Source: Octopus vulgaris
Lineage: Eukaryota
Direction of reading: 5' to 3'
DNA: 64,000 nt
Assembly: GCA_951406725.2 (NCBI GenBank)
Contig: OX597818.1
Span: 31,806,001-31,870,000, forward strand
The position numbers were made by a program, and so were the translations under genes. Shown in pieces: positions 1-64,000 of the stretch. Within the stretch, counting starts at the first letter, position 1, and each line of letters opens with the position of its first letter. The notes under the pieces are model-generated. The model did no database searches. It was not told the origin of the DNA and saw only the letters and a program-made list of their open reading frames with translations.

Positions 1-35
<35 letters not shown>

Positions 36-36
<1 letters not shown>

Positions 37-429
37 AGTTATGACGTTCATAAAAAATAAAATGTAAAATGTTTTGTTTTTTGTTTTTGAAAGACACTAT
101 ATTTTATAATCATAGTATATATACTTTAGTGAAAATCGTGCGAGTGTTAATCTACAAATTTAAGAACATTTTTTCCAGTCATTTCTGTTTATGAACATGT
201 ATACGTGCACAAAACATGCAATAGGTGTACGTACGTATGTGTGTATATGAGTGTTCGTGTCTGTTGCCCATATATATTATATTATATTATATATATATAA
301 AATATAACTAATTTCAACGGATTTCGCCCAAATTTGACGTCTATATTACTTAGTTTGGTTTAAAATAAAGAACTTGATTAGCTTAATAATCGTAACTTAA
401 TCCCGGGCAAGGCCGAGTTATACTGCTAG
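36..429 (+). mobile_element. 3' portion of a non-autonomous Helitron-like element
   Basis: Ends CCCGGGCAAGGCCGAG (degenerate GC-rich hairpin) - TTATACTG - CTAG|T at 402-430, matching the Helitron subterminal hairpin plus CTRR end. 5' extent uncertain. Confidence 0.45.
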
Positions 430-683
430 TATGTGTATATATCCCAAATTTGCTAACGCACGAGATATTGTGGTTTAGATATTTATAAGTGAATTAGACA
501 GGCGACGATGTAAGTTTGCATAGTAATTACAATTATCAGGTCATTATTTTACTTTATCTCAACAAAACACAACCTCCATAATATTTTTGTGTGAAAAGAG
601 AGTATAAAAATGTATTGACGCCTGTTCAACTTTCTAGAGTAAAATGCTTAAAAGCTGCAGTTTAACTGCTTTGAAATTATACG

Positions 684-727
684 CATGTATGTATGTATGT
701 ATGTATGTATGTATGTATGTATGTATG

Positions 728-758
<31 letters not shown>

Positions 759-925
759 GTATGTATGTATGTATGTACGTATGAATGTATGTATGTATGT
801 ATGTGTGAGTATGTGCATGTGTGAATATGTGGGTGTGTGTATGTATGTATGAGCATATGTATGTATCTATGTATGTATGTATGTATGTATGTATGTATGT
901 ATGTATGTATGTATGTATGTATGTA
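684..925. repeat. (TATG)n microsatellite
   Basis: Directly visible; source of the HTYI ORFs. Confidence 0.97.
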
Positions 926-947
926 TATACATGTACGTATATATATA

Positions 948-1440
948 GCCGCATGTGTGGCTGTGCGGTATGAAACTTGCTTCTCAACCATATAGTTCCG
1001 GGTTCAGTCCCACTGCGTAGCACCTTGGACAAGTATCTTCTACTATAGACTCGAGGTCGACAATGGCCTTGGAAGTGAATTTGGTAGACGGAAAATGAAA
1101 GAAGCCCGTCGTGATATATATATATTTATATATGTGTGTGTGTGTGTGTTCGTGTGTCTGTGTTTGTCTCCACCACCATCACTTGACAACCGATGATGGT
1201 ATTTTTACGTCCACGTAACTTAGTAGTTCGATAGAAGTAGTTATTACTACTTCTATCGAACTACTAAGTTACGTGGACGTAAAAATACCATCATCGGTTG
1301 TCAAGTGATGGTGGTGGAGACAAACACAGACACACGAACACACAAAGGCTTACAAAGAATAAGTCTTGGGGTCGATTTGTTCGACTCAAAGCGGTGCTTT
1401 ATCATGGCCGCAGTCAAATGATTGAAACAAGTAAAAGAAT
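948..1440 (+). mobile_element. tRNA-derived SINE, family A (internal TA/TG tract), containing a 99-bp fold-back
   Basis: A-box-like TGGCTGTGCGG, B-box-like GGTTCAGTCCC, ACCTTGGACAAGT core, tail GCATGGCCGCAGTCAAATGA.TGAAACAAGTAAAAGA-type; homologous to 25022-25438 and 47315-47730. Confidence 0.9.
1143..1344. repeat. Perfect inverted repeat, 99-bp arms (1143-1241 / 1246-1344), 4-nt loop TATT
   Basis: Arms read as exact reverse complements. Confidence 0.95.
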
Positions 1441-1478
1441 ATATATATATACATAATGCATATATATGTGCCTGTAAA

Positions 1479-1800
1479 GGGGCATAACTAAGTGGTTAGG
1501 GCGTTGGGCTCATAATCATGAGTTAGTGAGTTCAATTCCAGGACCAGGCTGCGTGTTGTATTTTTGAGCACGACTTTTCTTTTTACGTTGCTCCAGTTCA
1601 CTCAGCTGTAGAAATGAGTTACGAAGTTACTGGTGCCAAAGTGTATTGGGCTGTGCCTTTCCCTTGGATAACATCTGTGGCGCGGAGAGAGGAAGCTGGT
1701 ATGCATAGTCGACTGCTGGTCTCCCAAAACCAACCTTAACCGCACTCGAGTATCTTTCTATGAGCAATCTCGTGGTCATTCATGACCAAAAGGGATTTCT
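1479..1800 (+). mobile_element. tRNA-derived SINE with CORE-like middle, family E tail
   Basis: AGTGGTTAGGGCG...GAGTTCAATTCC head; TTGCTCCAGTTCACTCAGCTG middle; tail shared with 5823-5965. Confidence 0.8.
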
Positions 1801-1838
1801 CTCTCACTTTCTCTCTAATGTATATACACACACACACA

Positions 1839-2038
1839 CGAGGGTATGCTGAAAAGTTCCTAGTTTTGGTTAAAAGAAAATTATGATTTTATTCAACAAA
1901 TTCCCCTCTCAGATTCACATACTTATTGCAGAGTTCCTTCAGTTTTTATGTCCTGTAAAAAAAACCTCGGAATTTTGGGCCTCCAACCAGGCAGGCCTTT
2001 CACGGCATCGTTAAACCAGAGACTTTTCAGTACATATG
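1839..2038 (-). mobile_element. Mariner-derived MITE
   Basis: TIR-like CGAGGGTATGCTGAAAAGTTCC and ACTTTTCAGTAC; minus strand keeps a degenerate CNK.VNLRGE.VE* mariner C-terminus; same family at 4699, 4955 and 16930. Confidence 0.7.
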
Positions 2039-2040
2039 TA

Positions 2041-2063
2041 TGTGTCTGTTTGTGTGTGTGTGT

Positions 2064-2135
<72 letters not shown>
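2041..2135. repeat. (TG)n microsatellite
   Basis: Directly visible. Confidence 0.97.
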
Positions 2136-2137
<2 letters not shown>

Positions 2138-2731
2138 TGTGTGTAGTATGGACGATGAAATATATATAATTATACAGTTGCCTTTCACACGTAACTCCAT
2201 TCGTATAATCAATCCTGAAAGCATTCTTGCCTAGAACGGGAAAGATTTTCTCGTTCTGCGTATATTCTAAATCACTATTGAAAGGCTTTACTATAACCCT
2301 GTTATGCCGATGAAATGTTATGATGGTCTACGAGGAAAGGAAGAGAAATATGAAAATATTAAAGCAAAAAAGAGAACAGAATCACATAAAAAATATTTCC
2401 TGAAAATTTTAATATGAAAAGAGAAAAATTATACCAAGACTCTTGAATTTTCTTATGATGAAATACTGATTCATATTAAGTTACCATTATAATGCCATGC
2501 AAGCAAATCTTATCAGTGACATTAATAAACTTAGGAGAAAATTGCATTCTAAATTTCAGGCTGGCATCATTTTGCAGTGTGAACATATTAGTTTGTCCCT
2601 GTTGCCATGGCTATTTAAAATCCGCTGGCATGCTGGTAATAAACACTTCTGTATTAAATATAGGCATCAACAGTAACGTCATCATTATGAAGAATGGCAT
2701 AATTGAAGAAATTAGAGTGATCGAGGTCTTC

Positions 2732-2762
<31 letters not shown>

Positions 2763-2890
2763 TCGTCATTATTACTGTCATCAACTTCATTATCGCTATC
2801 AGCGTATATTATCACCACCTAAAAATATCAGGAGTCATGAGCAGCTTAGCAAGGCCTACATACATTCATAGAAGCATACATACATATATG

Positions 2891-2892
<2 letters not shown>

Positions 2893-2956
<64 letters not shown>

Positions 2957-3200
2957 TACACACACACACAAACGAATAAACGAACACAAACACACACGCA
3001 GACATACACACGCAGACATACACACACGCACAAACTCAAACAATCATACACACGCACAAGCACATACATTCACATACAAACACAAACGCATGCACTCACA
3101 TACAAACACAAACACACACACTCACATACAAACACAAACACACACACACTCACACACAAACACACACACTCACACACAAACACAAACACACATACACACG
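2893..3200. repeat. (CA)n and degenerate CA-rich tract
   Basis: Directly visible. Confidence 0.93.
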
Positions 3201-3744
3201 CACCCTCTACACAAATGTAAGTATATCACGTAGCTTCGCGCACGTTCATTTAAAAGATTATCCCCCCCCCTCATCAATTAAAATACTGTAGTCTATTCTG
3301 ATAAAATACCTCAGGAGTTATATCATCACATGGAATCCGACATCATAATGATGATATCTTGGTAAATGTAATGAAGTACCTCTCATGTGAATACCATAAT
3401 TCATGTGTTAGGACCAAAACTCCAAACTTATAATATCGTTTCACCAAAAAGTTTGCCGTCAGAAATTACTCTAATCATTGCATCATCTCTTTAATCTACA
3501 AGATAGTGACATGCTAGCTGGAACTCAATAGAATAATGTATATATGTATATACATTTATATACATCTCCAAAATGCTTGCTTTATCAGTAATTCATAATT
3601 TTACTCATCACGGAATCGTTTCGGTAAAGACTTTTCAGATCTCTATAAATAACATTATTACTATATAAATTACATTAGGCATTAGGTTACATAACCAAAA
3701 GAAGTTGTATAAAGCAACGATGGACCGGGTGTGTGGTTACAAGA

Positions 3745-3930
3745 CGTAGTGGAAATAACAGCCAAATCTCACTCAAATCACACCTTATTATCCTAAAATG
3801 TGATGCACATTCTGTGTGTTATGTAGCTTTGTATATGCTGTGCTTAAAAAAAAGTCAGTCCTCTGGTGGAATGCGCCCTTGATTATAAGGCTGTTTGACC
3901 AGGTTTAACATGTAACTAAATAACAAAGAT
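3745..3930 (+). mobile_element. Old dispersed repeat (AATA.CAGCCAAATCTC..TCAAATCACAC family)
   Basis: Similar degenerate segments near 12310, 41270-41690, 45920-46110 and 54620-54790. Confidence 0.5.
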
Positions 3931-4317
3931 TGTTTAATGTAGGACAAAACAGACCAAATATGAAAGAATCGGTCTTGCTAACAATGCTTCTTGAACAAAA
4001 TTTAAATGTATAATCGTTGTTCAGTTGTGAAAATAAAAAAAAAAAGAATTCCGTGTATCATCCTGAGTTGCACCTGGGTACATCAGTAGTGTCTCCTTTG
4101 AGCCATTAACTGATTCGAGTCTTTCAACATCAGACATTCTCACCCAGGTGATTCAGTCGAATTTCATCAAGTCTCAGCTTGTGACCAGTTAGCTCTACCC
4201 CTGGTAGCAGTCTTCCATCAACACCCACACTGCTGTAACTCCATAGCATTATCTGATAGCCTTCCGTTTACTGAACCCTATCATGCCAAATATGTTGTAA
4301 GCTTTGTAGAACGACTA

Positions 4318-4578
4318 AAGGTAAAGGGTAAAATTACCTTCTCGAGTCATACAGGCTCGTAAGGGCCGGTTTCCCGGTTCCATGGTGTATATATTCCCCA
4401 CCTGAACGGAACGCCGATCCCCGTCGCAGCAATATCTATTTTGCCACCTGAGTGAACTGGAGCAACGTGAAATGAAGTGTTTTGCTCAAGAACACAACGC
4501 GTCTCCCGGTTCAGGAATCGAAACCATAAACTTGCTATCATGAGTCCAACACCCAAACTACTAAGCCATGCGTCTCCA
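4318..4578 (-). mobile_element. tRNA-derived SINE, family C (CORE-like)
   Basis: Reverse complement of the 36256-36506 and 44040-44275 type head and core. Confidence 0.88.
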
Positions 4579-4619
4579 CTGTAGAGAGCCTTGGTAAGCA
4601 TGTTCAAAAGTGAAGTATG

Positions 4620-4695
4620 TAATATCGGCTTCAGATTTCGGCACAAAGCCAGCAATTTCGGAGGCGGGAATAAATCAATTACGTCGATCCCAGTC
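4620..4695 (-). mobile_element. 3' tail fragment of SINE family B
   Basis: TTCAGATTTCGGCACAAAGCCAGCAATTTC matches the tails at 58325 and 61635. Confidence 0.7.
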
Positions 4696-4698
4696 CTC

Positions 4699-5130
4699 AA
4701 GAAAATACAGGAGGATCAGTTAATTATGATTTTATTCAGCATATTTCTCTCTCAGATTCACGCTTGTTGCAACGTCCTTCAGTTTCTCTAAGCCCCATAA
4801 AAGAACTCTGAAGTTTTGGGACTCCAGCAAGGCATTTCGCGATATCCTTAAAGCTAGGAACTTTTCAGCATCCCCCCATGTGCACACACACACACACATA
4901 CACACACACACACGCACACACACACACACGCACACACACACACACACACATAAAGGTAGGGGCTGATAAATTCGTGGCTTTGAAAAGAAAATACAGGAGG
5001 ATCGGTTAATTATGATTTTATTCATCATATTTTCCTCTTAGATTCACACACTTATTGCAGCGGTCCTTCAGTTTTGCTAAGCCCTGTAAAAGAACGTTGA
5101 AGATTATGGCTCCAACCACGCCTTGAAACC
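4699..5130 (-). mobile_element. Two partial mariner-derived MITEs separated by (CA)n
   Basis: GAAAATACAGGAGGATC.GTTAATTATGATTTTATTCA...CAGATTCAC occurs at ~4701 and ~4988; AGGAACTTTTCAGCATCCCCC terminus at 4856-4877. Confidence 0.72.
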
Positions 5131-5368
5131 GAAACCTGTACAATAATGATGCAGTCATTGTTATATAAATAAGGTGACTTTGCAACCACGCTGTTTTTTT
5201 AGGTTCAATCCTAACAAGATGGTCCTTGCAGAGGTGTTTTCTACTACAGCCTCGAACCGACTAATGTCATTTGAGTGAATCTGGCAGACTGAGATTGTGT
5301 GGAAGCCCGTCGTATATGTATGTAATCTGTGCGTGTGTGTATATATAAATACACACACAGATATATAT

Positions 5369-5700
5369 AGTAATACTTTATAATTAGGGTTCAGCAGAGA
5401 TTTGCTTCACCACATACCGAAGTTTAGAAATAGCAGTCAAAAAATCTTAGCTATTCCTTCTACTGCGTGGATTGTTTTCAAGTACTTTGGTTTTTCTGGG
5501 AGCCCCTTTTAAAGTAGAAGGAATAGCTAAGATTTTTTGACTGCTATTTCTAAACTTCGGTATGTGGTGAAGCAAATCTCTGCTGAACCCTAATTATAAA
5601 GTATTACTTAAGCTTACCATGAAATGGTCTTTTTCATGCCGAATTCTACTTGGTGAAATTACTGATTACTTCTTACTTAATTAATTTTACCCTTTGTTAT
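5369..5700 (+). mobile_element. Non-coding element with a perfect 96-bp inverted tail; putative Penelope-like pLTR derivative
   Basis: 5369-5464 is the exact reverse complement of 5513-5608; homologous to 55900-56100; flanked by (TA)n. Confidence 0.6.
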
Positions 5701-5732
5701 TATATATATATATATATATAACATCAGTGGTG

Positions 5733-5768
<36 letters not shown>

Positions 5769-5784
5769 ACATCAGTGGTGTATA

Positions 5785-5822
<38 letters not shown>

Positions 5823-5965
5823 ACATCAGTGGTGTGGAGAGGGAAAGGTGGTACGCATGGGCAACTGCTGGTCTTCCATGAAACAACCTCTCCGGACTTG
5901 TGCCTTTTGGGGAAATTTCTAGGTGCAATTCCATGGTCATACATGAAGGAAGTGGGGTTCTATAC
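5823..5965 (+). mobile_element. 3' half of SINE family E
   Basis: ACATCAGTGGTGTGGAGAGGG...ACTGCTGGTCTTCCA...GGTCAT matches 1671-1800. Confidence 0.75.
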
Positions 5966-6924
5966 CCCTCACTCTTTAAACTGGGTTAAGTTTTATTTAT
6001 GAAATACACTTGTTTTGAATTTGATGCGGAAAGTGGCCATGTTTGTGGTGGTGAGTGGAGAAGGGGTGGCTGAGAACGTGGCCATAGGTAGAGGTGAAGC
6101 AGCCTGAAAATGTTTGGAGCCACTGATATAGAGGCTTGTAGTGAAGGTGGAGAGAGCGACAGCGATCGTTATCTGAATGAGAAAATCATTCACTATTTCA
6201 TGAGGCCTGTACGAAAACAAAGCAAAAAATAAAACTCTTAAGGAAAAGCTAGACATGATTGGGTCTTGTTGGTCGCATGTAACAACACTTTCAACATGGC
6301 GTTTAGTTATTCATTCATCGACATATTCATTTACGACATTGCAAAGGAAGTGATGGCAGCTGCTGACAGAGCGATATGTTGCGGGAAGCGGTTTATAACT
6401 GGCAATAAATCCAATCTAACTGGCAAGCAGCTGTTTAGATGTAGCATTCAAGTAAATCCGGGTACACGGCGGAAACACATAGAGATCATGATAATACCCA
6501 TTTTTATTTCATTCCCTTTCATTCCACCTTCTCTTCAATTCTTCTTTTCCTTCTTCTCCTCCACTTCCTCGTACTCGTTATCATTATCACTATCATTGCC
6601 ATTATCAATGTCGTCATCGTTGTAAAACTTCATTTTCACCACCACCCGTTCTTCTTTTCTGCATGTCAGTATCGTTCGCGGCATCTGAATTCAGTGCCTC
6701 ACTCTTCTTTAATTAATTCCTAATTGAAGTTGACCAGTCATTTCTATCTTATTTAAGTGCATATATTTTAAACTAAGTACATGCTGCATAGATTGATGGT
6801 GTCTCGGTAGAGAGATCTTTTGTATTTAAGACGATAAATGCTGGAAATGAATGTACTCTATGAAACTTTAATCGTATATTAAATATCTGTTCACGCTATT
6901 GATGTTTTTCTTCAGTGTATCCTC

Positions 6925-6927
<3 letters not shown>

Positions 6928-7003
<76 letters not shown>

Positions 7004-7208
7004 ACATTATCATCATCATAATTTTGGCGTTTTTTATTATTATCATTGTTGTTGTTGTTAATAATAATAATAATATTAATAATTATGATATTAATAATAA
7101 CAACAACAACAACAATAATAATAATAGTAATAATAATAATGATAACAACGACAACAACAACAATAACAACAACAGCAGCAGCAACAACAACAACAACAAC
7201 AATAATGC

Positions 7209-7266
<58 letters not shown>
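6928..7266. repeat. Compound (CAT)n, (AAT)n, (AAC)n trinucleotide microsatellites
   Basis: Directly visible. Confidence 0.96.
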
Positions 7267-7267
<1 letters not shown>

Positions 7268-8481
7268 TGTTCTTAAAGATGGTGGTTCATTGTTTCAATA
7301 TGATTAAGCTTTCTATCGATCACAAATCGTAACTTACGATGAAGTATGTATTTACCTTTTTTTTGTATTTTTTCCATTTCGTTTTAACCTCTCATATGTG
7401 ATCAGTAAAATAAAAAAGGCAGCAACACAGAACAGTGGATTTGAAGAAGTATTATTGCAAGCGTAAGGAGAAATATGTTGCGGAATGTCTTCCCACTCTT
7501 TGCCATTTGACAGCATTGCCTGCAACGACGCTGGGACCAAGCTGTAGCAATCAGATACTGAGCTCGGTCTTCAGAATTTGAAAAGAAACAATGTTAAATT
7601 TCGAACTTCAGAAAAGCGTTGAATAGCATTACTGTTATGCTTACAAGTTATATTTGTTCTGTGCGTGTTAACATGTTGATTTTATTTTTCTGAAATCCCT
7701 AGCTTTTCCAAATTGTCACTTAAATATTTACTAAGAAAACCAAGTGTACCAATTCTTATTGGTTTGTATGTACGTACGTATGTATGTACGAATGCACGCA
7801 TTCATGTATGAGTGTATGTAGGTTTTCTTCTAATTTTAATCACTTGAAATATTCTGTAATGAAAAAACTCCGTCGTTCTAATATAGATAATAACATCTGT
7901 TACATTTTGAACTTGAGAAAGGTCTTGCCTATTTTTACGAAGGTTTGCCGATAAATTCTTAGGTTAACTATGAAAGAGTGATGCTAGAGCAGTGAAATTT
8001 TGAATACTTTAATTTCAGATCTTCATATTAATAACCACATTGTTTCTTTCCAGGCAAACTGATATCTGAGTGTTCAAAAAATATTTAAAATTTAACTAGT
8101 GGTGACTTCTCTTGAAAATGGACAAAATTTCGCATCTATAGAAATTCAAGCATAAGAATATCAATTAATAAAAAAATATATACCTTTTCAAGTTGAAATA
8201 AACATAAAATGATGTTTGATGGTGTGTCTATTAACTTCTGTCATGCTTGTGTATATAAAGTATTTCCTTTGAGTTTTATTTAAGTTGTTCTTAAGAGAGA
8301 TGAAACCTGTCACTAACAATGTATAAGGAGTTCTTGAGTTAAGAGAATTCCTAGTAATTGTAAATATATGATTGCATTGGTGTGTTCGTTGAGCTGTCGA
8401 TGCACATACGCAAATGTCTGCATCTATTCACTTAAAGAACGGTATATACTAGTATGTATGTATGTATGTGTGTATGTATGT

Positions 8482-9215
8482 TATTATTCAGTTTATTTCA
8501 AGATTTCTCGCCAAAAGAGAAAGAATCAGTTTCTAACCTAGATCTAAGGCTCCTTCACTGGAATTTCAACATCAACAGGGTATTTTTGTAAAACCTGAAC
8601 TTGTAATCTCGATAGAGTAACTGAAGATTTCGCAATAATTCAGCAAAGTTTTTTTTTTCACTGATTTTCAGTTTTATGTTTAACACCACTGGGCAGCTGA
8701 TTTCCATAATTGTACACAATTCTCTTTTCTGTCTCAAATCAATATATCAGGTCTATTGTGTTTAATTAAGTTTTCACAGGGACATTCCACCAGTACTCCT
8801 TTTTATTATGAGTGGCTATCGCTTCCACCATACTGTGAGTTCTTTTTTCCTTTTTGTCATTGGGGTTATTCTTTCGACGGATCTTGTTATACATTGTCCT
8901 TGGATATGTGTTTGGGTAGTACAATGGATATGTGTTTGGGTAGTACGTCGGTTGTTCGTCCATGATAGACTGCTTTGATGATTAATGTTACTATCCTCTC
9001 GGAATTTTCTACTAACATATCATATACGCTCATCCTTTCATCTGATGATACGCTTCGGTAGAGCCATGCGACTTCTTTAGGTATGTATTTAAGGTAATCA
9101 GAAAAGGAATGGTGCTCAAGGAGCTGCCTTCCGAGTTCCAAATTGTCTTAGTTCGGCTGTAATATACTTTAGTGACACGTGTGTTGTTACAGGTGCCATT
9201 GTAAGATATGTTGAA
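8482..9215 (-). mobile_element. Decayed R4/Dong-like non-LTR retrotransposon (RLE domain, 3' end, upstream fragment)
   Basis: Minus-strand peptides RPDILI, CTIMEISCP, LKISEK, LLRNLQLLYRDYKFRF align with the copies at 14450 and 20548; (TATG)n on both sides. Confidence 0.82.
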
Positions 9216-9291
9216 TGTAAGTATGTATGTGTGTATATATGTATGTATGTATAAATGTATATGCGTATGTGGAGAAAGTATCTGGGTATGT

Positions 9292-9323
9292 CTGAAGAGC
9301 AATCAACAAACTGTGAACTGGTC
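9292..9323 (+). ncRNA. Degenerate hammerhead-like motif homologous to 39158-39193
   Basis: CTGAAGA GCAAT CAACAA ACTGT GAA CTGGTC versus CTGACGA GCGGT CAACAA ACTGC GAAA TAGTTGGTC. Confidence 0.4.
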
Positions 9324-9354
9324 TGCTTTGAGTCAACCCACACCCCATCCTTTT

Positions 9355-9423
9355 TAATGGCGGTGCCCCAGCATGGCCACAGCTCGTGAGCTGGAACTAG
9401 ATGAAATAAAAATAAAAATAAAA
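9355..9423 (+). mobile_element. Retroposon 3' tail (GGCGGTGCCCCAGCATGGCCACAG...A-rich)
   Basis: Same motif as the SINE family A 3' end, followed by (TAAAAA)n. Confidence 0.65.
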
Positions 9424-10827
9424 TGTACAGTTGTGTCATTTACGTACCTCTCTTGCAACCCACTCGTCTACTGTCCATCTATGAATCAGAGAAGATTGAC
9501 TTTTTTGTGACTCTCTTATTTCATGAGCGGCAAATTGTTTCTCTGTCTATCTTTCTACGATTTAGCAGTTTGTTTCTCTTTTCATATGTCTGTCTAGCAG
9601 CCTGACCGTGTGTCAGATGAGATTGAAAACTGATGCGAAATCAGAAGCAGGCTTCTGATGCTAATCCTTGCAATCCTGTCATCCAATTGGGGATGGTGCA
9701 TGGCGTGAATGCGCTGTGTAAAGCTGGGTGGATAAAGGAGAGAGGGAGAGGTTGTTGTGGAAGCAAGGACGGAAATGTGATGATTAATTCAAGATTGATC
9801 AGCCTTCTTTTTCAGCCCGCTCTTCTTACCATCGTATCTCACCCCATGATTTATATGGGGTATTCATAAGCACACACACGCACACACACACACACATACA
9901 CACACACACACAAAACGTACACACACACACATACACACACACATACACACGAACACATATATACTTACCTGTATATCTAAGTGTCTATGCGTATGGATAT
10001 GTGTATGCATGTACGTGCGTGTGTGTGTATGTGTGCGCGTGCGCATTTGTGTATGTGAGTGAGTGAGTGAGTTAGTGAGTGAGTGAGTGTGTGTGTGTGT
10101 GTGTGAGTGTGTGCATAAGGCATTAGAAACTTGCAGAAAATTCCCACAGTACATGAATTATAAAGTGTAAGGAAAAGCAAACTCGAGCATCTGGCTTTTG
10201 GAATATTTTTAGGCGTTTATCTTTCTCTATAAATCGATTAATTCAGCCTGCGGTACAAAGACCCTTGCATCATTATACAGCGGTTTAGTAATGAACAAGA
10301 TCGAAAAGGCAATCGGAAAGATACAGAGTGAATTAGGAGCCTATTTTCGAGCGCTTTCAACTGAGTGTCAATGGAAAGCTTTCAAATATCATTGGTATTG
10401 CCGCAGGATCATTGCCGGATCATTTAGAATCATCTCTACAGGAACGGTAGAGTCGTCGGCTGGCTCTGTCTGAAATGTGAATAAACAAGGAAACTGTCTG
10501 GTAAGCATTCCTTCAGAGTACCAGTATTGCTGATACCTCTGGGGTTATCCTTTGAACTATAGGCACAGGGCCTAAAATGTTAGGGGAATAGTATAGTCGA
10601 TTACATCGCCCAAGTGCCCGACTAGTACTTATTTTATCGACGCCGAAACGATGAAATACATAAATCTCTAATTTACGCGCACACACACACATTGCAAACA
10701 CACACACACATACAGACACACACACACACATACAGACATACACACACACACACAAACACACACACACATACACACACACGCAGACAAACAAATACACACA
10801 CACACACACACACATATACACATATAT

Positions 10828-11023
10828 ATGGTAATGAGCAAATTATGAAATAACGAAAGTGGCTAAACGAAGCATATATATATATATATATACATATAAA
10901 TGTATGTATATATATATATATATACATATAAATGTATGTATATATATATATATATATGTATATATATGTATATATATGCTTCGTTCAGCTACTTTCGTTA
11001 TTTCATAATTTGCTCATTACCAT
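10828..11023. repeat. Inverted repeat, ~47-bp arms (10828-10874 / 10977-11023) around a (TA)n-rich spacer
   Basis: ATGGTAATGAGCAAATTATGAAATAACGAAAGTGGCTAAACGAAGC and its reverse complement with 2 mismatches. Confidence 0.88.
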
Positions 11024-11112
11024 TTTCCTGAATCATCCATTAATCCTTATGGTAAAGACTATATACTACCAGGTAGGATTTAGCTTAACCATAAGCGATG
11101 GAATAGTCTCTA

Positions 11113-11144
11113 CTGATGAGATTTAATTCAAAGCGAAACTAGTT
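11113..11144 (+). ncRNA. Minimal hammerhead-like motif
   Basis: CTGATGA GATTT AATTC AAAGC GAAA CTAG TT: core boxes intact, stem II has one mismatch, palindromic stem III, stem I poor. Confidence 0.4.
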
Positions 11145-11308
11145 TGCTATACAGTGGCCTCGCTCCACTGGCAGTACATGGACTATGTATTTTTTGTGAC
11201 TATAAGAGTGGTTGACTCTTGTTTCTAACAATACTCTGCACCGTCGGTCACTGAACTTTACGCTTTTGATTATATATATATGTGTGTATGTGTGTGTGTG
11301 TGTGTGTC

Positions 11309-11377
<69 letters not shown>

Positions 11378-11640
11378 GTGAAACAGGACTGATTTAGTTA
11401 TTTCTCTGTGGACTAAAAAAAAAAACAGAGCTACTAAAATCTTAATCGATTTTTGAACCCTATTGGATTCACATCAAAAGAAATCTGCATTAAATTAACG
11501 AAGTTTCTAGCCGTCAATTTTTTAATATATGTATTCAAGAAATACAGTACCTACAGAAAACTGGAGCGATTAGTTTGCATACCCTAACTGTTAACACACG
11601 CAAACCCTCATACACTCACGCATACAAAGACACCCCACCC

Positions 11641-11678
<38 letters not shown>

Positions 11679-11808
11679 ATTTGCATGTGTATGTGTGTGT
11701 GTGAATGTATCAATATTGTTTCTTTCGTTATTTACTTTGACAAACAATGCCTATTCTTAAATCATTTTTACATCTGTGCTGTTTGAGATAGCTAATCGGA
11801 TAACCATT

Positions 11809-11812
<4 letters not shown>

Positions 11813-11905
<93 letters not shown>

Positions 11906-11908
11906 ATA

Positions 11909-11980
<72 letters not shown>
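11813..11980. repeat. (TG)n microsatellite
   Basis: Directly visible. Confidence 0.97.
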
Positions 11981-11983
<3 letters not shown>

Positions 11984-12482
11984 CCTGCTCATCCCACACA
12001 CAACGAACGCACACAAGTTAAAAAGCGCCAAGTATTTCAATCGCGGTTTCACTGCAGCTGTACAAGCAAGCCACACCGTCTACAACACCTGGACGAAGTC
12101 ACCCGTCATTACTGGCTTGAGACGTATACCTTTAAGTACAACACCTGTAAAATATGCTTCAAGAAAAGAAAATAACATACTGTTTCCTCACCAACTAATT
12201 TTGCAGACTTCGTCTACCAGCAAAATTACTCAGAAAGTAGACATTTTGTTCATAAAGTTAGGGTATTACGTATAAGCTAACGAATAATTCTCTCCGTGGT
12301 ATCTCACTATGTTTGAAGTAGCAGTCAATTCTATCTCAGACTACACACACAACTATTTTCAAGTAGAAGGTAAAAGTTAGTGTGACTGTTCTAGATATAC
12401 GTGTTCTGAAATAAAGTTATTCTTTAATTCTGAGATAAAGTCATTCTTTATACAAGCTTGAACATAATAACCATGCAGCTGT

Positions 12483-12897
12483 AAGGCAGCGAGCTGGCAG
12501 AATCGTTAGCACGCAGGGCGAAATGCGTAGCCGTATTTCGTCTGCCGTTACGTTCTGAGTTCAAATTCCGCCGAGGTCGACTTTGCCTTTCATCATTTCG
12601 GGGTCGATAAATTAAGGACCAGTTACGCACTGGGGTCAATATAATCAACGTAATCCGTTTGTCTGTCCTTGTTTGTCCTCTCTGTGTTTAGCCCCTTGTG
12701 GGTAGTAAAGAAATAGGTATTTCGGCTGCCGTTACGTTCTGAGTTCAAATTCCGCTTAGGTCGACCTTGCCTATTATCCTTTCGGGGTCGATAAATTAAG
12801 TACCAGTTACGCACTGAGGTCGATGTAACCGGCTTAAGCCCTTTGTCTGTCCTTGTTTTCCCCTCTGTGTTAGCCCCCTGTGGGCAATAAAGAAATA
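12483..12897 (+). mobile_element. Head-to-tail dimer of tRNA-derived SINE family B (Meta-domain-like) with TSD
   Basis: GAGCTGGCAGAA head, GTTCAAATTC B box, GCCTTTCATC.TTTCGGGGTCGATAAATTAAG domain twice; TSD AATAAC(C)ATGCAGCTGT at 12466-12482 and 12898-12913. Confidence 0.9.
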
Positions 12898-13130
12898 AAT
12901 AACATGCAGCTGTCCTTTGGGTAAATAACGAAACCACAACAAATGCATTTTCTAATCGTTTTCGAGGGGAAATTTTTAAAATATCATTTTAAAAAAATGA
13001 TCTAAGTAATGATTAAGTAATATTGCATTTATTCATTATTCCATATTTCGTTTTTCTTTTTTTATTAAACGCAGGGTTAATATCAGATTCGAAAGAGTCA
13101 GTACAAGTTTGATTTTTGAGGTTTTTTGAG

Positions 13131-13197
<67 letters not shown>

Positions 13198-13200
<3 letters not shown>

Positions 13201-13616
13201 ACAGTCTAGACGAAGAGCGCGATTCGATTGTAAGATATTTTATTGAATGATATTTCAACAATACGTCTGTCATTGTCAAATTTAAAATAAGAAGTGATAA
13301 GGTTCTTTCCCTATTGGCAAGAAATCTTGAAATAAAACAATAAAACTGTACAATGACATACTTACATACTTATATACATACGTAGATACATACCACTCAT
13401 ACATATATATACATGCATATTACATACATACATAACGAATAAAATATTAATATACACATACAAGCTTAAATATATATAAGTGAAAATAATTTTGGTAATT
13501 TTGAATGTTTATCACTTCTTATTTTGAACTTGACAAAGACAGACGTACTATTGAAATATCGTTCAACTAAAAAAATCGTCTTACAATCGAATCGCGCTCT
13601 TCGTCTTGACGGTTTA
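13198..13616. mobile_element. Old foldback/MITE-like element with ~100-bp imperfect inverted arms (13198-13300 / 13509-13616)
   Basis: GACGAAGAGCGCGATTCGATTGTAAGA...AAGAAGTGATAA versus its reverse complement; (TAT)n on both sides. Confidence 0.7.
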
Positions 13617-13648
13617 CCTTTGTGAAGAGTTACGTCAATCTTTTTCAA

Positions 13649-13705
<57 letters not shown>

Positions 13706-13979
13706 GGAGTACCCAGACGCAAACTTTGGAATTTCTACACCCCTGAGTAATGAACGCTTAATTACACAGAATGTTTTTCATCCAGGTAACTTCACAGTGT
13801 CTGCTAAGTACACATGGCGTGATTTTTTTTGTACTAGACCAACCTAGTATTTATAACTACTGCAAATATGCACCAATCGATATACAAGTACATACATACA
13901 TACATGCATATATACATAAATGCATGCATACATACATACATACATACATACATACATACACACACACACATACATACAT

Positions 13980-14010
<31 letters not shown>

Positions 14011-14068
14011 TACAGACACACACATACATACATACATACATACATACATACATACATACATACATAGG

Positions 14069-14386
14069 AGCACTCCGTCGGTTACGACGACGAGGGTCCC
14101 AGCTGATACGATCAACGGAACAGCTTGCTCGTGAGAATAACGTGTAAGTGACTGAGCAATTCACAGACACGTGTACTACTAACGCACTTCTCAGATTCAG
14201 CGTGACGCAGAGTGTGACAAGGCTGACCATTTGAAATACAGGTACAACTCATTTTTGCCAGCTGAGTGGACTGGAGCCACGTGAAATAAAGTGTCTTGCG
14301 CAACGACAGAAGGCGTTACCGTGAATTGAACTCATGACCTTACAATCGTGAGTGAATGTCCTAACCACTAAGCCACACGCCTTCAC
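14069..14386 (-). mobile_element. tRNA-derived SINE, family C head/core with alternative long tail
   Basis: Tail GCACTCCGTCGGTTACGACGACGAGGG... shared with 24512, 37895 and 43608; core CAGCTGAGTGGACTGGAGC. Confidence 0.88.
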
Positions 14387-14449
14387 CTACATACATACAT
14401 ACATACATACATACATACATACATACATACATACTATCATACATACATA

Positions 14450-15010
14450 TGGAATGTATATCCTAAAATAAACTTAGAAAATCCCTGCCATGGAATACAT
14501 TCATAAACACCAAATCAAGGAATACTAGTAGAATATTCCCATCAAAACTTCTGTCAAATGTAAGCATAACAGGCCGGATATTGTTATTTGGGACAGAGGA
14601 GCAAAGGTATGTGCCTTCATAGAAGTAGCTGCCCGGCATATATAAAAATCTCTTTGAAAATCAAAGAAAAACAGTATATTTATGGACAACTGCTACGAAA
14701 CCTCCAGCTTCTATATCCAGACTATGAATTCATATTCATACCAATAATAATTGGAGCATTAGGTCTTGTTAGTAAATGCTTAAAGGAGAATCTGGATAAA
14801 CTGGGATTTTCAGAAAGAGAAATCGACCGGCTAATACATACATTACAAGTTAAATCTGTGAGTGGAACAGTAAAAATATGCAAAACTTTTCTCAAGTTAC
14901 AAATGAGAATTTGTCTGTGTTAACTACATCTCTAAAATGGAGTCTTGTATCTTTGTTGGAAACCTACTTCCTCCTCAGTGGATGATTTATAATAATTAAA
15001 AAAATAGAAG
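14450..15010 (+). mobile_element. R4/Dong-like LINE 3' fragment encoding restriction-like endonuclease (frameshifted)
   Basis: KHNRPDIVIWDRGAKVCAFIEV/SCP...KIKEKQYIYGQLLRNLQLLYPDYEFIFIPIIIGALG...SGTVKICKTFLK, a PD-(D/E)xK-type RLE C-terminus. Confidence 0.88.
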
Positions 15011-15027
15011 ATACATACATATATACA

Positions 15028-15112
15028 ATTATGAAGGAGCCTTGGATCTAGGTAAAAAAAATGGGTCTTTTCATATTGGCAAGAAATCTTGAAGTAAAAC
15101 TGCACAATGGCA
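15028..15112 (+). mobile_element. Short 3' end of an R4/Dong-like subfamily
   Basis: TGAAGGAGCCTTGGATCTAGGT...TTGGCAAGAAATCTTGAA matches the reverse complement of 8485-8560. Confidence 0.7.
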
Positions 15113-15177
15113 TACTTACATACTTATATACATACGTAGATACATGCCATTCATAAATACATATATATATACATGCA

Positions 15178-15211
<34 letters not shown>

Positions 15212-15394
15212 CATACATACATGCATACATACATACATACATACATACATACATAACAAATAAAATATAATTAATATATACATACAAACTTAAATATAAA
15301 TACATATATATACATATATATAACTGTAAATATCTATATATATGTAAGTATACATATACACATACGCATATACATACATATATACATATATGTC

Positions 15395-15660
15395 AACTTC
15401 GACAAATTTCTTCTACTATAGCCTCGGGCCAACGCAAATTGAAAGAAGCCCGTCGTAAATATATATAAATATATAAATGTGTGTGTGTGTGTTTGTGTGT
15501 CTGTGTTTGTCCCCCCAACATCGCTTGACAACCGATAGAATAAGTACTAGGCTTACAAAGAATAAGTCCTGGGGGTCGATATGCTCGAATAATGGCCGCA
15601 CTCCAGCATGGCCACAGTCAAGTGACTGAAACAAGTAAAAGAGTAAAAAGAGTAAAGAGT
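15395..15660 (+). mobile_element. 5'-truncated SINE family A
   Basis: CTTCTACTATAGCCTCGGGCC...CAGCATGGCCACAGTCAAGTGACTGAAACAAGTAAAAGAG. Confidence 0.85.
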
Positions 15661-15694
15661 ATATACTTACATATATACATATATACATACATAT

Positions 15695-15930
<236 letters not shown>

Positions 15931-15931
15931 A

Positions 15932-15982
<51 letters not shown>

Positions 15983-16033
15983 GCATATACATACATATAA
16001 TAATGTGTGTGTGCACGTATGTGTATGTTTGTT

Positions 16034-16069
<36 letters not shown>

Positions 16070-16871
16070 TTATTCACTCAGATGTAGGCACAGGTCGGTG
16101 GTTTAATTAGATAAAGCTCAACAAACATATGATATTTTCTGGATAATTATATCCTGCATGCTAGAATATACGATGACAAAGAGTTTGATACTAAATCTGG
16201 ACATGTATATTTTCTGCCAAAGTTTGCAAATTTATTGGATGTCTCATAGGAATCTACGGAATATTCTCAGATTGATCTTTATTCGGAACATCAAAGGATT
16301 TTTCTCTATAGTTTATATGACTAGAATTTCGGTATAGATGTACGCAGTTTGACATTTCATTTGTAATTTTCAAGAGTCGTATGCGCTTTTGTAGGGTCTT
16401 GCATGCTCATGTACAAAGAAACACTCTCACACATACGCAAGCACATACAAATATATATATGTACTCCTACACACGAAAGCATACACACACACACACACAC
16501 ACACCCACACACACACACACACAAATACAGACATACACATATGAAATTAGATAGTCTTACATACATATAGAAACATATGCACACACATAAGTGAAGGCAA
16601 ACACGCACATATCTATGTGTGCGTGCATGAGTGCTTGTCTATGTTAGTGTATATATATGTGTATGTGTGAGTGTGTGCGTGTGTGTGTGGTGTATAATAA
16701 GTATTTGAGGCAAGAAGGAAACGATCAATTACCATACAATGGTTCTTATAGTTTATTAGTTTGCATTATCGAAAGGGGATAACAGAAATATCGCTGCACC
16801 TGTCTAGATCATTTACCGTTTCTTCTATCAATGTTGCTCGTTCAAACGTTATCAGTGACCTTTCCCCTATT

Positions 16872-16925
<54 letters not shown>

Positions 16926-16929
16926 AATA

Positions 16930-17143
16930 CAACGGGGTGCTTGAAGGTTCCTGGCTCTGTGGATGTAGCTCTGGTTAGAGGCTCAAGCTTCTGAGTTCTT
17001 TCACAGGGCTTAGAAGAAAGTAAAAGACCGTTGCAATAAGTGTGTGAACCTGAGAGGGGGAATATATTGATTATAAATAATGATTAACTGATCCTCTTGT
17101 ATTTTCTTTTACCCGAATTTAGGAACTTTTCAACACTCCCGCG
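16930..17143 (+). mobile_element. Mariner-derived MITE
   Basis: Degenerate TIRs; plus strand reads KVKDRCNKCVNLRG (mariner C-terminus) near 17018-17060. Confidence 0.72.
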
Positions 17144-17171
17144 TGTATATATATATATATATATATATATA

Positions 17172-17331
17172 CGGAGATGTACTCGCATAGCAAGTAATTT
17201 GATCTGAGATCGTGTGCTGAAACGAAAACAATTGCAGCGTGGAAGGTGTTTATAAGCCATTTAAGAAACACACAAAAGCCGTTCGATTCACTCCAACATT
17301 TAAGTTTAATTTGTCAAAATATTTTCGTCGC

Positions 17332-17335
<4 letters not shown>
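17172..17335 (+). mobile_element. TA-embedded dispersed repeat (second copy 23744-23808)
   Basis: CGGAGATGTA.T.GCATAGCAAGT.ATTTGATCTGAG...AACAATTGCAGC at both sites. Confidence 0.7.
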
Positions 17336-17397
<62 letters not shown>

Positions 17398-17510
17398 TTG
17401 TTATCGCCATATTAATACGGCATTCTTATAGATATAAGAATAATCGCTGCCATGGTCAGCTCCATGAGGCCACCGCCATCAAGATAGCTATTGATACACG
17501 ATCTGTATCC

Positions 17511-18180
<670 letters not shown>

Positions 18181-18359
18181 ATATATATATAGATAGATAT
18201 ATATATATAGATATAGTAAATCCAAAAACGGAAAAACAAACCCACAAAAAAAATACACATCGCGAGGACGTAGTACATGTAAAGTATTATCAATTAGCAG
18301 ACGCTCAGGGAAGGAAAGAAAGATGGTTTAACGTTTCGAGCAACGTTCTTATATATACA

Positions 18360-18621
18360 TGTATGTGTGTGTGTCCGCATGTGTGTGTCTGTATGTGTCT
18401 GTGTGTGTATGTATGTATGTATGTATGTATGTATGTATGTATGTATGTATGTATGTATGTATGTATGTATGTATGTATGTATGTGTATGTATGTATGTAT
18501 GTATGCATGTATGTATGTATGTATGTGTGTATGTATATATGTATGTATGTATGTGTGTATGTATATATGTATATATGTATGTATGTATGTATGTATGTTT
18601 GTGTGTGTGTATGTATATATG

Positions 18622-18657
<36 letters not shown>

Positions 18658-18785
18658 TGTATGTATGTATGTGTGTATGTATATATGTATATATTTATGT
18701 ATGTATGTATGTATGTATGTATGTATGTATGTATGTATGTGTGTGTGTATGTATATATGTATATATGTATGTATGTATGTATGTA
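18360..18785. repeat. (TATG)n compound microsatellite
   Basis: Directly visible. Confidence 0.96.
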
Positions 18786-19029
18786 CGGTCATAAGGTCTT
18801 CATTTCGATTCCTTAACATGGTGGTGCGTAGTTATTTGGTTAAGGCACTTCATTTGATGTTCGTTCTTCTAGTCTGCTCAGCTGAAAATGAGAACTAGCA
18901 TCAGTTGCCTCTCCCGTAAGTTCACCTAATGGCAAAAATGGTAAGTGCCAAGAGAGTTCCTATGTCTGCTTCGGACTGAAGATACTGAAAACAGTAAGTG
19001 AAAGCATGGGATATGCTTTCCCGTCACAT

Positions 19030-19248
19030 CCGATTGCGAGAAGTTTGCTTCCCAACTACATCATTTCGCGTTCAGTCCCTCTGCGAGGCAGTTCGCACAA
19101 GTGACGTCTGCTATAGCCTCGGGTCAACCAAAACCTTGTGGGTGGATTTGGTGGGCGGAAACTAAAAGAGGTCCGTCATATATATATATACATACATACA
19201 TACATACATACACATATATATATATATTTATACACACATATATGTATA

Positions 19249-19289
<41 letters not shown>

Positions 19290-19904
19290 ACGCACATCTG
19301 TGTTTTTGTGTCTCTGCGTTTCCCCCAACTCCATCACTTGATAATCGGTTCTGTTGTGCTTGTGTGTCATTAACATAGCGGTTCGGTAAGATAAACCGAT
19401 AAAATGAATGTCAGCCTTTACAACGTAAGTAATGGAGTTGATTCCTTCGACTCAAAATTCTTCAAAGTGGTCTCCCAGCATGGCCGCACTCTAATGACCG
19501 AAACAAGTAAAAGGAAAGATAAAAGAAGGTGTATAGGCGTAAGAGAGTGGCTGTGTGGTAAGTAGCTTGCATACGAACCACATGGTTCCGGGTTCAGTCC
19601 CACTGCGTGGCCCCAGCCTTATGAGTGGATTTGGTAGACAGAAACTGAAAGAAGCCCGTCGTATATATGTATATATATATATATGTATGTGTGTGTATAT
19701 GTTTGTGTGTTTGTGTTTGTTCCCCAACAGCATTTGACAACCGATGCTGGTGTGTTTATGTCCCTGTAACTTAACGGTTTGGCAAAGGGGGCCAATAGAA
19801 TAAGTACTAGGTTTAGAAAGTATAAGTCCTGGGGTCGATTTGCTCGACTAAAGGCGGTGATCCAGTATCGCCACAGTCAAATGACTGAAACAAGTAAAAA
19901 AGAG

Positions 19905-19905
<1 letters not shown>
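19030..19905 (+). mobile_element. Two adjacent SINE family A copies (19030-19520 older; 19535-19905)
   Basis: Two heads (TTCAGTCCC.CTGCG) and two tails (GAAACAAGTAAAA). Confidence 0.85.
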
Positions 19906-19943
<38 letters not shown>

Positions 19944-19981
19944 ATGTATGAATGTATGTATGCATTATGAATCTGTGTGTA

Positions 19982-20132
<151 letters not shown>

Positions 20133-20547
20133 ATAAAATGTAACAAATCGTGTTAGAATGTGATTATTGATATTTTACTTAAACTGCTGCAAGGCAATAA
20201 ACATTTTTAGATGAATCAGTTGCTTTTCGCTGAAGCCTTATGAAAGGGAAAGATAAAAGAAAAGAAATGAAAAGAAGCATAGTAAACTCATATGCTAGTA
20301 AATATAATAGTTTCTAGAATATCATATGACGAATACGATGCTTTTGGTTACAGAAAAGCTTTGAATCTACAGGTATGTCATTTGCTAAACATATTTCCGT
20401 GCGGCTTTAACGCTGCTTGCAATTAGACTCAACAGCAAGGCATACCTTTCATTGACTTGAAGTACTGTGAGTATGCTGAGTGCATTTATATACACACAAA
20501 CATATACGTACATGCATGCATACATACTCATACATACATAATACATA

Positions 20548-21325
20548 CATTTCCAGGAACAGGAGATTGCCACAAAGTACCTGGTGAATAAGTAGAGACA
20601 GTGACGCTCTAGTAATCCCAAGGTGCAACCGTACGTGTAGGCTATGTCATGTTTCTGTGGAAGACATTACGCATGTGATTAGCAGTTGTGCTAAAATGTC
20701 ATCACGGTACTACCTTCCTATGTGGCACGGTGTTGTTGCTAAAACAATTTACAATGCCATCCTCAAAGAAAACTGTCCTGCAATAAACTTAGAAAATCCC
20801 TGTTATGGAATACATTCACAAACACCAACTCAAAGAATACTGATGGAATATTCCTATCAAAACTTCTGTCAAATGTAAGCATAACACGCCCGATATTGTT
20901 CTTTGAGACTGAGGGGCAAAGGTATGGACCATCATAGAGGTCAGCTGCTTTGCAGATATATATATATAAGATCAAACAAAAGGAGAATATCTATGGACAA
21001 CTGCTTTCAAACCCCCAGCTTCTATATCCAGACTATGAATTCATATTCATACCAATAATAATTGGAGCACTAGGTCTTTTTAGTAAAGCTTAAAGGAGAA
21101 TCTGAAGAAACTGGGATTTTCAGAAAGAGAAATTGATCGGCTGATTCGTACATTACAAGTGCAAATTTTGAGTGAAACTGTAAAAATATGCAAAACTGTT
21201 TTCAAGTTCCAAATGAGAATTTGTCTGTGTTAACTACATCCCAAAAATGGAGCTTGTATCTTTGTTGGAAACCGACTCTCTCCTCAGTGGAAGATTTATA
21301 ATAATTAAGAAACAGAAAAAAACAT
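20548..21325 (+). mobile_element. R4/Dong-like LINE 3' fragment (CCHC knuckle plus RLE), decayed
   Basis: QEQEIATKYL, CRLCHVSVEDITHVISSC (C-x2-C-x8-H-x4-C), HNTPDIV; DNA closely similar to 14450-15010; flanked by (CATA)n. Confidence 0.88.
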
Positions 21326-21417
21326 ACATACATACATACATACATACGTATATATGTATAGATGCATAACGTATATACATACATATATATATATATTTGT
21401 AGATATGCAGTTACCAT

Positions 21418-21690
21418 TAGGCGAAGCTTGTGGCTTAGCGGTTGGGGTGTTCTACACATGATCGTAGGTATGTTTCGATTCTTGTAACGGATAATGCGTT
21501 GTATACTTTGAGCAAGCTACTTCATTTAACGTTGCTTCATCTTCTCAATTGGCAGAAATGAATGATTAGTCGACGGAACAGCGTACCGTCCAGGGGAGAA
21601 ATATACATACCACAGACTCCGTAAACCACACCACAGAATCCGTAAACATGCCACAGAATCCGTAAAGCTTATCGCTTGGGAAGGACCTTT
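21418..21690 (+). mobile_element. Decayed SINE family C with a 3x ~20-bp tandem (CCACAGAATCCGTAAAC) in the tail
   Basis: TGGCTTAGCGG...TTTCGATTC head; tandem at 21610-21666. Confidence 0.72.
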
Positions 21691-21765
21691 GATTTCTGGG
21701 TTTTTTTTTGTTGTTTGCTTTTTTTTTTATCATTGCTATCATCTATTTATATTCTGAATCAATTA

Positions 21766-21980
21766 AGCGGCGATCTGGCAGACCAGTTAAACACACCGGA
21801 CAAAATGCTTATCGGCATTTTGTTGGTCTTTACGTTCTGAGTTCAAACTCCGCCGGAGGTCGACTTTGCCTATCATTCTTTCGGGGTCGATAAAATAACT
21901 AGTTGCACACTGGGATCGGTGTAATCGACTTGTCCACTCCTCCAAAATTGCCGGCCTTGTGTCAAAATTTGAAATCAATA
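21766..21980 (+). mobile_element. SINE family B monomer
   Basis: TACGTTCTGAGTTCAAACTCCGCCGGAGGTCGACTTTGCC...TCGGGGTCGATAAAAT. Confidence 0.85.
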
Positions 21981-22667
21981 TTCTAAATCATTAAATCTGT
22001 GGTATTAGATTTTTGGTTATAAGCTTCTTTCATTTTGCATCTGGGCGATGTTATCACCCTAAATTTGTGATTTGAGGCATATTATTTTCGCCGTCCTGTT
22101 TCGAATCCACCGCAAACAGATACTGGATTTACATATTTCTTAGATCCGAGTGTAGCTGCAATTCTTTAAATTCTTATTTTAAATTCCTCCAGTGTTTGCT
22201 CCGCCTTTCAGTATTCGGTAATCGATATCAGAAATACCAGTCAACAAACTGATTTATTCCATATTCATATTTTCAATGCATTTTCATCAGTGGATTACGT
22301 AGAGAAACACATTAAATCTCCATAAATCAGTTCTTCAAACCCGTCCAACATGCGCCTTTATCATAACATAACAGTTCTTCGTATCATTAAGTCAACAGGT
22401 TTTTAGGGATCTCCTGAGAGATAATGCATCTGGAGAGTAACATATTTATCACGTAAAGTGTCAAGCCAACAGCACAGAGTTTTACCTTGATAAATGCGCG
22501 CGCGTGTATATAGATAGATAGAGTTATGTATATATATATATATATATTAATTTATTATATAGAAGGAGCTTCTACAGGACTAGAACTGTTTCATTCAAGA
22601 GAAATCATTCAAGAGAATGTATTGAGTACCTTATTTACTGTGGTTAACCCCGAATCAACCCGGGACC

Positions 22668-22711
<44 letters not shown>

Positions 22712-22736
22712 CATATATACATATATACATATATAT

Positions 22737-22824
<88 letters not shown>

Positions 22825-22879
22825 AATTAGGGAATAAATATATATATACGTACATACATATATATTTATTCTTTTTTTA

Positions 22880-23330
22880 AGCCATCCTTATCAAAATACA
22901 GCCTTAGATGATCAGGTTATCTTTCACGTACGAGAGATATCAAAATTCCGAAGCAACTTTTCTTTGGCCAATTGCGCTTCAAGCTAAACGACAATCAGAA
23001 GCGATGCAACATTCCCTCTTCTCCTTGGGAAAACAAAACATCAGAACGCAGGAGCTGATGCCAGCCCTGCTTCTTCTCAGTTCAAAAATCTGAGCAAAGC
23101 CGGGATCAACTTCGTGCAAGTATGAATGCACACTGGCAAAACGCTGCACCTCTAAATGGAAACCTTACTTGTCATTGTGGTTTTGTAGCACGAAGCAAAG
23201 CAGGCCTTGCCGCCCACTCGAGAAAACACGTAAGAAATGATCCACAAGCAAATTGAGTCCGCAACTTGTTCCATTTGCCAAAAGGTTTTACAAGGCATCA
23301 GCAGGCCTCAAGACACATTCCTATAGAGCA
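22880..23330 (+). mobile_element. Decayed RTE-clade (BovB-like) LINE 3' end
   Basis: Remnant peptides LR*SGYLSR..KIPKQL and TCHCGFVARSKAGLAAHSRKH (C-terminal C2H2-like motif). Confidence 0.65.
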
Positions 23331-23419
23331 TGATTAACGTATCTATAGAGCATGATTAACGATTTATTTTACTGTATCTTCATTTCTCGTTCACGACAAG
23401 AGAATCCATCATATATATA

Positions 23420-23662
23420 TTTATTTCGTTTTTGGATTTGGTTTGCAAGATTTTTTATATGAGTTCGTGTGTTGAAGCATATTCTGTTGTATCTGGGGAG
23501 AGTCATTTTCTTTTTAGCCTTATAATTTAACACACCCACCGGTAAAATTTCCACTTATTTCTTATTTTCATTTTCCTAAAATTTTTGTTGCATCTTGCAA
23601 CCTTTTCAGTAGTCTTACATTATAAGGCACAAAAAGAAACTGACTCTCCGCAGATACAACAG
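23420..23662 (-). mobile_element. TA-embedded element with ~43-bp imperfect inverted tail (23484-23526 / 23619-23662)
   Basis: CTGTTGTATCTGGGGAGAGTCA...GCCTTATAAT versus ATTATAAGGC...TGACTCTCCGCAGATACAACAG. Confidence 0.6.
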
Positions 23663-23682
23663 TATATCTATCTATCTATCTA

Positions 23683-23732
<50 letters not shown>

Positions 23733-23809
23733 TATATGTATTACGGAGATGTAGTTGCATAGCAAGTGATTTGATCTGAGTGTGCCGAAACAAAAACAAT
23801 TGCAGCATG

Positions 23810-23874
<65 letters not shown>

Positions 23875-23908
23875 ATGTATATATATATATGTGTGTATAT
23901 ATACATGC

Positions 23909-23975
<67 letters not shown>

Positions 23976-24511
23976 TGTGTGTATTTTATGTAAGTATTTT
24001 TTCGTAGCTGTAAGTATTAGCCTCTGTTGCACCAGTGGTATGCTACGAGAAGTTTTCAGCTTTTTTTTAAAAAAAAACACTTTATTTATCTTAATTTTCA
24101 GCGTCAGAAAAATAGTATTCATTTCTGAACGTTCTTAATAACAATATGGCGTCATCCCACTTTTGTTCGTTAGTACATTGTCACTGATACTTTTAGATTA
24201 GTTCATCAAACTAAAAGTGATTGCTAAGTCGACTTTACCATTTTCACCTTAACCTTTAACACACTGTAGGTGCATCATTTCACCATACGCGTTTCCACCC
24301 GGGGATATAGTTCTAGAGAAAATGCAGTATACTAAAAGTTAAATAATAAGGTGTTATTATAACTGTTATCTTAATCCATCTTTATATAGGCCTGATTTTT
24401 TTTATATATTAGCCTGAATATTTATATTAGTGTGAGAAGCAAAGACGTAATTAAAATGTGTGTCCAATGGTGTGGAGCTATATTTTTTAGTTTTTTTTTT
24501 TTTTTTTTTAG

Positions 24512-24790
24512 AAGCACTCCGTCGGTTACGACGACGAGGGTTCCGGTTGATCCGAATCAACGGAACAGCCTGCTCGTGAAATTAACGTGTAAGTGGCTGA
24601 GCACTCCACAGACACGTGTACCCTTAACGTAGTTCTCGGGGATATTCAGCGTGACACAGAGAGTGACAAGACCGGCCCTTTGAAATACAGGTACAACAGA
24701 AACAGGAAGTAAGAGTGAGAGAAAGTTGTGGTGAAAGAGTACAGCAGGGATCACCACCATCCCCTGCCGGAGACTCGTGGAGCTTAGGTG
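24512..24790 (-). mobile_element. SINE, family D body with the long tail also used by family C
   Basis: 24512-24695 matches 14069-14248; 24700-24790 matches the reverse complement of 17995-18075; poly-T at 24492-24509. Confidence 0.85.
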
Positions 24791-25021
24791 GAGCTATATA
24801 ATCGACTGCTTACGTCTCATGCATTTGTTGCTTTGTGGCTATGTAAGAAAGTGATATGATTTATAACCCTTCTATGTTCTCATCCTCTCAAAAGTCTATG
24901 CTTGCTCTGGAGGAACTTGTGACCGGAGCAAAAATTGTGTATAATTTAAAGTTAGATCTAAAACAAACAAAAACAATGATGGTCTATAGCGGATAAAGAA
25001 ATAAGAAAAATGTACATATAT

Positions 25022-25438
25022 AGGCGCAGGAGTGGCTGTGTGGTAAGTAGCTTGCTAACCAACCACATGGTTCCGGGTTCAGTCCCACTGCGTGGCATCT
25101 TGGGCAAGTGTCTTCTGCTATAGTCCCGGGCCGACCAATGCCTTGTGAGTGGACTTGGTAGACAGAAACTGAAAGAAGCCTGTCGTATATATGTATATAT
25201 ATATATATGTGCGTGTGTATATGTTTGTGTGTCTGTGTTTGTCCCCCTAGCATTGCTTGACAACCGATGCTGGTGTGTTTACGTCCCCGTTACTTAGCGG
25301 TTCGGCAAAAGAGACCGATAGAATAAGTACTGGGCTTACAAAGAATAAGTCCCGGAGTCGATTTGCTCGACTAAAAACAGGCGGTGCTCTAGCATGGCCG
25401 CAGTCAAATGACTGAAACAAGTAAAAGAGTAAAAGAGT
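25022..25438 (+). mobile_element. Full-length, young-looking SINE family A
   Basis: Complete head to tail; shares diagnostic positions with 47315-47730. Confidence 0.93.
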
Positions 25439-25508
25439 ATATTTCTTCAAGTATTCAAAAGCCAATGTTTTCTACGGATATGATATTTTCAATATTAGTA
25501 CACAATCT

Positions 25509-25910
25509 AAAGCGGTGAGCTTTAGAATTATTACCGCGCCTGGCAAAAATGCTTTACGTTCTGAGTTCAAATCCTGCCGAGGTCGAGATTGTCTTTTATC
25601 ATTTTAGGGCCGATAAAATAGTACCAGTTGAGTAATAGATTTGATGTAATTGACTTACCCCATCCCCCGATATTGCTGTCCATGTACCAAAATTTGAACC
25701 CAATATTAGGTCACAATCTAAAGCGGTGAGCTAGCAGAATTGTTTCCGCTCCGGGCAAAATGCTTAGCAGCATTTTATCCGCCCAGTTAAAGTTCTGCCG
25801 AAATCGAGATTGCCTTTCATTCTTTTTGGGGTCGATGAAATAAATATCAGTTAGATCCTAGGGCTGATGTAATCCCTGAAATTGCTGTCTGAATGCCAAA
25901 TTTTGAAATT
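25509..25910 (+). mobile_element. Two older SINE family B copies punctuated by three copies of an 18-bp target sequence
   Basis: AATATTAG..CACAATCT at 25491, 25702 and 25911. Confidence 0.8.
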
Positions 25911-26366
25911 AATATTAGTGCACAATCTGTTTTATGAGCGAGTCGTCGTCGACGAAGCCGATAGCTCCATCGAAGTTTTACCATTTGGAAGGATGCTTGC
26001 GCATCCCAGTAATGTTAAAAATACCAACTGCCAAGAAACCGTGGCACAGAATATCATCCCTTCTCACATACTGAGAGAAGATTAGAGGTGAGTAGTGACA
26101 GAGTGCTGCACCACGGCACCTGCCGGAGACTCGTACTTAGATAGACTATATAATCGCGCCTCCCTACAGTCTCATGATACATTTTTGCAGTAGATAAATA
26201 CTTTAGCTTTGAAGAGAATACCAACAACTATGTGAACTGAACTCGCGCCGCTTTCTCTACGCTAATCAAATTCACTTGTGAATGCTCCCATGGTGTCCGA
26301 ATTAACATTGGATACATCCTCAACAACGAAGATATACCGAGAAATTACCAATCCAGCAGGCATCCC

Positions 26367-27574
26367 AGCTAAGTATCCTGAGATACCAGCTAATTAATGC
26401 AAACTGCTGTATATTGACGTTTTATACTTTAGCTTTCGTAACTCCGTTTGGTATGTAACGTAATCTAATCTAATAGTTATGCATCCAGCATATTACGAAC
26501 CTGTTATAAATGATAGATGACTGTCTGATTTTTCTGCCATCAATATACAATCTAGATAAGTCCACAATAATCTACAGTAGATGATACCAAACAATTTCTT
26601 TTGTTTTCTGAACTACTGTATTCAATAGAATTGACAAGAAATCACTGTCAAAATGATTAACATTCTGCTCACTTTATGACTGAATTCAGTACCGTTTAAG
26701 CAACCGATAAGACTTAATTAATATCTAATATACTCTCATGAATTCATAGAAGTGCTCCTGTCTGTTTTTGACTGATCCAGACAGAAAAGCAAGGCTAAGA
26801 TATATATTTGAATAATATCATGATATCATTTCCTATTCTTTCCTTTTTACCTATTTGATTATGTGAACGAAATGTCATGAACCTCTGTGGGGAAACGCAA
26901 CGTTGTCTCAAATGAGGGTGCATAGGGTAGTAAGTAGTCTGTATCATTGGCCAATCGGTCGGAGATTTTTATGTAGATTTGTTGATAGCTACCGCTTTCC
27001 TTCACCCTGATTTCTCCTTGGCAGCCAGTTGCGCTACATAGAGATATCTACAACACCCCAGCCCCGCTCCACATAAGCTGATTTGATTGATATTATACTA
27101 ATTGTGGCTGGTATGTCGATTACCTCGAATGGCGTTGTCTAGTCATAGAATCAAGTTCTGGTCAGTTTAAGTAGCCGTATAAACCAATTAATATCAATCT
27201 TTGAGAAGTCTGTATTACAACGTGGAAGGATGGGTGAACGGCTTCAAGTAAGAAGCCGGACATCGGCTGGAAATAAATAAAGAGCGTTCCACCATCTACT
27301 ACCCACATCACATACACACATTTCTATACACACACACACATATATGCAAATACATACACATATATGCATATATACACACATAACACGGACATCATCACAC
27401 ACACACACTCTCAATCTCGCCAGAGTGTGCGTGTACGAACGTACACAAGGTCTAGCGACTACATCCTCTGTGGTCGGCTCCGATAACATAATCTCTTTAG
27501 AGATCATACGGGCACTTTTATTCCCCGCCTGCCCATCAAGGCATTCTCTATCGTCCCCTGGCCTAATCGCCCTT

Positions 27575-27620
<46 letters not shown>

Positions 27621-28827
27621 GCTAAGTATCCTGAGATACCAGCTAATTAATGCAAACTGCTGTATATTGACGTTTTATACTTTAGCTTTCGTAACTCCGT
27701 TTGGTATGTAACGTAATCTAATCTAATAGTTATGCATCCAGCATATTACGAACCTGTTATAAATGATAGATGACTGTCTGATTTTTCTGCCATCAATATA
27801 CAATCTAGATAAGTCCACAATAATCTACAGTAGATGATACCAAACAATTTCTTTTGTTTTCTGAACTACTGTATTCAATAGAATTGACAAGAAATCACTG
27901 TCAAAATGATTAACATTCTGCTCACTTTATGACTGAATTCAGTACCGTTTAAGCAACCGATAAGACTTAATTAATATCTAATATACTCTCATGAATTCAT
28001 AGAAGTGCTCCTGTCTGTTTTTGACTGATCCAGACAGAAAAGCAAGGCTAAGATATATATTTGAATAATATCATGATATCATTTCCTATTCTTTCCTTTT
28101 TACCTATTTGATTATGTGAACGAAATGTCATGAACCTCTGTGGGGAAACGCAACGTTGTCTCAAATGAGGGTGCATAGGGTAGTAAGTAGTCTGTATCAT
28201 TGGCCAATCGGTCGGAGATTTTTATGTAGATTTGTTGATAGCTACCGCTTTCCTTCACCCTGATTTCTCCTTGGCAGCCAGTTGCGCTACATAGAGATAT
28301 CTACAACACCCCAGCCCCGCTCCACATAAGCTGATTTGATTGATATTATACTAATTGTGGCTGGTATGTCGATTACCTCGAATGGCGTTGTCTAGTCATA
28401 GAATCAAGTTCTGGTCAGTTTAAGTAGCCGTATAAACCAATTAATATCAATCTTTGAGAAGTCTGTATTACAACGTGGAAGGATGGGTGAACGGCTTCAA
28501 GTAAGAAGCCGGACATCGGCTGGAAATAAATAAAGAGCGTTCCACCATCTACTACCCACATCACATACACACATTTCTATACACACACACACATATATGC
28601 AAATACATACACATATATGCATATATACACACATAACACGGACATCATCACACACACACACTCTCAATCTCGCCAGAGTGTGCGTGTACGAACGTACACA
28701 AGGTCTAGCGACTACATCCTCTGTGGTCGGCTCCGATAACATAATCTCTTTAGAGATCATACGGGCACTTTTATTCCCCGCCTGCCCATCAAGGCATTCT
28801 CTATCGTCCCCTGGCCTAATCGCCCTT

Positions 28828-28872
<45 letters not shown>
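26367..28872. repeat. Direct tandem duplication, period 1253 bp (26367-27619 / 27620-28872)
   Basis: Copies read identical; ORF pairs offset by exactly 1253 (27344/28597, 27244/28497); junction at a (CT)n tract. Confidence 0.96.
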
Positions 28873-28878
<6 letters not shown>

Positions 28879-29554
28879 GTCACTATGTCGCCTTGTCCCT
28901 CTTTGTGCCGTTTGTCTTATCGCCCTTTTCTTTCTTATCCACACTTCTCTTTCTCTGTAAACCTATTCCTACGTATCGTATTACTTTCTTCAACTAACAC
29001 ACATCTACATATTCATTCGCTTTCACTTTTATTTCTCCTATACTACCCTCACTCCCCCCACAACCTGCACCACTACAACTACTACCACCAATACCAACAC
29101 TACAACTATCACCACTTATACAAACCACCACATACAACAACCATCACTACTACAGCATCTCTCCCACCGCTACCCTTGAATTTTTTTTCTTTCCTCGACT
29201 ATAAAAGAAGTCTTTACTACTTCAGACTCCACTCCTCTGGTCTACTTAATTGAGAGAACTCTTTTCGTTATTCCCCCCTCACTCTCTCTCTGCCTCTCAT
29301 TCTACCTCCCAAAGACAATCCCCCAAATCTCCCTGTCTGTCTGTCTCTCTCCCTCCACAGACACACATATAGGTATCATACACATACACCCTTTCTCCTT
29401 TTTCTGTCTGTAAGTGACAGGTTTTGCCTTTTTCTGTGCCATTTGTCCGTTCGTTATTTTTGCTATTCCTAATTTTATATCGTTCCATATGCTTCTCTTC
29501 GTCTCTAACTTCATCTCCCCCACTGCTTCCTTTTCTCACACCTTCTCTCTAATG

Positions 29555-30205
<651 letters not shown>

Positions 30206-30639
30206 CCTATTCCCCCTTTTTTTCCCCACCACCCCGTTTTGCAGCCATCACTGATTTGTTTCCAACTTGATAATTCCCAACTTGCTCCAGTATCTCTTCC
30301 ACACAAAACTACATCCTTTTTTTCCTTTCTTCATCTGAATCATCCACTTTATCAAGAATCTCTGTAATGTAGATTTTGCTTATTAAATGCACCGAAAAGG
30401 AAATTATTCTCCGTTGGGTTTCCTAAGGTTAGACAATGCAAATATCTAAAGGATTCCTTCAAATAAACAAAACCTGGCGAATTTCATAAATCTGCATAAA
30501 CATGCAAACGTCATTTATACATGTATTTCCAATAACAGGGCAAGGGGAATACATACACATACACGGGCGTACACACATTCACATGCACACGCACGCACGC
30601 ACATGCGTGCGCGTGCGAGTGCTTGTATTCACGTACATA

Positions 30640-30818
30640 TATACATACGCTGATGCAAGTACACATATGTGTGTGCGTATGTATGTCCCTGTGTATATGT
30701 TTGTGTATGTATATGTATATGTATACGTGCGTCTATGTATATGTATGTACTTACGTGTATGCTTTTCTTACATCATATATATATATATGTGTGTGCGTGC
30801 GCGTGTGTGTATATATGT

Positions 30819-30873
<55 letters not shown>

Positions 30874-31032
30874 CATATATATACATATATATATATATAC
30901 ACATATATATACATATGTATATACACATATATATACATATGTGTGTGTAATTATGTATATATTTATACGCACGTGTATCTACCTATCTATCTATCTATAT
31001 ACATATATATACATATGTACATACAGACATAC

Positions 31033-31065
<33 letters not shown>

Positions 31066-31110
31066 TGTATGCATAAGAAGTATATATGCTTGTGTATATA
31101 TATATTGTGA
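30640..31110. repeat. Degenerate TA/TG microsatellite block
   Basis: Directly visible. Confidence 0.92.
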
Positions 31111-31767
31111 GCTTGAATATATATGTATGTATATACATACAGATATAGCTATATACAAAGGCTACATCCATGTAAACATACGATATCTATACACAGGGAG
31201 GTCACAGCAATGTTACATATATATTGATATTTATTGGAATATGCATTAATAAGACATTAATAATCTTACACTCTTCGGACAAACGCATATCGATGAGTAT
31301 AAGTAAGTATATGTACGCATGCGTTTACTCTGGATGTACGTACCTGCGTGTATGCGCTTGTATTTATATGTGTGTGTTTATGTAAGTATGTATGTGTGTG
31401 TGAATAGCCATGTGTTTTTGTCATACCCATTGTCTTGCTTACAACGTACTAAGCGAATGCATGGAAATGCACACATATCTTTTATATATTTCTTAATAGA
31501 CTGTAGGATGTTTTTTGCAAGGTGACAGATTAATTAAGGCGACATATCTGACCCCTAATATAGTTTATTTATTTGGCTCAGTAGTTTATGGTAAAAACCC
31601 GTGGAACATCAACAAAAAAAAAACAAGGACTTACAAAGCACAATATTCTATTCTATACCGATATAGTGGAGCGTTTCTAGTCAGAACTATCCTGTTCGTT
31701 TGCTGGACTGTCCCATGATATGAGGTTTTCATTTAAGAGATGTAAGTCCATAAGACTTACAAACAAT

Positions 31768-32335
31768 CTTTCCTGTTTTAGGCACAAGGCCCAAAAATTG
31801 GGGGAGGGGGGTCAGTCGATTAGATTGACTCCGGTAGGCAACTGGTATTTAATTTATCGACCCCGAAAGGATGAAAGACAAAGTCGACCTCGGCGGAATT
31901 TGAACTCGGAACGTAAAGACAAGAAATACCTATTTCTTTACTACCCACAAGGGCTAAACACAGAGGGGACAAACAAGGATAGACAAACAGATTAAGTCGA
32001 TTATATCGACCCCAGTACGTAACTGGTACTTATTTAATCGACCCTGAAAGGATGAAAGGCAAAGTCAATCTCGGCGAAATTTGAACTCAGAACGTAGCGG
32101 CAGACGAAATACCTATTTCTTTACTACCCACAAGGGGCTAAACACAGAGAGGACAAACAAGGACAGACAAACGGATTAAGTCGATTATATCGACCCCAGT
32201 GCGTAACTGGTACTTATTTAATCGACCCTGAAAGGATGAAAGGCAAAGTCGACCTCGGCGGAATTTGAACTCAGAACGTAGCAGCAGACGAAAAACCGCT
32301 AAGCATTTCACCCGGCGTGCCAACGTTTCTGCCAG
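31768..32335 (-). mobile_element. Head-to-tail trimer of SINE family B with TSD
   Basis: Three ATCGACCC.GAAAGGATGAAAG units; TSD CTTACAAACAAT at 31756-31767 and 32336-32347. Confidence 0.9.
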
Positions 32336-32924
32336 CTTACAAACAATGTGATATTTCAATTTTAGTTCTTGAGGAAATAGCTTAGTCATCTCAGTCGGAT
32401 TAATCAATTGTGCATTAATTACGTAATGATTATATGGTTGATGATATTTGTAATTAGGTCTTGTAAACATTTGCAGTGTAATGAAATTTTGAAATATTCA
32501 TGTCTGTATTCTATGCATATATATATATACATACATATATATATATATAATCTTTCTTTTCCTCCCGTGACCATCTTTCTTTTCCTGCACGACGTTCCAA
32601 GGACTGGACGTCTTCTATCTCTCTCTTCTATCTTTTCTCTTTTCATCGAAAATATTTTTATCCCAGCGTTCACTATTTTTCTCTTGTTCTGGTCTAACGA
32701 CCCGTCTTGTTTGTTTTCGTTCAGTTTCCCTGTATGTCTCCACTGCCCTGTTTTTGTTCCCAACTTTGACCCTCCGCAATTTCAAAATTTTGTTTGGGAA
32801 TTTATGGGAGCAGCTGTCTTCGAAGACTTACACTGTCGTGGAATGCTCGAAGTAAAGAGAAGATAAACAACCACACAACTGATAAAGGGTCGTTCTCCGT
32901 GTTGCTTGTCCTGTTTTCTATAAA

Positions 32925-33173
32925 CAAACCAGCATTGGTTGTCAAGCGATGTTGGGGTTACAAATACAGACACACAAACATATACATACATATATACATA
33001 CACACACACACACACACATTCACACACATATATATATATATATGGAGTTTAACGCAGGTATAATTTAAAAACAAGGAGTTACAACCTCTTTACTTGTGTG
33101 ATGTTTTGCTACCCTGGTAACTATTTATCTATTTTTTTCCGTGTTAGTTGTTAACAAGGAAAAAATACACTCA

Positions 33174-33236
<63 letters not shown>

Positions 33237-33312
33237 GACAAGCTTCTTTCAAATCCACTCACAGGGCTTTGGTCGGCCCGTGGCTAGTAGAAGACACTTA
33301 CCCAAGGTGCCA
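32925..33312 (-). mobile_element. Fragmented SINE family A interrupted by a TA-embedded element
   Basis: CCAGCATTGGTTGTCAAGCGATG at 32929; AAATCCACTCACAGGGCTTTGGTCGGCCC at 33251. Confidence 0.7.
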
Positions 33313-33414
33313 CTCCCTCGCCTATATATGTGTATAAGTTAAATGAATGTATATTTATGGATATATATATATGATTTTTTTTTTAGTACAATTGTAAGCA
33401 CCGAAGCCTGTTTA

Positions 33415-33850
33415 TAAGATTGGTTTCAAATTTTGACACAAGTTCGGAGTTGGGCGTAAATCGGCTAGTACTTTTTATTTGAACCCTATCAAATGAAAGG
33501 CAAGGTGAAACCCAGCAGCATTTCAACTCGGAACATAAAGCCCAGAAAGTGCCACTAAGCATTTTGGCCGGTAACAATTCTGCCAGCTCGCTGCCTTTAA
33601 GTCTGTTTATAGTACTGGTTTAACTTTATAGTACTGGTTTAACTTTAGGCACAGGTCCGGCAAGTGCGGAGAGAAGGAGGAACAAATCGATTACATTGAC
33701 CCTAGTGTTCAAGTGGCATTTATTTTATCGACTCTGACAGCATGAAATGCAAAGTCGACCTCGTTCGAACTTGAACTCTCAGAACATAAAGACGGACGAA
33801 ACACCGCTAAGCATTTTGTCCGGTTTTCTAACGGGCTCGCTGTCTAAGCC
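33415..33850 (-). mobile_element. Two decayed SINE family B copies
   Basis: TTCTGCCAGCTCGC head at 33578-33591; AAAGTCGACCTCG at 33751. Confidence 0.78.
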
Positions 33851-34583
33851 TCTCTATAGTAATAAAATGCATTGTAGAACGGGCAACTTATTTGGTTAAC
33901 TTTGATTTCTTTTGAAAATTACGTAATGTTAAATAGCTTTTGTTGCGTACCGTAGAAACTATATTAATTAAGAAAGCTATTTAAACCTGGGTAGAACTTA
34001 CTCTTCTGGATTTTGCAAAACTGAATGTAATTAATATTGGACATTTGCAGCAGTGTAACAAAAAGTTTTGAGCGAAAAGCAAAATGTTGGGTATATCTTT
34101 CATAATGATAATCACTTCAATGTGTACAGAAGTAATATATTGTCATCTTGGGACAGAGAGGACATTTATATATTTTAACAACTTCGAGTAGTCGCTATGA
34201 AAAAGAATCCCACTTATAATAAATGAATAGCAATATAACATGCTTGAGGACCGGTCTCTACAGATACGTATGACGACACTCTACTTAGTAATATTTGTTC
34301 AAGGATATAGCTAATAGTTTAGAAGATGTAAGCAACTTATAATTATTTCTCATACAAAGACGACGAGAAATATTTCAAGAATTTACTCTTACGAGGCTCC
34401 TGTCTGCTCTCGAGAAGTTTTAATTACGAAAATGATAAAACGTGTATGCATACATGTATGTTACTATGCACACACAAACAAAACTCACTCACACATGCAC
34501 ACACATATATTTGAATGAATGTATTTATGTATATATGTATGATGTATATAAGTATTATATAAGTATATGTATATATATATATA

Positions 34584-34765
34584 ATATTAGGGAGTAAAAC
34601 TCCAAACTTACAGGGGAAAATTCAATTATATACTGTTTATTTATTATTATGTATTTTATTGTGATCTAGGTAAATGTTTTATCATATATTTTATTTTTTC
34701 TATATGGCGTGATTTATGCCTATCATTGTTTGAATTACATAATAGTGGTTTTTCTCTAATTTATA
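34584..34765 (+). mobile_element. Internally deleted relative of the 51098-51490 element
   Basis: ATTAGGGAGTAAAACTCCAAACTTACAGGGGAAAATTCA start; TTGTTTGAATTACATAATAGTGGTTTTTCTCTAATTTATAT end. Confidence 0.6.
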
Positions 34766-34818
34766 TATATATAATATATATATATATATATACACACACA
34801 TATGCATACATGTGTGTG

Positions 34819-35150
34819 TGGCAAACGTCCGAGACATAAACCTAAGAAACGTTTTAGGGATGCTGTCAAAAGTAACCTTAAGGCACTTAATGTGGAAGTT
34901 GAAGACTGGGAGCAGATGACGCAAGATCAATCGGTTTGGAAACAAATGATCTACAATAGATGTAAAGCATTTGAAGCTTGAAGAATTGAACAATCTATCT
35001 TGAAACGATCTCTTCGTAGAGAAGACTTAACTATAATCCCAGACGCTTTTCTGCTTTAAAATATTTGAAAGGTCTGCGGTAGAGTTTGTTTGTCAAGAGC
35101 AGGACTTGCTAGTCATATAAGATCTCATGACAGTATTTATTAATTGAAGA
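34819..35150 (+). mobile_element. RTE-clade (BovB-like) LINE 3' fragment
   Basis: GKRPRHKPKKRFRDAVKSNLKALNVEVEDWEQMTQDQSVWKQMI...KVCGRVCLSRAGLASHIRSH, typical RTE C-terminus with stops. Confidence 0.85.
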
Positions 35151-35164
35151 GATGGCCTTCTTCT

Positions 35165-35258
35165 GTGGACAGCCTGTATGCTAGATATAGACGTCAAAAT
35201 CGTCAAAATCGTCAAAATGGCCATTTGGACGTCTATATCTAGCATACAGGCTGTCCAC
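35165..35258. repeat. Palindrome with perfect 31-bp arms and internal 3x GTCAAAAT(C/G)
   Basis: GTGGACAGCCTGTATGCTAGATATAGACGTC ... GACGTCTATATCTAGCATACAGGCTGTCCAC. Confidence 0.93.
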
Positions 35259-35564
35259 TTTTAGTGGTCAATCCTCCAAATGTTGTATGTAAAAAAATTT
35301 TTAATCTTCGGATTTTTTAAAATATGCTAGACCACTGGTTTTAATTGATTAATATCAATTTCTACCCTTATAAAATTATATATATATATATATTAATAAA
35401 TCTTAGGGTAGCAAAAAATTTAGAAAATTTTTTTTGCTACGAGTGGTCTAGCGAGAAAAAAAAAATAGTCAATAGACTATATATTACTCCTTCTAGCGAG
35501 TCATATGTCCTATTATGGCCATCTCTTATGTGTTTAAATGTGCACTGTATGTATAAATGTATAT

Positions 35565-35730
35565 ATTTATTTACATTTGTGAAGAAAAAAGATACCCTTC
35601 CCCCCACCCCTAACCCTAACCCTAACCCTAAAACAGATTGAAATGCAATAGATCATTACTAGGGTCAAAATTATGGGTAACAATTTCATATGACACCGCT
35701 GGAAAAAACTGCCGTTCAAACCGAAAAGAG
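35565..35730 (-). mobile_element. Partial copy of the TTAGGG-containing MITE (see 45296-45714)
   Basis: (CCCTAA)3 and terminal AAAACTGCCGTTCAAACCGAAAAGA. Confidence 0.85.
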
Positions 35731-36255
35731 CATCGCTAAGTGTTTAATTAGCATTCTATGTTTTCTCGTCACGTAAACATTTTTACGACAGCGATAAGAA
35801 AAACAGCAAGATCCACATCTACGCATACAACAACAATATCAGTTTGTGATACAAGCAGAAGACCACACATTTCGGAAGCGAGGTAGTTGAGTAAATCGAG
35901 CCAAATCCTTGATTGGTACTGTATTTTTTTGACGTCAGCGAGATTTGAACTCGCGTACTAAACAGCTGGTAAATATATCGCCAAGCATATCAGGTGATAC
36001 GTTAACGATTCTGTCAATCCCACTGCTCTTATAAATAGTTACATGTGCACATGGATAGAAATTTCAGCGAAGGGATTTAGTCGACTATATCGACCCCAAC
36101 CTTTGAGTGGCAAGCTTTGAGTGAAAGGCAAAGCTGATACGGGCAGGAATTGAACGTAGAATGTAAAGAAGTGGAACAAATACTACAATGCAATTTGCCC
36201 GATGCCATAAAGATTCTTCCAATCCATAATAACAATAAGTATGTATAACATATGT

Positions 36256-36506
36256 GGAGGCGCGTGGCGTAGTGGTTAGGGTGTTGAATTCACGATCGTA
36301 AGATTGTGTTTTCGATTCCTGGACCAGGCGAGGCGTTGTGTCCTTGAGCAAAACACTTCATTTCATGTTGCTCCAGTTTACTCAGTTGGCAAAAATGAGT
36401 AACGCTGCGATGGACTGGCGTCCCGTCCAGCTGGGGAGCACATACGCCACTGAAACCGGGAAACCGGGCCCATAAGCCTGGCTAGGCTTTAAAAGGGCGC
36501 AAAAAA
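36256..36506 (+). mobile_element. Full-length SINE family C with 15-bp TSD
   Basis: TGGCGTAGTGG A box, TTTCGATTCC B box, A-tail; TSD ATGTATAACATATGT at 36241-36255 and 36507-36521. Confidence 0.93.
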
Positions 36507-37184
36507 ATGTATAACATATGTAACTTAAAGGGAAGGAGTTCCTAAGGGATCAGTGAACGTGCAGGAACTAGAACACAAATTTCCTTCAAACATAGTACCG
36601 TCTTTAACAAACGAAAACGAAACATTGGTTAATGTAGTTATATGGCCATCTCATTTCCTCGTTATATAATCGGGTGGTCACAACGAGAGAGCCTTTTGGT
36701 CATAGGTCTTTTCAATCAAGACTGACATCAGGCGAAAAAAAAAAAAGAACAACAAAAACACCCACGGGAAAAAACATATGGGTGTCACATTGAAATAATT
36801 TCTTGGTAGGTGATGATAGAGAAAAACAAGGAACAAATGAAAAGAAAACCACAACACTACCAACAAAATATATCTAAAAAAAAACAACAAATTTGATAAG
36901 TAGTTATTAGGGAGATAAAATTGTAGAGAAAGATTTAGAGGGCGACTAAAGCGAAAGATAATAGATGAGATATTAACAATAAAGAAATTGTGTTGATATT
37001 TATTAACAGCTGGTTTAAATGAAATCTGAAACTCGTAAATCTCAGTTCAAATTGCATACACACTTAAACGTGTGCGGTAACCCTTAGAATATTTACGCAT
37101 ATATATATACTCATCAGAGACCTCACAGCGATCTCATCAGGGATCTCACACAAACTCAACACATTAATTTTCTCTCCCTGTCTC

Positions 37185-37292
<108 letters not shown>

Positions 37293-37399
37293 TATATTTA
37301 TATATATGCATGTGTGTGTTTGTAAGTATATACATTTTTATTTGTATATATGCATGTGTGTGTTTGTAAGTATATACATTTTTATTTATATGTATTGGT

Positions 37400-37590
37400 G
37401 GAGGCGTGACTGTGTGGTAAGGAGTTTACTTCTCAACAATGATTCAGGGTTCAGTCCCACTGTGTGTCACCTTGGTCACGTTCTTCTACTTCAGCTTTGG
37501 GCCAACCAAACCTTTCTGAGTGGATTTGGTAGATAAAAACTGAAAGAAGTCCGTCGTATATATATATATATATATATCTGTGTGTGTGTA

Positions 37591-37628
<38 letters not shown>

Positions 37629-37700
37629 TGTGTGTGTTGTTGTTGTTGTTGTTCCTGTATCCTGCTTGTTTGACAAAAGGAGCCGATAGTATATAAATAT
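37400..37700 (+). mobile_element. Decayed SINE family A
   Basis: GGGTTCAGTCCCACTG...GAGTGGATTTGGTAGA..AAACTGAAAGAAG. Confidence 0.8.
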
Positions 37701-37889
37701 TATTGGTGCTGGATTCATTTAACTGGAGTAATTCAAGGAGGTGCCAGTATTGTCTTCGTGTATCATACACACACACAGACACACACATACACACTAACAG
37801 ACACATACACGCACGCAAACACATATACATATATCCAATTATTCATATATGTATATATGGATGTATATTTATGAATAAGTATTTATGTA

Positions 37890-38075
37890 CGTCCACTCAG
37901 CAGACAAACATGAGTAGTAGCTGTCTTTCAAATGGCCAACCTTGTCACACTCTGTGTCACGCTGAGTCTCCCTGAGAACTACACGTGTCTGTGGAGTGCT
38001 CGGCTACTTCACCAATAAATTGTTCCGTTGGTTGGATCACTTGGAACACTCATCATCGTAACCGACGGAGTGCCA
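37890..38075 (+). mobile_element. SINE long-tail fragment
   Basis: CCTTGTCACACTCTGTGTCACGCTG...CGTAACCGACGGAGTGC. Confidence 0.8.
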
Positions 38076-38246
38076 GTTTTTTGTTTATTTTTTTATGTAC
38101 GTATGTATTATATTTTGAAAACCTTGCGATAGGTTTTGGCATTGAGAAAGTTGACGTTACGATACGTGAATATTGTTGCCTGAACGGCCGTGGAGTTACC
38201 AATGAAATAAACATGTGTAAAAGAAATTGAAGATGTATCACGTTAC

Positions 38247-38496
38247 GGGCATATGGCGTAGTGGTTAAGAGCGCGGGCTACTAACTCCAAGATTCCGAGG
38301 TCGATTCCAAGCAGTAATCTGAATAATAATAATAATAATAATAATAACAACAATAATAATAATGATGATAACATCGAAAAATGCCTTCGGAATGAGAACC
38401 CAGGTTCGAAATTTCCTCAAAGCTTGAGGGCATATCAGCCGAAACGTTGTGTTAACAACAAACAAGATGAGGACAAATATCTGACGAATGTAAATA
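38247..38496 (+). mobile_element. tRNA-headed SINE, family F, with internal (AAT)n and TSD
   Basis: TGGCGTAGTGG A box, GGTCGATTCC B box; TSD ATGTA(T/C)CACGTTAC at 38233-38246 and 38497-38510. Confidence 0.85.
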
Positions 38497-39002
38497 ATGT
38501 ACCACGTTACTGCAAAATGTGTGCTCTGTTTGATGACAAATAAAGAGAACAACAACCGATTCACAGATAAAGAACTGTTTGTTTAATGATATGAGTACTT
38601 TCATGAAGTGCAATGATAGATGACGAGCAACAGTGAGTTGGATCATCGTAACTGCGACCAAGAATGCATATCAGAGTCACTCAGATTTTTTTCATTGTAA
38701 TAATAATTTTGGTCTACGCGGTCAGACGATCACTAAAGCTAAAGGGATTTACTTGGAATTCCTCTGGCATTTGAAAGAGGCAATGCGAAGGAAGGACATA
38801 CACACAAACACAGGCAAACAGACAAATGCACACATACACAGACAAAGCGCGCACACACACACGTATATAATATACGCAACAGAAAGACGCATTTATGATA
38901 TTTATACAAACGTGGGAGAGCACTAGCGATAATAGTTTTTCTCAGAGACACTTCTCAAAGACGTTAAAAACACGCAGCTACGTTCATAACACCAGGGGAT
39001 CC

Positions 39003-39045
39003 GCGGACAGAGTGTTTCGAATTTATTTCGTCTCCTCAGTGACTA
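39003..39045 (-). ncRNA. Hammerhead-like motif (degenerate)
   Basis: Minus strand CTGAGGA GA CGAAATAAAT TC GAAA CA CTC TG TC; stem I not paired. Confidence 0.35.
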
Positions 39046-39148
39046 ACGCCTGGGATAGCCTAGGCTAATCTCTAAACAGCGTAATAGCCGAAAACTCTAT
39101 ATATGACAACTAAGTGTTTACTCTATCGTTTGGAAAAAGAAATCATAT

Positions 39149-39204
39149 GCGTTAACTCTGACGAGCGGTCAACAAACTGCGAAATAGTTGGTCTGTTTAC
39201 ACGC
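39149..39204 (+). ncRNA. Type I hammerhead-like motif
   Basis: GCGTTAACT CTGACGA GCGGT caacaa ACTGC GAAA TAGTTGG TC TGTTTACACGC: intact core, 5-bp stem II, imperfect stems I and III. Confidence 0.55.
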
Positions 39205-39674
39205 TATTTTTACACACATATGTATTCTTCTATTTTAGAAATTTCAGTCATCAGATTGCAGCCAAAATGGTACATCTTATTTAAGCTTTTAAGCCGCGTG
39301 CAGTAACTCAGTACTTTCTCCAGTCTGGCACATAATTTTATGTATTCAGAGTTGTATTTATTTTCTTTCACTCAGTACCAAAGCCACAAAAAGCATATCC
39401 ATTTATATTTAGTTAACTATAAACCGCATAAACACTCACATATATTAGATATAATGCATCAAACACTCGATGCGATTATAGAACATAATTACCCGCACGA
39501 CCACTAAGTATAACCCCGCTCTTTGTTCTCTTCTGTACGCACTTTTATAAACGCTTGAACTTCGCTCTGTGCGTGCAATTGTGCGAGTGCACGCACCTCT
39601 CTTTATTTACGTTTCTTTTTCTCTCTCTCTTTCTCCATGTGCGTGTGTGTGAGTGCGTTTGTGTGTGTGTATGT

Positions 39675-40955
39675 GTGTGTGTATGTGTATGTGTATTTGT
39701 GTGTATGTGTTTGTGCATATGTGTGTGTGCATGTGTATGTGTATTTGTGTGTATGTGTTTGTGCATATATGTGTGTGTGCATGTGTATGTGTATTTGTGT
39801 GTATGTGTTTGTGCATATGTGTGTATGTGTATTCGTGTGTATCTGTTTGTGCATGTGTGTGTGTGCATGTGTATGTATGCTTGTGTGTATGTGTTTGAGC
39901 ATATGTGTGTGTGCATGTGTATATGTATTTGTGTGTATGTGTTTGTGCATATATGTGTGTGTGCATGTGTATGCGTATTTGTGTGTATGTGTTTGTGCAT
40001 ATATGTGTGTGTGCATGTGTATATGTATTTGTGTGTATCTGTTTGTGCATATATGTGTGTGTGAATGTGTATATGTATTTGTGTGTATCTGTTTGTGCAT
40101 ATATGTGTGTGTGTGCATGTGTATGTGTATTTGTGTGAATGTGTTTGTGCATATATGTGTGTGCATGTGTATGCGTATTTGTGTGTATGTGTTTGTGCAT
40201 ATGTATGTGTGCATGTGTATGCGTATTTGTGTGTATGTGTTTGTGCATATATATGTGTGTGCATGTGTATGTGTATTTGGGTGTATGTGTTTGCGCATAT
40301 ATGTGTGTGTGTATGTGTATGTGTATTTGTGTGTATGTGTTTGTGCATATATGTGTGTGTGCATGTGTATGTGTATTTGTGTGTATGTGTTTGTGCATAT
40401 ATGTGTGTGTGTGCATGTGTATGTGTATTTGTGTGAATGTGTTTGTGCATGTATGTGTGTGTGCATGTGTATGCGTATTTGTGTGTATGTGTTTGTGCAT
40501 GTGTGTGTGCATGTGTATGTGTATTTGTGTGTATGTGATTGTGCATATATGTGTGTGTGTGCATGTGTATGTGTATTTGTGTGTATGTGCTTGCGCATAT
40601 ATGTGTGTGTGTATGTGTATGCGTATTTGTGTGTATGTGTTTGTGCATATATGTGTGTGTGCATGTGTATATGTATTTGTGTGTATCTGTTTGTGCATAT
40701 ATGTGTGTGTGTGCATGTGTATGTGTATTTGTGTGAATGTGTTTGTGCATGTATGTGTGTGTGCATGTGTATGCGTATTTGTGTGTATGTGTTTGTGCAT
40801 GTGTGTGTGCATGTGTATGTGTATTTGTGTGTATGTGATTGTGCATATATGTGTGTGTGTGCATGTATATGTGTATTTGTGTGTATGTGTTTGCGCATAT
40901 ATGTGTGTGTGCATGTGTATTTGTGTGTATGTGTTTGTGCATATATGTGTGTGCA
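39675..40955. repeat. Microsatellite-derived minisatellite, ~46-52-bp monomer with ~300-bp higher-order period
   Basis: Monomer GTGTGTGCATGTGTATGTGTATTTGTGTGTATGTGTTTGTGCATATAT; 40441-40560 is identical to 40741-40860. Confidence 0.92.
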
Positions 40956-41353
40956 TATATATGCTAGCTAGAAAGTGGAACATATCATAGTTCATTAATA
41001 CAGTGGTACCATTTAAAGAGTACAACTTAATGTAATGTGATATTAATTATTTATTTCCCCATGCAGTATATAATACAAGTGTATAGAAATATACTTATTT
41101 TTTGAGTTAAAATTTCATGCGGTTAAAAATCCTATTTAATGATATTATATTCTGCAAATAGACCATCACTATTTCGAAACCTCAAGAGTGTCTTAAACGA
41201 TTTGAAATCCGTATAATTCCATCTCATGATAACTTAATCCAATAACAACAATTCGAACGAACCTCCAAATCTGCAAGAAATAGCAGACAACTACACTATG
41301 TTGATAAAAGAAGAACACAGAAGAATACAACAGATAATATCGTCGTAGATTCT

Positions 41354-41585
41354 TATTTCTTTATTGCCCACAAGGAGCTAAACATAGAGGGGACAAACAA
41401 GGACAGACAAACAGATTAAGTAGATTAGATCGACCCCAGAGCGTAACTGGTACTTAATTTATCGACCCCGAAAGGATGAAAGGCAAAGTCGACCTCGGCG
41501 GAATTTGAACTCAGAACGTAACGGCAGACGAAATACCGCTAAGCATTTCGCCCGGCGTGCTAATGTTTCTGCCATCTTACCGCCT
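41354..41585 (-). mobile_element. SINE family B monomer with 19-bp TSD, inserted in an older repeat
   Basis: TSD TAATAT(C/A)GTCGTAGATTCT at 41335-41353 and 41586-41604. Confidence 0.92.
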
Positions 41586-42030
41586 TAATATAGTCGTAGA
41601 TTCTGTTGGAAAATCGGTGTAGTCATGGTAGGAACGGCTTATATTATAGGTTTGCTGGATCAAGGCTGAGAGGGTGTCCAACAGGAATAACACCATGTAC
41701 AGATTTAACTTAAAACAAGATTGACTAATATGCTGTGGAACACGGGGCTAGATCATGAGACGGAGTAGTCACATGTTTGGGTGAGGATGAGTGTTTTCTC
41801 GGCCTAGACTGAAAATCCGGACAAGATCCACTCTCCTGCATCTGAAGTTTCGAGGCTGACTCTCTCTGTCTTTCTGTCTCTGTCTCTGTCTCTGTCTCCG
41901 TCTCTCTCTTTCTCTCGCACTCCCTTTCACACACACACGCACACACACACACACACACACACATACACACGTATGTACCTACATTAGGATCTAGTGTCTC
42001 ACTCTACCCTTAGCATCCCTTAATTCTCTG

Positions 42031-42076
<46 letters not shown>

Positions 42077-42905
42077 AACATACACACATGTATATAACAT
42101 ATACATATAAACGTTATAAGGACGTATGTATATTTAACAACATATGTAACCGAACATTGATTTACAATGACATAAATAGCAGATGTTTAAGAAAAAATGA
42201 CGGAGGGGGAGTATTTTAATAAGCAGGAAATGATTTTTAAATGATATTACTTATCCATTCTGAAAGTCTTTAGTGGTTTTGAACAAAATAAAAACAACAA
42301 CAACATAAGAACTAAGAGAAATAGATCTACTTGACTTGGTTTTTATGGGTACTTCATAATGGTGGGGCTTACGTTGGAGCTAATGATAAAATGTATGAGA
42401 AAGTATATTAATGGTATTAATGATAATAATAAACGTAATCTTGATAATAATGATATATACACTTTTATGATTTTCTTGTTATTAGAAGTTATGTGAAATA
42501 TAAGCTGACACAAACTCTTAGCCAAGCCATTAATTGTGACAACAGTCAATGGCTTCTTAATTTGCTAATATCAGTAACTAATATCAATTAAGGATGCCCG
42601 AATGCTCATACAAAATCACACACAAACATCTGTAAACACACACACGCGTGCGATATACACACGGATATATTCATACTAACGTCATACGCCCCACGCTCTG
42701 TTCGGATATACCTATTTATAAGCAAGTAAAGGAATACATACACACACAAACACACATATATAAATACATACATACATACACACACATATATATATATATA
42801 AATACATATACACACACACATATAAGCAAATGTATATGTATATATATATAAGCATATATATATATATAACATATATATATGCATATATATATATGTATAT
42901 ATATG

Positions 42906-42999
<94 letters not shown>

Positions 43000-43607
43000 T
43001 ATGAATATGTTATTTAAAAGCTTTTAATAAATATTACGTCAGTTTAACTAAATGTCTATCAAATTAACTGGAACTGTCTCTTATCCTCTTATCCAACGTC
43101 GGTGAAAACTTTGGAGTTTCCCGTGCTGGATATTAAGACTGGCCGCTGCAGAATATTTCTTTTTTTTCTTTTTCCATTTTCAAAAAAAAAAAAAAAAAAT
43201 TAGCTATCAGTTTCAATTTAGTATTTCTCTATGTCGTTTTAATGATTCAAATGAAAATACATCTATATATTTCACACACAGAGAGGCCTTATATAATTTT
43301 TATAAAAAGAAAAAAAAAGAAGATTGTCAATGACTTTCAAGATTCCGTTTCTCTGCGGTTTCTCTGCATAGTCTGGTGCGATAGATTACTTAGCAAAAAT
43401 TGTTGCATTCAATATGACCTTGGATGTGATTCAATCTCGAAATTTTTGCAGAAAATTCAGAGTTCGGTTTATGCCTTTCGCATTGTCTGATATAACGGGG
43501 GTAACCTGCCGCAAAGTTATTATAATAAGGCGTTGACATTTATACGCAGATATTAACCGAAATAGTTTTCTCTATATGAAAAATAGAATAAATTAGATAT
43601 CCATCGC

Positions 43608-43900
43608 TTATGACGGCGAGGGTTCCAGTTTATCCAATCAACGGAACAGCCTACTAGTTAATTTAGAGAGCAAGTGGCTGAGCATTCCGCAGACATGCGT
43701 ACCCTGAACATAGTTCCCAGTGAGATTCAGCGTGACACAGAATGCGACAATGCTGGCCCTTTGAATTACATATAAAACTCATTTTTGCCAGCTGAGTGAA
43801 CTGAAGCAACGTGAAATAAAACATCTTGCTCAAGGACACATCGTGCCGCCCAGAATTGAACTCACGACTGGAATATGACTTACCAATAAGCCACTGGCCC
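43608..43900 (-). mobile_element. SINE family C with long tail
   Basis: Homologous to 14069-14386. Confidence 0.85.
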
Positions 43901-44039
43901 TTACCATTTAAAAAATACATATTATGCATATGAAACAACGAATAACATAGCGATAGGTGTAGTGCATCATATGTTGGAAACAACGTGTCCTATTTCGTTA
44001 GTGTAATACATAATTTTTATTACTATTTTATGAAATGTG

Positions 44040-44275
44040 AAGGCGCGTGGCTTAGTGGTTAGGGTGTCAGAATCATAATCGAAAGATTGTGGTTTCGAGT
44101 CCTGAACTGGGCGACGCGTTGTATTCTTGGGCAAAACACATCATTTCACGTTGCTCCAGTCCACTCAGCTGGCAAAAATGAGTAACGCTGCGATGGACTG
44201 GCGTTCCGCACACCTGGGGAACACATACGCCATTGAAACCGGGCCCATGAGCCTGGCTAGGCTTTAAAAGGGTGC
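44040..44275 (+). mobile_element. SINE family C
   Basis: Homologous to 36256-36506 over its full length. Confidence 0.92.
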
Positions 44276-45295
44276 TTTTATTATTTTTTTAAAAATTGTA
44301 TGAAATACTGCTTTAGCTTAATCTCTGTGTTAATATGTTCACCAAAATTCGTGACAAGACTGGCAATTTATATTATAGGTATTGTCCATCTGGTGTCTCT
44401 ACAATATTTATTGATCATATTTTAGAAAACTACTTGTATATTGTCCAGTGTCTTTATACAACGAAATACTAATATCTGTTATAATAAAGTGGTATCGAAA
44501 CCGTGACTTCATTATTTGAAGAAAACTTCTTAAACTCTCCTTGGCAATGATCATAAATATATACAACAGGCTCTCAAGCATACTTAAACATATGTACTAC
44601 ATAGAGCGGTCGGTTGATGAACTCGGTAGTGATATATTTCGTTACGTATCGTCACGGTCATTTTCACCTATCGATTATATTTGCCAGTGATCCTACGAAG
44701 ATCGATAGAATGAAGTACTGTGGTTAAAATAAACGTGTGCCTGTGTCTTTGTAAAAACATTATTACACAATGCTGGTTAGTTTTTTTTTTTTATTTATGC
44801 ATTTCGTAGTGATTTAGAAATGTAGATTTTTGCCAATTTTTTTTTTTTGCAGATTCGTATACCCCGTAGTTGCAAAGGGGGTTTGTGTTAAAAAAAAAAA
44901 GTTTTAAAAAAGGGTTGTTTTTGGGGGGGAGGGGGGAGTCTTTCCATGTTTTTCATCAAAAATATGATTATCAAACATGGACCAAAGCAGCTGCTACAAC
45001 AAAAGCTAATGACGGCAGGATGTCGTAGGACTTGCTCTTTGGCCTGCAATAAGCGGTAGCTAAATATCCATGAAATTACACCATGCTTTCTTTGACAAAG
45101 AAGAGTCCTTTTAATAATACAAACCATTATGTCTCACTAAAAGATATGATATTTTAATGCATTTCATCATTGATCCTCTCGAGCAGAGCTGCTCTAAGCG
45201 CTTAAACACCACTACGAACTTACAACAGAGTCTTACGCAGTCATTCGACCAGCTAGTACAGAAGAGCGATACACTGCTTAATATATAACTAGTTC

Positions 45296-45714
45296 GGATC
45301 TTTTCGGTTTGAACGGCAGTTTTTCTAGCGGTGTCATATGAAATTGTCACCCATAATTATGGCCCTAGTATCGATCTATTGCATTTCAATCTGTTTTAGG
45401 GTTAGGGTTAGGGTTGGGGGGAAGGGTATCTTTTTTTCTTCACAAATGTAAATAAACCCAATCTGTTTCTTAAACGAGGGACATATTCATACGGCACAGA
45501 ATGTTTTTTTTAACTCAATAGAGGTCAGTGATTGGTTGAAACTGCAGAAATTGAAGAAAAAAACAACAAATATCTTACAAACTATAGAATTTTTTCAATA
45601 TAGCCAAGAGAAAAAGATGTTTTATAAACACATTCTACCAGAATATGAAGTTTAAAAGTGTTTAGTTACCTAGAAATTATTTTTTAAAAACTGCCGTTCA
45701 AACCGAAAAGATCC
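45296..45714 (+). mobile_element. Complete MITE: 29-bp TIRs, 8-bp TSD, internal (TTAGGG)3
   Basis: TIR GGATCTTTTCGGTTTGAACGGCAGTTTTT and its exact reverse complement at 45686-45714; TSD ACTAGTTC at 45288-45295 and 45715-45722. Confidence 0.93.
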
Positions 45715-46438
45715 ACTAGTTCCCTTATGTTTCAATAGAATATGAAGTCAGCATTTGTCCACTAAATGAGTGTTGCCGAAAGCTAAACTACAAGTTCTGA
45801 GAAAGGATTTTCTTTGCGTAAAGGAACAAATTTGAAAGCAGGATCAAAATGTCGGCTTTCATTAAATTAGCTGAGTTACAAGAGAACAATATCGAACCAA
45901 TGGAGGGACTTTAAGCTTAGTCACTCGAAAAATTATAACTAAATCTCCCTTAAATCCCACTCAAACGTAGAAGAAACTGAAAACTTGAGAAATCTGGGTT
46001 ACTGCAATCTTAAATAGTTTATGCCTCAACAGAAGATAGGATTGTTACAGATGGAAAGTTTTGTGCATTGCCGCTCGATCAGTGTTACGCAGGAGTTAAA
46101 CACAGACAACCGTAAAATATAGTCATTTGATACATCTTTGCAACAGTGAAGAACATAACTGGGTCAACTTCATCGTAATTCAGGAAACTTGTACAGGAAA
46201 ACCAATTAAGAAATTATAATCTATAGGAAATTAAAAACAGTACATATTTGGAGTTTATTCTAAAGTATAATTTTTACTTGTGGAGGAAGGAAAAAGTAGA
46301 AATATCTAGATACTTGCTGAGTTCAAAGAATTAACAAGTTGCATTACTTTACTTTTACCCGTTCTTTTTTTCTTAACTTTTCTTCCATGATGTGCCTTCG
46401 TATATGTACGTACGTTACGTACGTACGTACATACGTAC

Positions 46439-46469
<31 letters not shown>

Positions 46470-46561
46470 TGTATGTATGTATGTATGTATGTATGTATGT
46501 ATGTAGGTGTGTTGGTCGGTCGGTAAGTAGATGAGTAGGTAGACAGGTATGTACGTACAGA

Positions 46562-46792
46562 AGGCGGCGAGCTGGCAGAAGCGTTAGCACGCTGGGCGAA
46601 ATGCTCAGCGATATTTCGTCTGCCGTTACGTTCTGAGTTCAAATTCCGCCGAGGTCGACTTTGCCTTTCATCCTTTCGGGGTCGATTAAATAAGTACCTG
46701 TTACGCACTGGGGTCGATATAATCGATTTAATCCGTTTGTTTGTCCTTGTTTGTCCTCTCTGTGTTTAGCTCCTTGTGGGTAGTAAAGAAAT
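46562..46792 (+). mobile_element. SINE family B monomer with 17-bp TSD
   Basis: TSD AGGTATGTACGTACAGA at 46545-46561 and 46793-46809. Confidence 0.93.
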
Positions 46793-47314
46793 AGGTATGT
46801 ACGTACAGATGTATTTATGTATGCACACATACCTACGCATGTATGTGTGCCTATATAAATTAATAGTGTGTTAGCAGTGTTTCGTTGCTTTAAATATGCT
46901 ACAGAACACATCTATAAGCCGTTTAACCAGCGCTTGTTTGTACTGCTGTAAAATAACTGGTTGTGCAATTTATGTGCGGACATAAAAAGGGGGAAACAAG
47001 TGTATATGCATTTCGACTCCTTTTCAGCTGGTTCTAATCTTACTTTATTTTGTTTCAATTTTTGTCTGGATTGAAGAAATTTCCAAAAAGAGTCGTAATG
47101 TACATACAGTCGAAATGTACGTATACTTCGCACACATTGTATAGTCGAATTGTTTACAACCGTCATAGCACAGAATGGTGGCTAAAAAAATATAGATAGA
47201 TGTGTTCTGTTGTATAGTATTATGACTACGCATGCAGTTATGTATGTACGTACGTACATGCCTGCTTGTTTATGGCTTGTACGCATGCCTGTATGTATAT
47301 ATATATATATATAT

Positions 47315-47730
47315 ACTCTCTTTTACTCTTTTACTTGTTTCAGTCATTTGACTGCGGCCATGCTGGAGTACCGCCTTTAATCGAGCAAAACGACCCAGGG
47401 ACTTATTCTTTGTAAGCCCAGTACTTATTCTATCGGTCTCTTATGCCGAACCGCTAAGTGACGGGGACGTATAAACATCAGCACCGGTTGTCAAGCAATG
47501 CTAGGGGGACAAACACAGACACACAAACACATACACACACACATACATACATATATACATATATACGACAGGCTTCTTTCAGTTTCCCTCTACCAAATCC
47601 ACTCACAAGGCATTGGTCGGCCCGGGACTATAGCAGAAGACACTTGCCCAAGATGCCACGCAGTGGGACTGAACCCGGAACCATGTGGTTGGTTAGCAAG
47701 CTACTTACTACACAGCCACTCCTGCGCCTA
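47315..47730 (-). mobile_element. Full-length SINE family A
   Basis: Closely matches the reverse complement of 25022-25438. Confidence 0.93.
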
Positions 47731-47809
47731 TATATATATATATATATATATACCGCTATATATATATGAAAAAGCATAACGAAAATGCGACTTTCTTAAA
47801 ATTGGGTGC

Positions 47810-47879
47810 CACTATAGCCTCGCGCCGACCAAAGCCTTGTGAATGGATTTCGTAGACGGAAACTGAAAGAAGCCCAAAG

Positions 47880-47925
<46 letters not shown>

Positions 47926-48052
47926 TGTATGTATGTATGTATATATTTGTGTGCTTGTGTTTGTCCCCCCAACATCGCTTGACAACCGATGCTGGTGTGT
48001 TTACGTCCCCGCAACGGCCGCAGTCAAATGACTGAAACAAATAAAAGAATAA
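47810..48052 (+). mobile_element. Truncated, internally deleted SINE family A
   Basis: CTATAGCCTCGCGCCGACCAAAGCC...GGCCGCAGTCAAATGACTGAAACAA. Confidence 0.87.
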
Positions 48053-48734
48053 ACGAAAATGCACGCAAATAAAATCAATGAATTAACACAATATATTGCT
48101 TTTGAATTCTATAAAATTTTACAAACCGTTATGACTAAAGGCTTGGTAGGAAAAAAAACTTGATAGTGAATAATTGATAATATTCAGACAAGAAAACAAT
48201 ATGTTTATAATATATTTGATATTTTTATAAAGGAAAATTTACTTTCTGATAATAAGATACCTAATAATGTTGAATAATTAGATATTTTGGTATCCTTCCT
48301 AATGGAGTATTGATGAAATCAAATTGTTTGGGAGACACGAAGAAAAGCTGTATAGTTAGATGAAATAATAGAATTTTAAATTTATTTAAATGATTTATAT
48401 GACTGTGTCAAAATGGCATTTAATTGAAAAAAATTTTTCCCGTTGTGGAAGCATCGTAGAAAACTGCAAAAAAGAGATAAAAAATGAAAACAATTACAAT
48501 ATGTTTTGTAGGGAACGGCTTTACGTTGAAGAATATTATTTGTGGATTTTAAAGGAGCAAGTTTAACAATTGAACACAAATCATACTTTATAACTATCAA
48601 TTTGTTAACGAAACAAACTTCAGGAAACCTCGTTACCATATGTCAAGTCACGGATGAGAAGTCACCGATCCGCTTTAGATACCAAAGTTCGGGTATCCCA
48701 AACAACAGAAGACGTCAAGTTTTAATGAATGGAT

Positions 48735-48982
48735 CAGTGGTTGTCAACCAGTATCCACATGACCTTTTAGGTGTCCCTATAAGATGTTAAAATTTATGTA
48801 AAATAAATTGGTTATAGCTCAACAATGCACAAAATATTTTAACATTTTTTATACAATTCTTAATAATCTTTAATTTTAAAAATATAACAGGATTCTTGAA
48901 ATACCAAATGGTTATGAGGGCCCACCCGAGTAAAACAGGAATTAAGGGGATCTACAAGACAAAAAATGGTTGAGAGCCACTG
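48735..48982. mobile_element. hAT (Charlie/MER5-like) MITE
   Basis: TIRs CAGTGGTTGTCAACCA / TGGTTGAGAGCCACTG; degenerate 8-bp TSD GAATGGAT / GAATAGCT. Confidence 0.75.
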
Positions 48983-49019
48983 GAATAGCTGTATATCAAT
49001 AACTCGTTATTAGTATTAT

Positions 49020-49147
49020 TCTCTCTTTTACTCTTTTACTTGTTTCAGTCATTTGACTGCGGCCATGCTGGAGCACCACCTTTAGTCGAGCAAATCGACC
49101 CCAGGACTTATTCTTTTCTGTACTACTACTACTTCTACTACTACTAC

Positions 49148-49202
<55 letters not shown>

Positions 49203-49244
49203 ACTACTGCTTCTACTACAACTACTGCTTCAACTACTGCTTCA

Positions 49245-49297
<53 letters not shown>

Positions 49298-49518
49298 ATA
49301 TTCCTTTATTGCCCACAATGGGCTAAACATAGAAGGGACAAACAAAGGGGTTAAGTCGATTACATCGATCCCAGTGCGTAACTGGTACTTCATTTATCGA
49401 CCCCGATAGGATGAAAGGCAAAGTCGACCTCGGCGGAATTTGAACTCAGAACGTAACGGCAGACGAAATACGGCTACGCATTTCGCCCGGCGTGCTAACG
49501 TTTCTGCCAGCTCGCCGG
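49020..49518 (-). mobile_element. SINE A tail (49020-49115), (CTA)n/(CTG)n tract, SINE B monomer (49300-49518)
   Basis: Both SINE parts match other copies in the window; trinucleotide tract at 49121-49298. Confidence 0.88.
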
Positions 49519-50023
49519 TAGTAGTAGTAGTAGTAATACTACTACTATTACTACCACTGAACAAAATCTGTTTGGATTCGTCATTTTGTTTGTGCCCATC
49601 TCTCGCCAAATATTTTCATTCTATTTTAATTTTTAATTGTTTTCCTGTGGAAAGAAATTCATACTCAGTTCTCCGTGACCTGCGAAATCGATACCCTTTA
49701 AAGCTCCAGTGAAGGAGAACTACCTATAATTCATTGAACAAATCACTATCTCCTGCCAAAGGACATCTTCTACGCATCATTGCATCTCTTCCAAAATTAC
49801 TCATCCCAAACGAAAAGAACTCGTTCGTGAAAAGCTTAGCCTGAACAGATCGGTTGAAGTAACAATGTTCATGTTCACAAATAAATGATGACGTTAAACA
49901 CGATGTCCAAAAGGTGCGGTATACGAAAACGCGACAGCCGAGAATAATGAGTTGCGGTCACCCTCAGTAAATGGTAAAATATAAATAAAAAATAAAAACT
50001 CATCACTAGATATAGTTTTTATG

Positions 50024-50260
50024 TTTACATATAAAATCCGTTCTGTCTGTCTGTGTGTGTGTCTTCTAGGATGTCGGGCATCCTCCATCCGATTACGCTC
50101 AAATTTGATGTGTAGATACCGACAGTATCAGGGCGTGTATAAGTCTTGAAAAAAATTACTAAATCGATTCCAGGTGAGAATGCGATCGATAAAGCCGTGG
50201 GAACGTGCATTTGTACGCGCAAGTACATCAGCTGTTGCGATGTACCTACTGGTACTTTAA
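50024..50260 (+). mobile_element. 5' portion of a non-autonomous Helitron-like (DINE/Lep1-type) element
   Basis: TATAAAA...TCTGTCTGTCTGTGTGTG...CCGATT...CAAATTTG layout typical of such 5' ends; 3' extent uncertain. Confidence 0.45.
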
Positions 50261-50624
50261 ACTCTTCGGTTGCATATCTGTGTGAATAAAATCGTTTTTT
50301 TTTAATAGAATAAAGGCTATCTTCATTTCTTCTTTTGCTGGTGTCTCAAATTTTGGTTAAATCAGCCTATGAGATGGTCGAACAAACTGTTTTGAGAACA
50401 TTTGATTTAAATGTTTGACAACTCAGCACCGTCCATTGGACGGGGGCGTTTTGCCCGTATTTAGATAAATTCGTATTTCGTGAACTGACAAGATTTTAAA
50501 CATTTCCCAAAAGATCTATAATCTGGTCTCTTCACGCAACGGTTATTGCGATATCTTTCTCTTGTGAGATATCTCAAAAATCTTTAAATATGTATACACA
50601 TATGAACTTATGTATGTAAATATG

Positions 50625-50676
<52 letters not shown>

Positions 50677-51011
50677 AAATTACGTGTATACTTATACATA
50701 TGTGTATATATTTGTATATTGTATATATTTTCGGGAGAAACGAAGGCAATGTTCCTTTGTTTATATACAAGTCATGAGTGTCTTCAAAATGTCTAAGATG
50801 ATGATAGATTAAAGTAAAATAAAGCTGAATATTTACGCTTTAATAGTTAAAAAATATTCGTCTAGCGCTTGAGTATGCTTCTGCTTCCAGTTTGCCTTTC
50901 TTCTACTTTTGCTTCTATATCAACTAAGGAACAATTCTTGTAACTAACCTGTTTATTAGTACCAATATACTATTCAGTACACTACCAAAAGCATTTCATT
51001 CACCTCCACAC

Positions 51012-51097
<86 letters not shown>

Positions 51098-51099
<2 letters not shown>

Positions 51100-51488
51100 T
51101 AAATTAGAATACCACTATATATATATATATTAAATTAGAAAATTATTTAAAAAATATAATTAATATATCACTACGACCACTAAATTAGGCAAATCATACA
51201 ATGAAAAACAATTAAGCCAATACATAAGATTATTTAATTTATATTATTTAAATATATAACAAAATTATTATAAAATATAATTAATATATCACTACGATCG
51301 TTTCATGGCTGTTAATTTCTTTAAATTTTCAAGTCCGTCATTCATCAGGTGGTTTAAATATTTATCTTGGCGAGGTTTAAACAATTTAAATTTGTCTCTA
51401 ATTTAATATAATATAATATTTTACTATAAAATTGGATTCAATCCTAAATCTGATTTTTCCCTGTAAGTTTGGATTTATTCCCTAATAT

Positions 51489-51490
<2 letters not shown>
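51098..51490 (-). mobile_element. TA-embedded non-coding element carrying a hammerhead motif; putative Penelope-like/retrozyme-like
   Basis: Minus strand begins TTAGGGAATAAATCCAAACTTACAGGG; (TA)n on both sides; relatives at 15834 and 34584. Confidence 0.65.
51288..51353 (-). ncRNA. Type I hammerhead ribozyme-like motif with palindromic stem III
   Basis: ACCAC CTGATGA ATGACGG...CAGCCAT GAAA CGATCG TA GTGAT: intact CUGAUGA/GAAA core, GUA site, stem I 4/5 paired, stem II 5/7 paired. Confidence 0.65.
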
Positions 51491-51538
<48 letters not shown>

Positions 51539-54255
51539 AATTTGTTTATGGGAAACGTTTTGAATATGCAAATAAAGCTTCTATTCCATTATACCGGCCA
51601 CAGTCTATTGATGCTGACTGGTGAACCAATCTTTGGGGGTTGCATTGAGCTGTACTGATATAATGTAGGATAAATATAATAATAATAAGAATAATAATAA
51701 TAACAACAATCCTTGGATGGAATTTATAAACATTTAAAACGTTTATAAATTCCACAAACAAAACACTTCGCTCGCTAGAAGCATGGTTTATTGTTTGTGA
51801 AATGTAACGTGTCTGGAATGGTACAATTGTGCAGAGTGGACTATAATGACTGTGAGAAATAATTTAATTATTCATATATTTCGGAATATAAAAATTTCTT
51901 CAGAGATTGCAAAGAAATAACGGAGTAACAGTTGTAGTCGGTTTTCTTATTCTTCTAACGGTTACTGAAATTTGTCGGAAGCGTTCCTGTAATGATAGTT
52001 CTTTTCGGAATTCCTCGTAAGAAGTGCGTGAGGATAGTCATGACTTGCGCTTGTTTGTGTTGGCATATTCGTAGCGCTGTTAAGCATTATATGTGCATTT
52101 TTATATAATGTCATATGAGAATGTTACCATCGTGCATGCAGGGTGTTGTTGTTGTTGTTAAATAAGATAGTGAGTGTTAATTTCCAACCTGTTGTTAATT
52201 AGGTCCTTAGTCTGTCTTTCTCCCCCAAGAAGAAAGTCTGTCTTTTGAATGCCTGTACTCACTTCTTTTCATGGCATACACATTGCGTAGAAGTCTCAAG
52301 CTTTACAAAAATATCTGAATCAAACTATGTATGATTAGTTGAGTTTACTGTGCTATGTACCACACTACATTTATACAGGAAAAATAAATAGAAGTTTTAG
52401 CTCTATGGAACAAAGTTTTCCAAACTTGACATTTCAATATCCACATTTTCATAAATATGATATAATATTCGTAAAGATATTGGCTTCTCTCTTTATGGTT
52501 TTATACGTAGTTCTTAAGTTAAAAGCTTCCTTGTTGTTTGTTCATCCTAGTAAGTATCATTCGTGATCAGTGTCCCGTTTATCAGCAACGTGACCTTCAT
52601 TAATATCTTAGTCATCGGCTGGTCGCGCGTCTTCACCACCATTTTGTAATTTAATGAGGTTTTGTTAAGTTATTGGTTAAGATAAGGCGACCTATCGAGT
52701 AAGATATGGTAAAATTATTAACAATTCATGACTGATCAGATTTGGCGAGGAAAGATACAGACGGCGGGATTTGATACCCAGTCTCCACGTACGTGTCTGT
52801 GCGTATCTAAGACTGCATATATTCATGTAAGTACGTATATACGTTTGTGTACATCTGTATGTATTATGTATGTATGAGTTTATGTATCTGTGTATGTGTG
52901 TGTGAACGTATGTGTGTGTGCGATGTGTGTGTGCGAATGTATTATGCATGTAAATAAATGACAAGGCACACTGGAAATGAATAATTGAGTCTTACTATCG
53001 CACATATGTGCGTAGAAACAACTCATACACAAACGTATACACAAACACATACACAAATAAACACGCACACACACACATATACGCACATGCTCATATATTC
53101 ACATGGATGCATAAATATATGTTTATATATCCGAATATGTGACTGTTTGTATTGGCATATATGTACATATAAGTGCACGTGTGTATATTTACGTATTTCA
53201 GCGTCCATATCATAATCCTCATCCTCTCCCAGTCAGTGTTTCGGATTTCGTGTCTGACAGAGAAACAGATGTTACACAGCCAACAGGTTATGCCCTTGGA
53301 AGACTGCAGCATCGTGTGTCTCCGGAAATTCCTTTCACGTACGTAGATATCTTTGGCTGAACTAACACCACCTGTAGTAGTATTCAATCTACACAATATA
53401 TGCATTAGATGTGGTATCCTGGTGTTTGACTCGCGTTCTTATAATATAATCTTCTCGTCTAATATATAATGAAATTGTATACAGTGCTCAGGTGCACTAC
53501 AGCTAAAAAAGGGTGGTTGGGTGGCATCAGGTGAACTGTTGGCGAATTTTAGGAAGGATAGAAATTTTGAAGGATGAAGTATCTCGACGACTAACATCTG
53601 ATGCAGGCAGTTTATTCTATACTTCAGCAATGCTGAGCGTGAAAATATGTTTCCGAAAGTCATTGGTGTAGTTTAAAAAAAAAAAATTTGTAAGCATGTC
53701 CACGAGCGTTTTGACATGTGGTATTCAAAAAGGCGCCAATAGTCAACATCTGGTGGGTTTATCAACGAAGCAGTTCAGAGACCAGCTAAAGACTACTTTG
53801 AAGGCAGAGCGGCGTCAATACTTCACAATTTACACAACGTTCGCTGTAGCAGCTTCTCAGTTCGATGAGGATTAATTGAAGATATTGAGAAATGTATGCA
53901 GAGTAACACTTGCGCTCGTCAAATCGCTTGTGAAGGGATATGTATAAAAATGAATGTACAATTATCAGAGATCTACGACTAATGGCGAAGATGACCATCA
54001 TTAGATCCGTACAACAACCATATACAAACAAAGCAATTGAGCAGATCTGTCTGAGTGTATATTCATATAGCCATACAAAAAAAAACAACTTATTTCTTAT
54101 TTTCAAACATTTTCTTGGTTCAAATTGAAAACTGATGCAGAATGTTTATCATGAAAATCATCTTGCTTTCATATTCATAACTGAAAATTTGAAACCACCA
54201 ACGCAGCCATGGTAAGGTTTCTTAATTAAACACTGACATGAATCACAAAAAGAGA

Positions 54256-54445
54256 TAGTGCCGGATTAACCATTGTGCTTAGGTGTGCTTAAGCACAGGG
54301 CCTCGTTGACCAAGTGGAGAGGCATCTTCCTGCCCCCACCAAATATTTTACGATGAATTTCCTGAGCTTGTATGCCTTACTGTTCACGTCAGGGACCTCA
54401 TAATTCAACTAGCACAGGGCCTCATTTGTCCTAAATCCAGCACTG
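54256..54445. mobile_element. hAT-like MITE
   Basis: Ends TAGTGCCGGATTA / TAAATCCAGCACTG; subterminal AGCACAGGGCCTC twice; TSD unclear. Confidence 0.6.
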
Positions 54446-55084
54446 ACAAAAGAAGGTAACATTTATCACTACAGGAACGTGGACGTTCTATTACAACAAA
54501 CTATGCTGCGGTAGATACCATCAGAGAAACTCTATAAAATGGTTTTTGGTTTAAAAAAAAAAACACTTTTGTTTATGTGGCTAGCGTGGTGGAACACTTG
54601 ATGAAGTTTATTCTATGTAGTTACTCAAACAGTTGCAAAAAAAAAAAAAACAAACAAAAAAAACAATCACATATTACACACTATCATCGCTAATGCATTC
54701 ATAGAAACCCCATGTGTGGACGAACAATATATAAAGGATTTTGATCATAGGTCCGCTCCCCTACAGAAGAACTAGGGACCAACAACGCTATCAAAAATTA
54801 ACGCTTCAACATACTGAAGGACAGGAGTGAATTTAACACGGTAGCACAAGGAAATATCTGTCACTGTTATTAGAATGATAATATTAATGATAATGATCGT
54901 CATGATTCTGGTGGATATACTAGGTGGATAGTAGTAAGAAAAGTTATATACTTATAACTCTTGTGATGAGAGAAGAAATAGATATCTTTCGAACGGCAGT
55001 GGTTTGGCTTAGATTGCTTACATCAAATTAGCCGCGCTCACAAACATACGTTTAAATATGGATATATGCATTCATTGATAGATA

Positions 55085-55358
<274 letters not shown>

Positions 55359-55812
55359 TTGAGCACGTATCGATTTGAAACTTCAAATGAAGGGATGAAA
55401 TTGTAAGCATATAGCGAAGATTATTTTACATAAATATATGCACGCACATATACACAGGTATTACACGCCAACAAAACTCACACGATCACAATATTTCCAT
55501 AGGCATGTACTTATGTGTGGGCGGCCTGCGTGCGGGGGCGGTCTGCGTGTGAGTGCGCGTGTGCGTGCGCGTTTGTGTAAGTGAGCATGAATATGTATTA
55601 AAAACCGATTTTGAAATCTCTCAATTTTGCCACAAGTACAAAGCAGTAACTACATATGTATGTGTGTGTATGTGAGTGTGTGTAAGTGCTCGCGCGCATA
55701 CACGTGTGCGTGCATGCATGTATTTAAATATGTATATATGTGTGTATGTATACACATATATGTATATATCTATATATATATATGTGTGTATGTATACACA
55801 TATATGTATATA

Positions 55813-56209
<397 letters not shown>

Positions 56210-56213
56210 TATG

Positions 56214-56352
<139 letters not shown>

Positions 56353-57069
56353 GTTTCTAGTATACGTGCGCACGAACACATAGATGTGCAAGTTAAATAC
56401 ACGCGAAATGTATAATTATATATATATATCTTCTGTATGACATATATATTTAGTGGACCTCCAAAACGGTAAGAGAAAAGTTAAGGACACAAAACGCACA
56501 CCAACATACATGGAAGCATAAATACATGCATACATGACTAAATATATATACATATGTGTGTGTATATATATATACATATATATATATATAGATAGATAGA
56601 TAGATAGATATATATATGTGTGTGTGTGTGTGTGTATACACACACACACACACGTATATATATGTAGTTATATTTATAAATATATATGGGGAGAAACAGA
56701 TAGATTGAAGAATTTTCCATTATCTATTACGAAAATTATAAACATGATATCTAAAGATATCTCCCAGGAGAAAAGAACGAATATGATAAAGCAAAATATA
56801 ATCAAACCATATAAGTAATTTTCTTATATCTATAAGGTTTCATGCCTAATTAACTTTCGCTATGAGTTTGTACACACACGCATACACACACACACACGCA
56901 CAGACGCACATACACGCACACACGCACAGACGCACATACACATACAATAGTACATGTATGTATATGCTTATATGTATATATATGTTTTTATTTCAGTATT
57001 TATATCCACACATCCATATCTATCTGTTGTCACATAGAATTAGATATCTGTGCGAATATACATATATCT

Positions 57070-57458
57070 TATTTCTTTGTTGCCCACAAGAGGCTAAACA
57101 TAGAGGGGACAAACAAGGACAGACAAACGGATTAAGTCGATTACATCGACCCCAGTGCGTAACTGGTACTTCATTTATCGACCCCGAAAGGATGCAACGC
57201 AAAGTCAACCTCGGTGGAGTTTGATCTCAGAACATAAAGGCAGACGAAATACCTATTTCTTTACTGCCCACAAGAGGCTACACACAGAGGGGAGAAAGAA
57301 GGACAGACAAACGGATTAAGTCGATTATATCGACCCCAGTGCTTAACTGGCACTTACTTAATCGACCCCGGAATTTGAACTCAGAACGTAACGGCGGACG
57401 AAATATGGCTAAGCATTTCACCCGGCGTGCTAACGTTTCTGCAAGCTCACCGCCTTGC
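57070..57458 (-). mobile_element. Head-to-tail dimer of SINE family B with TSD
   Basis: TSD ATATACATA(T/C)ATCT at 57056-57069 and 57459-57472; junction at 57241-57265. Confidence 0.88.
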
Positions 57459-57774
57459 ATATACATACATCTAACTAACTATGTCTCTCACTCTTTCTTT
57501 CTCTTTCTTTCTCTCTCTCTCTCTCTCTGTGCATATGTGTGTATGTGGGTTGGGGTTTATGGGTGTGCGGTGTGCATGTGTGTGGGAACATGCATATACA
57601 TATATACACTCGAAAGTTTGACGGCTGCGAGAAATTTCGTTATAATTGTCATCAGACTGTGACAAGCTAGTTATAGCTAGGAAGCTGAAAATTCGAAGTT
57701 ACTATCAATCTTGTTCTTGTAGAAATCTTTAGATATTGCAACTGACAAACATACATTCAGTGATATGAATGTAT

Positions 57775-57940
57775 GACGAAGAAAGGTGTAGGAACAACAA
57801 AAAAGTGCATTAATTTGACGCTCGGGAAAAATGGAAGTCTTTTACGCTTCGAGCCTACACTCTTCGTCAGGAAAGGCTAAGAGGAAATAGAGAGAGAATG
57901 AAAAAAAAATTCGTTTTGAGTTCCGTGGTCCAACATAGTG
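57775..57940 (-). mobile_element. Element with minimal hammerhead-like motif (57840-57874)
   Basis: Minus strand CTGACGA A GAGT GTA GGCTC GAAG CG TAA. Confidence 0.5.
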
Positions 57941-58321
57941 ATATTTATGTTTGTGTGTGTATTTGAGGGTACATATGTATATGTATATATACAATACATA
58001 CGTATATATGTGTGTGTATGCACGTATGTATGTATTGTATGTATGTATTTCTACATATTAGGTATCACATATTTTCATTTGGTTTCCGTGCTGTGGGGAT
58101 ACATCAGTGTGTCTTAGGGTATCAGTTTTCTGTCTGAAAATGTTGTTATACCCTCGCTCTATTTCTCAAGTAGTACGCGTTATGAGTGGTACTATACGAC
58201 CCTATTTATGACACAACATAAGTGTTCTCGTTGGAAAGAACGGAAAGACAGAGAAAGGGCGCGGGGGAGAGAGAGAGGGAGGGAGAGAGAGAGAGAGAAA
58301 GAGATACACACACACACAAAC

Positions 58322-58530
58322 ATAATGGTTTCAGATTTTGGCACAAAGCCACTAATTTCGAGGAAAATCGATGACTTTGATCCCAGCGTTCAACTAGTAC
58401 CTATTTTATCGAGCCCAAAGAGATAAAAAGACTAGTCGAGCTCGGTGGAATTTGAACTCAGAACGTAAGGACCGACGAAATCCCGCTAGGCATTTTAGCC
58501 AGTGTGCTAACGATTCTGTCAGCTAAACAC
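58322..58530 (-). mobile_element. Decayed SINE family B
   Basis: GGAATTTGAACTCAGAACGTAA...GTGCTAACGATTCTG. Confidence 0.82.
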
Positions 58531-58531
58531 C

Positions 58532-58532
<1 letters not shown>

Positions 58533-58630
<98 letters not shown>

Positions 58631-58839
58631 CCTATCTATCTATCTGTCTGTCTGTCTGTCTATCAATCTATATTCGTCTGTCTGTATATCTATCTGTCTA
58701 TCAATATATATACGTATGTCTGTCTGTCTGTCTATCTATCTATTTATCTATTGATAGATCGATCGATCAATCAATAGCTAGCTAGCTAGATAGACAGACA
58801 GACAGACAGACAGACATACATACATACAGACAGACAGAC

Positions 58840-58926
<87 letters not shown>

Positions 58927-58930
58927 TAGG
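58533..58930. repeat. (TATC)n/(TGTC)n facing (GACA)n/(GATA)n/(GA)n
   Basis: Directly visible; the two halves are complementary in composition. Confidence 0.93.
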
Positions 58931-59627
58931 CATGCATGCATGCATACATACGTACTTACATAGGTTCATTTTACCACATTTTGCCATAGATAATTATCTC
59001 CTTATCGATTTTATACGTCCAGATTTCCGTTCGGTATATTTTAACAAATAACATCAATGTACTGAAGTAGTGAACTTCATTTCGTACAAACGGTGCGTGA
59101 AGCTTCATAATATAACTTGCGACCAGGTCTACTGCCTAGTAGCATTGCAGTTGCCAGCAACGCCTACTCTGCGTTTAACAGCAATATCAGAGAAGCACAG
59201 AATGTTTGTATAAACCCCTTAGTTGAAGTTGTTCTCAGGCAAAGAAATGTTTTTTGAGTTTTCATGAGTAACCTGGTGTCTGTAGCATCAAGGCTCCGAT
59301 TCCATAGAGAAAAATAAAAATGTTCTCTCCTTACGCCATGAAGACGACAAGGTTTGTTGAGTTTCAAATAATTCATTGCCAGGTGTTAAGAAGCTTGTTA
59401 CAGGAATTCCAATCTTGTGTGTCAGGGATCCCTCCTTACTCTCAACAGCATAAAACGCAAAGTACTTGATGTAACTGAAATTTTCGAGTTCTTGAATCCT
59501 ATGCCACTTTTCGAACAAACTGGTTCGCGACTCTATCCTCTATTGATGCTGAAGTTCTCAGATCGATTTTGCATGAAGTTAAATACATAGATACATACAT
59601 AATACATATTTATAAATATATATATAC

Positions 59628-59720
59628 TCAAAGTAAGCAACAAGAATATCTTCGGTAAATTGGTACGATTGTTTCATGCTACATCATTTTATTAAACATT
59701 GTAAGTATTACATCAGTTTT
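59628..59720 (-). mobile_element. Element end with degenerate hammerhead-like motif, related to 60137-60233
   Basis: Minus strand CTGATGT ... TGTAGCAT GAAA CAATCG TA; shares GCAACAAG.ATATC with the reverse complement of 60211-60224. Confidence 0.45.
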
Positions 59721-60145
59721 AAAATGTTGAGCAATCTTCAACCATTCATAGAGGTGTTCCATCAATCCATATACTTATTTCCATGTCCATTGATAACATT
59801 ATAAAGAGGGTAGATATACAGACAGAGAGGTCGATTTGATTGTTAAGAACATTAGTGTTAGAATTTATATATATATATGTTTTCTTTTGATCCGTTTTCT
59901 TATATATATTTCTGACGTCTTACTTGTTGATGCAACTAGGTTCTATTGAATCTTTTTTTTAAAATTCATATGTGTGTGTGTGTGTGTGCGTTCGATGATG
60001 TCTTACCTGACCCAAAATTCGAAGTCACTATCCTTGTTAAAAATAATAATTGATGCTCTACAGAAATACGGAGTAATTCTTCAAATCTATCTATCTATCA
60101 GTTATCTATCTATCTTCTTATTTATATACATATATATCAAAATAC

Positions 60146-60217
60146 GGATATCCAGAGGTAATGCAGTACGATCGTTTCATGCATGGAATGATCGTACTGC
60201 GTTACCTCAGGATATCC
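60146..60217. repeat. Imperfect palindrome (36-bp arms, 4 mismatches, no spacer)
   Basis: GGATATCCAGAGGTAATGCAGTACGATCGTTTCATG|CATGGAATGATCGTACTGCGTTACCTCAGGATATCC. Confidence 0.9.
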
Positions 60218-60319
60218 TTGTTGCATATTTTGATTTTAATCTCCTTACTTTGAAATTTTGAAATTGTATGGATAATACCAAATTAAATTCTGGTGCATCA
60301 ACTTAAGTACCATATTCAT

Positions 60320-60558
<239 letters not shown>

Positions 60559-60913
60559 CGTGTTTGTGTGTGTGTGTATGTACGTATGTATATGTATATA
60601 TAATTGAGATTACGTGTATATATATATATATGCTTTATTTATAAAAGCATTAGTCTCTATATCTACACGCACACACACACATATATATATATATGGTGGG
60701 GGCACGATCATTTAGTTAATGTATATATAAATATATAGTAACTATACAAACATACGTAGAATGTGACAGTATAGAGAAGACCTACTTACATCATGCAAAT
60801 TATAATCGCAGTTTTTCATATAAATACATTCCTTACGCATGTAATTATTTTTCTGTCATTGTAGTATAGAAAACACTTGATCTGTTTCCAACGAATTCTA
60901 ATATGCAGGCATC

Positions 60914-60989
60914 ATGATTATGATTATGATTATGATTATTATTACTATTATTATTATTACTATTATCATTATTATCATTATTATTATTA

Positions 60990-61061
<72 letters not shown>
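60914..61061. repeat. (TAT)n microsatellite
   Basis: Directly visible. Confidence 0.97.
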
Positions 61062-61063
<2 letters not shown>

Positions 61064-61720
61064 CATCTTATATATCCACAATATCATCTTTTCCTTCAAT
61101 ACTTCTCAAAGTTCTTCGAAAACTATCATTTCAAATGATTTTGTCATTGCAGATAATAGGTTCTTATATTCAAGATGAGACAGATAGGTACTTTAGTAAC
61201 GTCTTTGCCTTAGGTGAATCAAGACTATTGTGCGAGTATTGTCGATGATAATTATTTTTCTTGATTCTTGTCATCGCAAAATATGATTAGTATCTTACAA
61301 AACTGATTCTTATCTACTGAAATGATTATCATTACCGAGAAACCTCAGCAGACTATAGCTTCAGAGTATAAACTAGTGTGCAATGTCAGTGGATCTCTGT
61401 TGGCTATGTTATGGAATAAAGATAAAGATATACATTGATTATTCTGGTATATTGTATTAGATGCTAAATATTATCATATACATAGTGATTGGCACACACG
61501 CATATATTCAGACAGTACCACATACTAAATGTTACATATAGATAATAAAGATAAACAGCACTAACTAGAGAGTACTGTCGGCCTTTGTTTTTGCAAAGTA
61601 CTATTAACGATTCAATATAGAAATAAATAAATATCGGTTTCAAATTTTAGCACAAGGCCAGTCACTGGAAATGGGTAAGTCAACCTCAGTGCTCAGCTGC
61701 TGCTTATTGGAGGAAACAGT

Positions 61721-62060
61721 TTACTCAAAATAGCCGTCCTCACCATCAGCTATGGCCTCAAAACGATTCCGGAACATGGTGCATGCGTTCTTCACTGTGT
61801 CCCTAGGAAGATGTTCGAACACCACCTTGATCTTGGCCTCTATCTTGGCTTTAGTTTTGCAGGCAGAACGGTTGGTATGCGTAAGATTAAAATTGGGGTG
61901 GAATGCGCATGCCACAAATTGTGGTTGGTGATGCAGAAATTTTCCGACGACCACTTCCAGAAGTACGGCAAGGAACCGAAACCTGCTGCTACACATATAG
62001 TCTTCCAGCGACAACACTTCCCACAGCAGTTTCAACATAGCCATCTGATGTGGGGAGGTA
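61721..62060 (-). mobile_element. Decayed Tc1/mariner (maT/DD37D-like) transposase C-terminus
   Basis: TNRSACKTKAKIEAKIKVVFEHLPRDTVKNACTMFRNRFEAIADGEDGYFE* resembles the AC..FR.R.EAV....G.Y.E end of these transposases; upstream is frameshifted. Confidence 0.75.
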
Positions 62061-62343
62061 TAATGTCACCTTACTGGAGACACAATACAAAACCAACACA
62101 AATCAGACGAACTAGATTTTCTCGTGTTACAGACTTTCAGTGTTCTCGGGGCATTGGGCAGCAGTCATGATATCGGTATTTTGATAACCAATCCAAACCA
62201 TTATCTAGTCCTCCATATTGGCTAACTTTTCATCAACTACGACATTAACCTTTATGCTATCCAGCATTAATAATTCACAAATACACCAAATCGTTCCTGA
62301 GAAAAAGAAGACAAAAAAGTCGTTAAAAGTAACAGGGATACCC

Positions 62344-62389
<46 letters not shown>

Positions 62390-62872
62390 GCCATATAGGA
62401 ATTTATATGTACTAGTATCAGACTATTTCCTATAATCAATATATGAGGAAAGGTTATAATTCTTTTTATTAATGTATGTATGTATGTATGTATGTATGCA
62501 TGTATGTATGTGTTGAAAGAGCGTTTTAGCTTGGTTGAAGTATTGCTATAAATAAGTAATATTGTGAAGAGGAAGAGAATCTTACATCATGAAAATGTTT
62601 CAGATTTTTCATATATTTCGGGCACAAATGCCCATCATCAAGAGAATACAATCGAACATTTTCTTTTCTACCACTGCAAATGAGAATGAAATACACACTA
62701 TTACTACAATCACTACCACTATTGCTCCTACGATTGCCACAAACACCACCACCTTACCACTTTTCTCATTATCACGAACCACTCTTGTTTATCAACGTTC
62801 CCACTAAGGAATACTAAACTTATACACCTGCTGCTACAAGAGAGAACAATAGAACACTGCTGGTGCTATAAT

Positions 62873-62912
<40 letters not shown>

Positions 62913-63789
62913 GTATGATAAAGCAGCTATCAGCGGGGAGTGGGGGGAACACTACCATTTACATTTTGTAAGAAATAAATGCGAAGCTTCAAAACTGCTA
63001 TCGTGAAAAATAATTTAATTTAATTCAATTTATTTTCCCTCTTTGTTATTCCTTGACTAAACCATCTTCAACAACCGAAACTAGTAGAATATTCTAATGA
63101 ATAAATAAATATTTTCCCGTATTTTCATAAACTTCTCAAAGAATTTTTCTCTTTGGTTGTCAACAAAAATTTACTCGTGTGATACATCTTGACGTTTTAA
63201 ATGCACGCACACATACATAGCTACATACATGCATATATGCATTCTTAGATACATACATGTACACACACATACACACGTTTAAGAATTTGTGTTGCAAATC
63301 TTCTGACGTGAAGTCGTGTATTGAAATAGATGTATTTCGGGGTGATCATTTTTTTTGGGGGGGGAGCAAATAAATACAGACACTATATGTTCGTTCTTCA
63401 CTCGTTTGTTATTGTTCTTATTTTAACTCATGTCCATTGTCCAGGAATTTTATATCACACATCTGTGATCTCCTTAGCGAGAATTTCTGTCTTCGTGTGT
63501 GCTCTTGCTCTGCTTATTCCATTCTATTCTTCTATGATGTTTATCTTTATATGTGCATGCGTCTGTGTTTGTGTGTATGTACATGTGTGTGCGCGTGTGT
63601 GCCATTGGTGTTCGTAGCACTATGATCCTCCCCTCAATCACGTCCCCTACCCATTGCCGCTGCTGCCCTTGAATGCGTATATATACATATACAGGCATAT
63701 GCATGTCCTCTGTTACGCATATATACATACATCAAGCACACGTATATATAAATATATAGATAGTTTAACATTTATCTATCTATATAAAG

Positions 63790-63975
63790 GGAAAGTTTAC
63801 GAAAATAAAAAAAAGACGAAGGTAGGTGGTGTACACAACAACCAGATGTATTAGTATAGCGCTCAGGAATAGAAAAAGTATTTTACGTTTCGAGTCTACG
63901 CTCTTCTACAGAAAGGTACGAAGAAAAAACAAGGAGAGAAAAAATATGTTTAGTGACTAACGATCTATCATGATA
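63790..63975 (-). mobile_element. Element with minimal hammerhead-like motif (63881-63914)
   Basis: Minus strand CTGTAGA A GAGC GTA GACTC GAAA CG TAA; homologous to 17560-17777 and 57775-57940. Confidence 0.5.
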
Positions 63976-64000
63976 TATATGTATATATATATATATATAT

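Follow-up and report, generated by a model that had tools for sequence, protein, structure and literature searches.

A probable folded-back 3' end of a Penelope-like element with a partly decayed hammerhead motif in a (TA)n tract of Octopus vulgaris

The ~390-bp element studied here, which lies in a 64-kb stretch of Octopus vulgaris DNA (the window, meaning the whole stretch analysed), is best explained as the folded-back, truncated 3' end (pseudo-LTR, pLTR) of a Penelope-like retrotransposon (PLE), a dead-end insertion in (TA)n, and we give this reading a probability of roughly 0.75. Observed directly are the two-arm layout, seen in three window copies, the hammerhead core with its palindrome, and the very great depth that the repeat reaches in public runs. 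The features are listed below with position, strand and, in brackets, their basis.

51017-51097, no strand: left flank, a (TA)n target tract (sequence)
51098-51117, minus: additional short duplicate of the 3' end, made of TAGTGGT and end motif C (self-comparison)
51118-51390, minus: sense arm, running from a short upstream piece through the hammerhead, an AT-rich spacer, segment B and end motif C into (TA)n (sequence, contigs, relatives)
51140-51176, minus: second copy of 51297-51261, 89% over 37 nt (self-comparison)
51177-51226, minus: segment B, common to both relatives, ending in TAGTGGT (sequence comparison)
51288-51353, minus: type I hammerhead motif (read from the sequence, descriptor, folding, contig variants)
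51391-51419, plus: end motif C, inverted copy, 29 nt (self-comparison)
51420-51487, plus: 68-nt "tail", the 3' extension beyond C, ending in CCCTAATA (loose ends at 51403, 51404 and 51429; relatives)
51488-51534, no strand: right flank, a (TTA)n stutter followed by a (TA)n target tract (sequence)
15833-15935, plus: relative within (TA)n; after (TAA)n come a 23-nt inverted tail and B and C in sense orientation
34585-34777, plus: relative of a diverged subfamily within (TA)n; a 37-nt inverted tail is joined to a longer sense arm, whose end is TAGTGGT and C
22826-22839, plus: 14 nt that may be a stub of the tail's end, bordering a (TA)n tract; a chance match is possible

The minus-strand arm is likely the 5'-truncated 3' end of the element. 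The 68-nt tail was found in the inverted arm only, and a 3' extension on one side alone is present in all three window copies, although at 68 nt it is long against the published 30-40. Within the sense arm, the 37-nt repeat at 51140-51176 starts 4-5 nt before the predicted cut site and likely reflects a template jump during reverse transcription, while the short end repeat at 51098-51117 was likely left by an aborted start. The element's direct repeats are short and partial (37-58 nt), and (TA)n hides any target duplication. As had been reported from the letters alone in an earlier note on this DNA, (TA)n tracts stand on both sides, and the element carries no open reading frame: no stop-free frame of at least 100 aa overlaps it, and the longest on the minus strand is ~36 aa. 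Neither a reverse transcriptase (RT) nor a GIY-YIG domain was found by Pfam in 150 window frames, comprising 149 of the 231 complex frames of at least 55 aa and one 27-aa frame of the inverted arm. That short frame had seemed to us to resemble a GIY-YIG end; it was rejected as such, having no Pfam match and running antisense to the family. The last letters of the tail, CCCTAATA (51480-51487), which we take to hold a single telomeric repeat, TTAGGG, in reverse, are unexplained and may be chance. Further into the right flank, 51544-51665 belongs to a different multi-copy repeat with a depth of up to ~30,000 in run X1.

Each of the three clear window copies is an inverted arm placed head-to-head with a 5'-truncated sense arm, so that an inverted 5'-truncated copy at the 5' end, as expected of endonuclease-positive (EN+) PLE insertions, occurs in 3/3. 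The inverted arms measure 23, 37 and 97 nt and all derive from the same tail end, the sense starts are all different, and each of the three copies finishes at C, embedded in (TA)n; in two of them the tail end carries a (TTA)n stutter. Insertion into (TA)n, again in 3/3, is non-diagnostic, since Naiad and others share this target. The two relatives lack the hammerhead motif, as the earlier note had said, and their limits are now refined to 15833-15935 and 34585-34777. Their description as internally deleted fared less well: the "head" that they have in common corresponds, in reverse complement, to the 3' extension of the family (51420-51487), and because of this, together with the different sense starts and the head-to-head arrangement of two arms, the relatives are likely independent shorter insertions rather than internal deletions.

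The hammerhead itself reads on the minus strand at 51353-51288 exactly as first given, including a loop II of 23 nt. Its first core box, CUGAUGA, occupies 51348-51342 and the GAAA box 51304-51301; helix III is an 8-nt palindrome, ACGAUCGU (51301-51294), followed by a GUA site with the predicted cut between 51293 and 51292. The motif precedes the end of segment B by ~115 nt, near the 3' end, where the pLTR would lie. Features listed by Cervera and De la Pena (2014) for such motifs are present here, namely the CUGANGA and GAAA boxes, a UH site, and palindromic positions 15.2-16.2 with loop 3. The G10.1-C11.1 pair with an extra nucleotide between 9 and 10.1 is missing, and an A-U pair closes stem II instead. 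This counts against a "typical min-HHR" and not against a "PLE hammerhead", since U11.1 is common in motifs of the Hydra clade: by our own count in supplementary file S2 of PMC8557442, one part of that source, U precedes GAAA in 17/25 Hydra-clade hammerheads, as it does here.

The description of this copy as near-intact holds for both core boxes, the palindrome and the GUA site, and does not extend to the rest of the motif. Stem I has 3 bp and a mismatch after them, and only 5/8 positions of stem II are paired. The hammerhead fold is computed at +4.7 kcal/mol against -4.4 for the minimum free energy structure, and the single-strand folding z-scores are positive (0.52, 1.22), giving the hammerhead no support. 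A search of Rfam, proposed earlier as a check, returned two irrelevant matches and no hammerhead for 51200-51450 (251 nt) at E up to 10, and across the whole window at E up to 1 the hammerhead is absent among the 150 matches listed of 240, these being miRNA-type matches driven by microsatellites. A descriptor composed post hoc (type I, stem I of at least 3 bp, stem II of at least 3 bp, self-paired helix III) matched two sites in the 64-kb window, the motif and a core at +39158; in block-wise dinucleotide shuffles at least one match arose in 4/300 and two matches in 0. The window copy is a partly decayed hammerhead and, standing alone, would most probably be inactive.

Contigs from 4 of 24 public runs (X1, X2, X4 and X10, under the organism labels A, B and C), aligned to 50800-51800, give a view of the family beyond this copy; variants are counted from 40 of 47 variant rows and loose ends from those listed (497 more exist). 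The listed variants affect the outer part of stem I (51288, 51289), the mismatch position of stem II (51308) and its distal part (51335-51336), and loop II (51322, 51331), and among those 40 of 47 rows the core boxes and the palindrome are free of variants. An A inserted behind 51336 makes up 87-94% of the depth there in 4/4 runs and restores a U-A pair, bringing stem II to 6/8 paired positions, or to 7/8 with a second common insertion; with both, a central pair of stem II reaches a computed probability of 0.88, up from 0.002. The majority letters of the family therefore restore stem II pairs, as seen from contig variants rather than from full copies. One loose-end variant alters the free core position N7 alone (three contigs, X2). 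A case for strict conservation is weakened by three observations: the best-supported loose ends listed in X1, X2 and X4 include one that damages the first core box (two, one and one contigs), the family variants leave stem I at 3 contiguous bp, and no two-sided compensatory pair change was found among the variant rows listed for the four runs.

Summed over contigs in X1, the depth of the element runs from 47,000 to 1,084,000, against 34-50 for single low-copy contigs on the flank repeat, and X2 and X4 behave like X1. Summed contig depth is not copy number and is taken here solely as "thousands-fold": the host repeat is thousands-fold deeper than low-copy contigs, and very abundant. At the internal junction of the window copy (51386-51390) the depth is 330-1,608 in X1, 20-128 in X2 and 150-465 in X4, compared with 110,298, 14,911 and 86,836, respectively, in the bin 51344-51377. 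The junction thus lies ~70-750 times under the adjacent bin in these runs, and less than ~1/60 of the depth beside the hammerhead continues across it; depth troughs are also made by private changes of the copy (942 at 51335 in X1). Contigs that bridge 51390/51391 number two in X1 (depth 219) and one in X4, so that X1 and X4 contain the same locus, a minor subfamily or a stop point that recurs.

Joints between the sense arm and C or the tail were found at eight different place pairs among those listed, each of them shallow (4.6-119). Other contigs record the order of segments in the family: TAGTGGT-C precedes pieces that start at 51403 (eight contigs, X4) and 51404 (one, X10), letters resembling C stand before the tail at 51429 (10 contigs in X1, 11 in X2), and the end of B precedes 51391 (16 contigs in X1, 10 in X4). 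From these joins at 51391, 51403-51404 and 51429 it follows that B, C and the tail are collinear in the family. Toward the 3' end the depth mostly climbs, in X1 through 110k, 238k, 642k and 1,034k (omitting the loop-II bin of 47k), in X4 from 87k to 344k, and in X2 from 15k to 51k and then 41k, so that a rise is seen in 3/4 runs. X10 is flat; it is only guessed to be RNA, and its coverage and flat profile carry no weight for expression. With three different sense starts and a depth rising toward the 3' end, the family displays the frequent 5' truncation of EN+ PLEs.

These features can be brought together in a mechanism that rests on published PLE behaviour, for which we draw on portions of the sources cited. 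PLE insertions are described as 5'-truncated and frequently accompanied by a neighbouring truncated copy in inverted orientation (PMC8557442; PMC3846280), and by a tail of 30-40 bp at one end (PMC8557442; PMC3846280; PMC8969392); (TA)n is a target in several PLE clades, and hammerheads lie within the pLTR (PMC8557442). We suggest that the 3' end of the family RNA would run hammerhead, B, C, tail, and that the endonuclease of a full-length partner PLE would nick (TA)n. Reverse transcription would prime first at the extreme end of the RNA, in the tail, with the TTA stutter, and a second time at the TA-like motif C, which could pair with the target. Both cDNAs would stop early and join head-to-head, so that just one end carries the tail.

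In the parent RNA the hammerhead may cut tandem precursor transcripts as a dimer through its palindromic helix III. Cutting of tandem precursors by the dimer only would be consistent with the computed energies of helix III, -10.0 kcal/mol for the duplex and +2.4 for a hairpin of the monomer. Metazoan PLE hammerheads are thought to be dimeric and cleave poorly in vitro (PMC4209133, in part). The template behind the repeat at 51140-51176 would have been uncut, since the repeat begins upstream of the cut. Self-priming on an antisense template has been proposed instead of double priming (PMC3846280, in the portion used here); the present data do not separate the two.

Attribution to a Penelope-derived element with a dimer-type hammerhead is supported by the form of the motif, the (TA)n target, the copy level and the inverted arm with its tail, while a non-autonomous family does not follow from the missing ORF, since a 5'-truncated insertion of an autonomous PLE would look alike. 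A non-autonomous PLE-derived unit (SINE-like or solo-pLTR) with a fixed 5' end, amplified in trans and giving rise to the short relatives by deletion, could account for the absence of an ORF, the very high depth, the few contigs that bridge the junction in X1, X2 and X4, and the lack of a common upstream continuation among the loose ends listed; mobilisation of pLTR-only copies in trans has been reported in a rotifer (PMC3846280, in part). We nevertheless consider it unlikely: the depth of the junction is 70-750 times below that of the neighbouring bin, the listed joints are numerous and each shallow, none of them an amplified deletion form, and the "head" is the reverse complement of the 3' extension. 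A bolder version, in which a short, protein-free and hammerhead-bearing PLE parasite propagates itself through copying in trans into (TA)n, reaching tens of thousands of sites and carrying an unusually long 68-nt tail that closes with the presumed reverse telomeric repeat, strikes us as rather doubtful.

Two readings place the element outside this frame. As the monomer of a non-LTR retrozyme, a tandem family spreading via circular RNA, it would have a suitable size (~390 bp, where mussel retrozymes measure 350-390 bp; PMC7229834, in part), low GC and a type I hammerhead; solo monomers are known (bioRxiv 10.64898/2026.07.22.740005, in part), the partial repeat has its start close to the cut site, and within a few nucleotides of a copy of that site lie two X1 joints, each from a single contig (51173-51404 and 51290-51423). 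These joints can also be explained by TA/TAGT microhomology, and the partial repeat, in keeping the 4-5 nt upstream of the cut, indicates a template uncut there. With a single core, no full tandem unit and only a partial repeat of 37-58 nt, the tandem arrangement of a retrozyme is absent here. Non-LTR retrozymes, in the portions of the same two sources used, are like the element in being short, non-coding, low in GC and PLE-related with a type I hammerhead, and differ from it in their tandem units; an inverted arm with a one-sided tail is foreign to them, and we hold this origin to be most improbable. A MITE-like fold-back DNA element in (TA)n, carrying a hammerhead-like string by chance, is a very unlikely source as well. 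The inverted motif C near both ends, the weak folding without an Rfam match and the post hoc descriptor would suit it, but the ends are made asymmetric by the 68-nt tail, terminal inverted repeats are absent, the family letters improve stem II, and the chance rate of the descriptor is 4/300 windows. We return, then, to the folded-back, truncated PLE 3' end as the preferred explanation.

Several other features of the window were recorded alongside. Two hammerhead-like cores at 39039 (minus) and 39158 (plus) lie ~120 nt apart and head-to-head, of which +39158 passes the descriptor, and the pair probably represents the fold-back stump of a different PLE family. At ~10830-11022 a palindrome centred on (TA)n stands next to a CUGAUGA...GAAA core at +11113 (window 10830-11270) whose helix III is palindromic and which failed the descriptor, and another, unrelated insert within (TA)n occupies 22549-22672. 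The frame at 14570-14920 encodes a C-terminal fragment of a retroelement protein with nine homologues at 52-58% identity, two of them with an RT domain, and likely comes from a non-LTR element. Translated stretches at 27244-27625 and 28497-28916, ~1.25 kb apart, are identical and represent a recent local duplication or an assembly artefact. The frame at 61721-62065, which we presume to resemble the end of a Tc1/mariner transposase, has no Pfam match, and no tRNA gene was found in the 64-kb window. Outside the window, searches of viral contigs and of prokaryote genome contigs each gave 0 matches, and an 18-nt pattern recovered 16 loci in metagenome contigs that were rejected as family members and attributed to chance, because the matches span only 18-24 nt at 39-60% GC with no upstream core.

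As a single family the element is ordinary, many animals carrying PLE hammerheads in thousands of lone copies. Its interest lies in the mechanism of PLE integration and the role of the hammerhead, both treated as still open in the discussions of PMC8557442 and PMC3846280: with its very high copy level, sharp boundary between C and tail, and diverse junctions, the family would lend itself to junction statistics around the cut site. Were the protein-free parasite real, its stumps, numbering thousands, two-armed and each with a junction of its own, would directly test the origin of the inverted end and tail of PLEs, by two-strand priming or antisense self-priming, and whether the hammerhead cut fixes the point of truncation. 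This family was not found described in the literature searched. It may well be catalogued already, in Repbase, Dfam or the O. vulgaris repeat library, given that coleoids are rich in PLEs (PMC13282606; PMC8967140) and that O. vulgaris has 31 recently active PLE families (PMC13282606), as stated in the portions of these sources used.

Among known systems, likewise compared through portions of the publications cited, the insertion units of EN+ PLEs (PMC8557442; PMC3846280) are the closest in layout: they have in common with the window copies a head-to-head inverted arm, a tail on one arm, staggered truncation, and a microsatellite target that masks any target duplication. They differ in that the tail here is 68 and not 30-40 nt, no ORF is seen and there is no direct tandem pLTR. 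The element would on this comparison work like the 3' end of an endonuclease-positive PLE, known here from its 3' sequence alone. PLEs of the Hydra clade (PMC8557442) resemble it in their (TA)n target, in a hammerhead near the 3' end and in the U before GAAA; their helix III mostly has a loop of 1-3 nt, and the clade is defined by RT and EN, where only 3' sequence is available here. Hydra-1_Obim of Octopus bimaculoides was considered and rejected, as its hammerhead sequence in file S2 differs, and nine short family motifs found 0 places in the supplement of PMC8557442. With the PLE hammerheads of Drosophila, rotifer, shrimp and mosquito and the metazoan min-HHRs (PMC4209133), the motif has in common its type I form, a short helix I, a long mismatched helix II, a palindromic helix III suited to dimers, and thousands of lone copies per genome. 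It departs from them in having A10.1-U11.1 for G10.1-C11.1, a 23-nt loop II and no clear extra nucleotide after A9, while its perfect palindrome brings it nearer to the Drosophila, rotifer and shrimp type than to the Hydra clade.
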